Shown: piece after piece, positions 1 to 64,000 of the stretch
Layout: the number at the start of each line of letters is the position of its first letter
Position numbering within the stretch: position 1 is the first letter of the stretch
From: Halorarum halobium
GTDB taxonomy: Archaea; Halobacteriota; Halobacteria; Halobacteriales; Haloferacaceae
DNA length: 64,000 nt
Assembly (NCBI RefSeq): GCF_032116555.1
Contig: NZ_CP134949.1
Location: 620,001 to 684,000 of the forward strand
Direction: 5' to 3'
Position numbers and translations under genes: made by a program
Notes under the pieces: generated by a model
What the model saw: the letters and a program-made list of their open reading frames with translations, nothing else
Databases searched by the model: none
Told to the model about the DNA's origin: nothing

Positions 1-422
1 CCCTCGTAGGTGCCGACGTACACCTGGCCGAGGCTCGCCCCGGAGATTGGGTCGGCGTCGAACTCGTCGAACGTCTCCTCGACTGGACCGAGTTCCGATT
101 CGAGCACCGTCCGCGTCTCGTCCCACGGCGCGGGCGGCACCTCGTCCTGGAGCGTCGACAGCACGTCGATGTACTCGGGCGGGAGCACGTCCGGCCGGGT
201 CGAGAGGATCTGGCCGAGCTTGATGAACGTCGGTCCGAGCGTCAACAGCGTGTCGAGCAGCACCCGGGCGCGCTCGCGGCGCATCCCGGGCGAGACGTCG
301 CGGGACCCCCCGAACAGGAGGAAGCGGCGGCGGTCGCGTGCGTAGGCGACGATGAGGGGGAGAAAGCGATACACCACCAGCGGGAACCGCCAGTAGGCGC
401 GGGGAGAGACCAGCGTGACCAC
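1..422 (-). CDS. AarF/ABC1/UbiB family atypical protein kinase (5' part; runs off window start)
   Basis: Minus-strand translation from GTG at 422: VVTLVSPRAYWRFPLVVYRFLPLIVAYARDRRRFLLFGG...LGPTFIKLGQILSTRPD...PISGASLGQVY, the ABC1 signature; starts 6 nt after the Hsp20 stop. Confidence 0.85.
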   Translation of the reverse strand, partial: MVTLVSPRAYWRFPLVVYRFLPLIVAYARDRRRFLLFGGSRDVSPGMRRERARVLLDTLLTLGPTFIKLGQILSTRPDVLPPEYIDVLSTLQDEVPPAPWDETRTVLESELGPVEETFDEFDADPISGASLGQVYVGTYE

Positions 423-428
423 CCCGCC

Positions 429-785
429 TTACGCGTCCGAGATCGGGATGGTTCGTTCCGTGGCGGCGGCCCGCTTGCGGAGTCGGACCTCCAGCACCCC
501 CCTGTCCATCGACGCGTTCGCGTCCTCGTCGGTCGCGTCCGGCGGGAGCGGGAGGTCGGCGTCGAGAAACAGCGTCCGGTCCTCGTCGACGTACTCGAAC
601 TCGGCCGGGACGTCCTTCTCGCGGCGCGCTTCGACGTGCAGGCGACCGCCCTCGAAGGTCACCTCGGTCGTCCCGGCGGTCGCGCCGGGCAGGTCGACCA
701 CGAGGAGGTACTCGTCGTCGCTCTCCAGCACGTCCGCGAACACGGCCGCGGGAAGTTCCTTCAGCGCCTCGCGCAGTGTCGACAT
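429..785 (-). CDS. Hsp20/alpha-crystallin family small heat-shock protein
   Basis: MSTLREALKELPAAVFADVLESDDEYLLVVDLPG...ANASMDRGVLEVRL...TIPI; ATG at 785 chosen within ORF 429..950. Confidence 0.85.
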   Translation of the reverse strand: MSTLREALKELPAAVFADVLESDDEYLLVVDLPGATAGTTEVTFEGGRLHVEARREKDVPAEFEYVDEDRTLFLDADLPLPPDATDEDANASMDRGVLEVRLRKRAAATERTIPISDA

Positions 786-1078
786 GGATGGGAGTAGGGG
801 TGGACGGTCGAAAAAGGCCGCGGTCACTTCCGGGCGGGATCGCTCGTGAAATCTCCGAACGCGATCGTCGCCGACGACGCCGTCCGTGTCGGGACAGGGG
901 CTCGAAACCGGACGGTCGAGAGCAACCGGGGATTTCGAGGCGTCCGGCACGACGGCCGGACACGTTTCCGATCACGACCGCCGAACGGGCCAGCGGTCAC
1001 CGCACGTCCCGACACTCGACTCGAATCCAGATCACCGGGACCCCCATCGTTTAGCGTTCCTCGGACACACTCTCGTCC

Positions 1079-2149
1079 ATGGAGATCGCACCGTTCGAAC
1101 TCGAACGATGGTTCGCCGAGTACGAGCACGAGGCGGATATCATGCTCGCCGAATCCGGCATCAGATCGCTGCACGCCGACCGGTTCGACCTCGACGTGGG
1201 CGAACTGGGGTACGTCATCCCGACGAACGGCGACCCGGACCTGCGGGCCGACCTCGGGGCGCGCTACGACCGGAGCGCGGACGAGGTGCTGTTCACCTGT
1301 GGCACCCAGGAGGCGAACTTCCTGACGTTCATGGCGCTGCTGGGCTCCGAACACGGCGACGAGGCGGTCGTCGTCACGCCGACGTACCAGGCGCTCGACG
1401 GCCTCCCCGAGGCGTTCGGCGAGGTGACCCGCGTCGGTCTCGAACCGCCCGAATGGGAACTCGACGTCGACGCCGTCGCCGAGGCCGTCACCGACGACAC
1501 CGCGGTCGTGGTGCTGGCGAACCCGAACAACCCGACCGGGCGCTACCATCCCGAGGCGACCGTGAGAGAGCTCTACGACGTGGCGGCCGCCCACGACGCC
1601 TACCTGCTCTGTGACGAGGTGTACCGACTGCTCACGGAGGACCCGCTCCCGCCGGTCGCGTCGTTCGGCGAGCGGGGGCTCTCGACCGCGAGCCTCACGA
1701 AGGCGTACGGGCTCGCGGGCACCCGGTTCGGCTGGCTCGTCGGCGACGGGTCGGTCGTCGATGCGGCCTGGGAGTGGAAGGACTACACGACCATCTCGCC
1801 CTCGGCGTTCGGCCAGCACCTCGCGCGGCAGGCGCTGGGCGAGCAGGAGGACGAAATCTTGCGTGAGAACCGCCACCTGGCCCGGAAACACCACGACATG
1901 GTCGCGGCGTGGCTCGACGAGCACGGCCTCGACTGGCACGACCCGGTCGGCGTCAACGGGTTCGTCACGGTGCCGGACGGGTTCGACGGGTCCCGCGAGT
2001 TCTGCCGGACGGTGGTCGAGGACGCGTCGGTCGTGCTCGCGCCGGGGGACGTGTTCGGGCACGACGACTACTTCCGCATCGGGTTCGGGCTCCCGACCGA
2101 CGAACTCGAGGACGGACTGGCCCGCGTCGGGCGCGTGCTCGCCGAGTAG
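1079..2149 (+). CDS. PLP-dependent aminotransferase class I/II
   Basis: Motifs NPNNPTG, DEVY, SLTKAYGLAGTRFGW. Confidence 0.9.
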   Translation: MEIAPFELERWFAEYEHEADIMLAESGIRSLHADRFDLDVGELGYVIPTNGDPDLRADLGARYDRSADEVLFTCGTQEANFLTFMALLGSEHGDEAVVVTPTYQALDGLPEAFGEVTRVGLEPPEWELDVDAVAEAVTDDTAVVVLANPNNPTGRYHPEATVRELYDVAAAHDAYLLCDEVYRLLTEDPLPPVASFGERGLSTASLTKAYGLAGTRFGWLVGDGSVVDAAWEWKDYTTISPSAFGQHLARQALGEQEDEILRENRHLARKHHDMVAAWLDEHGLDWHDPVGVNGFVTVPDGFDGSREFCRTVVEDASVVLAPGDVFGHDDYFRIGFGLPTDELEDGLARVGRVLAE

Positions 2150-2304
2150 CCCCGACGGGAGAGAGCCCGGTGGGAGAACTCGGGTGTGTCCGGGGAACGT
2201 GAACCCGGGGAGTCGGGGGGCGAGGGAGGATCGAGGGACGGTATCGCGGGGAGAGAGCGCTTGCGAGCCGGATTCGCCGGCTTCGCCGACTCGCTATCAA
2301 ACCG

Positions 2305-2310
2305 TTTATA
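2305..2310 (+). promoter_or_regulatory. Probable TATA box of a leaderless aIF5A-agmatinase transcript
   Basis: TTTATA in a GC-rich context about 25 nt upstream of ATG 2335, typical haloarchaeal spacing. Confidence 0.55.
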
Positions 2311-2334
2311 CCGCCCGCGAGGGTAGTCCGGGGC

Positions 2335-2712
2335 ATGCCGAGAGAGCAGAAGCAGGTCCGGGAACTCCAGGAAGGGAGCTACGTCATGATGGACGACTCC
2401 CCCTGTACGATCAACCACTACAGCACGGCGAAGCCGGGCAAGCACGGCAGCGCCAAGGCCCGCGTGGAGGGCAAGGGCGTCTTCGACGAGAAGAAGCGCA
2501 GCCTGAGCCAGCCCGTCGACGCGAAGGTCTGGGTCCCCATCATCGAGCGGAAGGGCGGCCAGGTCGTCTCCATCTCGGGCGACGACGCACAGATCATGGA
2601 CCTGGACACCTACGAGACGTTCACGATGCGCATCCCGGAGGGCGAAAGCTTCGAGCCGGACCAGAACATCGAGTACCTCGAGTACGAGGGCCAGCGGAAG
2701 GTCGTCGGATAA
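2335..2712 (+). CDS. eif5a: Translation factor aIF-5A
   Basis: [17 protein letters not shown] hypusination-loop motif, 125 aa. Confidence 0.97.
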
Positions 2713-2716
2713 CACC

Positions 2717-3577
2717 ATGACTGCCCCGTTCCCGGGCGCGCGGGCGGCCGGCGACGGGGGCGACTCGGCGACCTACCACCTCGTCGGCGCGCCGCTCGAC
2801 GCGACGACCACCTTCCGGCCGGGGACGCGGTTCGGCCCCGACCGCGTCCGCCGGTTCGCGGAACCGTTCGACGACTACGACCGCCGTACCGACTCGTTCT
2901 TCTCCGATGCGGGGGTCCGCGACGCCGGCGACGTCCGCGCCTGGGACGACGTGCCGGCCTACCTCGATCACCTGACCGGCGAACTCCGCGGCGCGGTCAT
3001 CGACGACGCGCTCCCGCTCACGCTGGGCGGCGAGCACACGGTCACCTGGGCGGGCGTCCGCGCGACGGAACCCGACGTGCTCGTCGTCCTCGACGCCCAC
3101 CTCGACCTCCGCGACGAGTACGACGGCAACCCCCTGAACCACGCCTGCGTCCTGCGGCGGTGTCTCGACGGGTTCGACGACGGCGACCCTCCGACCGTCG
3201 AGGAACTGGTCGTGGTCGGCGCGCGGACCGGCGCGCGAGAGGAGTGGGAGCGCGCCGACCGGGACGACGTCACGGTCGTCGCCCCCGAGGACGCCGCCGA
3301 GTGGCGCGAGCACGCGCCGGACCTGGCGGGTCGGGACGTCTACCTCTCGGTCGACGTCGACGCGGCGGACCCGGGGTTCGCCCCCGGGACCGGCACCATG
3401 GAGCCGTTCGGGCTGGGGCCCCGCGAACTGCGCGAGGTGGTTCGGGGCGTGGCCGGCCGCTGTGTCGGGTTCGACGTCGTCGAGGTGAACGACCGCGACG
3501 ACGGCCAGACGGCCGCGCTGGCCGGGAAACTGGTGCGCGAGTTCGTCCACTCTCACCGGGCCGATTCCGACTCGTGA
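2717..3577 (+). CDS. speB: Agmatinase (ureohydrolase family)
   Basis: GGEH, DAHLD, SVDVDAADP, APGTGT motifs; 4 nt downstream of aIF5A. Confidence 0.9.
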   Translation: MTAPFPGARAAGDGGDSATYHLVGAPLDATTTFRPGTRFGPDRVRRFAEPFDDYDRRTDSFFSDAGVRDAGDVRAWDDVPAYLDHLTGELRGAVIDDALPLTLGGEHTVTWAGVRATEPDVLVVLDAHLDLRDEYDGNPLNHACVLRRCLDGFDDGDPPTVEELVVVGARTGAREEWERADRDDVTVVAPEDAAEWREHAPDLAGRDVYLSVDVDAADPGFAPGTGTMEPFGLGPRELREVVRGVAGRCVGFDVVEVNDRDDGQTAALAGKLVREFVHSHRADSDS

Positions 3578-3744
3578 AGTCGGGTGGTCGTCCCGGGGAG
3601 ACCTTGGTGACGACCGCCTTCGCTACCGCACCTCCCATAGTGGCGACCGCCGTGTCACGAGAACGGACCCGAACTACCCATCGATAGAACAGCAAGAACT
3701 GTCCGTGGGCGACGGTTTATGCGACTCGGTCCCAACCACGCTAC

Positions 3745-5523
3745 ATGAGCAACCAGCAGGCCCGGGACCCCGCTCCCGCCGAAGGCGACGACGGGGAGCG
3801 GTTCGCGGGCGACAAATCCGAGGACCTCCCGAGCCACGAGGTCACCGCCGGCCCGGAGCGCGCCCCCCACCGCGCGATGTTCCGCGCGATGGGCTATGAC
3901 GACCGCGACCTCTCCTCGCCGATGGTCGGTATCCCGAACCCCGCCGCGGACATCACGCCCTGCAACGTCCACCTCGACGACGTCGCCGACGCCGCGCGCA
4001 AGGGCGTCGAGAACGCCGGCGGGATGCCCATCGAGTTCGGCACCGTCACCATCTCGGACGCCATCTCGATGGGGACCGAGGGGATGAAAGCCAGCCTCAT
4101 CAGCCGCGAGGTCATCGCCGACTCCGTCGAACTCGTCTCCTTCGGCGAGCGCATGGACGCGCTCGTGACGGTCGCCGGCTGTGACAAGAACCTCCCCGGG
4201 ATGATGATGGCCGCCATCCGGACCGACCTGCCCTCCGTCTTCCTCTACGGCGGGTCGATCATGCCCGGCGAGCACGACGGGCGTGACATCACGGTCCAGA
4301 ACGTCTTCGAGGGCGTCGGCACGTACGCCGAGGGCGAGATGTCCGCCGACGAACTCGACGAGATGGAGCGACACGCCTGCCCCGGCGCCGGCTCCTGTGG
4401 CGGGATGTTCACCGCGAACACGATGGCGTCGATCTCCGAGGCGCTGGGGCTCGCGCCACTGGGCGCCGCCTCCCCGCCGGCCGAGTCCGACGAACGGCTC
4501 GACGTGGCCCGCCGGGCGGGCGAACTCGCCCTGGAGTGTGTCGAGCAGGACCGCCGGCCCTCCGACGTCGTCAGCAGGAAGTCGTTCGAGAACGCCATCG
4601 CCGTCCAGGTGGCGATGGGCGGCTCGACGAACGCGGTGCTTCACCTGCTCGCGCTCGCCGCGGAGGCGGACGTCGACCTCTCGATCGAGGAGTTCGACGA
4701 GATCTCCCGGCGGACGCCCAAGATCGCGAACCTCCAGCCCGGCGGCACGCGCGTCATGCTCGACCTCCACGAGGTCGGCGGCGTCCCGGTCGTTATGCGC
4801 CGCCTGCTCGCGGGCGGCTACCTCCACGGCAACGCGATGACCGTCACCGGCCGCACCGTCGCCGAGGAACTCGCCCACCTCGAGGAGCGCGGCGCGCTCC
4901 CCGAGGACGACGCCATCGAGGCGGACTTCCTCTACACGACCGACGAGCCTTACTCCGAGGAGGGCGCCATCAAGGTGCTCACCGGCAACCTCGCGCCCGA
5001 CGGAGCGGTGCTGAAAGTCACCGGCGACGACGCGTTCCACCACGAGGGACCGGCCCGCGTGTTCGAGGACGAGGAGTCCGCGATGGCGTACGTCCAGTCG
5101 GGCGACATCGAGTCGGGCGACGTGCTCGTCATCCGGAATGAGGGGCCACGCGGCGGCCCGGGGATGCGCGAGATGCTCGGCGTCACCGCCGCGGTCGTCG
5201 GCGCGGGCCACGAGGACGACGTCGCGCTGCTGACCGACGGACGCTTCTCGGGCGCGACCCGCGGCCCGATGGTCGGCCACGTCGCCCCCGAGGCGGCGGA
5301 CGGCGGCCCGATCGGCCTGGTCGAGGACGGCGACACGGTGACCGTGGACATCCCGAGCCGCGAGCTTTCGGTGGATCTGGACGACGACGAACTGGAGCGG
5401 CGTGCTGACGACTGGGAGCCGCGGGAGCCGGCGTACGTCGGCGGCGTGCTGGCGAAATACGCGCGCGACTTCGGGAGTGCTGCTAACGGTGCGGTGACGA
5501 ATCCGAAGGCGAAACGGGAGTAG
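3745..5523 (+). CDS. ilvD: Dihydroxy-acid dehydratase
   Basis: [55 protein letters not shown]. Confidence 0.97.
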
Positions 5524-5682
5524 GTGGAGACGGACTCGGGTTTCGTTTTGGTTTCTCGATTGATCGGCTCGAAAGTCATCGCTATCGTCCTTTCGGGGAA
5601 GTTCGGTCGACGCTCCGACTGCCTCGAAAGCCCTCGGTGTATCGTATTCAGACCTGTCTCGGGTATCAGTGACGCACGCCTC

Positions 5683-5802
5683 GAAAGCCCCCTCGGCTGT
5701 CGACTCGGTGCGACTGCTGTGCTCCTCGGCTCGCTACGCTCGCCTGCGGTGCTTGACAGTCGCGCCATCGCCGACAGCCGAGGCCCCTTTCAGTCCCACC
5801 CG
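5683..5802 (+). repeat. Intergenic structured repeat, module 1 copy A
   Basis: GAAAGCCC-[CCTCGGCTGTCG 5691-5702]...TGCTCCTC...CCTGCGGTGCTTG...[CGACAGCCGAGG 5772-5783]-CCCCTTTCAGTCCCACCCG; homologous to 27496-27707 and 53572-53695. Confidence 0.85.
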
Positions 5803-5819
5803 ACCGCACCGCCACCGCA

Positions 5820-5941
5820 CCTCACCCTCCCCAGCCTCCTGTGCTCCTCGATTCACTCGCTGCGCTCGTTCACCTGCGGTGCTCGTCCCTCGCGCGCGTC
5901 GACTCACCCCACGAGGGGGTTCGCGTCACGCGCGCCAGCCG
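5820..5941 (+). repeat. Intergenic structured repeat, module 2 copy A
   Basis: CCTCACCCTCCCCAGCC...GCTCCTCG...CGGTGCTCGTCCCTCGCGCGCG...CCCCACGAGGGGG...CGCGTCACGCGCGCCAGCCG; inverted homolog at 53821-53983. Confidence 0.8.
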
Positions 5942-5952
5942 GCTGATTCACG

Positions 5953-7140
5953 TCACGAGGTCTCCGAACTCCCGTTTAACGTCTCGTGAATCCCGAGCAC
6001 CAGCGCCGGCACGACGACCATGAAGACGTGCTCCTCCAGGGGAATCCCGAGCAGTTCGACCCCCGTCCGCATCGGGATCGAGAACACGCCGACCTCCAGC
6101 GTGTACCAGTCCCAGACGTACGCGACGGGGTAGAGCACGGCGATCGTCCTCGCGGCGCGCCACAGCGCGTCCCGCCCCTCCCGAGCCAGCAGCGCGAGCG
6201 CGGCGGTCCCGAACGCGACCTCCGTGGCGAGGTAGGTGTACGGGCCGAGGGCGGTGACGTTCGGGAGTCCGACGTCCGCGAGCGGTCGGAAGAACGTCGC
6301 CACCAGCAGGCCGGCGAGGAACAGGTACGCGCCCCGGATCAGGAGCATCGTCGCCGTCTCGGCGTCCGCGGGGTAGGCGAGCGCGACGACGGCGGCGTAG
6401 ACGAGGCTCGCGGCGGGGGCGCTCGGCGGGACGACGCCCACGACCGCGAGCGGGACCACCGAGAACAGCCCCGCGCCGATGATGCCGTAGGCGAGCGTCC
6501 GGGCGCGCGAGCGGCCGAGCGCGACGGCGACCGTGCGCTTCCCGATGGAGGTGTCGTAGGCGTAGTCCTGCGAGTCGTCGACCACCTTCACCCCGGCGAG
6601 CGTGACGAGGAACACGCAGGCGAGCGCCAGCGGCTCCGGGGCGACGAGGCCGGTCTGGGCGACGTAGCCGCCCAGGACGCACAGCGCGATGCCGGTCGGG
6701 TAGCCCAGCGTCGTCGTCACCGGGTTCGTGTCGAGCTGTGGCGCGTGGAGGAAGCCGACGAACCAGGTCGGGAGCGTGACGAGCGCCGCGAGCGGGCCGG
6801 CCGCGGCGAGGAGCCAGAGGAGGCAGGCCAGAAAGCCGACCCCCGCGCCGACGAGGCCGAGCCGACAGCCCCGCTCGGTCATCGGGTGGTCATCGTCCTC
6901 GCCGCGGCCGTAGAAGTCGACGTAGCCGTCCTTCACGTGGGCGGTGTAGACGGCGAAGAACATCGCGGCGGCGTGGACGAGCGCCACCCGGACGTCGAAC
7001 CCGCCCCCGAGCGACTCGCCCGCGAGTGACGCGCCGAACAGCGAGGCCGCGAGCGGCGGGAGCATGAACACGGGGTGGACCTGGGAGGCGAACGCTCGGA
7101 GGGTCGCCGTCGGCCCGCTCCCGTGGCGGGCGACTGCCAT
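5953..7140 (-). CDS. Membrane protein: UbiA-like prenyltransferase domain fused to a C-terminal lycopene-cyclase-like domain
   Basis: Multi-TM; Asp-rich HVKDGYVDF..GEDDD and KVVDDSQDYAYD; C-terminal WDWYTLEVGVF...GIPLEEHVF resembles membrane lycopene cyclase domains. Confidence 0.65.
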   Translation of the reverse strand: MAVARHGSGPTATLRAFASQVHPVFMLPPLAASLFGASLAGESLGGGFDVRVALVHAAAMFFAVYTAHVKDGYVDFYGRGEDDDHPMTERGCRLGLVGAGVGFLACLLWLLAAAGPLAALVTLPTWFVGFLHAPQLDTNPVTTTLGYPTGIALCVLGGYVAQTGLVAPEPLALACVFLVTLAGVKVVDDSQDYAYDTSIGKRTVAVALGRSRARTLAYGIIGAGLFSVVPLAVVGVVPPSAPAASLVYAAVVALAYPADAETATMLLIRGAYLFLAGLLVATFFRPLADVGLPNVTALGPYTYLATEVAFGTAALALLAREGRDALWRAARTIAVLYPVAYVWDWYTLEVGVFSIPMRTGVELLGIPLEEHVFMVVVPALVLGIHETLNGSSETS

Positions 7141-7229
7141 ACGACTCGTTCGGCCGCAGTTCGGTTAAAACGATTGGCGGGGTGGGCTCGGGAACGGACG
7201 CGACGGAGGCATGCGGGACCGGGAGCGGA

Positions 7230-8555
7230 TCAGCCGGTCGGATCCAGCGCGTCCCGGAGCGCGTCGGCCGCGAGTTTGAACGCCAGCGTCGTCCCCGCGA
7301 GCGCGACGACGCCGCTCGTCGCCACCCACCACTGGCTGGTGACGCCGAACTGGATGCCGGTGGCGATGAGTTCGCCCCACGAGGGCTGGTCGACGTCGTT
7401 CAGTTGCAGGTACGCGATGGCCGCCTCGGTGACGAGCAGCAGCGGGACCTGCTGGCCGAACGCCGTCACGATGCCGTGGGAGACGTTCGGGAGCACGTGC
7501 CGCCGGAGCCGATACCCCGGCGCGCCGCCGAGCGCCTGTGCGGCCCGGACGTACTCCTCGTCGCGGCGCTGTCTCGTTTCGGCGCGGACGACGCGCGCGA
7601 CGCCGCCCCACGAGAACAGCCCGAACACGAGCACGAGCATGAAGAGGCTCTTCTCGACGACGAGCACCAGCACGACGTACGCGACGATCGCGGGGATGGT
7701 CTGCTGGACGTCGACGTACCGGCTGAGGACGGCGTCGATCCGGCCGCCGTAGAAGCCGGCCGTCGCGCCGACGATCGCCCCCAGCGGGACGACGATGGCC
7801 GCGCTGATCACCGCCACGTACAGCGCGAGGCGGGTCCCCGCGACGAGCAGCGTCAGCACGTCGAAGCCCAGGCCGTCGGTGCCGAGCGGGTGCGCGAGCG
7901 AGCCCTGACAGCGGTCCCCGGTCACCTGCCCGGCACACGAGGCGATGCCGTCGGTGTCGACGCTCAGCCCGACCGGCGGCTGGCCGCCCAGAAGCGGGTC
8001 CGCGGACGGGCTGCCGACCAGCGGCGGGCCGACGACGCCGACGAGGAAGAACGCGGCGAGCGCGGCGAGCGCGAGCGTCGCGCCCGTGTCCTCGGAGAGC
8101 CGGTGCCAGTACCGCGCCGCGAGCTCCCGGTTCGGAACGAGCCGGCTGGCGAGCGTCCCCAGCAGCCACAGCGACGCGAGGAACAGCCAGTCCGACCGCG
8201 TCGGGTCCCACTCCCAGGCGGGCACGAGGTAGACGTGCACGACGAACGCGTCATAGCAGAACAGCGCCGCAAGCGCGAGCAGCGCGACCGCGGAGACGAC
8301 GGTGCGTGCCGGGAGGCCGGCGAGTCGCTTGCCCACGCCCCCCGGCTCCTCGGGACCCGTGGCGAGCTGGCCGAGCGAGCGCTCGTCCCGCTCGCGGAAC
8401 TCGGGGGACGCCTCGGCGTCGAACCCGTGGACGAACGTCCTGTTGCCCCTGCGGGCACCGTCCGAGGACGCTCCCGCGCCGCCGCTCCCGTCGCGGTCGC
8501 CCCCGTCGGTCACGGCGGGGCGAGTCGAGCGCCGGTCGTTGGGGTCCCGAGCCAC
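7230..8555 (-). CDS. ABC transporter permease, DppC/OppC type, with N-terminal extension (start uncertain)
   Basis: HPLGTDGLGFDV...GTRLAL, EEYVRAAQALGG, RHVLPN, QPSWG. Confidence 0.85.
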   Translation of the reverse strand: MARDPNDRRSTRPAVTDGGDRDGSGGAGASSDGARRGNRTFVHGFDAEASPEFRERDERSLGQLATGPEEPGGVGKRLAGLPARTVVSAVALLALAALFCYDAFVVHVYLVPAWEWDPTRSDWLFLASLWLLGTLASRLVPNRELAARYWHRLSEDTGATLALAALAAFFLVGVVGPPLVGSPSADPLLGGQPPVGLSVDTDGIASCAGQVTGDRCQGSLAHPLGTDGLGFDVLTLLVAGTRLALYVAVISAAIVVPLGAIVGATAGFYGGRIDAVLSRYVDVQQTIPAIVAYVVLVLVVEKSLFMLVLVFGLFSWGGVARVVRAETRQRRDEEYVRAAQALGGAPGYRLRRHVLPNVSHGIVTAFGQQVPLLLVTEAAIAYLQLNDVDQPSWGELIATGIQFGVTSQWWVATSGVVALAGTTLAFKLAADALRDALDPTG

Positions 8556-8696
8556 GTCGGCCCCGAGTCGGCCGCCGCTCGACCTAAAAGCGCCGATGGC
8601 TGAACTGCTCGTTTGAGCAAACCATTAGTAGCGACGGCGACCACTCCGGCCAGACGTGCTCGAACCGACTGACGGCCCGGAACGGAGCGGCTCGCC

Positions 8697-9662
8697 GTGA
8701 GGGGACGCCGGCTCCTCGTCCGCCTCGCCGAGGCGTGTCTCACGGTGTTCGTCGGGCTCACGGCCACGTTCGCCATCGTGACCGTCGCGCCGAACACGGC
8801 GGTCGAGGGCGCGGTCGCGAGCGCCTCGTTCGCCTCCGGCGGCGAGTTGAACGAGAGCGAACTGGCGGCGCTCCGGGAGACGTACCGCGCGGCACGCGGA
8901 CTCGACCGCCCGCTCTCGGCCCGCTACGTCGGGTACATGCTCCACATGGTCACGCTCCAGTGGGGCGTCTCCTTCAGCCTCGACGCGCCCGTGACCGCGC
9001 TGGTGGCCGACCGGATGGCGCGGACGCTCCGCTACGCGATTCCGGGGTTCCTCCTCGCGGTCGTGTTCGGCGTCACGGGCGGGCTCTACAGCACCGCGCG
9101 GGAGGGCACCCTCCGGGCCGCCGCGATCCGGGTGGGCGGGTATCTCGCGTTCGGGATCCCGAACTTCTGGATCGCCGGGGTGCTGCTGTGGGTGCTCGCG
9201 CTCCCGCCGGTCGCGGCCGCGCTCGGGCCTGCTTGGTGGCTCACGCGCTGGGCGTTCCCGGCGCTGCTGCTCGCGACGACGCTGTTCGCCAGCCAGCTCG
9301 CCTACACGCGCTCGGAGACCCGCGAGGTCGTCGGCGCGGACTTCGTCCGCTACCTCCACGCGAAGGGGCTCTCGGGACGAACGGTCGCGTTGCGGGTGCT
9401 CCGGAACGTCGTCGGCCCCATCGCGGCGCTGTTCGTCACGGACCTGCTCGCGGTGCTGGTCGTCGCCATCTACGTCATCGAGTTCGCGTTCGGCATCCCG
9501 GGGTTCGGCCGGCTCTCCTACGACGCGGCCATCGAGCGCGACATGCCGCTGCTGCTCGGGACGGCGGTCGTGGTGATCGTGATCGGCGTCCTCGGCAACC
9601 TCCTCAGCGACGTGATCGCCAGCGCTGCTGACCCGCGAACCAGGGAGGGGGGTGAGTCGTGA
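8697..9662 (+). CDS. ABC transporter permease, DppB/OppB type
   Basis: GLDRPL..RYVGY, GIPNFWIA, DFVRYLHAKGLS, IEFAFGIPGFG, RDMPL, ADPR. Confidence 0.85.
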   Translation: MRGRRLLVRLAEACLTVFVGLTATFAIVTVAPNTAVEGAVASASFASGGELNESELAALRETYRAARGLDRPLSARYVGYMLHMVTLQWGVSFSLDAPVTALVADRMARTLRYAIPGFLLAVVFGVTGGLYSTAREGTLRAAAIRVGGYLAFGIPNFWIAGVLLWVLALPPVAAALGPAWWLTRWAFPALLLATTLFASQLAYTRSETREVVGADFVRYLHAKGLSGRTVALRVLRNVVGPIAALFVTDLLAVLVVAIYVIEFAFGIPGFGRLSYDAAIERDMPLLLGTAVVVIVIGVLGNLLSDVIASAADPRTREGGES

Positions 9663-10195
9663 CGAACCCGTCGCCCGCGACCGAGTCGACTGCCACGGAC
9701 GGACCACCGACGTCCCGACGCCGGTTCCTGTCCGCTGTCGCGGCGGCGGGCACCGCCGGCGTCGCGGGGCTGTCTGGCTGTCTCTCCGGCGCTCCCGAGG
9801 AGCCCGAGCGACCGTGGGTCGAGCGAACGGCGGGCGACCCGCCCGGAACCGTGGTCGAGGGTCGCGTCAGGCTCTCGCGGGGCCAGTACGCGACGATACC
9901 CCTCCGCTGGCCCGAAAGCGAGGGTCCGGCGAGCGTCTCGGGGACGATGACCGAGCGACTCTCGCTCCCGTTCGACGTGTTCACGTTCGGGCCCGACGCG
10001 CTCGCGGCGTACACGGAGGGGAGCGAGGCCGACGGGCTGTCGTCGCTCTCCGAGTCCGGGACGACGCGGGCCATGTTCCGGGACGTGCGACTCGCCCACG
10101 GCGAGTACGCGATGGTCGTGGACAACACGCGCTTTGGCGGCGAGCCGGGGTACGACGAGATCTCGGTGTCGGTGTCCGTGGAACTGGAGTACTGA
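9659..10195 (+). CDS. Putative Tat-exported lipoprotein, unknown function
   Basis: SRRRFL twin-arginine motif followed by lipobox LSGC; 4-nt overlap with upstream permease. Confidence 0.7.
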   Translation: MTNPSPATESTATDGPPTSRRRFLSAVAAAGTAGVAGLSGCLSGAPEEPERPWVERTAGDPPGTVVEGRVRLSRGQYATIPLRWPESEGPASVSGTMTERLSLPFDVFTFGPDALAAYTEGSEADGLSSLSESGTTRAMFRDVRLAHGEYAMVVDNTRFGGEPGYDEISVSVSVELEY

Positions 10196-10280
10196 GTGCC
10201 GTCGTGCGTGGACCGGTCGGAACGGACCCGGGAACGACGACCACGTCCGGACCGATCGGATCACCCGCGCGGGACGAGGC

Positions 10281-10610
10281 TCAGAACGACTCGTTCTCGC
10301 TCTCGCCGACGCCCTCCCGCGTGTCGTTGGAGACGCCCCGATCCGAGTAGCGCTGTCGACCGACCGACTCGCTGGGCATGTGGTTGAGCGCCATCTGGCG
10401 GACCTCCCGGGTCGACTCGAAGGTGTCCTCGCCCATCGGGCCGAACAGCTCGGCGACCGTGATGGGGCCGGCGTTCGTCCGGCGGAACTCCCTGTCGCCG
10501 TGCTCGTCGATGAGTTCGTCGGCGGAGACCGGATACGAGAGTTCCTCGAGCGCGGCGTTGACGTCGACGAAGTCGACTCCCTCCTCCCGGTCGGTGTCCT
10601 CCCTGGCCAT
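10281..10610 (-). CDS. Small acidic haloarchaeal protein (DUF5789-like), paralog of 48848..49177
   Basis: LSYPVSADELIDEHGDRE...MPSESVGRQRYSDRG. Confidence 0.75.
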   Translation of the reverse strand: MAREDTDREEGVDFVDVNAALEELSYPVSADELIDEHGDREFRRTNAGPITVAELFGPMGEDTFESTREVRQMALNHMPSESVGRQRYSDRGVSNDTREGVGESENESF

Positions 10611-11095
10611 ACGCCACGTTCGGCCGCCGAGGTGTAACCGGTTGTCACCAGTCCGTGCCCAGTCGGTGCCGCCTTTGATTGGTCACTGGCGGTGGACGTG
10701 TGTTCCTCGTCGGGCCGGTTGGGAGTGGTTCGGAGTTGGGTCAGTGGGTCTCGGGACCCGGACTCTCGGTAGCGGATGACGCTTGACGGCCCACACTCCA
10801 CGATTCATCAGAAGGTACGAGCGGTAGCTCGGGATTCGGGACCGACGACCGGCGGGACGTTCGCGGCGTTCAAGGGGGGTAATGGAATAAATCATGAAAC
10901 TCCACGAGGCGCTAATCGAATACGTGAGCGCCGATCCCGAGGACAAAGAACTCGGGACAATGATTGTTTCGAACGGCGATGGGAGCTAACGGAGTTGATT
11001 CGGCAGTAGTTATATTTCGGCAATCCGTTCCAGCGAAAACCTGACTACTGAGCCCATTGCAATGAGCTTCTGAAAATCAAGACCGATGTGCGAAG

Positions 11096-11557
11096 TTAGT
11101 TAACTTCGTATTCGGTCAGAACGCTGGAACTGCTGCCGTCGTCAGATTCCCAGATTACGTCGATCGAGTCGCCAGACTCAAATGCGTCGTCGTTACCATC
11201 AGTTTGTCCACTGTGGAAGGTTACCGATGATCCTGCCGTGATCTCCCCGTCAGTGTTTGACCAGTCACTAGCAGTTTGGGACGGGCTATTTGACGCCGTA
11301 ACACTGAACTCGACGTTTGAGTCCTGGAAGGTGTCTCCACCAGTGTGTTGGAGAGTAACTGTAATGTCACCAGCACTAGAACCAGATTGGGTCCATTCGT
11401 ACGTAGCCTGCGGGCTCGTTTGATTGAGTCCCTGACCGAGGCCAAGGACGAACGTGCCGATGACGGCCGCGAGGATTACCGTGATAGCGACCATCAATAT
11501 CACCCCAATCACTGGGCTCACCGCGCGTTCGTCTGCGAGTAGCTTTGTGAGTTTCAT
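11096..11557 (-). CDS. pilA: Type IV pilin (haloarchaeal PilA-type, class III signal peptide)
   Basis: [41 protein letters not shown] conserved H-domain; GGAGG upstream of ATG 11557; lower-GC DNA. Confidence 0.9.
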
Positions 11558-12070
11558 TGTTTTATCCTCCAACCAGGCTGTCAGCTGCTCTGAATGTTGC
11601 TGGTTGGTTAGTTACGAAGGCTGAACCGACCATAATATATTGCTCGGTTAAATTATCACAATTTGTATTTAGCGTCTCCCGTGGACTGAAACCGCCGATC
11701 AAAATAGACGAGTTCGATTGTTTCTCCTCCGACATTTACCCGAGCGTATTCCGGAAGTGCTTCTCCGGTGCTTGGAGGAAGATGGTCAGGTATGGAAGCG
11801 ACTTGGATAGACGGGCTAGCAAATTCTCCTATTCCCGTCCCCGCGCGGGATGTCCGAGAAGCTGCTGATCCGGGCGAGCCATATGCGGATTCATCCAAAT
11901 TCAGCCCTGTTTGTTTACCAAACTGGTGGCGGATAAACCGAGTCAAGAATCCCCCAGTTCCAACATACCGGATTCGACCCCTCGGCACCGAGATGGGCCA
12001 CCATGCCCACCACCTCCGTGCCGCCTGGTGGCAGTTACACTGCCACGGTTGATCTCTTTCAGAATCGAAG

Positions 12071-12141
12071 TGGGACCGCTGAGACTCGAACTCAGGTCCT
12101 ACCGACCCCATCGGCAGAGGATACCACTACCCTACGGTCCC
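12071..12141 (-). tRNA. tRNA-Pro (GGG)
   Basis: Reverse complement GGGACCGTAGGGTAGTGGTATCCTCTGCCGATGGGGTCGGTAGGACCTGAGTTCGAGTCTCAGCGGTCCCA folds as a cloverleaf, anticodon loop ATGGGGT. Confidence 0.92.
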
Positions 12142-12247
12142 GCGTTTCAACAAAATCGAGGCCCGCGGTTAAGCGCTTCGTTTCGGCCGACCCGCCGTCG
12201 GCCGACTTGACGGGGACGACCACCGGACCACAGGGGGACTCGCCGCC

Positions 12248-13336
12248 TCACTCCCCGTCCTCCTCGCGCGGCACCACGAGGTCGCCGTCGTCCCGCACGG
12301 CCATGCTCGCCACCGGCCCTCCCTCGTAGACGGCTATCCCCTCGCGTCGCCCGATGACGTAACCGTCGTACGCCGACTCGACGGTGTCCAGCACCTCGCC
12401 GTGGGGCGAGCACACGTCGGCGACGACTTCCCCCTCCGACACTGCGTCGCCCGCTTCGACGCGATGTCGAACCAGCCCCGCCGTCTCCGATCGCGGGCCG
12501 ACGAAGCGCCGGACCGGGAACTCGACCGGGGCGTCCGGGACGCCGACGCCCGGCCGCGCGACGCCGTCCGGAACCGAATCGAGCAGACCGAACTCGACCG
12601 CGACCGCGAACGTCCCCGCGACGCCCGCGGCGCGTGCGTCCTCCTCGACGACGCTGTGGCCGCCCAGTTCCGCCGTGAACGCCGGAATCCCGGCGGTGTT
12701 GAGCGCCGCGCCGGCCGTCGAGCGCTGGAGCGACTGGTCGAGGTACTCCCCCGCGGGATACTCGGTGAGCACCGGGAGGCCGAACGCCTCGACCATCCGG
12801 TCGAGATCCGTCGCGAGCGACTCGGCCTCCTCAGCCGTCCGGTTCCGGCCGTACAGCACCCGGTCGCGGATGGCGAACGGCACCGACCCGATCTGTGCGG
12901 TGTGGCAGTCGACGAGCAGGTCCGCCGAGTCGCTGACGGCCTCGAACAGCCGGGCGTCGATCCGCTCCTGCGTCTCGGGCGGGCGCGAGGAGTCGCGTTC
13001 GAGGTCCGGGAAGTAGCGGTTCGGGTCCTCGTCGCCGTAGTAGGTGGTGCGCTCGTTCCGCCGGAGACCGGCCGGGCTGACGACGTGGACCACGACGAGT
13101 GCCCCGACGAATTCGTCCGCGTGTTCCCGGGCCGTCCGTGCAACGTCCTGTGCGACCGCGACGCCCGTGGCCTCGTCGCCGGTGACCCACAGCGTCGGCC
13201 CCGCGGCCGCGCCGTTGACGACCGTGATCGGCAGTCGCTCCTCCCCGCCGGTCGGGAGCCCCGTCACCGGGAGCCAGCCGTCCGCGACCGCGCCGGACGC
13301 CGCGCTCGCGGTGCCGACGTCGATGGATTCGGTCAT
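12248..13336 (-). CDS. Succinylglutamate desuccinylase/aspartoacylase (M14) family protein, apparently lacking the first Zn-ligand His
   Basis: [35 protein letters not shown]-terminal barrel-sandwich domain. Confidence 0.8.
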
Positions 13337-13427
13337 GGCGGGGAGTCGCAGGTGTCGGAGAAAAAGTCCCGTCAGCCGGAAACCGCGGTTCGGCGACGCA
13401 CCGCAGGTGCCGGACCTCGGCGCTCGG

Positions 13428-14345
13428 TCAGACGAGTACGCGCTCCAGGGAGACGACCTCCCCCGACTCCGCGTCCGGGTCGTCGACGAGCGTGCCGAGA
13501 CAGATCGCCGAGCCGTTCGGCGCGTAGCAGGCGACGAGGTCGCCGTCGGTCGGCACCGCGTCGGACGAGTCACCCTCGGACGCGGCGTCGGGCGGGCGTT
13601 CGGGCCCGGCGACGTCGATGACGCCCGGCGCGTACACCGGCGCGCCGTCGGCGACCTGGGCGGCCGCGCTCTCGGCGATCGTCACCCGCGGAAGGTGGGT
13701 GAGCGCCCGTTCGGCAGGGACGACGACCTCGCGGAGCAAGGACTCGTCCCCGTCCTCGCGCTGGAACGCCAGGCCGTCAGCGAGGTCCTGCAGCGTCCGG
13801 AGGTCGCGGTCGTCGAACGGGTCGGTCGCGGTTCGTCGGAGGTGGCCCATGTGCCCGCCGGTGCCGATAGCGAGCCCCAGGTCGTGACAGAGCTTCCGGA
13901 CGTAGGTCCCCGACTCACAGCGGATTCCGAGCAGCACCTGCCGCTCGGTGCGGTCGAGCACGTCGAGGTCGTACACCTCGCGGGTCCGGAGGCGGCGCGA
14001 GACGGCGGACTTGCGCGGCGGCTTCTGGTAGAGTTCGCCCTCGAACTCCGCGACGACCGTTTCGAGGTCGGCGGGCGCGCGGCCGTGGAGTTCCAGCACG
14101 GCGACGTACTCCTTGGCACCCTCGAGGAACACCTGCGCGAGTCGCGTCGCGTCCCCGAGCAGGACGGGCAGACAGCCCGTCACCTTCGGGTCGAGCGTTC
14201 CGGCGTGGGCCGCCCGCTCGACGTCGGCCATGTCCCGAACCCACGCGCTCACCTGGTGGGCCGACGGGCCGGCGGGCTTGTCGAGGTTCACGACGCCGAA
14301 CGAGAGGAGTTCGTCGACGGACCGGTGCTCGGGGGCGGCGCGCAT
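13428..14345 (-). CDS. cbf5: RNA-guided pseudouridine synthase Cbf5 (TruB family)
   Basis: [48 protein letters not shown] domain. Confidence 0.95.
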
Positions 14346-14348
14346 GGG

Positions 14349-14927
14349 TCAGAAGTCGTAGTGGACGCCCTCGACGGGGGCCTTCCCTTCGTCGGTGTTC
14401 GGGTCGTAGGAGTCGATGGCGGTCGTCAACATCCCCAGCACGCCCTCGGGCGACCAGCGCGCGGTGTTGTAGGAGATGTCGTAGATGGTGAGGTCGTCGA
14501 TGCGGATGTCGTAGTACTCCTCGTAGCGCTTCGCCTCGCTGGACTCGCGTCGTTTCGTCTCCTCGCGCACCCGGTCGATGGGCTTGTCCTCGCGGTCGGA
14601 GATGCGCTCACAGCGGATCTCCAGGGGCGCGTCGAGCCAGATGCGGATGTCGGCGTGCTCGGCGGCGAGCCACCCGGCGAGCCGGGATTCGAGCAGGACG
14701 TCGTCACGCTCGACGGCGACGTCGCGGAGCCGTCGGTCGAGGTCGCGGTCGATCTCCTCGTCCTCCTCGGCGAGTTCGTTGAACTCGACGGGGGACATGT
14801 CGTTCTCGGCGGCGAGTTCGCGGAAGATGTCGCCGCCGGAGACGTGCTCCAGCCGGAAGGCCTCCGCGAGCGCCGCGGCCGTCGTGCTCTTCCCGCTGCC
14901 CGGCGGGCCGGAGACGGTGATCAACAT
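14349..14927 (-). CDS. cmk: Cytidylate kinase (archaeal type)
   Basis: [33 protein letters not shown]. Confidence 0.93.
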
Positions 14928-15100
14928 ATCACGTCTCGGCCCGTGGGGCGCTTGAAGGTGTCCATGTTTCCGGCGGTGTGCGGGCGCCTGACGGGGGCGG
15001 GTCGGCTGGTTCGGTGGCGGCGATCTGGTAGTTCGGTGACGGTGGTCGGGTGGTTCGCTGACGGTGACCGAAGGGAGTCGGTGCCAGTTACGCCCCGCCC

Positions 15101-15682
15101 CTACTCGTCGGTCTCGTCGTCCCGACTCGCCAGCCCCGCCAGGTGGCCCGCCTGCTCGGTGATGATCTCCTCGCTTCCCAGCCTCGCGGCGTTCTCGCTG
15201 CCGGGGAGACAGAACACCGGGACGTCGCCGGCGATGCCGGCGGTCGCGCGGGTCGCCACGACCGTCGTTCCGATCTCCTCGCGCGACATCGCCCGGAACA
15301 GTTCCCCGAAGCCCGGAAGGGCCTTGTCCAGCAGCGGCTCGACGGCCTCGACGGTCACGTCGTCGGGCGTGACGCCCGTCCCGCCCGTGGTGACGACGCA
15401 GTCGACGTCCTCGCGGTCCACGAGGTTGTTGACCGCCCCCTGCACGCCGTCGTACTCGTCCCGGACGAGTTCCCTGGTCGCGACCGTCCCGTTCGCGTCC
15501 TCGACGGCCGCCACGATGGCGTCGCCGGCCGGATCGTCCTCGAGGCTCCGCGAGGAGGAGACGGTCACGACGGCGTAGCCGACCGATTCGACGTCGTGTG
15601 CGTGGTGGTGTTCGTGGTCGTTCGTCGATCCGTGGCCGTGTTCGGTTTCGTGGTCCCCCTCGTGGTCGGCGTGCTCGCTCAT
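15101..15682 (-). CDS. moaB: Molybdenum cofactor biosynthesis protein MoaB/MogA with His-rich N-terminus
   Basis: [40 protein letters not shown]. Confidence 0.9.
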
Positions 15683-15913
15683 GGCCGGCGGTTCGGCGGG
15701 GGTGCACTAAAGGGGCGGCGTCGAGTCGGCCTTTCGGGCTCTGTCCCCGGTTCAGCGACCACCTCGAAATCCCCCTGCCGTCGGGTTCTCGGTGTGCTGT
15801 CTTCCGATTCGAATAACAAAACTGACGGAACTAACTGAGCCCGATCCAGACGGAAGCGACAGACGCGGTTCCCAAACCGGAGGCGGTTTCACGCGGCGAC
15901 GCGCCACCCCGGT

Positions 15914-16702
15914 ATGGACACGCGACTCGTCGAGCTTCGGTCGGGCGTCCGCGACACGCTCCCGCTGCTGCTCGGCATCGTCCCCTTCGCGCTGGTCGCC
16001 GGCGTCGCCGGCGTCGAAGCCGGCCTCACGCCGCTGCAGACGCTCGGGATGTCGGTGGTGGTGTTCGCGGGCGCGTCCCAGCTGGCCGCGCTCGACCTGC
16101 TCGGCAGCGACGCCGCGCTCGGCGTGGTCGTGCTCACGGCCGTCGTCATCAACCTCAGGATGATGATGTACTCGGCCTCCATCGCCCCCCACTTCCGCGC
16201 GCTCCCGGCCAGGGTCCGGGCCGGCTGTGCCTACCTGCTCACCGACCAGGCGTACGCGGTCACCGTCGCACGCTACAGGCGTGCCGACGAGGAGCGCGGT
16301 GCGGACGAGGAGCACGGTGCCGACGAGAACGACGTCGGTGCCGTCGATGGTGGCCCCGACGACGCCGACGACGGCGGCCTCCGCCAGCCGTACTACTACC
16401 TCGGCGTCGGCGGAACGCTGTGGATCGTCTGGCAGGTCGGCACCGTCGTCGGCATCGTGTTCGGTGCGGGCGTTCCCGACGCCTGGCGGCTCGACTTCGC
16501 CGTCCCGCTCGTCTTCCTCGCGCTGCTGGTGCCGGTGCTCTCGGACCGTCCGAGCGTCGCCGCCGGCCTCGTCGCCGCCGCGGTCGCGGTGTTCGCTGCC
16601 GGCCTGCCGTTCAACGCGGGGCTGATCGCGGGCGCGCTGGTCGGCGTCGTGGCGGGGGTCGGCGCGGAACGGCTCGGCCTCGCCGCCGGGGGGTCGGCGT
16701 GA
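15914..16702 (+). CDS. azlC: AzlC family branched-chain amino acid exporter permease
   Basis: MSVVVFAGASQLA, INLRMMMYSAS, LTDQAYA, LDFAVP. Confidence 0.9.
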   Translation: MDTRLVELRSGVRDTLPLLLGIVPFALVAGVAGVEAGLTPLQTLGMSVVVFAGASQLAALDLLGSDAALGVVVLTAVVINLRMMMYSASIAPHFRALPARVRAGCAYLLTDQAYAVTVARYRRADEERGADEEHGADENDVGAVDGGPDDADDGGLRQPYYYLGVGGTLWIVWQVGTVVGIVFGAGVPDAWRLDFAVPLVFLALLVPVLSDRPSVAAGLVAAAVAVFAAGLPFNAGLIAGALVGVVAGVGAERLGLAAGGSA

Positions 16703-17034
16703 CGACGACGTACGGACCGGTCGCCATCTGGGGCGTCATCCTCGCGGCCGGGCTGGCGACCTACGCCATCCGACTCTCGTTCATCCACCTGTTCGGCCGG
16801 GTCGAGGGCGTCCCGCCGGCGCTCGAACGCCTGCTCGCCTACGTCCCGCCAGCGGTGCTCGCGGCGCTGGTCGCGCCGGACTTCGTGCCCGAGTCCGCGA
16901 CGCTCGTCGCGCTCGCGGACCCGACGCTCGTCGGCGGCGCGGTCGCGGTCGTGGCCGCCTGGTACACCGAGGACGTGCTGTGGACCGTCGGCGCGGGGAT
17001 GGCCGGGCTCCACCTCGCGCGGTTCCTGCTGTAG
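16699..17034 (+). CDS. azlD: AzlD family exporter small subunit
   Basis: GLATYAIRLSF, YVPPAVLAALVAP; GTGA overlap with azlC. Confidence 0.85.
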   Translation: MTTTYGPVAIWGVILAAGLATYAIRLSFIHLFGRVEGVPPALERLLAYVPPAVLAALVAPDFVPESATLVALADPTLVGGAVAVVAAWYTEDVLWTVGAGMAGLHLARFLL

Positions 17035-17049
17035 TCGGACGGGGGTCGG

Positions 17050-17418
17050 TCAGTCGGCCGACTCGTCGGAGTCGCTCGCGGCCACATCCGACGTCGGTGC
17101 CGCCGCATCGTCCGCGTCGTCCGTGCCGTCGACCTCGTCCGGCTCGTCGGCGTCGTCCGCGCCGCGGGACCACCCGCCACCCGCACCCTCAGCCCCTGCC
17201 TCGACCGCTCGCGCGCGCCGCTCCTGTGCGTCCGCGATGCGCTCGACGGCCACAACCAGCCGGTAGAGCACCCAGACGAGGCCGACGAGCAACGCCGGCA
17301 GGAACGAGAGCAGCACGTTCCCGACGACGAGGATGCCGTAGGCGAACCCGAGCAGGAGGACGAGGCCGACGAGAACCTTGACGAAATCCAGCGTGCCGTC
17401 GCGCGGGGACTCGCTCAT
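17050..17418 (-). CDS. Hypothetical membrane protein with acidic tail
   Basis: Two TM segments then YRLVVAVERIADAQE and a D-rich tail. Confidence 0.65.
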   Translation of the reverse strand: MSESPRDGTLDFVKVLVGLVLLLGFAYGILVVGNVLLSFLPALLVGLVWVLYRLVVAVERIADAQERRARAVEAGAEGAGGGWSRGADDADEPDEVDGTDDADDAAAPTSDVAASDSDESAD

Positions 17419-17527
17419 GGGGTCCGGTGTGAAAGCGAGCCTGATAAGCGTGGGGCCCCGCCGCGTCCGGCTCACGGCGGTTCTCGGAACCCGGAACTTT
17501 ACGCCCGATGCCGACTCACCGACGGCC

Positions 17528-17956
17528 GTGACGCCGACGCGTCGACGCCGGGCGGTGTTCGCCGCGGTCACGGCTACCGTCGTCCTCGCCTCGCTCGTCC
17601 CCCTCCCGGGCGGCGGCCCGGATCGGTTCCTCCTCGGCGTCGGGCTCGACAAGTGGGTCCACGGGGTCGGCTACGCGGCCGTCTCTGCGACGTTCGCGCG
17701 GGCCCGGACTTCGGGAGGAACGGGTGCGGCGCGGCCGAAGGCGACGGATTCGACGGTGCCGACGGGATCGGGTCCGAGGTGGCGGGTGGCGCTGGCGGCG
17801 GTGCTCGTCGGCACCGCCGTCGGCGGGGGCGTCGAACTGCTCCAGACCGCGCTGGCGACGCGGACGGCCTCGTTCGCCGACGCCGCGGCGAACGGGGTCG
17901 GCGCCGCCTGCGGCGCGCTCGTGTGGCTCCGGTCGAGCACCCGACCGCGCCGGTGA
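17528..17956 (+). CDS. VanZ-like membrane protein (start uncertain)
   Basis: DKWVHGVGYA, GGVELLQ, RTASFADAAANGVG. Confidence 0.75.
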   Translation: MTPTRRRRAVFAAVTATVVLASLVPLPGGGPDRFLLGVGLDKWVHGVGYAAVSATFARARTSGGTGAARPKATDSTVPTGSGPRWRVALAAVLVGTAVGGGVELLQTALATRTASFADAAANGVGAACGALVWLRSSTRPRR

Positions 17957-17968
17957 CTCCGACCGGAG

Positions 17969-18625
17969 TCACCGCTGGTCCCGCCACGTCTCGTAACCCA
18001 GCAGCGCCACCGCGGCACCGAAGAGCGGAAAGCCGAGCGGCAGTGACCCGCTGACGAGGAGGACGACCCCGACCAGGTAGAGCAGGTAGTGAACCACCGG
18101 GACGAGCGCGCTCGCGACGAGGAGCCACCCCGCGACGCGTCGCACGCCGGACGACCGCGTCAGGCTCGTCCCGAGGAGGAGCGACCCCGCCCCGATCACC
18201 AGGAGCCCGACGACGTGGAGGCTCCACCAGGCCGGCCTGATCTCCTGCAGGGGGGTGAGCGCGTACCACACCAGTTCCCAGACGTTCAGTCGGCCCTCGC
18301 TCCACAGGGTCACCGCCGGATAGAGCCACTGGGACATCGTCGTGACCGCGAGCTCCACGAGGAGCCCGTAGCCGACGACCGCGGTCAGACTCGCCTTCGT
18401 CCCGGTGACCAGCAGCGGCCGCCACTCGACGAACCCGGGCGGGCGGTCGACGCCGACCGACCGACCCGCGAGGACGCGGGCGAAGTAGCCCATCAGGAAC
18501 GCGACCGGGAACAGCAGGTAGCTGAAGTTCAGGAGGACCGTCCCCACGACGACGGTCGTCACGAGCCTGTCGCTCGCGGCGACGTACTCGAAGCCGCCCC
18601 GGAGGTCGTCGCGGAACCCGCTCAT
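17969..18625 (-). CDS. Hypothetical membrane protein (DUF4013-like N-terminus)
   Basis: GFEY...FLMGYFARVL...PPGFVEWRPLLVTG; multi-TM. Confidence 0.6.
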   Translation of the reverse strand: MSGFRDDLRGGFEYVAASDRLVTTVVVGTVLLNFSYLLFPVAFLMGYFARVLAGRSVGVDRPPGFVEWRPLLVTGTKASLTAVVGYGLLVELAVTTMSQWLYPAVTLWSEGRLNVWELVWYALTPLQEIRPAWWSLHVVGLLVIGAGSLLLGTSLTRSSGVRRVAGWLLVASALVPVVHYLLYLVGVVLLVSGSLPLGFPLFGAAVALLGYETWRDQR

Positions 18626-18732
18626 GGTTCGGTGGCCCGGGAGAACGTCGGGAACGGGTTCGACGGCCGCGGTGAAAAGCTGACCGGCGGGGAGACGACG
18701 CACATTTAGCCGTCGCCGGCGAACGCCCGCCA

Positions 18733-19881
18733 ATGAGCAAGCCGAGCCCCGAACCGTCCGAGCGGGGGCGGGGGATGGACGCGCACAACGAGGTGATGCG
18801 CGACATCCGGTCCGAGAAGGACGCCAGCTACGACCCCCACGAGCCGACGCGGGTGTGGCTCGACGAGGACAACACGCCCGGCGGCGTCAAGCGGTCGCTG
18901 ACGATCATCCTCAACACGGGCGGCTGCCGGTGGGCCCGGGCCGGCGGCTGTACGATGTGTGGCTACGTCGCCGAATCCGTCGAGGGCGGCAGCGTCACCC
19001 ACGAAGCGCTGATGGACCAGATTCAGGTCTGTCTCGACCACGAGGCCGAACACGCCGACGAGGGCGAGGGTCCCGCGCCGCTGGTCAAGATTTACACCTC
19101 GGGCTCGTTCCTCGACGAGCGCGAGGTGTCCGCGGAGTCGCGCGCGGCCATCGCCGGGACGTTCGCCGACCGCGAGCGGATCGTCGTCGAGTCGCTCCCG
19201 GACTTCGTCGCCGCCGAGAAGCTCCGCGACTTCACGGGTCGCGGCCTCGACACGGACGTCGCCGTGGGGCTGGAAACCGCGACCGACCGCGTGCGCCACG
19301 ACTGCGTGAACAAGTACTTCGACTTCGCGGACTTCGAGGACGCCTGCGCGGAGGTCCGCAGGGCCGACGCGGGGGACGGCTCGCCGGCGGATTCCGGGGC
19401 GGACGGAGCGGACGACGGCGAGGGGGCCACCGCCGGCGTCAAGGCGTACCTGCTGATGAAGCCGCCGTTCCTCACCGAGTCGGAGGCCCTCGAGGACATG
19501 GTCTCCTCGATCGAGCGCTGTGCGGCCGTCGAGGGCTGTCACACCGTCTCGATGAACCCCTGCAACGTCCAGCGCTACACGATGGTCGACGAACTCCACT
19601 TCCGGGGCGGCTACCGCCCGCCGTGGCTCTGGTCGGTCGCCGAGGTGCTGGAGCGGACCGCCGACGTCGACGCCATCGTCGTCTCGGACCCGGTCGGCCA
19701 CGGCTCCGATCGGGGCGCCCACAACTGCGGGGAGTGTGACGACCGCGTCCAGACCGCGATCAAGGACTTCGACCTCCGGCAGGACCCGTCGGTGTTCGAG
19801 CAGGTGTCCTGCGACTGTGAACGGACCTGGGAACTGGTGCTGGCCGAGGAAACCGGGTTCGCGCAGCCACTGACGCGGTGA
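18733..19881 (+). CDS. Archaeosine biosynthesis radical SAM protein RaSEA
   Basis: LNTGGCRWARAGGCTMCGY (CxxxxxxxCxxC), KIYTSGSFLD, KAYLLMKPPF, YRPPWLWS, RGAHNCGEC. Confidence 0.9.
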   Translation: MSKPSPEPSERGRGMDAHNEVMRDIRSEKDASYDPHEPTRVWLDEDNTPGGVKRSLTIILNTGGCRWARAGGCTMCGYVAESVEGGSVTHEALMDQIQVCLDHEAEHADEGEGPAPLVKIYTSGSFLDEREVSAESRAAIAGTFADRERIVVESLPDFVAAEKLRDFTGRGLDTDVAVGLETATDRVRHDCVNKYFDFADFEDACAEVRRADAGDGSPADSGADGADDGEGATAGVKAYLLMKPPFLTESEALEDMVSSIERCAAVEGCHTVSMNPCNVQRYTMVDELHFRGGYRPPWLWSVAEVLERTADVDAIVVSDPVGHGSDRGAHNCGECDDRVQTAIKDFDLRQDPSVFEQVSCDCERTWELVLAEETGFAQPLTR

Positions 19882-20140
19882 ACGGGCGGCCTGACCCCCG
19901 GAATCTCCGCCGGCGTGTGAGTGACCGGCCGTTATCGGGCGAGTAACCAAGCAGTCGGTGGTCGTTCCTCCGCGCGGGACCGATCATGGAACCAGTCGAG
20001 TGCGTCCTCTGCCCGTCGGGGTGGGTGGAACTGCGGGACGCCTCCCAGCCCGGACAGTGGCTCGCAACGGACACGCCGGTCGAGTGTCGGCAGTAAGGGG
20101 CACCGGCCGGGAAGTCGCCCGCGCTCCCGCGATCGAGCGA

Positions 20141-20812
20141 TCAGGCGAACGCGCGGAGCACGCCCTGCCCGTCGGTGCCGCCGACGTCCGGCAGCGTCGC
20201 GCGCTCGGGGTGGGGCATCATCATCGCGACCGTCTCCCGTTCGCCGAGCACGCCGGCGACGTTCCCGGTCGACCCGTTCGGGTTCGCCGCGTCGGTGACG
20301 CTCCCGTCGGCCTCGCAGTAGCGGAACAGCACCCGGTCCTCGTCGTTGAGCGTCGCCAGCCGCTCGTCGCTGATCTCGAACCGGCCCTCGCCGTGCGCGA
20401 TGGGCACCTCGATGACCTCGCCCTCGTCGTACGCCGCGGTCCAGGGCGTGTCCGCGCGCTCGACCCGGAGGTGAACGTGCTCGCACTGGAAGCGCGCCGA
20501 CCGGTTCGTCGTGAACGCGCCCTCGGTCAGGCCCGCCTCGCAGCCGATCTGCGCGCCGTTGCAGACGCCCAGCACCGGGACGCCGTCCTCGGCCAGCGAC
20601 CGCACCTCCTCCATCACGGGGGTCCGCGCGGCCATCGCGCCGGCCCGGAGGTAGTCGCCGTAGGAGAAGCCGCCGGGGACCACGACGCCGTCGGTGTCGG
20701 CCGGGAGGCCATCCGCGTGCCAGACGCGCTCGGCGTCGATGCCGAGGTGCGAGAGCGCGCGCACGGCGTCGCGGTCGCAGTTCGACCCGCCGAACTGCAG
20801 TACCGAAATCAT
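20141..20812 (-). CDS. purQ: FGAM synthase glutaminase subunit
   Basis: FGGSNCDRD, PGGFSYGDYLR, GVCNGAQ, AHGEG, MMPHPER. Confidence 0.95.
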   Translation of the reverse strand: MISVLQFGGSNCDRDAVRALSHLGIDAERVWHADGLPADTDGVVVPGGFSYGDYLRAGAMAARTPVMEEVRSLAEDGVPVLGVCNGAQIGCEAGLTEGAFTTNRSARFQCEHVHLRVERADTPWTAAYDEGEVIEVPIAHGEGRFEISDERLATLNDEDRVLFRYCEADGSVTDAANPNGSTGNVAGVLGERETVAMMMPHPERATLPDVGGTDGQGVLRAFA

Positions 20813-21060
20813 CGCTCGGTCACGTCCACGTCGTAGTCGTGGATGGTCGGGTTCGCGAGCAGGCGTTCGGCCATCTCGTCGGCCCGCTCGCGGGCCGCGT
20901 CGGCGTCCGCGGCGTCGAGGTCGACCTCGAAGCGGTCGGCCGACCGGAGCGCCTCGAGTTCGAACCCGAGGCGTTCGAGCGCCCCCTTCGTCGTCTCGGC
21001 CTCCGGGTCGAGCACCCCGCGTTTCAGCCGGACCGTCACCGTGGCCGTGTAGCCGGTCAT
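20809..21060 (-). CDS. purS: FGAM synthase PurS subunit
   Basis: VRLKRGVLDPE, LLANPTIHDY; overlaps purQ start. Confidence 0.95.
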   Translation of the reverse strand: MTGYTATVTVRLKRGVLDPEAETTKGALERLGFELEALRSADRFEVDLDAADADAARERADEMAERLLANPTIHDYDVDVTER

Positions 21061-21110
21061 ACCCGTACTGCGCGGTCGTGATTAAAATCGGTTTTGGGTC
21101 GTCCCCGGTG

Positions 21111-21122
21111 TACACGTTCGTG
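21111..21122. promoter_or_regulatory. Candidate pur operator TACACGTTCGTG (purS/purU intergenic)
   Basis: Identical 12-mer also at 23403-23414 upstream of purC. Confidence 0.5.
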
Positions 21123-21282
21123 GTCGAAACCGTGGACCAGCGCGCTCCGGGGACGCACGGCGGACGCCTCACCGGGATGGACCCGCACGGACGGTAACGG
21201 TCGCGCCAAGCGACAGAGGCTTGAGTCACAACGTAGTGAACACCTGTATGTCCCGTTCGGACGCCCCGGAGGTGAGCGGCCG

Positions 21283-22206
21283 ATGAGCGAGCTGACCGAG
21301 ATCGTGGTCGTCGGAGACGACGACACCGGACTGGTCGCCCGCGTCACCTCGCTGCTGTTCGAGCGGGGGTGCAACATCGAGGACCTCGACCAGGCGGTCC
21401 GGGACGACGTGTTCCGGATGCGCCTGCACGCCGACACCGCGGGGATGGTCTGCAAGGCCGAGACGCTCCGGGAGGACCTGGAGGACCTGGGCGAGGACCT
21501 GGGCGTGGACGTGCGGGTCCGCTTCCCGGACGAGCGCGAGGCCCGCCGCATCGGCCTGCTCGTCACCAAGGAGGCGCACGCACCACGCGCCGTGCTCGAA
21601 GCCTGTGCCGACGGCACGCTCGACGCCGAGGTGGCGATGATGGCCGGCAACCGGAGCGCGCTCGAATCGCTGGCCGCGGAGTTCGACGTCCCGTTCTTCG
21701 ACGTCGGTGACGAGAGCGGCTCCCACGACGAGGCGGAGCTGCTCGACCTGCTGGCCGAACACGACGTCGACTGCATCGCACTCGCCCGGTTCATGCGCAT
21801 CCTCTCGCCGGAGGTCGTGTTCCGCTACGAGGGCCGCATCGTCAACGTCCACCCCTCGTTGCTGCCGGCGTTCCCGGGCGCGGAGGCGTACCGGCAGGCA
21901 GTCGAGGGCGGCGCGCGCGTCGCGGGCGTCACGGCCCACTACGTCACGACCGACCTCGATCAGGGGCCGGTCATCGCCCAGCGCGGGTTCGCCGTCCCGC
22001 CCCACGCCGACGCCGACGACCTCAAGGAGCGCGGGCAGCCGCTCGAATCGGAGGCGCTCGTCGAGGCGCTTCGCGCCCACCTCGCGGACGCGCTCGTGGT
22101 CCGTCGCGGCCGGACGCAGCTCCGCGAGGAAGTCGACCCCGAGGAGTACGACCTCGGCGGCGTCACAGCGCCGGAGGCCCCCGCGCCGATGCCGTCCGCG
22201 GAGTAG
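21283..22206 (+). CDS. purU: Formyltetrahydrofolate deformylase (ACT + formyltransferase domains)
   Basis: GDDDTGLVARVT, LARFMRILS, NVHPSLLPAFPGA, GVTAHYVTTDLDQGP; GGAGGTGA upstream. Confidence 0.9.
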   Translation: MSELTEIVVVGDDDTGLVARVTSLLFERGCNIEDLDQAVRDDVFRMRLHADTAGMVCKAETLREDLEDLGEDLGVDVRVRFPDEREARRIGLLVTKEAHAPRAVLEACADGTLDAEVAMMAGNRSALESLAAEFDVPFFDVGDESGSHDEAELLDLLAEHDVDCIALARFMRILSPEVVFRYEGRIVNVHPSLLPAFPGAEAYRQAVEGGARVAGVTAHYVTTDLDQGPVIAQRGFAVPPHADADDLKERGQPLESEALVEALRAHLADALVVRRGRTQLREEVDPEEYDLGGVTAPEAPAPMPSAE

Positions 22207-22313
22207 CCGAACTCCCTCGGCGGGCGGCGCGAGGAGGGCGTCGTCAGTGATTCTCGTGCGCGACCGAGGACCAGCTCGACGCGACCGGTCGTGAACTCGC
22301 CACCCCCGCCCGA

Positions 22314-23327
22314 TTACAGCTCCCGAACGCGCTCGACCGCCGCGCCGACGTCCGGCGCGTCGAACCAGTCGCCGTCGGTGTACGCGTTCGCGCCGGCGAC
22401 GTACATGTCGGCGGCGGCTTCCACCACTCCCCCGGGGAGCGCCGGCGGTTCGACCCCGCAGAGCGGCCGCCAGTCGGCGACGTCCTCGCGGTCCGCACGC
22501 GCCTTCGCCTCGCCCACCGCCTCGACCCAATCCGGGTGCTCGCGCTTGTAGTACTGCCGGACGACCTCCTTGGACACCTCCTGGCCGTCGTAGGCGAAGC
22601 GGTTCTCGTCGAACGTCCCCACGACGTCGGCGACGCGGACCTCGCCGTCGACGTAACAGCACTCGATCTTCCCGTCCTCGTGGACGAACCCCGTCTCGGC
22701 CGCGCGCTCGGTGAGCAGGTCGTTCACGCGCCGGGCGACCGACTCGAGGTCGTCGGCGTCGGCCTCGCCGGCGACGTCCCCGGCCTCGTCGGCGTCGAGG
22801 TAGCGGTCCTGCTCCTCGAACTTCGTCGAGAACTCGACGACCGGAACCGGGAGCGGGACGGCCTCGTCGGGCCACTCGTCGCGGTCGAGGCCGAGGTCGC
22901 GGGGGTCGGCGCGCGAGCGGAGGCTGGAGCCGACGGGGACCGCGTTCCGGAACACGATCTCGAGGGGGACGACGTAGTTCGATCCGGTTTCGGCGTGGAA
23001 CGCGTCGTAGTCGTACTCGCCGTCCGAGAACGGGAGGTCGGGGACGTTCACGAGGTCGATGGCGAGTTCGCCCGGGGCGTCCTCGGCCTCGGCGAGCGGG
23101 GTCGCGTCCGCCCCCACGCCGCGGTAGTGTGTCGGGACGCCCGCGCGTTCGAGCAGTTCGAAGTTGAACGCGCCCATCGTGCAGAGCGACGCGCCCTTCC
23201 CCGGGATCTCGTCGGGCATCTTCCCCCAGTCGAAGACGGAGTAGTCGTCGGTGAAGACGAAGCTCCCCGCGCCGGGTGCCGCGTCGGTGGGCGCGCGCTC
23301 GACGCGGAACTCCTTCACGCTCGTCAT
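22314..23327 (-). CDS. purC: SAICAR synthase
   Basis: [56 protein letters not shown]. Confidence 0.95.
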
Positions 23328-23402
23328 GGCCGAGGTGCCGGGCGCGGGCCGTATGAATCTTTCAGTTCCGTGCGTACCTCGACCCCCGACCGGGAATTGA
23401 TA

Positions 23403-23415
23403 TACACGTTCGTGT
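23403..23415. promoter_or_regulatory. Candidate pur operator (ACACG-TT-CGTGT dyad) upstream of purC
   Basis: TACACGTTCGTGT; interrupted palindrome, matches 21111-21122. Confidence 0.5.
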
Positions 23416-23472
23416 GTCTTCGGGGCGGGCGGCGGGGGGAGATGCCGCCGGCGGGGAGAACCGGTCCGGTGC

Positions 23473-24324
23473 TCACGGCGACCCCACGTCGCCGGAGGAA
23501 CCCCCGGACCCTCCGGCGTGTTCGGCCAGGAACTCCCGGATGGCGGCCGTGACGACCGCGGGGTCGTCGAGGTTCGAGGCGTGGCCGGCGTCGAGCACCA
23601 CCCGCACGGTCGCGTCCGGGAGTTCGGCCCCCAGTTTCGCGGCCTGGCGGCGGGCGAGGCCGACGTCGTTCTCCCCGTACAGCACCAGCGTCGGGGCGGT
23701 GATGGCCGAGAGGTCGAGCGGCGTTCCCGGGTACGCCGTCAGCGCGCGGACGACCTTCACGAACTCCGCCGTCGCCATCGTCGGGGCGTCCTCCCTGAGT
23801 TCCTCGACGGTGTCGTAGTCGCCGGCAGACCCCGGGTTGACCAGTTCGTTCAGCCACGTCAGCACGCGCTCGACCCGCTCGTAGCCGATCAGGCGCGCGG
23901 GCGGAATCGTCGCCCGCAGCGTCGCGAACTGGACCCGGTCCCGCCAGGTCGTGAACTCGGGGGTGAACGTGTCCGCGAGCACGAGGCCGGCCACGCCTTC
24001 GGGGTACCGGGCGGCGTACACCTGTGCAATGGCCCCGCCCATCGAGAGGCCACAGAGCACCGGTCGGTCCAGGTCGAGCGCCCGCAGAAACGCGTCCAGA
24101 TCCTCGGCGAACAGGTCGATGGAGTACGACTCAATCTCCGACCCGCCCGTCCGGCCGTGCCCCCGGACGTCGTAGGCAATCGTCGTGTACTCGTCGGCCA
24201 GCGCCTCGGCCTGCGGGAGCCACTGGCTCGACTCCAGCATGGCACCGTGGAGGAACACGACCGGGGGCCCGCTCCCCCGGCGCAGGTAGTGGGTCTCGAC
24301 GTCGTCGGTCCGGACGGTGGGCAT
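23473..24324 (-). CDS. Alpha/beta fold hydrolase
   Basis: [18 protein letters not shown] nucleophile elbow, GEND, AGHAS. Confidence 0.9.
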
Positions 24325-24356
24325 GAAGGTGGTGTAGGCAACCGAACTGGGTGAAG

Positions 24357-25751
24357 CTACTCCTCCGGGAACGTCGTCCCCGGGTTCAGCGTCCCGTTCG
24401 GGTCGAGCGCGTCCTTCACCGCCCGCATCGCGTCGACGGCGTCGCCGTGCTCGCGCCGGAGGAACTCGCGTTTCCCCTTGCCGATGCCGTGTTCGCCGGT
24501 GACGGTGCCGTCGAGTTCCAGGGCGCGCCCGATCAGGTCCTCGTAGGCCCGCTCGGCGCGGGTCGACTCGTCGGGGTCGTCGTGGTCGTAGACGGCGAAG
24601 TAGTGGAGGTTGCCGTCGCCCGCGTGGCCGAACGCCGGCACGAACAGGTCGTACTCGGCGGCGACGTCCTTCACCGCGCGGATCATCTCGGGGTAGGCGC
24701 CGATGGGCACCGTGACGTCGCCGGGGTGACCCATCGACGCCCCCTCGCGCCACTCGTCGGCGGCGTAGGTGATGTCCCGGCGGGCCGTCCAGAGGTCGTC
24801 CATCCCGTCGCCCTCGTCCACCTCGAACGACTCCACGTCGTGTGCGGCAAACACCGCCCTGCAGAACGCGACCTCCTCCTCGACGCCGTGGTCGGCGTGG
24901 AACTCCACGAACGCCATCGGGCGCTCGGGCATCTCCGTCCCGGAGTAGTCGTTGGCGACCGCCGCGGCGTCGGCGTCCATCAGTTCGATCTTCGCCACGT
25001 CGACCCCGGACGTGACGGCGTCCCGGACCGCCGCTGTCGCGTCATCGAGCGTCGGGAACACTGCCCGGCCGCCGCGGACCTGCTCGGGGATGCCCGCGAG
25101 TTCGAGCGTCGCGCGCGTCACGACGCCCAGGGTTCCCTCCGAGCCGACCAGCAGGTCGGTGAGGTTGTAGCCGCTGGAGGTCTTGGCGGCCATGGTGCCG
25201 GTTTCGATCACGGTGCCGTCCGCGAGCACGACCTCCAGCGCGCGGACCCAGTCGCCGACCTCGCCGTACTTCACCGTCCCCATGCCGGAGGCGTCGGTGG
25301 CGATCATGCCCCCGACCGTCGAGATGGCTCCCGAGGAGGGGAGCGGCGGGAAGGTGAGGCCGTGGCGGGCGACCCGTTCGTTCAGGTCGTCGCCGACGAC
25401 GCCCGGTTCGACGTCGACGGTGAGGTCGTCGGGGCGCACGTCGACGACGCGGTCCATGCGCGTGAGATCGAGGCTGATTCCGCCCTCGACGGGCGTTACG
25501 TGTGACTCCAGGCTCGTCCCCGCGGCGTAGGGCGTGACGGCGACGCCGCGGTCGTCGGCCGCCGCCAGCACCGCGGACACGTCGGCGGTCGACTCGGGGA
25601 ACACGACCGCGTCGGGGAGCACCTCGTCGTCGGGGGCCGTGTCGTAGCTCCCGGCGTGCGTGCCGCGGTCCGAGGTGCCCCGCGACACCTCGCCGTCGAG
25701 CGCGAGGTCGTCGAGGAACCCCGGGTCCCGTCCGTCCGCACCCTGACTCAT
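24357..25751 (-). CDS. FAD-binding oxidoreductase, D-lactate dehydrogenase/GlcD family
   Basis: AGTSLE, TVGGMIATDASG, SGYNLTDLLVGSEGTLG, GHAGDGNLH, GEHGIG. Confidence 0.9.
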   Translation of the reverse strand: MSQGADGRDPGFLDDLALDGEVSRGTSDRGTHAGSYDTAPDDEVLPDAVVFPESTADVSAVLAAADDRGVAVTPYAAGTSLESHVTPVEGGISLDLTRMDRVVDVRPDDLTVDVEPGVVGDDLNERVARHGLTFPPLPSSGAISTVGGMIATDASGMGTVKYGEVGDWVRALEVVLADGTVIETGTMAAKTSSGYNLTDLLVGSEGTLGVVTRATLELAGIPEQVRGGRAVFPTLDDATAAVRDAVTSGVDVAKIELMDADAAAVANDYSGTEMPERPMAFVEFHADHGVEEEVAFCRAVFAAHDVESFEVDEGDGMDDLWTARRDITYAADEWREGASMGHPGDVTVPIGAYPEMIRAVKDVAAEYDLFVPAFGHAGDGNLHYFAVYDHDDPDESTRAERAYEDLIGRALELDGTVTGEHGIGKGKREFLRREHGDAVDAMRAVKDALDPNGTLNPGTTFPEE

Positions 25752-25895
25752 GGGTACACGGGGCACGCCGACGACCAAGAGGGCTCCGGTGACGCGGGAG
25801 CGGTTCGCGGGTCCGCCCCCACCGGAGGGAGCCGGGACCGGCGAGGGGGACCGGCACCGTCCCGCTTTTCCCCCCGGGTCGTGACCGTTCGACCG

Positions 25896-27371
25896 ATGAC
25901 GCGCCCGTCGGCGGCCGACCTCGACCCGGACGACCTCGGCTTCGCACACGTCCCCGAGACCGACCAGTCGTTCGAGAACGCCCTGGCGAAGGCCCGCGAC
26001 GGCCAGCGCCTGACCGTCGACGACGCGGTGGAACTGCTGACGACCGGCACCGACGGCGCGACGAGCATCGACCAGGAGCGCAAGGAGGCGGTGCTGGAGG
26101 CCGCGGACCGCCGGCGCGCCGAGGTCGTCGGCGACGACGTCACGTTCGTCGCGAACCTGAACAACAACGTCACGACGGCGTGCAACACGGGCTGTCTGTT
26201 CTGCAACTTCAAGGACACCGCCCACCGGTTCGAGGTCGACCGCGACGGCGACGGAGGGCCGTCGCGGCGCACCGACCACGACGGCGACGGAGAGCCGTCG
26301 CGGCGCACCGACCACGGCGGGTTCACCAAGACCCCCGCCGAATCCAGGGCGGCCGTCGAAGCCGGACTCGATCGGGGCATCTACGAAGTCACCTCGGTCT
26401 CCGGGCTGCACCCCGCGTTCGCGCTGAACGACGACCACCACGAGATCCTCCGCGGGTTCGAGAACCCGGCCCGCGAGGTGAACTACAAGCCGCCCGAGCG
26501 CTACGTGGTCGACCCCGGCACGTACGTCGAGCAGATGGCGGCCATGTCCGTGGGCGGCATCCACCTCCACTCGATGACGCCCGAGGAGGCGTACCACGCC
26601 CGGCGGGGAACCGACTGGAGTTACAGGGAAGTGTACGAGAGACTCCGGGAGGCGGGCCTCGATTCGGCGCCCGGCACCGCCGCGGAGATCCTCGTGGACG
26701 AGGTCCGCGAGGTCATCTGCCCCGGGAAGATCGACACGCAGGGGTGGCTCGACGCGATGGAGGGCGCGGTCGCGGCCGGCCTCGACGTCACCTCGACGAT
26801 GATGTACGGCCACGTCGAGAACGAGATGCACCGGGCGATGCACCTCGAACGGATCCGGGACCTCCAGGACCGGACCGGCGGCATCACCGAGTTCGTCCCG
26901 CTCTCGTTCGTCCACGAGCGCACCCCGCTCTACGAGCACGGCGTCGTCTCGGGCGGCGCGAGCGACGACGAGGACGAACTGCTCATCGCGGTCGCGCGCC
27001 TGTTCCTCGACAACGTCGAGAACGTCCAGACGTCGTGGGTGAAGTACGGCGACGAGAAGGCGCTGAAGACGCTCTCGTGCGGGGCGAACGACTTCATGGG
27101 CACCATCCTCTCGGAGGAGATCACCAAGCGCGCGGGCGGACAGTTCGGCGAGTTCCGGAGCTTCGACGACTACGTCGAGATGGTGACCTCAATCGGTCGC
27201 ACCCCGGTCGAGCGGTCGACGGACTACCGGACGACCCGCGAACTCGACCCGACCGAGGCCGGCCCGTTCGGCCCGACGCTCGGCCCGCGGGCCGACGGAA
27301 CGCCGCTGTTGACCCCCGAGGAACGCGAGGCGAGGGCCGCCGGCGACCCCGGCGCCATCGCCGACGACTGA
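25896..27371 (+). CDS. cofH: FO synthase subunit CofH (F420 biosynthesis, radical SAM)
   Basis: TTACNTGCLFCNF, PGTAAEIL, TMMYGHVE, FVPLSF, GANDFMGT. Confidence 0.9.
   Translation: MTRPSAADLDPDDLGFAHVPETDQSFENALAKARDGQRLTVDDAVELLTTGTDGATSIDQERKEAVLEAADRRRAEVVGDDVTFVANLNNNVTTACNTGCLFCNFKDTAHRFEVDRDGDGGPSRRTDHDGDGEPSRRTDHGGFTKTPAESRAAVEAGLDRGIYEVTSVSGLHPAFALNDDHHEILRGFENPAREVNYKPPERYVVDPGTYVEQMAAMSVGGIHLHSMTPEEAYHARRGTDWSYREVYERLREAGLDSAPGTAAEILVDEVREVICPGKIDTQGWLDAMEGAVAAGLDVTSTMMYGHVENEMHRAMHLERIRDLQDRTGGITEFVPLSFVHERTPLYEHGVVSGGASDDEDELLIAVARLFLDNVENVQTSWVKYGDEKALKTLSCGANDFMGTILSEEITKRAGGQFGEFRSFDDYVEMVTSIGRTPVERSTDYRTTRELDPTEAGPFGPTLGPRADGTPLLTPEEREARAAGDPGAIADD
26238..26309 (+). repeat. 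In-frame 36-bp tandem duplication inside cofH
   Basis: GACCGCGACGGCGACGGAGGGCCGTCGCGGCGCACC / GACCACGACGGCGACGGAGAGCCGTCGCGGCGCACC (2 mismatches). Confidence 0.9.
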
Positions 27372-27495
27372 GCCGATCCACGGGGAGGACCCACCTTCTG
27401 GGGCAACGTTCCCGACCATCCCGCGACGACGACCGCCCGACTGACCACAGCGGTACGGGCGTCAGTCGGCGGACGCGCTCGGCCCGATCGACCAT

Positions 27496-27707
27496 CGGGT
27501 TGGACTGAACGGGGCCGCGTCGCTCGGGGAACCCCGACCCCTCAAGCACCGCAGGGAGCGAACGAAGTGAGCGACTGAGGAGCGCAGAGCGGGTCGCGGG
27601 AGGTCACGCGAGCGTAAGCGAGGGTGACTTCGGAAGTCGCAGCCCGCGCAGCGAGCGTAGCGAGCGAGCAGGAACGTCTTCCGTAACCGAGCGACGCGGG
27701 GGCTTTC
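27496..27707 (-). repeat. Intergenic structured repeat, module 1 copy B (carries an 84-bp internal cassette at 27603-27686)
   Basis: Minus strand GAAAGCCC-CCGCGTCGCTCGG...CCTGCGGTGCTTG...CCGAGCGACGCGG-CCCCGTTCAGTCCAACCCG; perfect 13-bp arms at 27515-27527 and 27687-27699. Confidence 0.85.
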
Positions 27708-27757
27708 CAGGTGTGTCGGTCGGTCGGAAAGGCAGTCAGAAGCGTTCACGATACCGA

Positions 27758-28270
27758 TCACGGAGCGTCCCGAACCGCCGCCTCCAGCTCCGCCACCTCA
27801 GGATAGACGCCCGACTCCTGGATCGCCCACGTCCACGTGACCTGCCGGTCGTCGTCGACGACGAACGCCGCGCGATCGGAGATTCCCGAGAGCAGGCCGC
27901 CCCCGCGCTCGACCCCGAACTCGCGGACGATCGAGTTGTTGAACCCCGAGACGAGCGGGTAGCCCAGGTCGTACTCGTCGACGAACGCGAGCAGCGACCA
28001 CGGGGTGTCGACGCTCACGCCGTAGACGTCGACCGACGACTCGGCGAGGTCGTCGCGCCAGTCGCGGTAGGCACACAGTTCCGCGGTGCAGGTCCGCGAG
28101 TAGACGCCGGGGTAGAACGCGAGGACGACCGGCCCGTCGGCGGCGGCGCGGTCGAGGTCGAACTCCGCGACGTGCTCGCCGGTGTACGCGCCGCGTTCGG
28201 CGGTCTCGGCGGCTTCCGGCGTCGCCATCGGCGCGGTCACGTCGGGCGCGGTGTCTCCCGTTTCGAGCAT
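27758..28270 (-). CDS. Redoxin/peroxiredoxin-like protein
   Basis: GDTAPD, LAFYPGVYSRTCTAELC, GVSVD, DRAAFVVD. Confidence 0.85.
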   Translation of the reverse strand: MLETGDTAPDVTAPMATPEAAETAERGAYTGEHVAEFDLDRAAADGPVVLAFYPGVYSRTCTAELCAYRDWRDDLAESSVDVYGVSVDTPWSLLAFVDEYDLGYPLVSGFNNSIVREFGVERGGGLLSGISDRAAFVVDDDRQVTWTWAIQESGVYPEVAELEAAVRDAP

Positions 28271-28401
28271 CGTGAATCGGTTGCGGGGGCCGCTGATAAG
28301 GGTTGGTGGCTACTGGGAGTCGATGTCCGTCCCGTGGTCGGCGACCGGCACTGTCGATGACCGCGAACGCCCCCGTTGCCCCGTTCGGTCCCACCCGTCG
28401 G

Positions 28402-30117
28402 TCAGTCCTCGTCGCCCTCGGGGTCGTAGCCGTACGCCTCGCGGGCGAGGGCGGGCGACAGCTTTCCGAGCCGGAGGTCGCGCGCGACCGCCTCCGGGTC
28501 CCGGTCCGCGGGGTCGCCGTACCCGCCGCCGCCGGGCGTCCGGACGCTGACGACCGAGCCTGCGGGCAGGTCGCGGGTGTGCTTGGCGGGGAGTTTCTCG
28601 CGTTCGTCGCCGTCGTCGTCGACCAGGTAGGCCGCGCCGTTCGCGCCGGGGTCGCCGCCGGCGAGGCCGTACGGGCGGGACTCGTGGCGCTCGGCGAGCA
28701 GGCTGAACCGCGCCTCGTGGTCCCGGACGCGGATGTCGCGCCGGAGGCCGAGGCCGCCGCGGAACTCGCCCGCGCCGCCCGAATCGGGGCGGAGGGCGTA
28801 CCGCTCGACGCGGAGCGGATAGGCGGTTTCGAGCACCTCCGCTGGCGTGTTCAACGTGTTGCTCATGTGGACGTGGACGCCGTCCATTCCGTCGCCGATC
28901 GCCCGGCCGCCGAACCCGCCGCCCTGGGTCTCGTAGAAGGCGTACGGGGCGTCGTCCCTCGGGTCGGTGCCGCCGAACGTGACGTTGTTCATCGTCCCCT
29001 GGCACGCCGCGACGACGGCCTCCGGGTCGGCCCCGGCGAGCGCGCCCAGCACCGCGTCCGTGACCCGCTGGGACGTCTCGAGGTTGCCGCCCACCACCGC
29101 GGCCGGCGGGTCGGGGTTGACGATGGTCCCCTCCGGCGCGCGGATCTCGATCGGCCGGTAGCAGCCGTGGTTCGGGGGGATGTCCGGGTCCGTCACGCAG
29201 CGCACGGCGTAGTACGTCGCCGACGCGGTGACGGCGAAGACGGCGTTGACGGGGCCGTCCGTCTGTGCGGCAGTGCCCTCGAAGTCGACCGCGACCGAGT
29301 CGCCCTCGATCTCGACTGCCGCTTCGACGGGCAGGTCCTCGTTCCCGCGCCCGTCGTCGTCCAGCACGTCGGCGAACTCGTAGGTCCCGTCCGGAAGGTT
29401 CCTGATCTCCGCGCACATTCGGCGCTCGGAGTAGTCCTTGATCTCCGCCAGCGCGGGTTCGAGCAGGTCGCCGTGCTCGGCCGCGACCTCCCGGAACCGC
29501 CGTCTCCCGGTGGCGTTCGCGGCGGTCTGTGCCCGGAGGTCGCCGCGTCGCTCCTCGGGGGTCCGGACGTTGGCGAGGATCATCGAGAGGACGTCCTCGC
29601 GAACGTCGCCGCCCGATTCGAACTTCACCGGCGGGATCCGCAGGCCCTCCTGGTAGATCTCGGTCGAGTCGGCGGCGACGCTGCCCGCGGTGGAACCGCC
29701 GACGTCGGCGTGGTGGGCGCGGTTCGCGGCGAACGCGAGCAGTTCCTCGCCCGACTCGTCGAACACCGGCGTCACCAGCGTCAGGTCGGGCAGGTGTGCG
29801 CCGCCGCGGAACGGATCGTTCAACAGCACCGAGTCACCCGGCGAGAGCGTCTCGGGTGGGAACGCCTCCACGGCGGCCGCGACCGAGAACGGCATCGCAC
29901 CCAGGTGGACCGGCATCGTCTCGGCCTGGGCGATCATCTCTCCGTCCGCGTCGAACAGCGCGGTCGAGCAGTCGCGCCGCTCCTTGACGTTCGGCGAGTA
30001 GCCCGTCCGGACGAGGTTCGCGTTCATCTCCTCGGCGACCGCCTCGCAGGCGTTGCGGACGACCTCCAGAGTAACGGAGTCGACCTCGGGCGCGTCGCCC
30101 GCGTCCCGGTCGGTCAT
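28402..30117 (-). CDS. Hydantoinase B/oxoprolinase family protein
   Basis: [47 protein letters not shown]. Confidence 0.92.
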
Positions 30118-32153
30118 CGCTCGCCCCCCGTCGAGACCACGAGGTTCGCGTCGCCGTCGACCCGCGCCCGCTGGCCGGGGTGGACGACGACGGTGCTCTC
30201 GGCGCCCTCGACGACCGCCGGCCCGTCGAAGGCGGCGTCGGTCGGCAGGCGCTCGCGGTCGTAGACGGGTGTATCGTGCGGGTCGCCGTGGAACAGCACA
30301 TCTCGGGTCTCGGCCACCGCGTCTGCCGGGTCGCCCGCGCGGTCCTCGACCGAGAGTTCGGGCGGCTCGACGACGCCCCGGGCACGAAGCCGAACCGTCA
30401 CGAGCTCCACCGGCTCCTCGCGGTAGGCGTGGCCGTACCGGCGCTCGTGGGCCTCGTGGAAGCGCTCGGCGACCGCGTCGAGGTCCCCGGGACCCACGTC
30501 GTCGCCGACCGGCACCGAGAGGTCGAACGACTGGCCGGCGTAGCGCAGGTCCACGGCGCGCTCGAACCGACGGGCCGCCTCGTCGTGGCCCGCGGCGGCC
30601 AGTTCCTCGCGCCCCTCCCGCTCGAATCCGGCGAACGTCGACTCCAGGGTCGCGGGAGACACCTCCCCCCACCGGCGGACCATCGAACTCGAGTAGTCGT
30701 ACGTGACGTCGCTGATGAGCAGCCCCAGCGCGGAGAGGACCCCCGCGGCGCGGGGGACGACGACCTCGGGGACCTCCAGCGCATCGGCCAGCGCGGCCGC
30801 GTGCAACGGCCCCGCCCCGCCGAACGCGACGAGCGCGAACTCACGCGGGTCGTAGCCCCGCTCGACGGAGACGACCCGGAGCGCGCGCTCCATGTTCGCG
30901 TTTGCGACGTCGAGCACCCCGGCCGCGGCGTCCTCGACGCTCCCGCCGACCGCGTCGGCGAGCGGTTCGAACGCCCTTCTGACCGCCGGCGCGTCGCGGT
31001 CGAGCGCCTCCGGGAGGAACCCGGTCGGGTCGATGCGGCCGAGCAGGAGGTGGGCGTCGGTGATGGTCGGCTCGGTGCCGCCGCGGCCGTAACAGATCGG
31101 TCCCGGCTCGGCACCCGCCGACTGCGGGCCGACCCGAAGCGCGCCGCCCGCGTCGACGGCGGCGATGGAGCCGCCGCCCGCGCCGACGGTGTGAACGTCC
31201 ACCGTCGGCACCGAGACCGGGTAGTCGCCGACCTCGGTGTCGGTCGTCACCAGCGGCTCGCCGTCGCGTACGAGCGAGACGTCACACGAGGTCCCGCCCA
31301 TGTCCATCGTGATGAGGTCAGAAATCCCCCTGCGGCCGGCGACGTGGGTCGCGCCCCGGACGCCCGCCGCCGGGCCCGAGAGGAGGGTGTTGACCGGGCG
31401 TTCCCGGGCCGCCTCGGCTGCCATCAGCCCGCCGTTCGAGCCCATCACGCGCAGCGGCGTGTCGAGCCCCATCCCGGCCGCGCCCTCCGAGAGCGCGCCG
31501 AGGTACTCGTCCATGACCGGCTTGAGCGCCGCGTTCAGGCTCGTCGCGAGCGTTCGTTCGTACTCCCGAATCTCCGGGAGCACGTCCGCGGAGAGCGAGA
31601 CGGAGACGTCGAGCCCTTCGTCCCGCAGCAGGTCCCGGACCCGGCGCTCGTGGTCAGGACGCTCGAAGGAGAACAGCAGCGAGACGGCGACGCTCTCGAC
31701 GCCGGCCTCCCGGAGGTCGGCCGCGACCGCGCGGACGGCGTCCTCGTCGAGCGGTTCGAGCACCTCGCCGCGCTCGTCGACCCGTTCGGGCACGCCGTAC
31801 CGGCGGTCGCGCTCGACCACGGGCGTCGGCTTCTCGGCGGCGAAGTCGTAGATGTCCGGGCGGTGCTGTCTGCCGATCTCGGGGGCGTCCGAAAAGCCCG
31901 CGGTGGTGACGAGCGCGGTGTCGGCCCACTCGCCCTCCAGCACGGCGTTGGTCGCGACGGTCGTGCCGTGGCCGAGGAAGCCGACTTCCCCGAACGGTGC
32001 GTCGAGTCCGTCGAGCCCGGTCAGCACCCCTTCCTCGGGTGCCGAGGGGGTCGAGGGCGTCTTGTCGACGCTCACGCGGCCGTCCCGGACCGTGACCAGG
32101 TCCGTGAACGTGCCGCCGACGTCGACGCCGGCGCGCGTCCCGGTGTCGTCCAT
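30114..32153 (-). CDS. Hydantoinase A/oxoprolinase family protein
   Basis: VDVGGTFTD, HGTTVATNA, SGPAAG, DMGGTSCD, GAGGGS, FGGAGPLH; 4-nt overlap with subunit B. Confidence 0.92.
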   Translation of the reverse strand: MDDTGTRAGVDVGGTFTDLVTVRDGRVSVDKTPSTPSAPEEGVLTGLDGLDAPFGEVGFLGHGTTVATNAVLEGEWADTALVTTAGFSDAPEIGRQHRPDIYDFAAEKPTPVVERDRRYGVPERVDERGEVLEPLDEDAVRAVAADLREAGVESVAVSLLFSFERPDHERRVRDLLRDEGLDVSVSLSADVLPEIREYERTLATSLNAALKPVMDEYLGALSEGAAGMGLDTPLRVMGSNGGLMAAEAARERPVNTLLSGPAAGVRGATHVAGRRGISDLITMDMGGTSCDVSLVRDGEPLVTTDTEVGDYPVSVPTVDVHTVGAGGGSIAAVDAGGALRVGPQSAGAEPGPICYGRGGTEPTITDAHLLLGRIDPTGFLPEALDRDAPAVRRAFEPLADAVGGSVEDAAAGVLDVANANMERALRVVSVERGYDPREFALVAFGGAGPLHAAALADALEVPEVVVPRAAGVLSALGLLISDVTYDYSSSMVRRWGEVSPATLESTFAGFEREGREELAAAGHDEAARRFERAVDLRYAGQSFDLSVPVGDDVGPGDLDAVAERFHEAHERRYGHAYREEPVELVTVRLRARGVVEPPELSVEDRAGDPADAVAETRDVLFHGDPHDTPVYDRERLPTDAAFDGPAVVEGAESTVVVHPGQRARVDGDANLVVSTGGER

Positions 32154-32196
32154 GTCCGGGAGTGAGTCGGGAGGACTGTAGGTATTCGCTTCGCGG

Positions 32197-32655
32197 TCAG
32201 CGGCTCCCGCGGTCGGCACCGAGCGCGACGCCGGCGACCGCCGCGACCGCCGCGAGCGCGGGCGCCTCCACGAGCGCGAGCGAGAACTGCACCGCTCGGA
32301 GGGGCAGTCCGGCGGTCGAGGAGACCGACTCGGGCCGGAGGAGGACGGCGACGCCGAGCGCGAGCGCCGACGCCACGACGCCGATCGCGAACCCGACGAG
32401 GCCGACCCGTGGTAGGTCGGGGTCAGGGTCGCCCGACGCGGCTCGGCCGCCGGCGTAGCCGACGGCCAGCGCCGCGACAGGAACGAGCAGGAACGCGAGC
32501 CATCGGGTGGCCGAGTAGTACGTCGCCAGCGCCGTCGCGGTCGGGTCCGTCCAGGCGAACACGAAGCCGATGAGTCGATCGCGGAGCGTCACGAGGCCGG
32601 CCAGCAGGCCGGCGGAGGCGGGGTATCTGGTGGGGACCACGGCGGTCCAAGCCAC
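32197..32655 (-). CDS. Hypothetical membrane protein (start uncertain; GTG at 32640 also possible)
   Basis: Hydrophobic multi-TM ORF filling the gap, co-oriented with neighbours. Confidence 0.5.
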   Translation of the reverse strand: MAWTAVVPTRYPASAGLLAGLVTLRDRLIGFVFAWTDPTATALATYYSATRWLAFLLVPVAALAVGYAGGRAASGDPDPDLPRVGLVGFAIGVVASALALGVAVLLRPESVSSTAGLPLRAVQFSLALVEAPALAAVAAVAGVALGADRGSR

Positions 32656-32704
32656 GCGGTCCCGTTATTCGTTTCGGCCGGCGGACGAGGTGGAATCGCC
32701 GGCG

Positions 32705-33136
32705 CTACTCCCGGGACCGTTCCCGTACCCGTTCGCGGGCCGTCTCGGGGCCGACGTCCTCGGTGTCGAGCAGGAGGTCGAGCCGGCGCTCGAACTCGTC
32801 CTCGTCGATCTCGCCGTCGGCGTAGCGTTCCCGGAGCCGGTCGAGCGGGTCGGACTCTTCGACCTCGCGCGTCTCGACGGTCCCCCACCACGGGTTCCGA
32901 CGTTCGACGACGGCGTCGTCGTCACCCTCGGTCCGGTTCCAGCCCGTCCCTTCGTCGGCCAGCACCTCCTCCTGGATGACCGCCGACAGCGGCGTGAGGA
33001 GGAACCAGCCGAGGATGGCGACGATCGCGGCCGCCTGGCCGCCGAGCAGGATGGCCGAGAGCGCGACGAACGGCAGCGTCCCCACGGCGAAGATGGCGGG
33101 GGCCGCGCCGACGAGCCGACGGTGGAGGCTGGTCAC
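32705..33136 (-). CDS. SHOCT domain membrane protein
   Basis: Two TM segments plus DPLDRLRERYADGEIDEDEFERR. Confidence 0.8.
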   Translation of the reverse strand: MTSLHRRLVGAAPAIFAVGTLPFVALSAILLGGQAAAIVAILGWFLLTPLSAVIQEEVLADEGTGWNRTEGDDDAVVERRNPWWGTVETREVEESDPLDRLRERYADGEIDEDEFERRLDLLLDTEDVGPETARERVRERSRE

Positions 33137-33184
33137 TGGTGGGGAGTCCGGTCACGGGGCACAAAACCGTTACTCACCGCGCGG

Positions 33185-34951
33185 TTACGTCTCCTCGGCG
33201 TGGCGCACCTGGACGGCCTCGCCGCGCGTCGAGGAGCGCATCTCCGGGCCGGACATGCTTGCCCGCCCGACCGCGAACGCCTTCGGCCCCTCGACGACCA
33301 CCTCGTCGCCGACACGGATGTCGTCGTCGGCGTCGAGGATCCCCGGCGCGAGGACGCTCCCGCGCGGGACGAACCCGTCGATCTCGACGCGTTTCGTCGG
33401 GGCGTCGCTCTCGACCCAGCGCCGCGCGCCGGCGAGCGTGAACGCGAGTACGCCGTAGTTGGGCACCATCGTCGCCAGCTGCTCGCCGTCGTCGTCGCGG
33501 ACCTGGAGCTTCGGGTAGCGGCTGGTCGTGTTCAGTTTCTCGAACAGGTCGTCGCCCGCGCCCTCGCCCAGCATGTAGTCGGCCAGCGCGCGGACCGTGT
33601 TGTGCTGGCGCTCGCGCTTCGAGTACTTCAGTTCGCCGTCGAGCGTCGACATCAGGTTCGCGATGGAGTCGGTCGTCGTGGGGTGGTTCGCGACGGTGTA
33701 CTCGAACGGCACGTCGACCTCCTCCTCGACGCGCTCGCAGATGTGCCGGTAGCCCTCGTCGGGGACGTGCGCGACGACCCGGGGGTACTCGTTGCGTTCG
33801 AGGTAGCGCCGGAGGACGGCGGCGACGAACGACTTCTCGTCCTCGCTCCAGCGCCCGGTCACGACGGTGTCGTAGTGCTGTGCGGGGTAGGTGAGTTCGA
33901 GCTCCTGGGGGACGACGCCGATGGGCGAGGTCATCGACGCGAGGTGGGCGCGGTACTGGATCGCGTCGTGGAACTGCGCGTGGCTCTGGCTCTCCGAGTA
34001 CGGCTTCGTCGCCGAACAGGGCACCAGCACGAGCGGGTTCCGGAAGCGATTGACGTACCGCCCGGTGACGCGGTCGGCGAAGCGCTGGATCTCGACCCGC
34101 CGGAGTGTGTCCTCGCTGGCCGCGGTCAGTTCGGAATCGCGGACGAGGGGCGTCCGCTCCTCCAGATAGCCGTACTGGGCGTCCAGTTCCCTGAACGTCG
34201 CGGTGAGCCACTGCTCGTGGCGCGCCTGCCCCTCGACGTAGTCCCGCAGTCGGCCCTCGCGGATCCGTCGGCGGACCCGCCGGAGTTCGCCCGCGAGCGC
34301 GTTGACGTTGTGCGCCTCGCAGTCGGCGCGGTCGAACTCGGCGCGGGGAACCTGGCAGGCGGGGCAGGCACAGGGCAACTCGTCGAGGTCCGCCAGGAAG
34401 CGCTCGCCGTCGGTGGTGAGGTACTTCCCCTGCGAGCCCTTGATCCGCGCGCGCTTGGCGTCCAGCAGGTCGACGCCGGCGTAGACGAGCGTGGCCGCGT
34501 TCGCGGGCGTCGCGGCCCCGGGGAGATACAGCGCGGTGTCGGCCGGGACCGACTCGCGCACCTCGATGACCGCGTCCACGAACGCCGACGCGTGACCGAG
34601 GAACCCGCCGGCGTCGCTGAGGGCGTACGCGTCGACGGGTGCGGAGGCCGCGCCGGCGGCTCCGGTCGCGTCGCTCTTGACGACCGCCGCGGTCGGCGCG
34701 TCGACGTCCGGGTACTCGACGGCGAACGACTCCACGACCGGGTCGCGGGTGCCCGCGGGGAACGCCCGGTGAGGGAGCACGGTCAGGGCGTCCGCGTCGC
34801 CCTCGGGCACGTCGCGGTCCTCGCCCCAGAGCGAGGCGGCGTCGGCGAGAAGATCGTCAGCTAGAGCCGGCGTCGTCACCGGGGAGGAGAGCCGAAGCTC
34901 CGCGAGGCGGGCGGCGCCGTCCCGCTCGTGGACCTCGAAGTAGTCGGTCAT
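33185..34951 (-). CDS. arcS: Archaeosine synthase ArcS
   Basis: TGT-like N-terminus, CACPAC, LVPCSATKPYSESQSH, TSPIGVVPQELE, PUA domain. Confidence 0.93.
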   Translation of the reverse strand: MTDYFEVHERDGAARLAELRLSSPVTTPALADDLLADAASLWGEDRDVPEGDADALTVLPHRAFPAGTRDPVVESFAVEYPDVDAPTAAVVKSDATGAAGAASAPVDAYALSDAGGFLGHASAFVDAVIEVRESVPADTALYLPGAATPANAATLVYAGVDLLDAKRARIKGSQGKYLTTDGERFLADLDELPCACPACQVPRAEFDRADCEAHNVNALAGELRRVRRRIREGRLRDYVEGQARHEQWLTATFRELDAQYGYLEERTPLVRDSELTAASEDTLRRVEIQRFADRVTGRYVNRFRNPLVLVPCSATKPYSESQSHAQFHDAIQYRAHLASMTSPIGVVPQELELTYPAQHYDTVVTGRWSEDEKSFVAAVLRRYLERNEYPRVVAHVPDEGYRHICERVEEEVDVPFEYTVANHPTTTDSIANLMSTLDGELKYSKRERQHNTVRALADYMLGEGAGDDLFEKLNTTSRYPKLQVRDDDGEQLATMVPNYGVLAFTLAGARRWVESDAPTKRVEIDGFVPRGSVLAPGILDADDDIRVGDEVVVEGPKAFAVGRASMSGPEMRSSTRGEAVQVRHAEET

Positions 34952-35075
34952 GGGCGAGCGTGCGGGGGGAACGGGTTAGGCGCTTTCGTTCCCGTCGGGG
35001 GACATCACCCGCCGTTATCAGAGCCGATAGCGGGGAACCAGCCCTTAACGAGCCCGTCGTCGGACCCTCTCCGTA

Positions 35076-36236
35076 GTGGCAACCGACGAACCAGGAACGA
35101 CGTGGCGGCCGAAGGGTGGACTGCTCGGCGATCGCCTGCGGCAGTTCGGAGTGTTTCCGACGATCGAACCGCCGAACCCGGAGCGAGGGAAGCTCCGCGC
35201 GCTCGCGTGCGGGACGATCTCGCTGAGCGGCGTTGCGCTGCTGACGCCGACGGCCAGCCAGCTGTTCGCGGGCGGAGCGACGGTCGGCACCGGACTGGCG
35301 GTCCTCGGGACGGTCGTGGCGATCGCGCTGGTCGCCGTCGGTGGGTTCCTCTACCGGAGCACGATGTCGACGCGCAACACGATCCGAATCGCCGCCTGGA
35401 ACTTCCTCGGCATCGCGGTGCTCGGGGCGGTGATGCTCGCGCTGTTCGCGTATCAACGGGCGGACGGCGGCGTGGTGCAGTCGCCGACGTTCGTCCTCGG
35501 CACGTTGCTCGCGATCGGTGCCGGCGCACACATCATCATCGGCGTCTACGACGCCCGGCGGGTTCGCGCCGAACAGCTCGCTCGGGAGCGCCGCCGCACG
35601 GCCGTGCTGAACCGGGCGCTCCGGCACAACATCCGCAACGGGACGAACGTCATTCTCGGGCACGCCGAGCTCCTGGTCGACGCCGTCGATGACGGGACCG
35701 CCGCGGCCGACTCCGCCGAAACGCTCCGAACGCGTGCCGATTCCATCAACGACCTCGCCGACAAGGCGAGAGAGATGGCGCTGTACACGGAACGGCCGAC
35801 TGACGCGGTGGCGACCGAGGCCGCGGAGATCGTCGCTGGCGCGGAGACTGCTGCCGGCGAGGCGAACGACGAGGCGACGGTCGCCGACGGCACCGTCGAC
35901 GACGTTCTGGTCGAGGACGACGGCCGGATCGCGCTCGCGGTCAAGGAGCTCGTGGAGAACGCGGCGCTCCACGGCGGGGCGGCGCCGACCGTCGAGGTTC
36001 GGGGACGAGCGACCGACGGCTGGTCGGAGTTCACCGTCGTCGACGACGGACCGGGTGTTCCCCCGAGCGAACGGGAGGTCGTGCTCGGTGACCGCGACCT
36101 CACGGCGGTCGAACACGGGAGCGGACTCGGCCTCTGGATCGCGCGCGCCGTCGCGGAAACGATCGACGGGGAGTTCACGCTCGGCGACGGACCGGACGGT
36201 GGAACGGTTGCGACGCTGCGCGTCCCTGCAGCCTGA
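35076..36236 (+). CDS. Membrane sensor histidine kinase (no partner regulator in window)
   Basis: Several TMs, VLNRALRHNIRN H-box, ELVENAALH, DDGPG, HGSGLGLW. Confidence 0.88.
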   Translation: MATDEPGTTWRPKGGLLGDRLRQFGVFPTIEPPNPERGKLRALACGTISLSGVALLTPTASQLFAGGATVGTGLAVLGTVVAIALVAVGGFLYRSTMSTRNTIRIAAWNFLGIAVLGAVMLALFAYQRADGGVVQSPTFVLGTLLAIGAGAHIIIGVYDARRVRAEQLARERRRTAVLNRALRHNIRNGTNVILGHAELLVDAVDDGTAAADSAETLRTRADSINDLADKAREMALYTERPTDAVATEAAEIVAGAETAAGEANDEATVADGTVDDVLVEDDGRIALAVKELVENAALHGGAAPTVEVRGRATDGWSEFTVVDDGPGVPPSEREVVLGDRDLTAVEHGSGLGLWIARAVAETIDGEFTLGDGPDGGTVATLRVPAA

Positions 36237-36269
36237 GTACCGATCCCCTAGCACTACGACCCGCTTCGA

Positions 36270-37754
36270 CTACCGATCGCCCAGCGCCGAGAGGTCCTCC
36301 AGCGTCACCGAGTCGGGGACCCGGGAAAGGGCGGCGTCGTGCCAGCCGTCGTGGGCGAGCGTGACCGCCGAGTCCGGGTCGGCGGCCACGAGCGCGGCCA
36401 CGCCGTCGGCTGCCGCCCGCTCGGCGGACTCGTCGGTCCGGTCAGGCGTCTCCGCGGTCAGCGGGTACGTCTCCGAGAGCGCGCGCGGGAACGGGCCGAG
36501 CGGCGGCACGACGCGCCACACCTCGTCGTACTTGTGCTCCGAGGGCCTGCCGTACTCGGAGAGCAGCAGGCGGTCGGGGACCGAGAGGCGATCCAGGCGC
36601 TCGTGGTGGCGAAGCACCTCGGGGCGGCGGGCGGACTCGTGGGAGACCGCGAAGAACGCCCCCTTGCTGGCGTGGTCGGCCCGCTCCAGCTGCTCGGCGT
36701 GGTCCAGCAGCGCGCGGTAGCCGTCGAGCATCGCCGGGTGCGAGCGGGCCCGCTGGTCGACGAGTTCGAGCAGGTCGCCGTCGCGGACGGCCCCTTTCAC
36801 CCGCCGCAGCTCCTCGAACGTGACGTGGAGGTTGTGCTCGGCGAGGAGCCGTTCCCGCTCGTCCGCGGCAGCGGCGCGGAGGCCAGCCGCGGAGTGCTCG
36901 TGACAGATCGGACACGAGCACGGGAGGTACTCCAGGTCCTCGAGGTGTTCGGTGCCCGACACGGTGAGGTAGCGGCCGTCGCGGGCGTAGAGCGCGTAAG
37001 CCGCCGAGTCGAACAGGTCACAGCCGAGCGCGACCGCCAGCGCGAACATCATCGGGTGGCCGGCCCCGAACAGGTGGACCGGACAGTCCTCGTCGAGGCC
37101 GCGCTTGGCGGCGGCGACGGCGTCGACCATGTCGCCATAGCGGTACGCGTTCAGCATCGGCACGATGGCGCCGACGGGGAACACGTCGAGGTCGGTCGCG
37201 GCGGCCTCGCGGCCCGCCCGTTCCCGGAGGTTCGCGAAGGTGGCCCCCTGGACGGGCGCGTTCACGAGCATGTCGCCGACGTCGACCGCCGCGGCGTCCG
37301 CGAGCGCCTCGGCGGTGGTGTCGAGGTCGGCCGCCGCCCGCTCGCGCGAGGCGTCCGGCGGCGTCGGGATGTCGACCGGCGTCCCGACGTCGCTGCCGAT
37401 GTCCCGCTGAAACGCGAGGATCTCGCGGGTCGTCGTGTCGATCTCGCCGTACTCGGCGAGCTGGAAGCTGCCCGAATCGGTCATGATCGCGCCGTCGAAC
37501 CCGAGCATCCCGTGGAGCCCCTCGCGCTCGGCCCGCTCGCGGAGGTCCTCGTCGTTGCGAATGATGTAGGAGTTGGTGATGAGGATCTCGGCGCCGAACT
37601 CCGCCTCGAGTCGGGCGGGCTCGACGGTGAGGAGGTTCGGGTTGATGACCGGGAGGAGCGCGGGCGTCTCGACGGTGACCCCCGCGCGGGGAACGGTCAG
37701 CTCCCCGATGCGGCCCGCGGCGTCCTGGGCCCGGACCTCGAAGTGATCGCGCAT
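36270..37754 (-). CDS. tgtA: Archaeosine tRNA-guanine(15) transglycosylase
   Basis: [44 protein letters not shown]. Confidence 0.96.
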
Positions 37755-37843
37755 GCCCCCGAGTTCCCGCGGCGCTTCGGTAAGGGTTGCGTTCGCACGT
37801 GCGGAGGGATACTGTCAAGTGCGACGGGTGAGTGTCGCCTCCG

Positions 37844-38458
37844 ATGGCCGACCCTGACGACTACCGGCTCGCGCAGTACCGGGAGTTACGCGAGGAGATC
37901 AGGGCGGTCAACGAGAAGTCGACGACGACGATGACCCGCGGCATCGGTGCCTGCGGGCTCATCGCGGCCTACGGCCTCTACCAGCCGTCGAGCCGCGTCG
38001 TGATCGCGGTCATCCCCGTCGTGGTCGGCGTCCTGTTCGTCGTTCACGCGCTCAACATGTGCTGGGTCGCGCGGCTCGCCACCCACATCGTCGAACTGCA
38101 GAACAGCATCGACGTCGACGGGTTCGACTGGGAACGCGAGTACGGGATGTTCCGCTCGGACGAGACCATCTGGGAACGCGTGCCGCGGGCGGCCTTCTAC
38201 GCGCTGCTGTGTCTCGTGTACGGCGGGACCGTCGTCGCCGGCGTCAGCGTCGTCGACGCGGCGGAACTCGCCACCGTGTTCGGCACGTCGATCGGACTGC
38301 TCGCGCGACTCTGTTACCTGCTCATCAGCTGCATGATGCTCGTCGCCGCCTACTCGTATCTCGCGGTCGCGGCCTACTACGAACCGGCGCGGCCGTTCGC
38401 CGGGCGGCGGGACGGCGAGGTCGGTGAACTCGGCGAGGACGGCGATTCCCTCACGTGA
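37844..38458 (+). CDS. Hypothetical membrane protein
   Basis: QYRELREEI N-terminus, about 4 TM segments, FDWE motif. Confidence 0.65.
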   Translation: MADPDDYRLAQYRELREEIRAVNEKSTTTMTRGIGACGLIAAYGLYQPSSRVVIAVIPVVVGVLFVVHALNMCWVARLATHIVELQNSIDVDGFDWEREYGMFRSDETIWERVPRAAFYALLCLVYGGTVVAGVSVVDAAELATVFGTSIGLLARLCYLLISCMMLVAAYSYLAVAAYYEPARPFAGRRDGEVGELGEDGDSLT

Positions 38459-38750
38459 GCGTTCGCCATCGACGGGACAGCGCGTCCGCCGTCGGAGCGG
38501 ACGGCGTCCGCTATCGAAAGGGCTGACAGGCGACACGGTTCTCCCACGCGGCGCCGTGTCGCACGACCGCGGGACGCCGCGTGACGTCGGTCACGCCACG
38601 CGACGGTGTGGTTCCGGCTTCATATTTGAACCCTCGTAGCGGGGAGGCCGTCGGGGTCGAGAACCGTCGGGTCGGGAGCGGCCCGGGCTGGAACCGGCGA
38701 GATTGGAGAACGGCAAGGGTCGGAAACGATCGGACCCGATCCGGACCGTT

Positions 38751-39533
38751 TCAGCCGAGCCGGGGGGCGAGGACGGCCGCGGAGCCGCTCTCGGGTGCGA
38801 TGACGAGGGTGACGTAGAGGCTGGTGAAGATGAACGCGTTCCAGATGCCGTGGACGAGCGCGGGCACGACCAGGTTCTCCGTGTACTCGTACACCGTGCC
38901 GAACACGAAACTGGGGACGAGCAGGATGCCGATCGTGACCGCGCGGGCCTGCAGGCCGCCGGTCAGGGCGGTCACGTGGACCACGGCGAACAGGACTGCC
39001 GCGAGCGTGATGGCGACCGGGGCCGAGAACGACTCCCGGAGCCGGTTCTGCACCGCGCCGCGGAACAGCGTCTCCTCACAGGGGCCGATGACGACGAGCG
39101 ACGCGACGATGAACAGCGGGATGATCCGTGGGAGCTGCTGGGCGAGTTCGCCGGCGGTGTTCTCGGCGGGCGTCGCGCCGACGATCTCGGTGACGACGTA
39201 GATGGTGCCGAGCGCGAGCACGAGCACCGCGAAAAAGCCCACGACGACGACGCCGAGCTCGCGGAGCGACGGGACGCGAACCCCGAGGTACTCGCGGATC
39301 TCCGCCCAGTCCATCCCCCTGACGTACCGGAAGTAGGCCAGCGGGAACGCCATGAACGGGAGGTACTGCCCGAAGACGAAGCTGACCGTGAGGAGGACGA
39401 CGACCGACGAGACGCCCGCCAGCGTGAGCACGAACACCGGCGGGAGCGTCAGCAGGAACGCCAGCACCGGCCCGGAGATGCCGAGCCCGTAGCCCACGGC
39501 GAGCGACCGCGATTGCGGGGAGAGCGTGACCAT
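38751..39533 (-). CDS. CPBP (Abi/CAAX) intramembrane metalloprotease
   Basis: GPCEETLFRG, FAVVH, HGIWNA. Confidence 0.9.
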   Translation of the reverse strand: MVTLSPQSRSLAVGYGLGISGPVLAFLLTLPPVFVLTLAGVSSVVVLLTVSFVFGQYLPFMAFPLAYFRYVRGMDWAEIREYLGVRVPSLRELGVVVVGFFAVLVLALGTIYVVTEIVGATPAENTAGELAQQLPRIIPLFIVASLVVIGPCEETLFRGAVQNRLRESFSAPVAITLAAVLFAVVHVTALTGGLQARAVTIGILLVPSFVFGTVYEYTENLVVPALVHGIWNAFIFTSLYVTLVIAPESGSAAVLAPRLG

Positions 39534-39683
39534 ACCGCCACGTCGGCCGGCCGGCCCAAGACGCTTGTGACCGGTCCGAGGTGACGAGCGACCGGCGCAC
39601 CTGCCGCGCGGCGGGTCGTGGCTGTGACGTATCGGCTCGCTCCTGGGACGCGACCGTTCGCCCGCGCTCTCGAAAACGCGGAC

Positions 39684-40652
39684 TCAGCACAGACAGAACG
39701 TCGACCCGTCGAGCCCCTCGTAGAGGCCCTCGGAGAGGTACTTGAGCCCGGTATCACACGCGACCGTCACGACCGACCGGTCCGGATCGCGTTCGGCCGC
39801 GACCCGTCTGGCGGCGGCGACGTTCATCCCGGTGCTCGTGCCGACGAGCAGCCCGTCGTTCCGGGCGATTTCGCGGACGCAGTCGATCCCGGCCTCGCTC
39901 GGGAGCGTCACCACGTCGTCGTACAGTTCCGGTTCGACGAGCGGCGGCGATCCGACGATGGCGGTTCCCTGGACGCTGTGGCTCCCCGCGGTCCCGCCGG
40001 AGACGACGAGCGCCTCCTCGGGCTCGACGAGCGTCACCCGCACGTCGTCGGTTCGGTCCCGGAGCGACGCCGCGGTCCCCATCGCACAGCCGCCGGTCCC
40101 GACCGTCATGACGAAGTCGTCGACGTCCGGCCGCTGGTCGAGGATCTCCCGGCCGAGCGCGCGGTAGCCGTCGAGCTGGTCGGGGTTGGCGAACTGGTCG
40201 GTGAAGTACGCGCCGGTCTCGGCCTCGACCTCGAGCGCCAGTTCGCGGAGGTCCTCGAACAGCCCGTCGTAGGACGTCCCGTCGGGCGTCTCGAACACCT
40301 CGAGTTCGGCACCCAGCGCCCGCATCGACGCGATCTTCTCGTCGGCGACGCAGTCGGCCGTGACGACGTGGAACGGATGATCCAGCACCGCACAGACGAA
40401 CGCCAGGCTCGATCCGGTGCTGCCGCCGGTGAACTCGACGACGGGCTCGCCGGGCCGGAGTTCGCCGTCCGCACGCGCGTTCTCGATCATGGCGAGCGCC
40501 ATCCGGTCCTTCAGGCTCCCGGTCGGGTTCGCTCCCTCCCACTTCACGTGGATCGACGCGCCGCCGTCGGGCCGCATCGACGGGAGTTCGACGAGTGGCG
40601 TGTCACCGATCGCGGAGAGCGTGCCGTCGCCGGCAGGACCAGGATCTTGCAT
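39684..40652 (-). CDS. PLP-dependent cysteine synthase family protein
   Basis: IGDTPLV, NPTGSLKDR, GTGGC, GTSTG, CDTGLKYLS. Confidence 0.88.
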   Translation of the reverse strand: MQDPGPAGDGTLSAIGDTPLVELPSMRPDGGASIHVKWEGANPTGSLKDRMALAMIENARADGELRPGEPVVEFTGGSTGSSLAFVCAVLDHPFHVVTADCVADEKIASMRALGAELEVFETPDGTSYDGLFEDLRELALEVEAETGAYFTDQFANPDQLDGYRALGREILDQRPDVDDFVMTVGTGGCAMGTAASLRDRTDDVRVTLVEPEEALVVSGGTAGSHSVQGTAIVGSPPLVEPELYDDVVTLPSEAGIDCVREIARNDGLLVGTSTGMNVAAARRVAAERDPDRSVVTVACDTGLKYLSEGLYEGLDGSTFCLC

Positions 40653-40733
40653 CGAGTGGGTGTGAGGACTCCGCCGTGGATAAAGCTAGATGACCGGACA
40701 CTCGCCGCCGGCCGCCGTCCGCACCTCGAAGCC

Positions 40734-41330
40734 TCACTCGCCCGCTTCGTACCGCGAGACGGCCAGCACCGCGCGCCCGTCGCGCACGTCCCCCGCGAAC
40801 ACGCTCGCCCGGAACTCGTCGTAGTCGGCGACGACGGGACGGATGCTCTCGTCGGCGTCGAGTTCCTGTTCGGCGCTCGGCCGACAGCCGCGCGCGAGGA
40901 AGTAGTGGTGGACCGAGTTGGCGATACCGTTGGCCGGCTCGACGGTCGTCAGGTGGCTCGTCGTCCCCGCCTCGTGGCCGGTCTCCTCGCGGAGCTCCCG
41001 CCGGGCGGCGGCCGCGAGGTCGTCGCCGTCCGTCGCTTCGACCGTCCCGGCCGGCAGCCCGCGGTTCACGCGCCCGACGGCCTGTCGCCACTCCTCGACG
41101 AGCACGACGTCGCCGTCGGGGGTGAAGGGCAGGACGACGACGGTTCCCGGCTCGTCCACGGAGTGGAACTCCGTCTCGCGCCCGCCCGGGAGGCGGACCT
41201 CGTCGCGGCGGACGTCGAAGCCGGGACACGAGTAGTCGACCGCCGAGTCGAGCGTCTCCCAGGCGAGGTCCTCGTCCGGCCCGCCGGACCGTGACGACTC
41301 GCCGCTCCGGTCGAACCCGTCCGTAGTCAT
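40734..41330 (-). CDS. NUDIX hydrolase (ADP-ribose pyrophosphatase-like)
   Basis: GLPAGTVE...AARRELREETG Nudix box. Confidence 0.88.
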   Translation of the reverse strand: MTTDGFDRSGESSRSGGPDEDLAWETLDSAVDYSCPGFDVRRDEVRLPGGRETEFHSVDEPGTVVVLPFTPDGDVVLVEEWRQAVGRVNRGLPAGTVEATDGDDLAAAARRELREETGHEAGTTSHLTTVEPANGIANSVHHYFLARGCRPSAEQELDADESIRPVVADYDEFRASVFAGDVRDGRAVLAVSRYEAGE

Positions 41331-41404
41331 GGCGGGGAATCGCCGCCGCCGGCCAAAAATCGGGGTGGTTCGTGGCCGCCGCGCACGGCCCGTCCCGGCG
41401 GCCG

Positions 41405-42769
41405 TTAGTCGCCGGGCTCGTCGTCGCCGCGATCGCCGTCGCGTACGCTGACGACGACGCCGGCGATCGCCAGCGCGAGCGAGACGAGCGTCAGTCCGAT
41501 CTGGGTCTCGGCGAACCAGACCGGAGCCCAGGGCGCGACGGCCCGGACGCCGACGACGAGCGTCGACAGCACCGGGACGCCGCCGGACCGGTGGACGACG
41601 AGTTCGTCGCCCTCGTACCGCGGGAGGTCCGCCGAGCGGCCGCCGGTCAGTTCGCGGGGCACGCGGTCGGCCTCGTACGGGATGCGCTCGGTCTCGACGC
41701 TCCAGACGACCGTGCCGTTGCCGTCGACCTCGAAGATGCGCTTGTTGAGCGTGTCCGTCACGAGCGTGTGGCCGTTCGGCAGGCGGTCGGCGTCGCGGGG
41801 CCAGCGCAGGTCGAGCCCCTGCGCGCGGTCGAGCACCCACACCGGCTCCCAGGAGCCGTCCTCGGTGCGGTGGAGTTCGACCACGCGGTCGTTGTCCGAG
41901 TCGGCGACGAGCACCGCGCCGTCGCCGAGCCACTGCGGGTTGTGCTGGTGGTTCAGCACGCTCGGGTCGCCACAGCGCACGTCGTCGTCGCCGTCTGTGT
42001 CACGGAGCTGCGTGTTGCTCCGGCAGGAGGCGTCCTCGCCGTCGTCGTCCTCGTTGATGATCTCGACGACCTCGCTCCCGCCGTCGTCGGTCCGTTCGAC
42101 GATCACCAGCTGGTTCGCGTTGCGCACCGAGACCAGGAACCGGTCCTCGCCCACACGGTCGATGTCGTTGACGTGGAGCCAGTCGGTCCGGGTGGGGTCG
42201 GCGGGCGCGTCGTACAGCGTCGAGGCGTTCCACTGCCAGACCACCTCGCCGTTCTCGACGACGATGACCCGCTCGTGGTCCATGTCGGTCATGGCGTAGC
42301 CGCCGCCCGGGAGCGGCTCGGCGTCGTGGATCTCGCTGTTCGACTGGGAGCGGACGGGGAAACTGTACTCCTCGACCACGGTCGGCCCGTCGGCCGCGGC
42401 GGGGTCGATGATGCGGATCCCCGTGTGGGTGCAGGGCGACTCGTACTCGCCACACTGCTCGTAGCCCGAGTCCATGAACCCGGCGAGGACGGTGCCGTCC
42501 TCGAGCCGTTGCACGTCGAAGTAGCTGTCGGCGCTGGCCTCGCGCCAGGCCACGTCGCTCCCGTTCAGCAGGTAGACGCTGCCGTACTGGTGCCATCCCG
42601 TGCCGCCGCCCTGGGAACCGACGAGCGTCTCGTGGCTCGTGTTCTCACCGACGCCGGGCTCGGCCGGCGTTCCGGCCCGGTCGGTGGCGAGGGTGCCGCT
42701 GACGCCGACCGTGAGCCCGAAGAGGAGGACGCCGGCGAGGACCAGCCACGTCCCGCGGTCTGGGGTCAT
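41405..42769 (-). CDS. Membrane-anchored arylsulfotransferase-like beta-propeller protein
   Basis: N-terminal signal/TM, EIHDAE, DWLHVNDID, HQHNP, WPRDADRLPNG, C-terminal TM. Confidence 0.8.
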   Translation of the reverse strand: MTPDRGTWLVLAGVLLFGLTVGVSGTLATDRAGTPAEPGVGENTSHETLVGSQGGGTGWHQYGSVYLLNGSDVAWREASADSYFDVQRLEDGTVLAGFMDSGYEQCGEYESPCTHTGIRIIDPAAADGPTVVEEYSFPVRSQSNSEIHDAEPLPGGGYAMTDMDHERVIVVENGEVVWQWNASTLYDAPADPTRTDWLHVNDIDRVGEDRFLVSVRNANQLVIVERTDDGGSEVVEIINEDDDGEDASCRSNTQLRDTDGDDDVRCGDPSVLNHQHNPQWLGDGAVLVADSDNDRVVELHRTEDGSWEPVWVLDRAQGLDLRWPRDADRLPNGHTLVTDTLNKRIFEVDGNGTVVWSVETERIPYEADRVPRELTGGRSADLPRYEGDELVVHRSGGVPVLSTLVVGVRAVAPWAPVWFAETQIGLTLVSLALAIAGVVVSVRDGDRGDDEPGD

Positions 42770-42920
42770 TGTCTGGACCAGCGGCGGTTTCGGCAAAAGC
42801 TTTCGGCATCGCCGTCGCGCCCCGTCGCCCTCGGCCGCGGTGGCGTCGGTTCCGACCGGTGCCCGTCACGGCTCTCTCGCCCTCCGGCCGTGATCCATCC
42901 CCGACGGGGTCGGGCGGACG

Positions 42921-43133
42921 TCAGGACTGCTCGTTCGGGTCGAAGGCGAAGAACAGGAGCGCCAGCGTGAGCCCCATCGTGACGGCCTCAAGGATCACGG
43001 ATCCGCCGAGCAGCGTGCCGACGAGCAGGTACGACGACGCGGAGACGAGGCCGACGAACGCGGCGTATCCGAGACGGGAGCGGTTCCGCGCCCACTCGTC
43101 GAACCGGCGGTACAGTCGTTTCGTGGCGCTCAT
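42921..43133 (-). CDS. Small hypothetical membrane protein
   Basis: 70 aa, two TMs, ATG start. Confidence 0.6.
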   Translation of the reverse strand: MSATKRLYRRFDEWARNRSRLGYAAFVGLVSASSYLLVGTLLGGSVILEAVTMGLTLALLFFAFDPNEQS

Positions 43134-43239
43134 GCGTCGGGCTCCGGTTGGTGGTCCATCGGCGTTCTTCCGGCCGGGGCGCGCCCCCTTCAGGTCGGCG
43201 TTTTCGGCCCCGTTCGGAACGGGGACGTCGGGGCGTCAA

Positions 43240-43593
43240 CTACCGTGGCGAGTCGGTCCCGGAGTCCGGGTCGACCTCGGGCAGTTCCTCGACCGAGCCC
43301 GCCAGCCCGGCGGCGTCGGCGGCGAGCGTCTCGTAGTCGACGCCGGCCTCCTCGGCGACCGCCCTGAGGTGCGTCGCAAGCAGCGTCAGCGCCCGGAGCC
43401 CCTCCTCCTCGGGCGTGTCGGCGGTCTGTGCGAACGTCGTGTCCACCTCGCCGCCGCGGACGACGCCGACGTGGATCGCGGTGACGTCGTCGGCCTCAAG
43501 CAGGGCCCGCGCGTTCGCCAGCTCCCGGTCGAACGTCGTCCCGCCCGCGGCGTCGCCGGTCCCGTCCCGGTCGTCGGACTCGTCCTCGCTCAT
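43240..43593 (-). CDS. Hypothetical acidic protein
   Basis: 117-aa acidic ORF with typical codon usage. Confidence 0.7.
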   Translation of the reverse strand: MSEDESDDRDGTGDAAGGTTFDRELANARALLEADDVTAIHVGVVRGGEVDTTFAQTADTPEEEGLRALTLLATHLRAVAEEAGVDYETLAADAAGLAGSVEELPEVDPDSGTDSPR

Positions 43594-43659
43594 GGCTCGA
43601 CCGTCGGTCGACCGGGAGAAAAGCGCGTCGTCGCGGAATCGGTTCGTCGTCGGAACGGT

Positions 43660-44556
43660 TCAGTCCGGGCGGGGCCGGGAGGTGAACACCGTGGAGACGA
43701 TCTGGAACGGCACGTAGACCGACTGGTGGCACGGGCAGTAGACGCCGTTTTCGGCGTCGTACCGCGCCGACCCCTCGTTCTCCTTGAACCCCGGGACACA
43801 GCAGAAGTGGGTACACTTGTTCAGCCACGCGATGAACCCCTGGGAGGTGGACGCCTGGAGCCACTCCTGGGTGTCCCCGTCGGCCTCGTACGTCTCGCCG
43901 TTGGGGGCCCGGACCGACCCGCTGTTCGCGAGCTCCTCGATGAGCGGACTCCGGAGCAGCTGGATGGTGATGACGTCCTCGGTTCCCTGTGAGCGCCAGG
44001 TCCCGGTCGCGGGCTTACCCATGCCCTCGACGCCGATGCCGTTGCCCCAGGTCTCGTAGTCCGAGAACAGGTCGACCGTGAACCGGTCGCCGCCGCTCAT
44101 CGCGTCCGCCTGCCACTGGTAGGCCGGATCGGCGCCGGAGTGGAAGTAGTTCCCGCCCTCGGGCTCGAACCCCGGCTGGATGCCGGTGTACGTCTCGACG
44201 CCGCAGTACTGGAACCACTCCGAGGAGTACGTCTGTCCGCCCATGTCCATTTCGGCCACCTGGACCTGGACGCCCTGCTCGGTCGTGGAGGTGACCTCGG
44301 GCCACACCCCGCGGATCGCGCCGTCGCCGTCGATCTCGATGGGGATCTGGGGCATGCCGCGGGGCGCCGGCCCCGCGGTGTTCTCGATGGCCATCGCCTG
44401 GGTGGTCCCGCCACCCGACCCGCCGGATGCGGTGACGCTGTTGACCGTCGCCGAGCCGACGGCACCGACGCCGGCCAGCGACGCACCCCCCACGACGCCC
44501 TTGACGAACCGGCGACGTCCGGAGTCGCCCGGGTACTTGTCGTCGTCTACGCTCAT
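43660..44556 (-). CDS. Rieske 2Fe-2S protein (PetA-like), Tat-exported
   Basis: GRRRFVK Tat motif; CTHFCC and CPCHQS Rieske boxes. Confidence 0.9.
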   Translation of the reverse strand: MSVDDDKYPGDSGRRRFVKGVVGGASLAGVGAVGSATVNSVTASGGSGGGTTQAMAIENTAGPAPRGMPQIPIEIDGDGAIRGVWPEVTSTTEQGVQVQVAEMDMGGQTYSSEWFQYCGVETYTGIQPGFEPEGGNYFHSGADPAYQWQADAMSGGDRFTVDLFSDYETWGNGIGVEGMGKPATGTWRSQGTEDVITIQLLRSPLIEELANSGSVRAPNGETYEADGDTQEWLQASTSQGFIAWLNKCTHFCCVPGFKENEGSARYDAENGVYCPCHQSVYVPFQIVSTVFTSRPRPD

Positions 44557-44804
44557 AGCGGGGAGTCGGCGGGGACGATGCAAAAGCCTGACGAAAGGCC
44601 GAACACGCCCGCAGTCGCGGAGTATTCCGGCTTCCGTCGGGCCCCTGCCGCTCCGGGGATTCTCCGGTCGTCCCGCTCGCCACGACGGACCGGACGATAC
44701 GTCCCCCGCACCGGCGCGAGCCGACCTTCACGATTATTTCAGTTCGGAGGCAATTTTTCGACGAACCGGGAAAGGCTCTACCCCACGGAGGGGTATGACA
44801 TGAT

Positions 44805-47501
44805 ATGGCAAGCGACGAGCGCGACGTCCGGCGGGACGTGCGCGAACTGGGCGCGCTCCTCGGCGAGGTCGTGGAGCAACAGACCTCCCTCTCCGCCTTC
44901 GAGGCGGTCGAGGACGCACGGACCGGGGCGATCGACTACCGACGCGGGTCGGCCGACAGCCGGGAGTCACTTCGAGACCGGCTCTCGGGACTGGACCCCG
45001 AGACGACGCGGACGGTCGCACGGGCGTTCGCGACGTACTTCGAACTGGTCAACGTCGCGGAGGAGCGCGAACGGGTGCGCGCGGTCCGGCGCGGCGAGGA
45101 CGACGGGACGCTCCCCGACGGGCTGAGCGCGACCGTCGACGCGCTCGACGAGGTGGACGACGACCTCGCCCAGCGCGCGCTCGAGGACGTCCGCGTCGTC
45201 CCGACGTTCACCGCCCACCCGACCGAGGCGCGCCGAAAGACGGTGAAGGCGAAGCTCAGGGAGGTCTCGAACGTGCTCGCGGAGCTCGACGAGCGCCGGC
45301 TCACCGACCGCGAGACGGCCTCGTTCGGCCGGGACCTCGAGTCCGAGGTGGAGTCGCTGTGGGCGACCCGGCAGGTTCGCCCCCGTCGCCCGACGCCGAC
45401 CGACGAGGCGCGCGACGTGCGCTGGTACCTGGAGGGGACGCTGTTCGACGTCGTCGGCGACGCGTACGACTCGCTGGCGGACGCGGTGAAGGACGCTCAT
45501 CCCGGCGTCGACGTCCCCGAAGTGCTCTCGTTCCGCTCGTGGGCGGGCAGCGACCGCGACGGCAACCCGCACGTCACGCCCGAGGTCACGAGCGAGACGC
45601 TCGCCGCCCAGCGCGACGCGGTGCTCGCCCGGTACGACGAGGAACTGGCCGCGCTCGCGGGTGCGGTGAGCCACGAGGGGAGTCGGCTCTCCCACACCGA
45701 GGCGTTCGACGCCGAGGTGGCGACCCAGCGCGACGCGGCCCCGCGCCCGGCCGACGAGGCCGACGAGCGCTACCCGGAGGAGCCGTACCGCCGGCTCGTC
45801 TCCCTGCTCCGGTCGCGGCTGGACCGGGTGGACGACCTGCGCCCGGGCGGGTTCGACGACGCCGAGGAACTGACCGTGGCGCTCTCCGCGCTCGCGTCCG
45901 ACCTCAGGGCGAACGGCCACGACTCGGTCGCGGCCGAACACGTCGACCCGCTCGTCCGCCGCGTGGAGACGTTCGGCTTCTCGCTCGCCTCGCTCGACCT
46001 GCGCGACCACCAGGAGAACCACACCGAGACCGTCGCGGCGGTCCTCGACCGCGAGGGGGTCGACTACGCCGGGATGGACGAGGACGACCGGGTCGAGGTG
46101 CTCACCGAATCGGTGCTCGGGGAGTCGGTCGGCAGCCTCGAGACGGCCGACCTCGACGACACGCCGGCCCGCGTCTGCGAGCGCTTCGACGCGCTGGCCG
46201 GCTGGCACGCCGAGTACGGCGCCGACGCCATCGACGCCTACTGCATCTCGATGACCGAGGAGCCGTCCCACGTCCTCGAGGTGCTCTACCTCGCGGACCT
46301 GGCCGGGGTCGTCTCCCTGCCCGAACACTGCGGGCTCGACGTGGTGCCGCTGCTGGAGACCGCGTCAGCGCTGGCGAACGCCCGCGACATCCTCGGCACG
46401 CTCGTGGACAACGACGCCTACGGCGCGGCGCTCACGGCCCGCGGCGGCGTGCAGGAGGTGATGCTCGGCTACTCGGACTCGAACAAGGAGAACGGCCCGC
46501 TCGCGGCGTCATGGGACCTCCACCGGAACGCGCGTCGGCTCGCTGAGGTGGCCGAGGACGTGGGCGTTGACCTCCGACTGTTCCACGGGCGCGGCGGCTC
46601 CATCTCGCGGGGCGGCGGCCCGATGAACGAGGCGCTGCTCGCGCTCCCGCCCGAGACGGCGACGGGGGAGGTGAAGTTCACCGAGCAGGGCGAGGCCATC
46701 GCCGAGAAGTACGCGAACCCGCGCGTCGCCGGGCGTGAACTCGAACAGATGCTCGACGCGCAGGTTCGGGCCCGGCTCCGACAGCTCACGGGCGAGGCGA
46801 CCGAGCCGAAACCCGAGTGGGAGGACGCGATGGACGTCGCCGCCGAGGGTGCCCGGTCGGCCTACCGCGACCTGCTGGACACCGACGGCTTCGTCCGGTA
46901 CTTCGAGACGGCGACGCCGCTCACGGTCATCGAGGACCTGAACATGGGCTCGCGGCCCGCCTCCCGCAGCGGCGAGCGCAGCGTCGAGGACCTCCGCGCC
47001 ATCCCCTGGGTGTTCTCGTGGACCCAGTCCCGCGCCATCCTGCCGGGCTGGTACTCGGTCGCCGCGGGGCTCGACGCGTATCTCGACGGCGACGGGGGGA
47101 GCGAGGGCGGCGACCTCGGCACGCTCCGCGAGATGTACGAGGAGTGGCCGTTCTTCCGGACGACGGTGGACCACATCGGCCTCTCGCTGGCCCGCACGGA
47201 ACTCGAGATCGCCGCCGAGTACGCCGAACTCGCGCCGTCGGAGCTCCGGGAGCGCTTCTTCCCGGAGATCAGGCGGGAGTACGAGCGCGCGGTCGAACTG
47301 GTCCGGGCCATCACGGGCCGCGAGACGCTCCCGCGCCGGGAGTGGCTCGTCGAGAACCTCGAACGCCGGAACCCGTACGTCGACCCGCTGAACCTCCTGC
47401 AGGTCCAGTTGCTCGGCCGGACCCACCGGACCGAGGCCGAGGAGCGCGCCCTGCGGCTCACGGTGAAGGGCATCGCGGCCGGGATGAAGAACACGGGCTA
47501 G
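44805..47501 (+). CDS. ppc: Phosphoenolpyruvate carboxylase (bacterial/plant type)
   Basis: TAHPTE, GSDRDGNP, MLGYSDSNKE, FHGRGGSISRGG, LRAIPWVFSW, C-terminal MKNTG. Confidence 0.96.
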   Translation: MASDERDVRRDVRELGALLGEVVEQQTSLSAFEAVEDARTGAIDYRRGSADSRESLRDRLSGLDPETTRTVARAFATYFELVNVAEERERVRAVRRGEDDGTLPDGLSATVDALDEVDDDLAQRALEDVRVVPTFTAHPTEARRKTVKAKLREVSNVLAELDERRLTDRETASFGRDLESEVESLWATRQVRPRRPTPTDEARDVRWYLEGTLFDVVGDAYDSLADAVKDAHPGVDVPEVLSFRSWAGSDRDGNPHVTPEVTSETLAAQRDAVLARYDEELAALAGAVSHEGSRLSHTEAFDAEVATQRDAAPRPADEADERYPEEPYRRLVSLLRSRLDRVDDLRPGGFDDAEELTVALSALASDLRANGHDSVAAEHVDPLVRRVETFGFSLASLDLRDHQENHTETVAAVLDREGVDYAGMDEDDRVEVLTESVLGESVGSLETADLDDTPARVCERFDALAGWHAEYGADAIDAYCISMTEEPSHVLEVLYLADLAGVVSLPEHCGLDVVPLLETASALANARDILGTLVDNDAYGAALTARGGVQEVMLGYSDSNKENGPLAASWDLHRNARRLAEVAEDVGVDLRLFHGRGGSISRGGGPMNEALLALPPETATGEVKFTEQGEAIAEKYANPRVAGRELEQMLDAQVRARLRQLTGEATEPKPEWEDAMDVAAEGARSAYRDLLDTDGFVRYFETATPLTVIEDLNMGSRPASRSGERSVEDLRAIPWVFSWTQSRAILPGWYSVAAGLDAYLDGDGGSEGGDLGTLREMYEEWPFFRTTVDHIGLSLARTELEIAAEYAELAPSELRERFFPEIRREYERAVELVRAITGRETLPRREWLVENLERRNPYVDPLNLLQVQLLGRTHRTEAEERALRLTVKGIAAGMKNTG

Positions 47502-47737
47502 GGCCGGAGCAGTTTCGCCGCGAGCCTGACCGTTCCAGCGCCGAAGACGGCGACGGTGGCGGTCACGGCGAGCAGCGCGAGCGCGGCGGTGAGTGCGCCG
47601 TCGATGCTCTCGGCGCCCGCGACCCGCGTCAACAGCGCGCCCAGCAGCGCGAACAGGACGGCGACGCCGAGGACGAGACGGACGGCCGGACGAGGGGGCC
47701 CCCCGTCGGGTGCGTCCGTGGTGGAGGTGTCTGGCAT
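47498..47737 (-). CDS. Small hypothetical membrane protein
   Basis: Two hydrophobic segments; ATG 47737. Confidence 0.5.
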   Translation of the reverse strand: MPDTSTTDAPDGGPPRPAVRLVLGVAVLFALLGALLTRVAGAESIDGALTAALALLAVTATVAVFGAGTVRLAAKLLRP

Positions 47738-47875
47738 GGCGTCCCGACGGACGGGCCCGTGGGGGATAAGACTCGGCCAGGCGTTCGGTGAAAGTAAATG
47801 TGGTCGGTCGACTGCCACGCTCGGCGGTTCGCTACGGGCTCACCGCCTCCGTTTCCGACCGCCGTCCGCCGCGAC

Positions 47876-48679
47876 CTACGGTCGCGCGTTCCACGGCGCT
47901 TCCTCGAAATCCACGATCCGGCGGCGCTCGTCGAGCGCGTCGATCGTGGCGACGTCCTCATCGTCGAGTTCGAGGTCGGTCGCGGCCAGGTTCTCGCGGA
48001 TGTGGGCTCCGCCAGTCGCCTTCGGGATGGCGGCGATCTCGTCCTTCGAGAGCAGCCACGCGAGGCTCACCTGCGCGGGCGAGGCGTCGTGCGTGTCCGC
48101 GATGGACACGAGTTCGGGCACGTCCGCGACCTGGTTGCGCGCGATGGGGCAGTAGGCGACGAGCCAGTGGTCGTCCTCGCGCGCGATCTCCCGGAGTTCC
48201 TCCTGCTGGAGCAACGGGTGACACTCGACCTGGTGGGCGAAGACGGGCGCGTCGAGCAGGTCGCGTGCCTCCCGTAGTTGATCCGGTCGGAAGTTCGAGA
48301 GGCCGACGTTGCGGACCAGCCCCTCGTCGACGAGGTCGTCGAGCGCGCGGCACGTCTCGGGCGCGTCGTAGGTGTTGATCGGCCAGTGGACGTACAGCAG
48401 GTCGATCGCGTCGACGCCGAGCGCCTCGGCGCTCCCGCGGGCCGACTCGACCGCGTCGTCGTACGCGAGGTTCCCCGTCGCCAGCTTCGTCGCCACGAAG
48501 ACGTCCTCGCGGTCCACGTCGGCGGCCGCGAGCGCGTCGCCGACGGCCGCCTCGTTCTCGTAGCTCTGGGCCGTGTCGACGTGGCGGTAGCCGGCCGCGA
48601 GGCCGATCTCGACGCTCTCGGTACACTGGTCGCCGTCGAGCTGGTAGGTGCCCTGACCGAACCGGCGGAACCGTGGCAT
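47876..48679 (-). CDS. Aldo/keto reductase
   Basis: GYRHVDTAQSYENE, DLLYVHWP, GLSNF, AYCP, IPKA. Confidence 0.92.
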   Translation of the reverse strand: MPRFRRFGQGTYQLDGDQCTESVEIGLAAGYRHVDTAQSYENEAAVGDALAAADVDREDVFVATKLATGNLAYDDAVESARGSAEALGVDAIDLLYVHWPINTYDAPETCRALDDLVDEGLVRNVGLSNFRPDQLREARDLLDAPVFAHQVECHPLLQQEELREIAREDDHWLVAYCPIARNQVADVPELVSIADTHDASPAQVSLAWLLSKDEIAAIPKATGGAHIRENLAATDLELDDEDVATIDALDERRRIVDFEEAPWNARP

Positions 48680-48847
48680 GGTGAACGGGTGAACGTTCGT
48701 CGCCGCGGGCGTGAATCCGTCGGTGCCGGCGGCGGTGGCCGGGTCGAGGCTTCGGGTGCCAGTTCGGGCGTGGCCGCGGTCGTTCAGACGGGACTCCCTC
48801 GGGAAATCGGCGACAAGAGGTAACCCCGTCGAGGTACAAGCCACCGC

Positions 48848-49177
48848 ATGGCCGACGACGACACCGAGCGCGAGGGAGGCGTCGACTTCTCGGCGATCAA
48901 CCCGCTACTGGCGGAGCTCTCGTATCCGGTGACCGCGGAGGAACTCGTCGAACGGCACGGCGACAGGGAGTTGAAGCCGACCAACGCCGAGCCAATCTCG
49001 ATCGCGGAGCTGTTCGAGCCGATGGGCGACGCGACGTTCGAGTCGGCCGAGGAGGTGCGCCGGATGGCGCTCGGCCAGATGCCCAGCGAGTCGGTCGGCA
49101 GGGAGGGGTACTCGGACCGCGGCACCGACGTCGACACGGGGGACGAGGACGAGGCGGCCGGGGACGAGTCGTTCTGA
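48848..49177 (+). CDS. Small acidic haloarchaeal protein (DUF5789-like), paralog of 10281..10610
   Basis: LSYPVTAEELVERHGDRE...MPSESVGREGYSDRG. Confidence 0.75.
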   Translation: MADDDTEREGGVDFSAINPLLAELSYPVTAEELVERHGDRELKPTNAEPISIAELFEPMGDATFESAEEVRRMALGQMPSESVGREGYSDRGTDVDTGDEDEAAGDESF

Positions 49178-49308
49178 TCCGGTCGCGGGCGAGTTCGACC
49201 CGGCCAGCGACGGAGAAATCGCCGACGGCAGTAGGGTGATTGCACGCCGATATAATGCTTATCGGTAACACTTAACAAGGGCTCGGCGGCTACCATCAGT
49301 TGCACGGC

Positions 49309-49665
49309 ATGTTCGAACGCTTCTCAAGCGGCTACTACCTCGGTCGGCTGTACGTCCAGCCCCGGGGAGAGAGCGAGGCGGCGATCAGGCGCGACGACCA
49401 CGAGCGGGTCAACGAACAGCTCTACGCCACAGGAGCGGGCGTGGAGCGACTCGACAACCCGCTCGTGATGAAAGTCGGCACGCGCCACTATCCGGTCGTC
49501 GGCGACGACGACGTGCCGCGGGGCACGCTGACGCTGCCACGGGACGCGGTGCCGGGCGATCTGGAGGGGAGGCTCCCGGCACGCCACGAGGTGCTGCTCG
49601 CCAACGCCGAGCGCGCCGAGGACATGCTCCAGTACACCGGCTGGGAGGGAGAATCGAGCGCGTAA
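49309..49665 (+). CDS. Conserved haloarchaeal protein (DUF5802-like)
   Basis: MFERFSSGYYLGRLYVQP...PLVMK. Confidence 0.75.
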   Translation: MFERFSSGYYLGRLYVQPRGESEAAIRRDDHERVNEQLYATGAGVERLDNPLVMKVGTRHYPVVGDDDVPRGTLTLPRDAVPGDLEGRLPARHEVLLANAERAEDMLQYTGWEGESSA

Positions 49666-49759
49666 CACCCCGGACGGACGGTCGGTCCGGACCAGCCGCC
49701 CGATTTCACCTCCGCCGCGGATGGTGGACAGCCAAGTACCCGCCGGCGGAGGTTCCGCC

Positions 49760-50254
49760 ATGGAGACGACCCGACACCTGACCGCGACCGTCTACGTCGT
49801 CAACGACGGCGCGACCGCCCTCCACGAACACGAGCGCATGGGGATCACCATCCCGCCCGGCGGCCACGTGGACCGCGGGGAACTCCCCCACGAGGCCGGC
49901 CTCCGCGAGGTCCGCGAGGAGACCGGCCTCGACGCGACGCTCGTCGACGACGCGCCGAGCGTGGACGCGCCGGCCGGCCGCGCGCTCCCCCGACCGCGCC
50001 ACCAGATGCTCTACGACGTCAACGTCCACGAGGACGGGACGGTCGGCCACCAGCACGTCGACCAGCTCTTCTTCGCGTCCGCGGCGGACCGGGCCTTCGA
50101 CCCGGCCGACGGCGAGGAAGGGGCCGACTCCTGGGACTGGTACACGCCCGGGGAGCTCCGCGACGACGACGCCGTGGCCGCCGACGTGGCCGAACTCGGC
50201 ACGGAGGCCATCGAGACGGTCGAAGCCGCCGAAGCGGCGAACGCGACCCGCTGA
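49760..50254 (+). CDS. NUDIX hydrolase
   Basis: PPGGHVDRGELPHEAGLREVREETG. Confidence 0.88.
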   Translation: METTRHLTATVYVVNDGATALHEHERMGITIPPGGHVDRGELPHEAGLREVREETGLDATLVDDAPSVDAPAGRALPRPRHQMLYDVNVHEDGTVGHQHVDQLFFASAADRAFDPADGEEGADSWDWYTPGELRDDDAVAADVAELGTEAIETVEAAEAANATR

Positions 50255-50305
50255 ACGTCGCCACCTTCGGGCACCTTTTTCCGGCCCCGTGTCGCGCACT
50301 CGGGT

Positions 50306-51193
50306 ATGCTCGACCGACTCCTCGGGCGCGCCGGCCTGAAGGCGCGCATCGAGGACCTCGAGGACGAACGCGACTCGCTCCGGGGGAAACTCGACGGCGA
50401 GGCCGAACGCCGCCGCGAGGCGGTCCACCGACGCCAGGAGGCCGAGGAGCGCGTCAACGACCTCGAACACCGCATCGAGGAGCTGGAGGACCGCGTCGAC
50501 CGCGCGGAGGGTGAGGAGGCCGGCCCGTCCCCGCGCGGCACGGAGACGCTCGGCCGGGGGCGACTCGATTCGGTTCTCTCGCGCCTCCGGAGCGTCGAGG
50601 CCGGTGCGGAGGGCGCGCTCTCGGCGATGGTGACCGACGAGGTTCCCGACGCGCTCGCGGATCAACTCGGCGACCGAGCGCCGCTCGTCCGCCGCGCGGC
50701 CCCGACGCTCGTCTACCACGACGACGCCGGCCTCGTCTCGTGCGCGCTCGACCCGCCGCTCGCGCCCGAGCCGTTCTGCGAGTGGGCCGAGGCGTTCCGG
50801 GTCGAGGAGTCGTGGTTCCGGCCGACGGGACGGCTCGCGTTCGGCCTCGTCCGCTCGGACACGTTCGGCCTAGGGGTGTACGAGGACGGCGAGCGCGTCT
50901 CATTCGAGGGCGTCACGACCGACGTGATGAGCGAACACGACAAGGGCGGCTACTCGCAGGCCCGGTTCGAACGGATCCGGGACGAACAGATCGACGAGCA
51001 CCTCGACCGCTGTCGGGAACTGCTGGCCGACGTGGACGCGGAGCGGGTCGTCCTCGTCGGCGAGCGCACGGTGCTGACCGAGGTGCGCGAGCACGCCGAC
51101 CACACCGCCGGGAGCGACGCGACCGGCGACCCCGAGGACGCGCTCGCGGACGCCTTCGAGGACTTCTGGACCGCGACGCTGCGGCTGCTCTGA
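50306..51193 (+). CDS. VLRF1 (Vms1/ANKZF1-like, aeRF1 superfamily) protein with N-terminal coiled coil
   Basis: HDKGGYSQARFERIRD GGxSQ loop; N-terminal heptad-rich segment. Confidence 0.8.
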   Translation: MLDRLLGRAGLKARIEDLEDERDSLRGKLDGEAERRREAVHRRQEAEERVNDLEHRIEELEDRVDRAEGEEAGPSPRGTETLGRGRLDSVLSRLRSVEAGAEGALSAMVTDEVPDALADQLGDRAPLVRRAAPTLVYHDDAGLVSCALDPPLAPEPFCEWAEAFRVEESWFRPTGRLAFGLVRSDTFGLGVYEDGERVSFEGVTTDVMSEHDKGGYSQARFERIRDEQIDEHLDRCRELLADVDAERVVLVGERTVLTEVREHADHTAGSDATGDPEDALADAFEDFWTATLRLL

Positions 51194-51285
51194 GGCGATC
51201 GGGCGTCACGAACGGGCGTCGGGATCGGCCCAGGCCCCAACCGGATCGCCCCCACATTTACGGGGCGAAGCCGGGAGCGTCCACC

Positions 51286-51747
51286 ATGGAGAAGACCGTG
51301 TTCAGGCGGGAAAACCGCGAGGACGACGCGGTGGCGGCGACGGCCGTCCGCACCTGCCACGCCGACCACGACCACGTCCAGTTCGACGGCTTCGTCGCGC
51401 CGGGCGAGACGCCGAGAGCCCAGGCGGACCGGGCGCTCTCGTTCGCGGATCGGTTCCTCCGCGAGTACTGCGACGGGAGCCTGGCGGACGTGACGATGAT
51501 CCGCCACTACGTCCGCGAGGACCTGCTGCCCGAGGCGGAGTTCGAGATCGGCGAGGCCTGCCGCGAGCACTTCTCGCCGCCCGAACTCCCGGGGACCGTG
51601 ATGGTCGGCGTGAGCGACGTGGTCGGCGGCGACCACGCGGTGAAGATCGAACTCGAGGCGCGGATCCCCCACGAGCGCGGCGAGACGGAGGTGGTGGAAC
51701 TGCCGCCGCCGCCGGGCTACACGAACAGTGCCGAACGGATCGAGTGA
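51286..51747 (+). CDS. RidA/YjgF/chorismate-mutase-like fold protein
   Basis: QADRAL, SLADVTMIRHYV, PGTVMVGVSD, VKIELEA. Confidence 0.6.
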   Translation: MEKTVFRRENREDDAVAATAVRTCHADHDHVQFDGFVAPGETPRAQADRALSFADRFLREYCDGSLADVTMIRHYVREDLLPEAEFEIGEACREHFSPPELPGTVMVGVSDVVGGDHAVKIELEARIPHERGETEVVELPPPPGYTNSAERIE

Positions 51748-51835
51748 CGGCGGACGTCGTTCACGACGGCGCTGGGAGGACTCCTTGGTCCGCGCGCGTG
51801 ACGCGAACTCGTGAAACTCCGTCCTCCAGATACGC

Positions 51836-52039
51836 TCACCGTGAGATCGTGTACAGCGACTGTGCCGACAGAACGAGCAGTATTACTGCGATTCCAAGTT
51901 CGACTCCGACACCGACGATTCCGGTGGAGAAGGCGGCCACGACGAGGAAAAGCCCGTACAACATCGCCGCCCCGGTCGCTAGAATCAGCAGGACTTCGCC
52001 CATCGCCTCCGCCGAGAACGTCGTGGTGTCGTCGGTCAT
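51836..52039 (-). CDS. Small hypothetical membrane protein (lower GC)
   Basis: MTDDTTTFSAEAMGEVLLIL..., two TMs. Confidence 0.45.
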   Translation of the reverse strand: MTDDTTTFSAEAMGEVLLILATGAAMLYGLFLVVAAFSTGIVGVGVELGIAVILLVLSAQSLYTISR

Positions 52040-52179
52040 CCGGTAGCTCTCCCGGATATCGACCCAAATATTTAGCGGCTCGTAACGGATACGAACCGAC
52101 GTCACGTCGCCCGTCCCGCCCACGGCCACCTGATTCTCGCACCCGTGGTTGCTTCGAGGGGCCGGAACCATCGGGGCCC

Positions 52180-53445
52180 CTAGCAGGAGCAGTAGTACTC
52201 GCGGTCGGTGAACTCGGTCTCGACCAGCCGAGCAGCCGGGTCCGGGTCGGACGGCCGATACACGCCGGTCGTGAGGTCACTCCCGTCCTCGAAGGCGCCC
52301 GAAACCAGGCTCGCCCAGTCGTCGGTCGAGAGCACGTCCCAGAACGCCGGGTCGGTCGCACACAGTTCGAGGTAGTCGCGGAGGTACACCCAGCGCGCGT
52401 CGCCGACGCCGTCCCCGGCCTCGCCCGCGCGGGCGACGTCCAGTTCGTACTCGGCGTCCGTCACCGCGGCGTAGGCGGCCATCGGCAGGTTCGCGCCCGC
52501 GGCGACGGGCAGCGAGATCCACTTCCAGGGCCGGGTGTTGATGTCGAGGAGGACGTACTGCTCGCGCTCCGCGTCGTAGACGAACTCCGCCTCGCTGATG
52601 CCGTGATAGTCGGTTTCGGCGAGCACCGAGAGCGCGCGGTCGCGGACCGCGGGTTCCGCGACCGTCTCCACCAGACACGAGGTGCCGAACTGACGGGGGA
52701 AGCGGACCGCGGCGTTGCCGACGACCGCGAGCGCGTCGTCCACGCCCGAGGGCGGGACGTACGAGGCGAGCGACGTGTCAGCGCCGGTCTCCACGGGCAC
52801 CTTCTCCTGGAGGAGCACCGTCGCGCCGGCGTCCTCGGCGGCGGCGACGGTCTCGTCGAGTTCGGCGCGCGAGTCGACCTCGACGACGTTCGTGCCGAAC
52901 GCCTCCTCGAACTTCCGCTTGTGCGCGGGTTTGACGACGAGCGGGAACCCGAGCGCCTCGACGACCGCCTCGGCGGGCGTCTCGGAGAGCCGGTACGTCT
53001 CGGGGTAGGGGACGCCGAGTTCCTCACAGAGGCGGTAGAGGTTGTCCTTGTCCAGCACGCGCTCGATGCCCTCGTGGTCCGAGAACGGGAGCCTGACGCC
53101 CTCGGGTTCGGTCCGGGCGAACCCGCGGACCCAGTCGTCCATGCACGCGAACGCGACGCAGTCGATTCCCGCAGCTTCGACGACGCGCTCGACGTCCTCG
53201 CGGAACCCGTCCATGTCGTCGAGCGGGTAGGTTACCTCGCCCGCGAAGTCGATCGTCCCGGAGGGCCAGGCGACGCCCGAGCCGGTGCGGTCGAGCGCGA
53301 TCACGGGGACGCCGTGGGCGTCGAGCGCGCGGGCGACGCTCACGCCGGTGACGTGGGCGTTGGCGACGAGCGCGGGCGGCCCGTCGAACGACGCCGATTC
53401 GAGGGCTTCGATCAGCGCGTCGGTGTCGTGGAACGCGTCTGCCAT
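52180..53445 (-). CDS. ATP-grasp carboxylate-amine ligase (D-aspartate-ligase-like)
   Basis: DKDNLY, PLVVKP, QEKVP, SEAEF, LLDINTRPW; C-terminus YYCSC. Confidence 0.82.
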   Translation of the reverse strand: MADAFHDTDALIEALESASFDGPPALVANAHVTGVSVARALDAHGVPVIALDRTGSGVAWPSGTIDFAGEVTYPLDDMDGFREDVERVVEAAGIDCVAFACMDDWVRGFARTEPEGVRLPFSDHEGIERVLDKDNLYRLCEELGVPYPETYRLSETPAEAVVEALGFPLVVKPAHKRKFEEAFGTNVVEVDSRAELDETVAAAEDAGATVLLQEKVPVETGADTSLASYVPPSGVDDALAVVGNAAVRFPRQFGTSCLVETVAEPAVRDRALSVLAETDYHGISEAEFVYDAEREQYVLLDINTRPWKWISLPVAAGANLPMAAYAAVTDAEYELDVARAGEAGDGVGDARWVYLRDYLELCATDPAFWDVLSTDDWASLVSGAFEDGSDLTTGVYRPSDPDPAARLVETEFTDREYYCSC

Positions 53446-53571
53446 CGATTGCTCTATTGTGGTTACGGGGAAAGACCCACGCTAGTCGGTCGTCTCTGCC
53501 GTCGCCGATGACGCCGTGTTCTCTAATTTCTTCGTGCGTGATTCTCCGTGGACTACCGTTATGGTGGCCGC

Positions 53572-53695
53572 GAAAGCCCCCGCTGCTCTCGGCTCGCGCG
53601 CCTCGCTGCGCTCCTCGTCGCTCACTGCGTTCGCTCCTGCGGTGCTTGCGTCGTCGTGCTTCCCCGAGAGCAGCGGCCCCTTTCAGTCCCACCCG
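53572..53695 (+). repeat. Intergenic structured repeat, module 1 copy C
   Basis: GAAAGCCC-[CCGCTGCTCTCGG 53580-53592]...CCTGCGGTGCTTG...[CCGAGAGCAGCGG 53664-53676]-CCCCTTTCAGTCCCACCCG. Confidence 0.87.
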
Positions 53696-53820
53696 CCGAT
53701 TAGTCGACCGAGCGTCGTTCCCCCGACTACCGCACGTACCGCCGTCGGTAGTCCGTCGAGGCGTCCGCCCGTCCGGCCGACGGTGACGCTGGCAGCAGGG
53801 GTGCGGTCGGCGCCTGCTTG

Positions 53821-53983
53821 CGGCTGGCGGTCACGCGAGCGGAGCGAGGGTGACGTCACGGGACCGGAGGTCCCGGGTAACGCGTGACGCGAGCCCCCCT
53901 TGTGGGGCGAGCACTCGCGCGCGAGGGATGAGCACCGGAGCGAGCTTGCGAGCGAGGAGCGCAAGCGGTTGGGGAGGGCGAGG
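53821..53983 (-). repeat. Intergenic structured repeat, module 2 inverted copy (carries a 51-bp cassette at 53830-53880)
   Basis: Reverse complement aligns with 5820-5941 apart from the cassette. Confidence 0.8.
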
Positions 53984-54094
53984 CCCTCCTCGGTCAAGCA
54001 GTGGTGGTCAGCCTGACCGGACAAGCAACGGCTGTGATCTGGAGTCGATATCAGAGCGCGTCGCTTAACCCGACCCGACCCCTGAGGAACCCAC

Positions 54095-54604
54095 ATGAGC
54101 GAACTCCCCGGGCGAGTCGGCCGCGCCCTCCGGGACCACGACGCGTTCGTCGACGACCCGGACGAGCACGGGGCCGACGAGGTTCCGAACACGAGCACCC
54201 CGTTCGACGCCAGCGTCGCCGTCGCGGAGCGCGAGGACGGTCGCGTCGAGTTCGACGTCACCGTGGGCGTCCCGACCATCGACGCCGTCGCCGAGGAGCA
54301 CGTCGCCGACGTGGTCGCGGACGGCTGGTACGAGACGTTCGAGCGTCGGATCCACGACGTCGGCGACGTCACGGCCGCCGGCCACGAGCTCTCCCCGAGC
54401 GTCGTCCGCGAGGACGGCGTCGTCGTCGTCTCGGCCGCCTTCGCGGATCTGAACGAGCGCCGGAGCGTGAACGACGCCGCCGCAGTCGTCGACTTCGTTG
54501 AGGGAACCTACGTCCAGGGCGTCATCCCCGGCTACGAGTACGGCGAGCCGGTGACGAGCCTCATCGGCAGGGCGCGGGCCGCGGCCGGCAGCGACGGGGC
54601 CTGA
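54095..54604 (+). CDS. Conserved haloarchaeal protein (DUF5813-like)
   Basis: VADVVADGWYETFERR, VEGTYVQGVIPGYEY. Confidence 0.75.
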   Translation: MSELPGRVGRALRDHDAFVDDPDEHGADEVPNTSTPFDASVAVAEREDGRVEFDVTVGVPTIDAVAEEHVADVVADGWYETFERRIHDVGDVTAAGHELSPSVVREDGVVVVSAAFADLNERRSVNDAAAVVDFVEGTYVQGVIPGYEYGEPVTSLIGRARAAAGSDGA

Positions 54605-55123
54605 TCAGTCGTCCATCGCGTCCGCGAGCGTTCGTTCGATGAACGCCGCCTTCCGGCGGGTGTACGCCTCGCGGTCGTCGGGGAACTCGTCCGCGAGGTC
54701 GCGCTTCAGCGACTCGTAGGCGGCTGCGACGTGGGGATGCTCGCGGAGGTGATCGCGGAACGCCAGTTTCTCCCGCCGGTACTCGCTGCCGGCCTCCGTC
54801 AACGAGAGGTAGTGCGTCCGGTCCTCGGGCGGTCCCTTCGCCAGGAACACCCGCCCCGCGACGTCGTCCGGGCGGCGCTCGTAGCCGTTCGCCTCCAGGG
54901 TCGCCACGAGTTCTGCGACGGCCCCGACGTCGGGCACCGTGGCGAGCACGTCCACGACCGGTTTCGCCGCCAGCCCCTCGACCGCCGTGCTGCCGACGTG
55001 GTCGAACCGGATCACCGACTCCCCGACGAGGTCGCGGAGCCTCGCGACCTCACGTTCGTAGGCGCGACGCCACGCCGGCGTCCACTCGCGGAGTTCGACC
55101 GTGCCGCGCGCGAGTCCGACCAT
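54605..55123 (-). CDS. GrpB family nucleotidyltransferase-like protein
   Basis: DHVGSTAVEGLAAKPVVD, FRDHLR, YESLKRDLA, YTRRKAAFI. Confidence 0.88.
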   Translation of the reverse strand: MVGLARGTVELREWTPAWRRAYEREVARLRDLVGESVIRFDHVGSTAVEGLAAKPVVDVLATVPDVGAVAELVATLEANGYERRPDDVAGRVFLAKGPPEDRTHYLSLTEAGSEYRREKLAFRDHLREHPHVAAAYESLKRDLADEFPDDREAYTRRKAAFIERTLADAMDD

Positions 55124-55164
55124 GTCCCCGAAACCCGGCTCGTGAGGAAAAGCGGTTCGACGCG

Positions 55165-55398
55165 TCAGCCCATGGCGATGTACGTCTTCGTGTCCTCGAC
55201 GCCCGCGATCTGGAGGACGCCGTCGGCGGTGACGGCCTTCACCTGGCTCGGGCCGTCCACGCGGACCTTGACGACGAAGTCCACGTCGCCCGCGACGATG
55301 TGTGCCGCCTCGACGCCCTCGAGCGATTCGATCGCCTCCTTCACCCGGTCGGCGTCGCCCGTGTTCGCCTTCACCATGACGTAGGCCGTGACGCTCAC
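55165..55398 (-). CDS. Lrp/AsnC ligand-binding-domain-only protein
   Basis: AYVMVKANTG, AHIVAGDVD, DTKTYIAM; no HTH. Confidence 0.85.
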   Translation of the reverse strand: MSVTAYVMVKANTGDADRVKEAIESLEGVEAAHIVAGDVDFVVKVRVDGPSQVKAVTADGVLQIAGVEDTKTYIAMG

Positions 55399-56093
55399 GG
55401 CTCGGCCCCCGCCGCCGTCGTGATCGCGTCGGCGGCGTCCTCGCCGACGAGCAGCTGGCGAACGTCGTCGAGCACCGCGAAGTCCGCGAGGACGGCCAGG
55501 CGGTCACCCTCCTCCAGCGAGTCGTCCGCGAGCGGGATGCCCATCGGCTCGTCCTTCTTGCCGAACGCGAGGACGCGGGCCTCCGAGGGGAGCGCCACCT
55601 CGCTGAGCGAGTACCCCTTCATCGGCGATTCCGCCGTCACGGTGACCAGGAGCACCTGGAGGTGCTCGGCGATGTCGGCGATGGCCTGGATGTTGCCACC
55701 CAGCAGGGCGTTCTTCGCGCCGATGGCCCCCAGCCGCTCGGGGTAGACGATCTCGTCCACCTCGTCGGCGTACTTCTGGTAGATCTCCTCGCGGTAGTCC
55801 TCGTCGATGCGCATGACCGTCCGACAGCCGTGGTGTTTGGCGATCATGCAGGCCGCGAAGTTCGCGTTCAGATCGCCCGTGAGCGCGCCGACCGCGTCGG
55901 CGGCCGCCACGCCGGCCTCGACGAGCGTCCCCTCCCGCGACCCGTCGCCCTCGTACACCTCGAAGCCGTCCGTCCGGGCCCGTGCCGCCCGGTCCGCGTC
56001 GCGTTCGACGATCACCACCTCGTGGCCCTCCTCGCGCAGCACGCGCGCCGTGCGCAACCCGACCCGTCCCGAGCCGATGACGATGAAGCGCAT
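55395..56093 (-). CDS. trkA: TrkA family RCK/NAD-binding protein
   Basis: IGSGRVG Rossmann motif, TGDLNAN, YPERLGA, TrkA-C domain. Confidence 0.88.
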   Translation of the reverse strand: MRFIVIGSGRVGLRTARVLREEGHEVVIVERDADRAARARTDGFEVYEGDGSREGTLVEAGVAAADAVGALTGDLNANFAACMIAKHHGCRTVMRIDEDYREEIYQKYADEVDEIVYPERLGAIGAKNALLGGNIQAIADIAEHLQVLLVTVTAESPMKGYSLSEVALPSEARVLAFGKKDEPMGIPLADDSLEEGDRLAVLADFAVLDDVRQLLVGEDAADAITTAAGAEP

Positions 56094-56175
56094 GACACGT
56101 GTTATGACGGCACAGGGGATAACTGTACCCCCGAGCCGGGGGAAGGTTTTTAGCCATGTCAACCGATGTCACACC

Positions 56176-56409
56176 ATGGTCCACGCGTTCGTGATGGTGA
56201 AAGCCGGGGCCGGCGAGGCCGAGTCCGTCGCGGGGCAGGTCCGGGGGCTCGCGTCCGTCGCCGAGGCCCACGTCGTCGCCGGCGAGTACGACGTCATCGC
56301 CGAGGTCGACGCCGAGGAGGTGTACGGCGTGCTCGACGCGGTCGCCAGCGGCGTCCAGAGCCTCGCGGGCGTCAGCGACACGAAGACGTACGTCTCGATG
56401 GACGAGTAG
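56176..56409 (+). CDS. Lrp/AsnC ligand-binding-domain-only protein
   Basis: MVHAFVMVKAGAG, AHVVAGEYD, DTKTYVSM; no HTH. Confidence 0.85.
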   Translation: MVHAFVMVKAGAGEAESVAGQVRGLASVAEAHVVAGEYDVIAEVDAEEVYGVLDAVASGVQSLAGVSDTKTYVSMDE

Positions 56410-56493
56410 CGGTCGGTTCGAGGAGCATGGCGGCCGGTTCGATGGACGAGTAGCCGACGCCCGATCGAGGAATCGGGATCGTCCCGGTCGGGG

Positions 56494-57540
56494 CTACCGG
56501 TCCAGCTCGTACGGGTCGTGCTCGTCCACGAACGCCCGGAGCTCCGCCCGCTGCCGTTCGAGTTCGGGCGGGAGCTCCTCGTAGGCCGCATCGAACACGT
56601 CCTCCGGCTCGGGTCGCGGCACCGATTCGGCCAGGTCGACCGCGTCGGCGAGCTCCTCGTTCGCCTCGTCGATCGTCTCGTCGACGAACGACTGGCCGAC
56701 GATTCCCTGCTCCCGGCACCACTCCGCGAAGCGCTCGACGGGATCGCGCTTTCGCCACTCGGGCAGGTCCGGGTCCTCCTCCCGGTAGGCCGAGGGGTCG
56801 TCCGCGGTCGTGTGTGCGCCGCGGCGGTACGTGAGCGCTTCCACCAGCACCGGCTCGCCGTCACGGGCCGTCTCCAGCGCGTCGGCGACGGTCTCCCGAA
56901 CGGCCAGCGGGTCGTTGCCGTCCACCTGGATGCCGTCGAAGCCGTACGCCCCGGCCTTGACGGCGATGGACTCGCTGGCCGTCTGTTTCTCGCGCGGGAG
57001 CGAGATGGCCCACGCGTTGTTCTCACAGAAGAACACCGTCGGCGCGTCGAACACGCCCGCGAAGTTCAGCCCCTCGTGGAAGTCGCCCTCGGAGGTCGCG
57101 CCGTCGCCGAAACAGACGAGCGAGGCGTAGTCCTCGTCCTCGTAGTTGGCCGCCATGCCCGCGCCGGCGGCGTGGGGGATCTGGGAGGCGATGGGGACCG
57201 CCTGCGGGAAGACGGGAATCTCGTGGTCCGAGTGGTACTCGGGGAAGCCGCGCCGGAACAGCAGGATGTCGCTCATCGGCACGCCGCGGGCGATCTGGAG
57301 CGCGTTCGAGCGGTAGGTGGGGAACAGCCAGTCGTCCTCGGCCATCGCGTGTGCCGCGCCGATCTGTGCGGCCTCCTGGCCGGTGAACGGCGGGTAGCCG
57401 CTCATCCACCCGCGGCGCTGGAGCGCCAGCGCCCGCTCGTCGAAGCGGCGCGTCCGCAGCATGTCGGTCAGCGCCGCGCGGGCGTCCTCGGCGTCGAACG
57501 GCGTCTCGGCGAGTCCCCGCTCGCCGATGATTCGGTTCAT
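56494..57540 (-). CDS. 2-oxoacid dehydrogenase E1 alpha subunit (TPP-dependent), stand-alone here
   Basis: GQEAAQ, PTYR, FGDGATSEGDFHEGLNFA...NN, HTTADDP. Confidence 0.92.
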   Translation of the reverse strand: MNRIIGERGLAETPFDAEDARAALTDMLRTRRFDERALALQRRGWMSGYPPFTGQEAAQIGAAHAMAEDDWLFPTYRSNALQIARGVPMSDILLFRRGFPEYHSDHEIPVFPQAVPIASQIPHAAGAGMAANYEDEDYASLVCFGDGATSEGDFHEGLNFAGVFDAPTVFFCENNAWAISLPREKQTASESIAVKAGAYGFDGIQVDGNDPLAVRETVADALETARDGEPVLVEALTYRRGAHTTADDPSAYREEDPDLPEWRKRDPVERFAEWCREQGIVGQSFVDETIDEANEELADAVDLAESVPRPEPEDVFDAAYEELPPELERQRAELRAFVDEHDPYELDR

Positions 57541-57651
57541 ATCGAGCCGTGTTCGGCCTCCATGATAAAGTGGGGCGGAAAGGCTCGCTACGGGGGCGGG
57601 ACTCGGTCCCGACTCCGACAGGTCGAAGTCCGCGACCCGCCAAGCGGGGGT

Positions 57652-57966
57652 ATGGCAACGGTCCTCGCGCTCGCGCTGACGCTCGTGGTGGTCGCGCTCC
57701 ACACGCTGCTCACGGCGGTCATGGCGCGGTTCTTCCGCATCCGGCTCCACACCGAGTGGGGGTGGGTGCTCTACACGCTGGTCGTCATCCCGTTCGTGCT
57801 CACGGCGACGACGCTCGTCTCCGGCATCGTCATCCCGCAGGTGTTCTCCTCCGTGGCGGTGCTGCTGGCGGTGATGGTCGGCCTGCCGCTCTCGCTCGGG
57901 TTCACCGTCGAACTGCTGTACGTCCCGCCGCCCGAGGAGTACGAACTGCCGGACTCGACCGACTAA
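57652..57966 (+). CDS. Small conserved membrane protein
   Basis: HTLLTAVMARFFRIRLHTEWG, three TMs, PPPEEYELP. Confidence 0.7.
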   Translation: MATVLALALTLVVVALHTLLTAVMARFFRIRLHTEWGWVLYTLVVIPFVLTATTLVSGIVIPQVFSSVAVLLAVMVGLPLSLGFTVELLYVPPPEEYELPDSTD

Positions 57967-58862
57967 TCCGCCGGGGCCGCCGTCGCTGTCGGTGACGGGG
58001 CCGCCGTCCGCGTCGGCGACGACGGGGTCCCCGCCGCGGACCCGCTCCGGTTCCCGCCCGCCCGGGTCGCCCACGCCGGCCGCGGCGCCGTCGTGTTCCC
58101 GACGTCGGTCACGCGGAACGTCAGGACCTGCCGGGCCGTCCCCTCGCCCACGGTCACCTCGGAGACGATGACGTAGGAGCGAACGACGCCCGAGGGCGCG
58201 ACAGAGACGACGGCGGTCGCGTTCCGGCCCGCCGTCAGCCCGGTCCCGTTCGCCGGCGGACCCGTGCCGTCGAGCACGGTCACCAGTTCGGTCCCCCGGC
58301 GCTCCTGCCCGGTGACCGAGAGGTTCCAGCCGTCGAGTCGCGGGAACAGCAGGCTCTCGCCGGTCTCGTCGGTCGGCGCGAACACGGGCGGTCCGCTCGC
58401 CGCGTACGAGTACCGGACCGTCCCGTTCGCCCGGGCCCGGCGGACCGCGGTCTCGTCGCCGTTCGTCCACAGGGTGAGCGTCCGGGGAGCCGCGTCGCCG
58501 TCGAACCGCTCGCCGGTCGTCCGGAAGGAGTAGCGGAGTCGAGGGCCGGAACTCCGGGTCACCGTCCGCGAGGTCGCGAGGACGGTCCCGTCGGCCGCCC
58601 GCACCGTCCGGTTCGTCCGGACCGTGACCGAGTCGTCCCGGAGCGCGCCCTCGTGGGCGGCCGCCAGCGTCTCCACGTTCACGCCGTCGCCCGACACGCC
58701 CGGGGGGTAGTCCCGGGTCGGCGTGGGCGACGCCGTCGGCGACGGCGTCCCCTGCAGGGCGGGCGCGACGGTTCGCGCGCCGCCGTCGTCCGGGCCGACG
58801 ACGCCGCTACAGCCCGACAGAACCAGCAGCAACGCGACCGCGACCGCGGGCGTGCGGCCCAT
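57963..58862 (-). CDS. Putative lipoprotein, Thr/Pro-rich
   Basis: MGRTPAVAVALLLVLSGCSG lipobox; YPPGV...LAAAHEGAL. Confidence 0.7.
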   Translation of the reverse strand: MGRTPAVAVALLLVLSGCSGVVGPDDGGARTVAPALQGTPSPTASPTPTRDYPPGVSGDGVNVETLAAAHEGALRDDSVTVRTNRTVRAADGTVLATSRTVTRSSGPRLRYSFRTTGERFDGDAAPRTLTLWTNGDETAVRRARANGTVRYSYAASGPPVFAPTDETGESLLFPRLDGWNLSVTGQERRGTELVTVLDGTGPPANGTGLTAGRNATAVVSVAPSGVVRSYVIVSEVTVGEGTARQVLTFRVTDVGNTTAPRPAWATRAGGNRSGSAAGTPSSPTRTAAPSPTATAAPAD

Positions 58863-58927
58863 GTCTCCCCGTTTCGGGGCGCTCACCATAAGGTTCGTCC
58901 GGCGGCACGACCGGCCGCTCGTCCCGG

Positions 58928-59518
58928 TTACCGCTCGGCGAGCAGGTCGCCGACGACGCGTTCGACGGAGTCGAGCACCCGTTCCGGCGAGCGTGAGGCG
59001 TCGATGCGGACGAACCGCTCCGGCTCGGAGTCGATGAGCCGCTCGTAGTTCTCCCGGACGCTCTCGAGGAACTCGGCGCGCTCGAACTTGTTCGTCGCCC
59101 CGGCGCGGGCGGCGGCGGTCTCGGGGTCGAGATCGAAGTACAGCGTCGCGTCCGGCTCGCGGGTAAACGCCTGATGGACGCCGCGGACGTACTCCAGCGG
59201 GCGCTGGACGTCGGTGTCGGCGAGGCTCGCGCCCTGGTAGGCGTATCGGGAGTCGGTGAAGCGATCCGAGATCACGACGCCGCCGTCGGCGAGTGCGGGC
59301 CGCACGACCCGCGAGAGGTGGTCCGCGTGATCGGCCGTAAAGAGGAACAGTTCCGCGAGCGGGTCGGCCCGGTCCTCGCTCTCGGAGCGGCGGACGGCCT
59401 CCCCGTACCACGAGTCGGTCGGCTCGTGCGTGAACGTCACCTCGGGGCGAACGTCGTGGAGCGCCTCCCACGCGGTCGTCTTGCCGCTCCCGTCGAGCCC
59501 CTCGAGCGTGATGAGCAT
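58928..59518 (-). CDS. tmk: Thymidylate kinase
   Basis: [29 protein letters not shown]. Confidence 0.95.
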
Positions 59519-59629
59519 TCGTGTTCGGGGGTGTCGGCCACGGGCTTTACCGTTTGCGTGTCGCCCGTGCCGGAGCTTGCGTGTCCGAACGGCCGGGAAT
59601 CCGGACGCGTCGTCCCCGGCGGTTCGACC

Positions 59630-59671
59630 GGCGGCGGTGGCGGGTCAGCGGGCGGCGGTGGCGGGTCAGCG
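59630..59671. repeat. 21-bp perfect tandem repeat spanning the beta-RFAP synthase stop codon
   Basis: GGCGGCGGTGGCGGGTCAGCG x2. Confidence 0.85.
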
Positions 59672-60658
59672 GGCGTCGCCGGTCGAAACCGCGGCTCCCT
59701 CGTTCCGCGCGCGGACGACCGACACGTCGCCGCCGACGCCGGCGGCGTCCAGCGCGCGGTGGCCGGCCTCGCGGGCCGGCTCCGCGTGCTCGGCGTCGGT
59801 GACGCCGTAGACGGTCGGGCCCCACGAGGACTGGCCGGCCCCGAAGACGGCGGTGGCGTCGCGGAGCGCCGCGACCACGTCGCCGACCGGCGGGCGGTAG
59901 ACGCCGCCCTGCTCGTCCGCGAACCACGCGCCGTTGAGCCGGCCGATTTCGCCGACCGCGCTTCCGAACCGCTCGGCCGAGCCCTCCGCGAGCGCGGGGA
60001 GCAGCCGCCGCTGCACGACGCCGGCGACGCGATCGGCCACGTCGGGGTCGGCGTTCTCGATCACGGCCCGCATCGAGTCGTCCTCCCTGCCGTCCGCCCG
60101 GCCCGGGTCGGCCTCGGGAACCACGAGCAGGAAACGCCAGTCGTCGGGGACCGCGTGGCGCGCGGCGACCGCCGGAACGGTCCAGTCCCCGTCGTCGGGA
60201 CGGTCGGTGGTGAACCGCTCGGTCGGGTGGCCGGCGTCGAGGACGAACCCGCCGGACTCGAAGGCGGCGACGCCGACGCCCGAGCGGCCACCGCGGCCCA
60301 GCGCCGGGGAACGCTCGCGGACCCTCGCGTCGCGGCCGTACACCCCGGCGACGGCCGACAGGACCGCGAGCGAGAGCTGCGTCCCGCTCCCGAGGCCCAT
60401 GTGGCGCGGGAGCGTCTCCGCGACGTCGACGTCGACGCCGGGCAGGTCGAGGAGGTCACAGACCCGGGCGGCACACCGGCGGGCGACCGGGTGCTCACAG
60501 CGGACCGCGTCGGCGGGCCGCGCGGTGAGGCGGACGCCCGGCTCGTCGAGCGCGACCCCGGCCGCGCCGTACAGCCGCTCGCCGGCGAGGCTGAGGTTGC
60601 CGAACCCGAAGTGGAGGCGGGCACCCGTCTCGACGTCGACGCCCTCGTCCGGTGCCAT
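59666..60658 (-). CDS. Beta-ribofuranosylaminobenzene 5'-phosphate synthase family (GHMP kinase fold)
   Basis: ARLHFGF, PRHMGLGSGTQ, GRGGRSGVG, GGFVLDAGH, GQSSWGP. Confidence 0.88.
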   Translation of the reverse strand: MAPDEGVDVETGARLHFGFGNLSLAGERLYGAAGVALDEPGVRLTARPADAVRCEHPVARRCAARVCDLLDLPGVDVDVAETLPRHMGLGSGTQLSLAVLSAVAGVYGRDARVRERSPALGRGGRSGVGVAAFESGGFVLDAGHPTERFTTDRPDDGDWTVPAVAARHAVPDDWRFLLVVPEADPGRADGREDDSMRAVIENADPDVADRVAGVVQRRLLPALAEGSAERFGSAVGEIGRLNGAWFADEQGGVYRPPVGDVVAALRDATAVFGAGQSSWGPTVYGVTDAEHAEPAREAGHRALDAAGVGGDVSVVRARNEGAAVSTGDAR

Positions 60659-60783
60659 CGCCGGGGAGTCGGCCCCGTACCCGCCTGTCGGTTTCGACAC
60701 CGGCGGAATCGGACGCTACCGCGGCCAGCCGAGGGCCCGGCGACCGCAAAGCCCTTTCAGGGTGGCCACCGGATCGTAACCAG

Positions 60784-61440
60784 ATGGTGTACGATGCGGT
60801 CGTGTTCGACAACGACGGCGTGCTCGTCGGGCGGACGAGCTACGACGTGCTCCACGAGGCCGCGTGGGACGCCTTCGACGCCCTCTCGGTCGCGGACCCG
60901 GACCCCGACCACGTCGAGTCGATGGTCGTCGGCGTCACCCCCGAGGGGGTCGAGTCCGTCTGTTCGGCCTACGACCTCTCGCCCGCGGAGTTCTGGACGG
61001 CCCGCGACCGCACCGCGTTCGAGGCCCAGCGCCGCGAGGTCCGGGCGGGCCGGAAGTCGCTGTACGACGACGTCGACGTGCTCCGCGACATCGCCGCGCC
61101 GCTGGGCATCGTCTCGTCGAACCAGCAGGAGACGGTCGATTTCATGCTGGACCACTTCGGCGTCTCGGACCTGTTCGGTGCGGCCTACGGCCGTGAGCCG
61201 ACCCTGGAGAGCCTGACCCGCAAGAAGCCGAACAGCCACTACATCGACCGCGCGCTGGGGGACCTGGACGCGGAGACGGCCCTGTTCGTCGGCGACAACG
61301 AGTCGGACCTGCGGGCGGCCGACAACGCCGGGATCGACTCGGCGTTCATCCGCCGCCCGCACCGCGAGGAGTACGACCTGTCGGTCACGCCGACCTACGA
61401 CGTGCAGGACCTCCACGACGTCGCCGCGCTCTGTCGGTGA
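60784..61440 (+). CDS. HAD family hydrolase
   Basis: FDNDGVL, VSSN, KKP, VGDNESD. Confidence 0.9.
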   Translation: MVYDAVVFDNDGVLVGRTSYDVLHEAAWDAFDALSVADPDPDHVESMVVGVTPEGVESVCSAYDLSPAEFWTARDRTAFEAQRREVRAGRKSLYDDVDVLRDIAAPLGIVSSNQQETVDFMLDHFGVSDLFGAAYGREPTLESLTRKKPNSHYIDRALGDLDAETALFVGDNESDLRAADNAGIDSAFIRRPHREEYDLSVTPTYDVQDLHDVAALCR

Positions 61441-61655
61441 GCCGGGACGGGGGTCGGCGCAGGCGCGGAGCGGCGAGCACCACGGTGCGAGCGTAAGTAG
61501 CGCGAGTGTAACGAGCGCGAGCAGCGCGGAGGGGGGCACCGAGTCGAGCGCCGCGCGGCCGTTCGGGGCGTGCGTCACGCCGGCCGAGACGATGCCGACG
61601 GAACCGGGTCCCGATGGGGGACAAGCGTTTCACCCGGCGCCGCCTACACCCGAGC

Positions 61656-62075
61656 ATGAGCGAACAGGAGCCGAAACCCGACCTCCCGAACACCGACAAG
61701 GAGTGGCGAGAGCGACTGACCGACGCGGAGTACAAGATCCTCCGCGAGCGCGGGACCGAGGCGCGCTTCTCCGGCGAGCACGTCGACCGCGACGACGAGG
61801 GCGTCTACACCTGTGCGGCCTGCGGGACGGTGCTGTTCGACTCGTCCACCAAGTACGACGCCGGCTGTGGCTGGCCGAGCTTCTACGCGGCCGAGGACTC
61901 GGCGGTGACGTTCGAGGAGGACGACCGCCACGGGATGACCCGCGTCGAGGTCAGCTGTGGCACCTGCGACGGCCACCTCGGGCACGTGTTCGAGGACGGT
62001 CCGGAGCCGACCGGCGAGCGCTTCTGCATCAACTCGGTCGCGCTGGACTTCGAACCGGACGGGAGCGAGGAGTAG
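61656..62075 (+). CDS. msrB: Peptide-methionine (R)-S-oxide reductase
   Basis: GTEARF, CAAC, GCGWPSF, CGTC, HLGHVFEDGP, RFCINS. Confidence 0.96.
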   Translation: MSEQEPKPDLPNTDKEWRERLTDAEYKILRERGTEARFSGEHVDRDDEGVYTCAACGTVLFDSSTKYDAGCGWPSFYAAEDSAVTFEEDDRHGMTRVEVSCGTCDGHLGHVFEDGPEPTGERFCINSVALDFEPDGSEE

Positions 62076-62099
62076 CGGGCTCGGTCGGTCCGGGCCGAA

Positions 62100-62345
62100 T
62101 CAGTGCGTCAACACGAGCAGCCGCTCGGCCGTCCGCGCGAGACAGATGGGCCCGCCCGGCGCGCCCTCGAACGTCACCTCGTCGTCGTCGGTGACGAACA
62201 GGCGCTCGAACGGCCGGTCGCAGGCGGGACACGCCAGCCCGTCCCGGTTGTCGAGCGTCATCGACCCGGCGTCCTGCCGCCGCAGTTTCAGCTTCGCGCG
62301 GTAGTCGTGGACGTCGAAGCCGTCCGAGAGGTCGAGCCGGTCCAT
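62100..62345 (-). CDS. Small CPxC-containing hypothetical protein
   Basis: FDVHDYR...CPACDRPF...ICL...TH. Confidence 0.7.
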   Translation of the reverse strand: MDRLDLSDGFDVHDYRAKLKLRRQDAGSMTLDNRDGLACPACDRPFERLFVTDDDEVTFEGAPGGPICLARTAERLLVLTH

Positions 62346-62446
62346 ACCGGTCGCTGCCGGGCGGCGTTGAAATACGTGGCGGGCCGGGAGTCAGCGGTGA
62401 GAACGAGCGACCGAGCGCCGGGAACCGAACCGCGATACGACCCGGA

Positions 62447-63061
62447 TCAGGCCGGTCGAGCGAACGCGAGCGTGCCCGAGACGTTGTGGACGTAGGCGTT
62501 CACCACGTCGCCCTCCTGTGCGCCCGAGACGAACACGGTGAACTTCCCCTTCTCCGCGACGCCGTCGCCCTTCCGCCCGGTGCCGGTGATCTTCAGTTCG
62601 TACGTCTTCCCCTCCTCGATGTCGGGGCCGGCCGCCTGGCGCGACGCCGACCCGGAGCGCTTCTCGACCGGCCGGAACGCGCCACAGGCCTGACAGCGGA
62701 GCATGTCGATGCCGTCCTCGGTCTTGAGCACGGTGTCGGGCAGGCCACACTCCGAGCAGGTGACGAACTCGGCGACGTACTCGTCGATGGCGGCCTCGAA
62801 GTCGGCGACCGAGAACGAGCCGTTGTAGCGGGCGACGCCGTTCTCGAACTGGCCGTTCGTCCCCAGGTCGCGCTGGATGGAGCGGTGGACGTGCTCGGCG
62901 TCACGCGAGAGCGCGTCGGCGATGGCGTCGAGGTTGGTGAGGCGGGTGAACGCCCCGTCCGTCTGGCCCTCGGGATCCGGCACGTCGAGCCGGTCCCCGC
63001 CCTCGGCGGGCGATTCGGGCAGCGACTCGTAGGCTCGGTCGAGCGCAGAATCGTAGTTCAT
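62447..63061 (-). CDS. eif2b: Translation initiation factor 2 beta subunit with C-terminal TRAM domain
   Basis: CSECGLPDT, CQACGA zinc ribbon, GRKGDGVA TRAM motif. Confidence 0.92.
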   Translation of the reverse strand: MNYDSALDRAYESLPESPAEGGDRLDVPDPEGQTDGAFTRLTNLDAIADALSRDAEHVHRSIQRDLGTNGQFENGVARYNGSFSVADFEAAIDEYVAEFVTCSECGLPDTVLKTEDGIDMLRCQACGAFRPVEKRSGSASRQAAGPDIEEGKTYELKITGTGRKGDGVAEKGKFTVFVSGAQEGDVVNAYVHNVSGTLAFARPA

Positions 63062-63329
63062 GCACGGGGTAAGGGAGTTCCCGCGTAAATGGATTCCGAG
63101 ACAGGCGTCAACATGGTCCGAGCGGTTCCGGGACCGTCCGTATCCACGAGCCGAAGCCGACGGCCGGAACCGGCGGCAGAAGCCGACGACCAGCGGTCGA
63201 AGCCGACGCTCGAATCCGGCAGCCGGACAGATCGCTCGAATCGAGCGCCAGTGTCGAGCGGTGTGTCACCGACGACCACGCCGCGGTCGGGTAGAAATCC
63301 TTTCCACAGACGGCCGCCGAGTGCGGTCA

Positions 63330-64000
63330 ATGAGCTACAAGGTCGGCCTCGTGGGGAAGCCCTCGGTGGGGAAATCCAGCTTCTTCAACGCGGCCACGAT
63401 GAACGACGTGCCCGAGGGGGCCTACCCGTTCACGACCATCGACCCGAGCGTGGGGGAAGCGTACGTCGGCATCGACTGTGCGGCCCCGGAGTTCGACGAG
63501 GAGTGCGAGCCGAACCACGGCTTCTGTACCGGCGACACGCGGTTCGTGCCCGTCAAACTCGTCGACGTCGCCGGGCTCATCCCCGGCGCACACGAGGGGA
63601 AGGGGCTGGGCAACCAGTTCCTCACCGACCTGAACGAGGCGGACGTGCTCGTCCACGTCGTCGACTTCTCGGGCACGACGGACATCGAGGGCGAGCCGAC
63701 CGAGGGCCACGACCCGCGCGAAGACGTCGACTTCCTCGCGGACGAACTCGACCAGTGGTACCTGGGAATCCTGGAGAAGGGTATCGAGAAGTACGGCTCC
63801 ATGTACGAGGGGCCGAACCCGGGGGACGAGATCAAACTCGAGGAGGTGCTCGCGGAGCAGTTGAGCGCGTTCAGGACGAACAAGGACGAGATCAAGCAGG
63901 TCGTGCTCTCGCTCGGTCTCGAACTCGACCCCGAAGGCTGGGACGACGACGACCGGTTCGAGCTCGCGCGGGAGCTGCGAACGCGGACGAAACCGATGAT
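63330..64000 (+). CDS. ychF: YchF/Obg-family ATPase (runs off window end)
   Basis: MSYKVGLVGKPSVGKSS, YPFTTIDP, DVAGLIPGAHEGKGLGNQFL. Confidence 0.93.
   Translation, partial: MSYKVGLVGKPSVGKSSFFNAATMNDVPEGAYPFTTIDPSVGEAYVGIDCAAPEFDEECEPNHGFCTGDTRFVPVKLVDVAGLIPGAHEGKGLGNQFLTDLNEADVLVHVVDFSGTTDIEGEPTEGHDPREDVDFLADELDQWYLGILEKGIEKYGSMYEGPNPGDEIKLEEVLAEQLSAFRTNKDEIKQVVLSLGLELDPEGWDDDDRFELARELRTRTKPM

Follow-up and report, generated by a model that had tools for sequence, protein, structure and literature searches.

A twin-hairpin cassette of about 50 nucleotides in mosaic repeats and protein genes of Halobacteria, and how it may move

What are the two short segments that interrupt otherwise matching intergenic repeats in this window, a 64,000-nucleotide stretch (C1:620001-684000) of a 3.68-Mb, 99.9%-complete genome assigned to the Halobacteria by gene content and relatives, and how did they come to lie there? 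A preliminary description had taken them for a tiny non-autonomous element with fixed ends, related to IS200/IS605 elements and homing into a second repeat family. Both extra segments are present as it described them (Table 1). The 84-nt segment is extra relative to module-1 copy C, in which the empty junction reads GAG/CCGAG on the minus strand (here and below a slash marks the junction), and the 51-nt segment is extra relative to copy A, with an empty junction of CGGCTGGCG/CGCGTGAC, also on the minus strand; flanking duplication is absent at both. The junction of copy B was taken from direct reading of the sequence, MAFFT having placed the gap wrongly there. An 11-mer common to both inserts, TCACGCGAGCG, occurs 59 times in the genome and twice in the reversed genome, and its recurrence is therefore not due to chance. 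A covariance model whose training set included the 51-nt copy and not the 84-nt copy matched exactly these two units in the window (E values of 2.7e-13 and 2.6e-9; the next match had 0.047). Compared with shuffled sequences, the 51-nt copy folds better (z -2.93) and the 84-nt copy does not (z -0.88), under an energy model that leaves G.A pairs unscored.

Table 1. Host repeats and cassette parts in the window (window coordinates; limits of host repeats are approximate)
Feature	Position	Strand	Remarks
Host mosaic repeat copy A	5641..5990	-	Cassette-free; empty module-2 site 5933/5932
Host mosaic repeat copy B	27428..27711	+	Between convergent cofH-like (25656-27371 +) and AhpC/TSA (27758-28270 -) genes
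Cassette copy 1	27603..27686	+	84 nt; long form of hairpin 2
Copy 1, hairpin 1	27603..27628	+	GTCAC/GTGAC stem, G.G, tandem GA/GA, GCGTAAGC tetraloop mini-hairpin; from sequence and fold, motif class as in the part of PMC13037366 consulted
Copy 1, linker and hairpin 2	27629..27683	+	Linker TT (2 nt); hairpin 2 of 53 nt, CGGAAG...CTTCCG
Copy 1, second GCGTAGC mini-hairpin	27655-27661	+	Inside hairpin 2
Copy 1, tail	27684..27686	+	TAA (3 nt); predicted to pair back with linker
Host mosaic repeat with module-1 copy C and module 2	53561..54020	.	Copy C on minus strand, empty at 53592/53593; module 2 on plus strand, carries cassette copy 2; between ATP-grasp gene and DUF5813 gene
Cassette copy 2	53830..53880	+	51 nt
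Copy 2, parts		+	Hairpin 1 53830-53854; linker GT; hairpin 2 53857-53877; tail TAA 53878-53880

The repeats that host these segments are intergenic mosaics, built as trees of hairpins on one purine-rich strand. A first BLAST search found 168 loci of the host family, and three iterations brought this to 189 loci (184 chromosomal) and about 49 kb, with no replichore bias visible in their orientation. At GAGC-NNN-GCGA sites a GNA loop is present in 121 of 146 cases inside the repeats as compared to 51 of 1135 outside; GCGNAGC and GCGNNAGC are described as unusually stable DNA mini-hairpins with a sheared G.A pair in the consulted part of PMC13037366. A census of this genome counted 54 left ends within repeat loci or close to them, of which two or three are doubtful; for 47 a right end could be recognised. 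The model search returned 42 copies at E≤1e-4. Only one copy outside the host repeats was found by nhmmer (E 2.3e-6, the next match having 0.26), which was used in place of a loose structural regular expression that gave 526 matches here vs 133 in the reversed genome. The cassettes occupy at least seven host sites. The commonest, GGCTG/GGGAG, is filled 16 times and empty 67 times, and the two sites of the window are filled 5 and 1 times vs 32 and 13 times empty; overall, empty host sites outnumber filled ones and the empty junctions are uniform. Judged by eye, insertion points in the host repeats lie at borders of stem and G.A-rich internal loop. Modules could not be defined by automatic means, as an insertion-bubble search of the host repeats was too redundant, and the output of a generic repeat finder on the window was dominated by GC-rich chance matches. 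The minimal host repeat is a short hairpin with central CCGG or CCGCGG, duplicated around an interior. A worn host-repeat copy lies in the window at about 61.5 kb (61436-61578), and behind several host copies the GGGGCTTTCGAGG end recurs in 56-57-bp tandem repeats (e.g., window 5641-5720). Apart from the repeats, window positions 10278-10613 and 48845-49180 hold two oppositely oriented ORFs of 109 codons each, probably paralogous genes, with 75% likeness across 336 nt.

The fixed ends of the preliminary description, GTCAC at the left and GTAA at the right, did not survive a wider census. Only 6 of 47 complete copies in this genome have both, 24 of 47 end in TAA, and the first base of the 54 left ends is C in 25, T in 18 and G in 11; beyond this genome, none of 74 parsed copies ends in TAA and 8 start with GTCAC. 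The G/C step seen at both window insertions is not general either, the base after the junction being G at 31, C at 14, T at 13 and A at 4 of 62 distinct sites. Twelve different tails occur in 113 copies, and the 74 copies of other genomes mostly combine linker and tail as CT/GTG, CT/GCG or CA/GAG. What the complete units share is an order of parts: hairpin 1 (25 nt, with tandem GA/GA and a GNA loop), a 2-nt linker, hairpin 2 (C...G, 18-84 nt) and a 3-nt tail, although some exact-pattern matches consist of hairpin 1 alone. Without nested inserts the cassette is 48-84 nt long, too short to code, and its ends are not complementary.

Pairing in this architecture was assessed by covariation. In 44 distinct short copies, 92.9% of cells are paired, a value matched by 0 of 500 shuffles, and slid registers reach 28-51%; double-sided changes occur in 7 of the 9 hairpin-2 pairs. 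In this 44-copy set the search pattern itself kept hairpin 1 nearly invariant; among 65 additional distinct copies, for which the parser required 7 of 8 pairs, each hairpin-1 stem pair is represented by at least two types of pair. The GA and GNA positions of the 74-copy set were imposed by the parser and thus are not independent evidence. In 65 of 71 types, against an expectation of 42.6, the first linker base forms a Watson-Crick, G.T or G.A pair with the final base of the tail. It does so in 29 of 29 further matches as well, this pair being built into the model that found the second and third sets. Among 76 copies folded as circles with DNA parameters, both junction pairs formed in 43 and the closing pair of hairpin 1 in 61. 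Because the copies are related, all shuffle tests overstate. Before the counts were made, 26 of 139 parsed copies were dropped, 19 by hand as mis-parsed or hairpin-1-only and 7 by a hairpin-1 filter, and the other-genome set was reduced from 81 rows to 74 by removal of inner hairpins taken for hairpin 1 and one atypical copy (7 in all). As read from sequence, the identity of the family lies in fold and spacing, not in end sequences.

The family extends well beyond this genus. Among 91 Halobacteria genomes, 76 matched the covariance model at E≤1e-4, and 52 had a best match at E≤1e-7. The exact pattern was found at 77 loci of the genome collection, 71 of them haloarchaeal by title (including Halorussus, Haloferax, Halorubrum, Natronomonas, and Salinarchaeum), and at 33 loci in metagenomes; in viral contigs the exact hairpin-1 pattern was not found. 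Copies inspected individually were the best match of 29 genomes and those of 80 further regions (88 model matches, 74 parsed). Five bacterial genomes chosen for carrying hairpin 1 gave 0-3 model matches each, in a different repeat layout; with the best of these at 3.6e-7, weak model matches are not proof of membership. A near-identical hairpin 1 does occur in palindromic repeats of Clostridia-type bacteria (L074, L116, L080, L257-L262), two of which (L074 and L116) lie directly 5' of a gene whose start presumably resembles those of DUF559 endonucleases.

That these units have been inserted, precisely and without regular target duplication, is borne out by filled and empty orthologous alleles, the comparison that the preliminary description had proposed. 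At the orthologue of the 53830 locus in one congener (G001), the site filled here is empty, and another site, empty here, is filled. Behind the cofH orthologue in both congeners the outer repeat is kept, the interior is different (inverted in G002) and the cassette is absent; seen across the three species, the outer arms of this host repeat are kept and its interior is replaced. The proposed homing into a larger repeat family describes most copies, but others lie in frame in protein genes or in repeats that trail tRNA genes. The 74 copies occupy 59 distinct target sites with no target tetranucleotide conserved, and at 60 of 62 site types the base before the junction is a purine. Flank and tail agree more often than in shuffles, in the last base (51 vs 42.2), in the last two bases (25 vs 12.1) and in the whole 3-mer (15 vs 4.3). 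In the first set the flank/tail match stood at 32 of 71 as against 10 expected; in the 29-genome set it was not significant (4 of 29 vs 2.3 expected, p 0.15), and it is absent from the TAA subfamily, to which both window copies belong (0 of 14 types). Family-wide, 0-3 bases are shared with the tail, and longer identity is seen only at tRNA-trailing copies and a few coding sites. The tRNA-trailing copies lie antisense to the tRNA, whose own 3' end supplies one arm of the hairpin-2 stem in all 8 types, the other arm being complementary to it. Stems of this tRNA-derived kind, topped by hairpin 1, follow tRNA-Gly and tRNA-Arg genes, at times as tandem units (L061, L059, L075, L121, L148, L070, L143). 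At another locus (L343:2600-3230) the 3' end of a NAD-dependent epimerase gene is repeated in 206-bp units with a cassette, the intact gene being without one, and the cassette site of this repeat is also filled in two other genomes (L313, L329).

Open acidic frames were found in 7 of the 29 best matches and in 5 of the 74 further copies, and with the copy here the invaded genes number 12: those for DUF7531, PurD-like GARS, a TPP enzyme, CobN, PheT, a tetrapyrrole methylase, HisD, UDG, an AMP-binding enzyme, a FAD-binding enzyme, a secretion ATPase, and one product without a Pfam match. In the DUF7531 gene of this genome the in-frame insert is 48 bp long (C1:3120928-3120975) and the orthologue is empty in both of two congeners; in the PurD-like gene a 51-bp insert is absent from all three matched orthologues. 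Exact 17-residue gaps relative to homologues were found for PheT, the AMP-binding enzyme, a flavoprotein, and the TPP enzyme. The orthologue search for the TPP gene gave no empty allele at the DNA level. Sorted by evidence, two gene inserts have empty DNA orthologues, four exact gaps, four approximate gaps, and in two a gap was not shown. All gene inserts are 48, 51 or 57 nt long, follow the first base of a codon and have the purine-rich strand as sense. In 42 of 44 bodies the frame they use stays open, and none of the other five is as acidic or as poor in basic residues; survival bias therefore suffices to explain the preference for the sense strand. In one of the invaded genes, the CobN gene of L285, there is apparently a second 20-residue hairpin-derived insert besides the cassette.

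On balance, we favor the reading that these inserts are copies of a gene-less mobile DNA family of about 50 bases with twin hairpins, likely moving as a single-stranded closed dumbbell circle that is opened by a host or visiting enzyme. Since the first linker base pairs with the last tail base, the joined ends would give a continuous rod closed by two loops. One could envision the purine-rich strand folding as DNA whenever it becomes single-stranded; cuts at the 5' foot of hairpin 1 and after the tail, followed by joining, would then yield a rod-shaped circle with the two closing pairs stacked, a one-strand transfer would place this circle into another single-stranded or hairpin site, and replication would fix the insert. 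Copies at the same host site would multiply mainly with the host repeat, through amplification and gene conversion, and those in genes would survive only if they were in frame and read as an acidic Gly/Ser/Ala-rich linker. A single-stranded circle has been proposed for the spread of BIMEs with TnpA(REP), in the part of PMC3333891 consulted. No circle or head-to-tail junction was found in any of the collected loci or in the genome, and the circle is thus a prediction; four metagenome runs, with contigs from other organisms only, gave no joint at cassette ends. We put forward more tentatively a wider proposal, of a mobile DNA spread throughout the class Halobacteria that transposes as a closed dumbbell, single-stranded and about 50 nt long. 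It would be recognised purely by its shape (a GNA mini-hairpin, tandem G.A pairs and one bulged base beside the joint) and moved by an enzyme other than TnpA, possibly a host recombinase or nicking enzyme acting in single strand exchange; this mobile DNA would build the nested mosaic repeats and add 16-19-residue loops to core proteins.

Alternatively, neither a free intermediate nor a dedicated enzyme may be needed, a rather unlikely possibility but the main rival. Haloarchaea are polyploid and undergo frequent gene conversion. Polymerase stalling at a hairpin, or repair of a break there, would make the new strand take a cassette elsewhere as its template; once both hairpins had been copied, a few matching bases would allow its return, and conversion in the polyploid cell would spread the product. 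Consistent with this are the short identities of flank and tail, targets nearly identical to the joined ends at the TPP-enzyme and PurD-like sites, the replaced or inverted host-repeat interior at the cofH orthologue of two congeners, the making of hairpin 2 from the adjacent tRNA's 3' end, and the missing link to a transposase. A few copies in this genome, moreover, combine the left flank of one site with the right flank of another; recombination alone therefore also moves junctions. However, template switching should leave ragged ends, and the boundaries hold to one structural position at 59 distinct sites that span many families; members of the TAA subfamily have no base in common with their targets, and the linker/tail pair covaries though copying has no need of it. 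Regardless of how new sites are reached, template switching together with gene conversion probably accounts for the same-site and flank-chimeric copies.

The view of the preliminary description, that the cassette joins the two end hairpins, left and right, of an IS200/IS605 element and is mobilised in trans by TnpA, as in a palindrome-associated element (PATE), now appears improbable. It would account for two hairpins without inverted terminal repeat, for the lack of a regular duplication and for a DNA-type fold; moreover, the consulted part of PMC3119063 describes terminal-only PATEs of 52 bp and PATEs that moved in a strain with all tnpA genes broken, and TnpA is present in 9 of 18 carrier genomes. 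However, TnpA (PF01797) occurs in 0 of 3 genomes of this genus, the present one included, and in 7 of 15 element-rich as compared to 12 of 15 element-free genomes, although it may have been present in the past. In 21 tnpA loci and the single tnpB locus here, the model detected no unit at IS ends, within flanks that reach only 1.5 kb, so that distal ends may be missed; two model matches in tnpA loci lie about 1 kb away, in the duplicated epimerase end. The TTAC-type rule drawn from IS608 fares no better, for the ends vary while the fold is kept and there is no target motif of 4-6 nt. With hairpin 1 starting at base 1, there is also no room for a 5' guide as in the IS608 geometry; a guide rule of that type fitted the TAA copies by eye and failed for other tails. 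A tnpA gene near two copies, tried as the mover, proved to belong to a separate IS. The stand-alone tnpB of this genome, without tnpA, is situated immediately behind tRNA-Thr, on the border of a lower-GC island (C1:488790 region), with no unit nearby. IS110 and DUF559 are absent from this genome, nothing ties its nine tyrosine-recombinase matches to the cassette, and the only stand-alone GIY-YIG gene has no repeat beside it, unlike the Ssn genes in the consulted part of PMC11893778. No mobile gene stood out among the recurring neighbors of cassette loci, which, from cluster representatives read by eye, are mostly syntenic orthologues.

It is very unlikely that the cassette acts at the level of RNA, as a small intron-like or reverse-transcribed unit entering transcripts. 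The purine-rich strand is indeed sense in all 12 in-frame gene inserts, but the least basic, most acidic frame makes selection a sufficient explanation. Between co-directional genes, 3 cassettes lie sense and 7 antisense (from crude gene calls that leave 17 of 43 unclear), and the tRNA-trailing copies are antisense. The coding inserts are all multiples of 3 and hence not spliced out, and the unit has no Rfam match. That the long alleles are ancestral and the short ones deletions is scarcely credible: internally deleted and chimeric copies do exist, but distant homologues of the invaded proteins are without the segment, which already refutes deletion for coding sites, the same unit stands at dozens of unrelated sites with uniform empty junctions, and deletion from a long ancestor does not explain the filled and empty patterns at DUF7531 and in the G001 site swap.

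How does the cassette compare to known systems? The PATEs of Haloquadratum walsbyi, as far as PMC3119063 was consulted, are likewise gene-less and haloarchaeal, with palindromic ends, no inverted terminal repeat, no target duplication and terminal-only forms of 52 bp. They are also described there as having near-terminal palindromes, a terminal oligonucleotide that is conserved, a targeting sequence of 4-5 bp and ends resembling those of IS605, and by these descriptions the cassette is set apart, having hairpin 1 from base 1, drifting ends, no target motif and, in the loci searched, no match to IS605 ends. SMR-A and SMR-B of the same species resemble it in being tiny, making no duplication and preferring palindromes of other repeats; in the same portion of PMC3119063, however, SMRs are 80-110 bp with inverted terminal repeats, which are prominent in SMR-A of about 110 bp, unlike two side-by-side hairpins with non-complementary ends. 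The mobilisation of SMRs is called enigmatic there. Rickettsia palindromic elements, in the part of PMC10969869 consulted, share in-frame insertion in unrelated housekeeping genes, but they are bacterial and about 150 bp long, whereas the cassette, 48-57 nt long where it lies in genes, is made of two hairpins that contain non-canonical G.A pairs and is found mostly in intergenic repeats. REP-tagged genes offer a further comparison for the in-gene inserts (PMC3733652, consulted in part). REP/BIME sequences with TnpA(REP) (PMC3333891) and SRM/NTS repeats with Ssn nucleases (PMC11893778), as those papers present them in the parts seen, are similarly mosaic hairpin repeats recognised as single-stranded DNA; unlike REP/BIME sequences as described there, the cassette has no GTAG or CGTC tag, C/T rule or RAYT gene, and PF01797 is missing from the genus. 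A MITE would have terminal inverted repeats matching a DDE transposon and a target duplication, and the cassette has neither. No description of the twin-hairpin family was found in the literature searched, a search with most subscription papers outside its scope. It is possible that the family overlaps with a named HqIRS family; from PATEs and SMRs it is set apart by their descriptions.

This family bears on the wider question of how palindromic repeats without genes can move where a matching transposase is missing: it offers a substrate of 50 nt whose boundaries are defined, which covaries naturally and for which a circle junction is predicted. The cassette also accounts for odd loops of 16-19 residues in haloarchaeal PheT, HisD, CobN, and other enzymes. 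A sibling unit of 55-64 nt with near-inverted ends, TGGTTCGA...TCGAACGA, occurs at 33 places (e.g., C1:239249-239500, 460190-460300) and inserts between CG and C(A/T) in either orientation, hairpin 1 of the cassette being among its targets. This sibling agrees with the SMR description in the consulted part of PMC3119063 better than the cassette does, and about half of its copies hold a nested 57-nt twin-hairpin unit. Two more twin-hairpin units start with TTCACG (C1, e.g., 239249, 453123, 104699, 274408), one symmetric with a 2-bp CG repeat and the other with the cassette's linker and a TAA tail.
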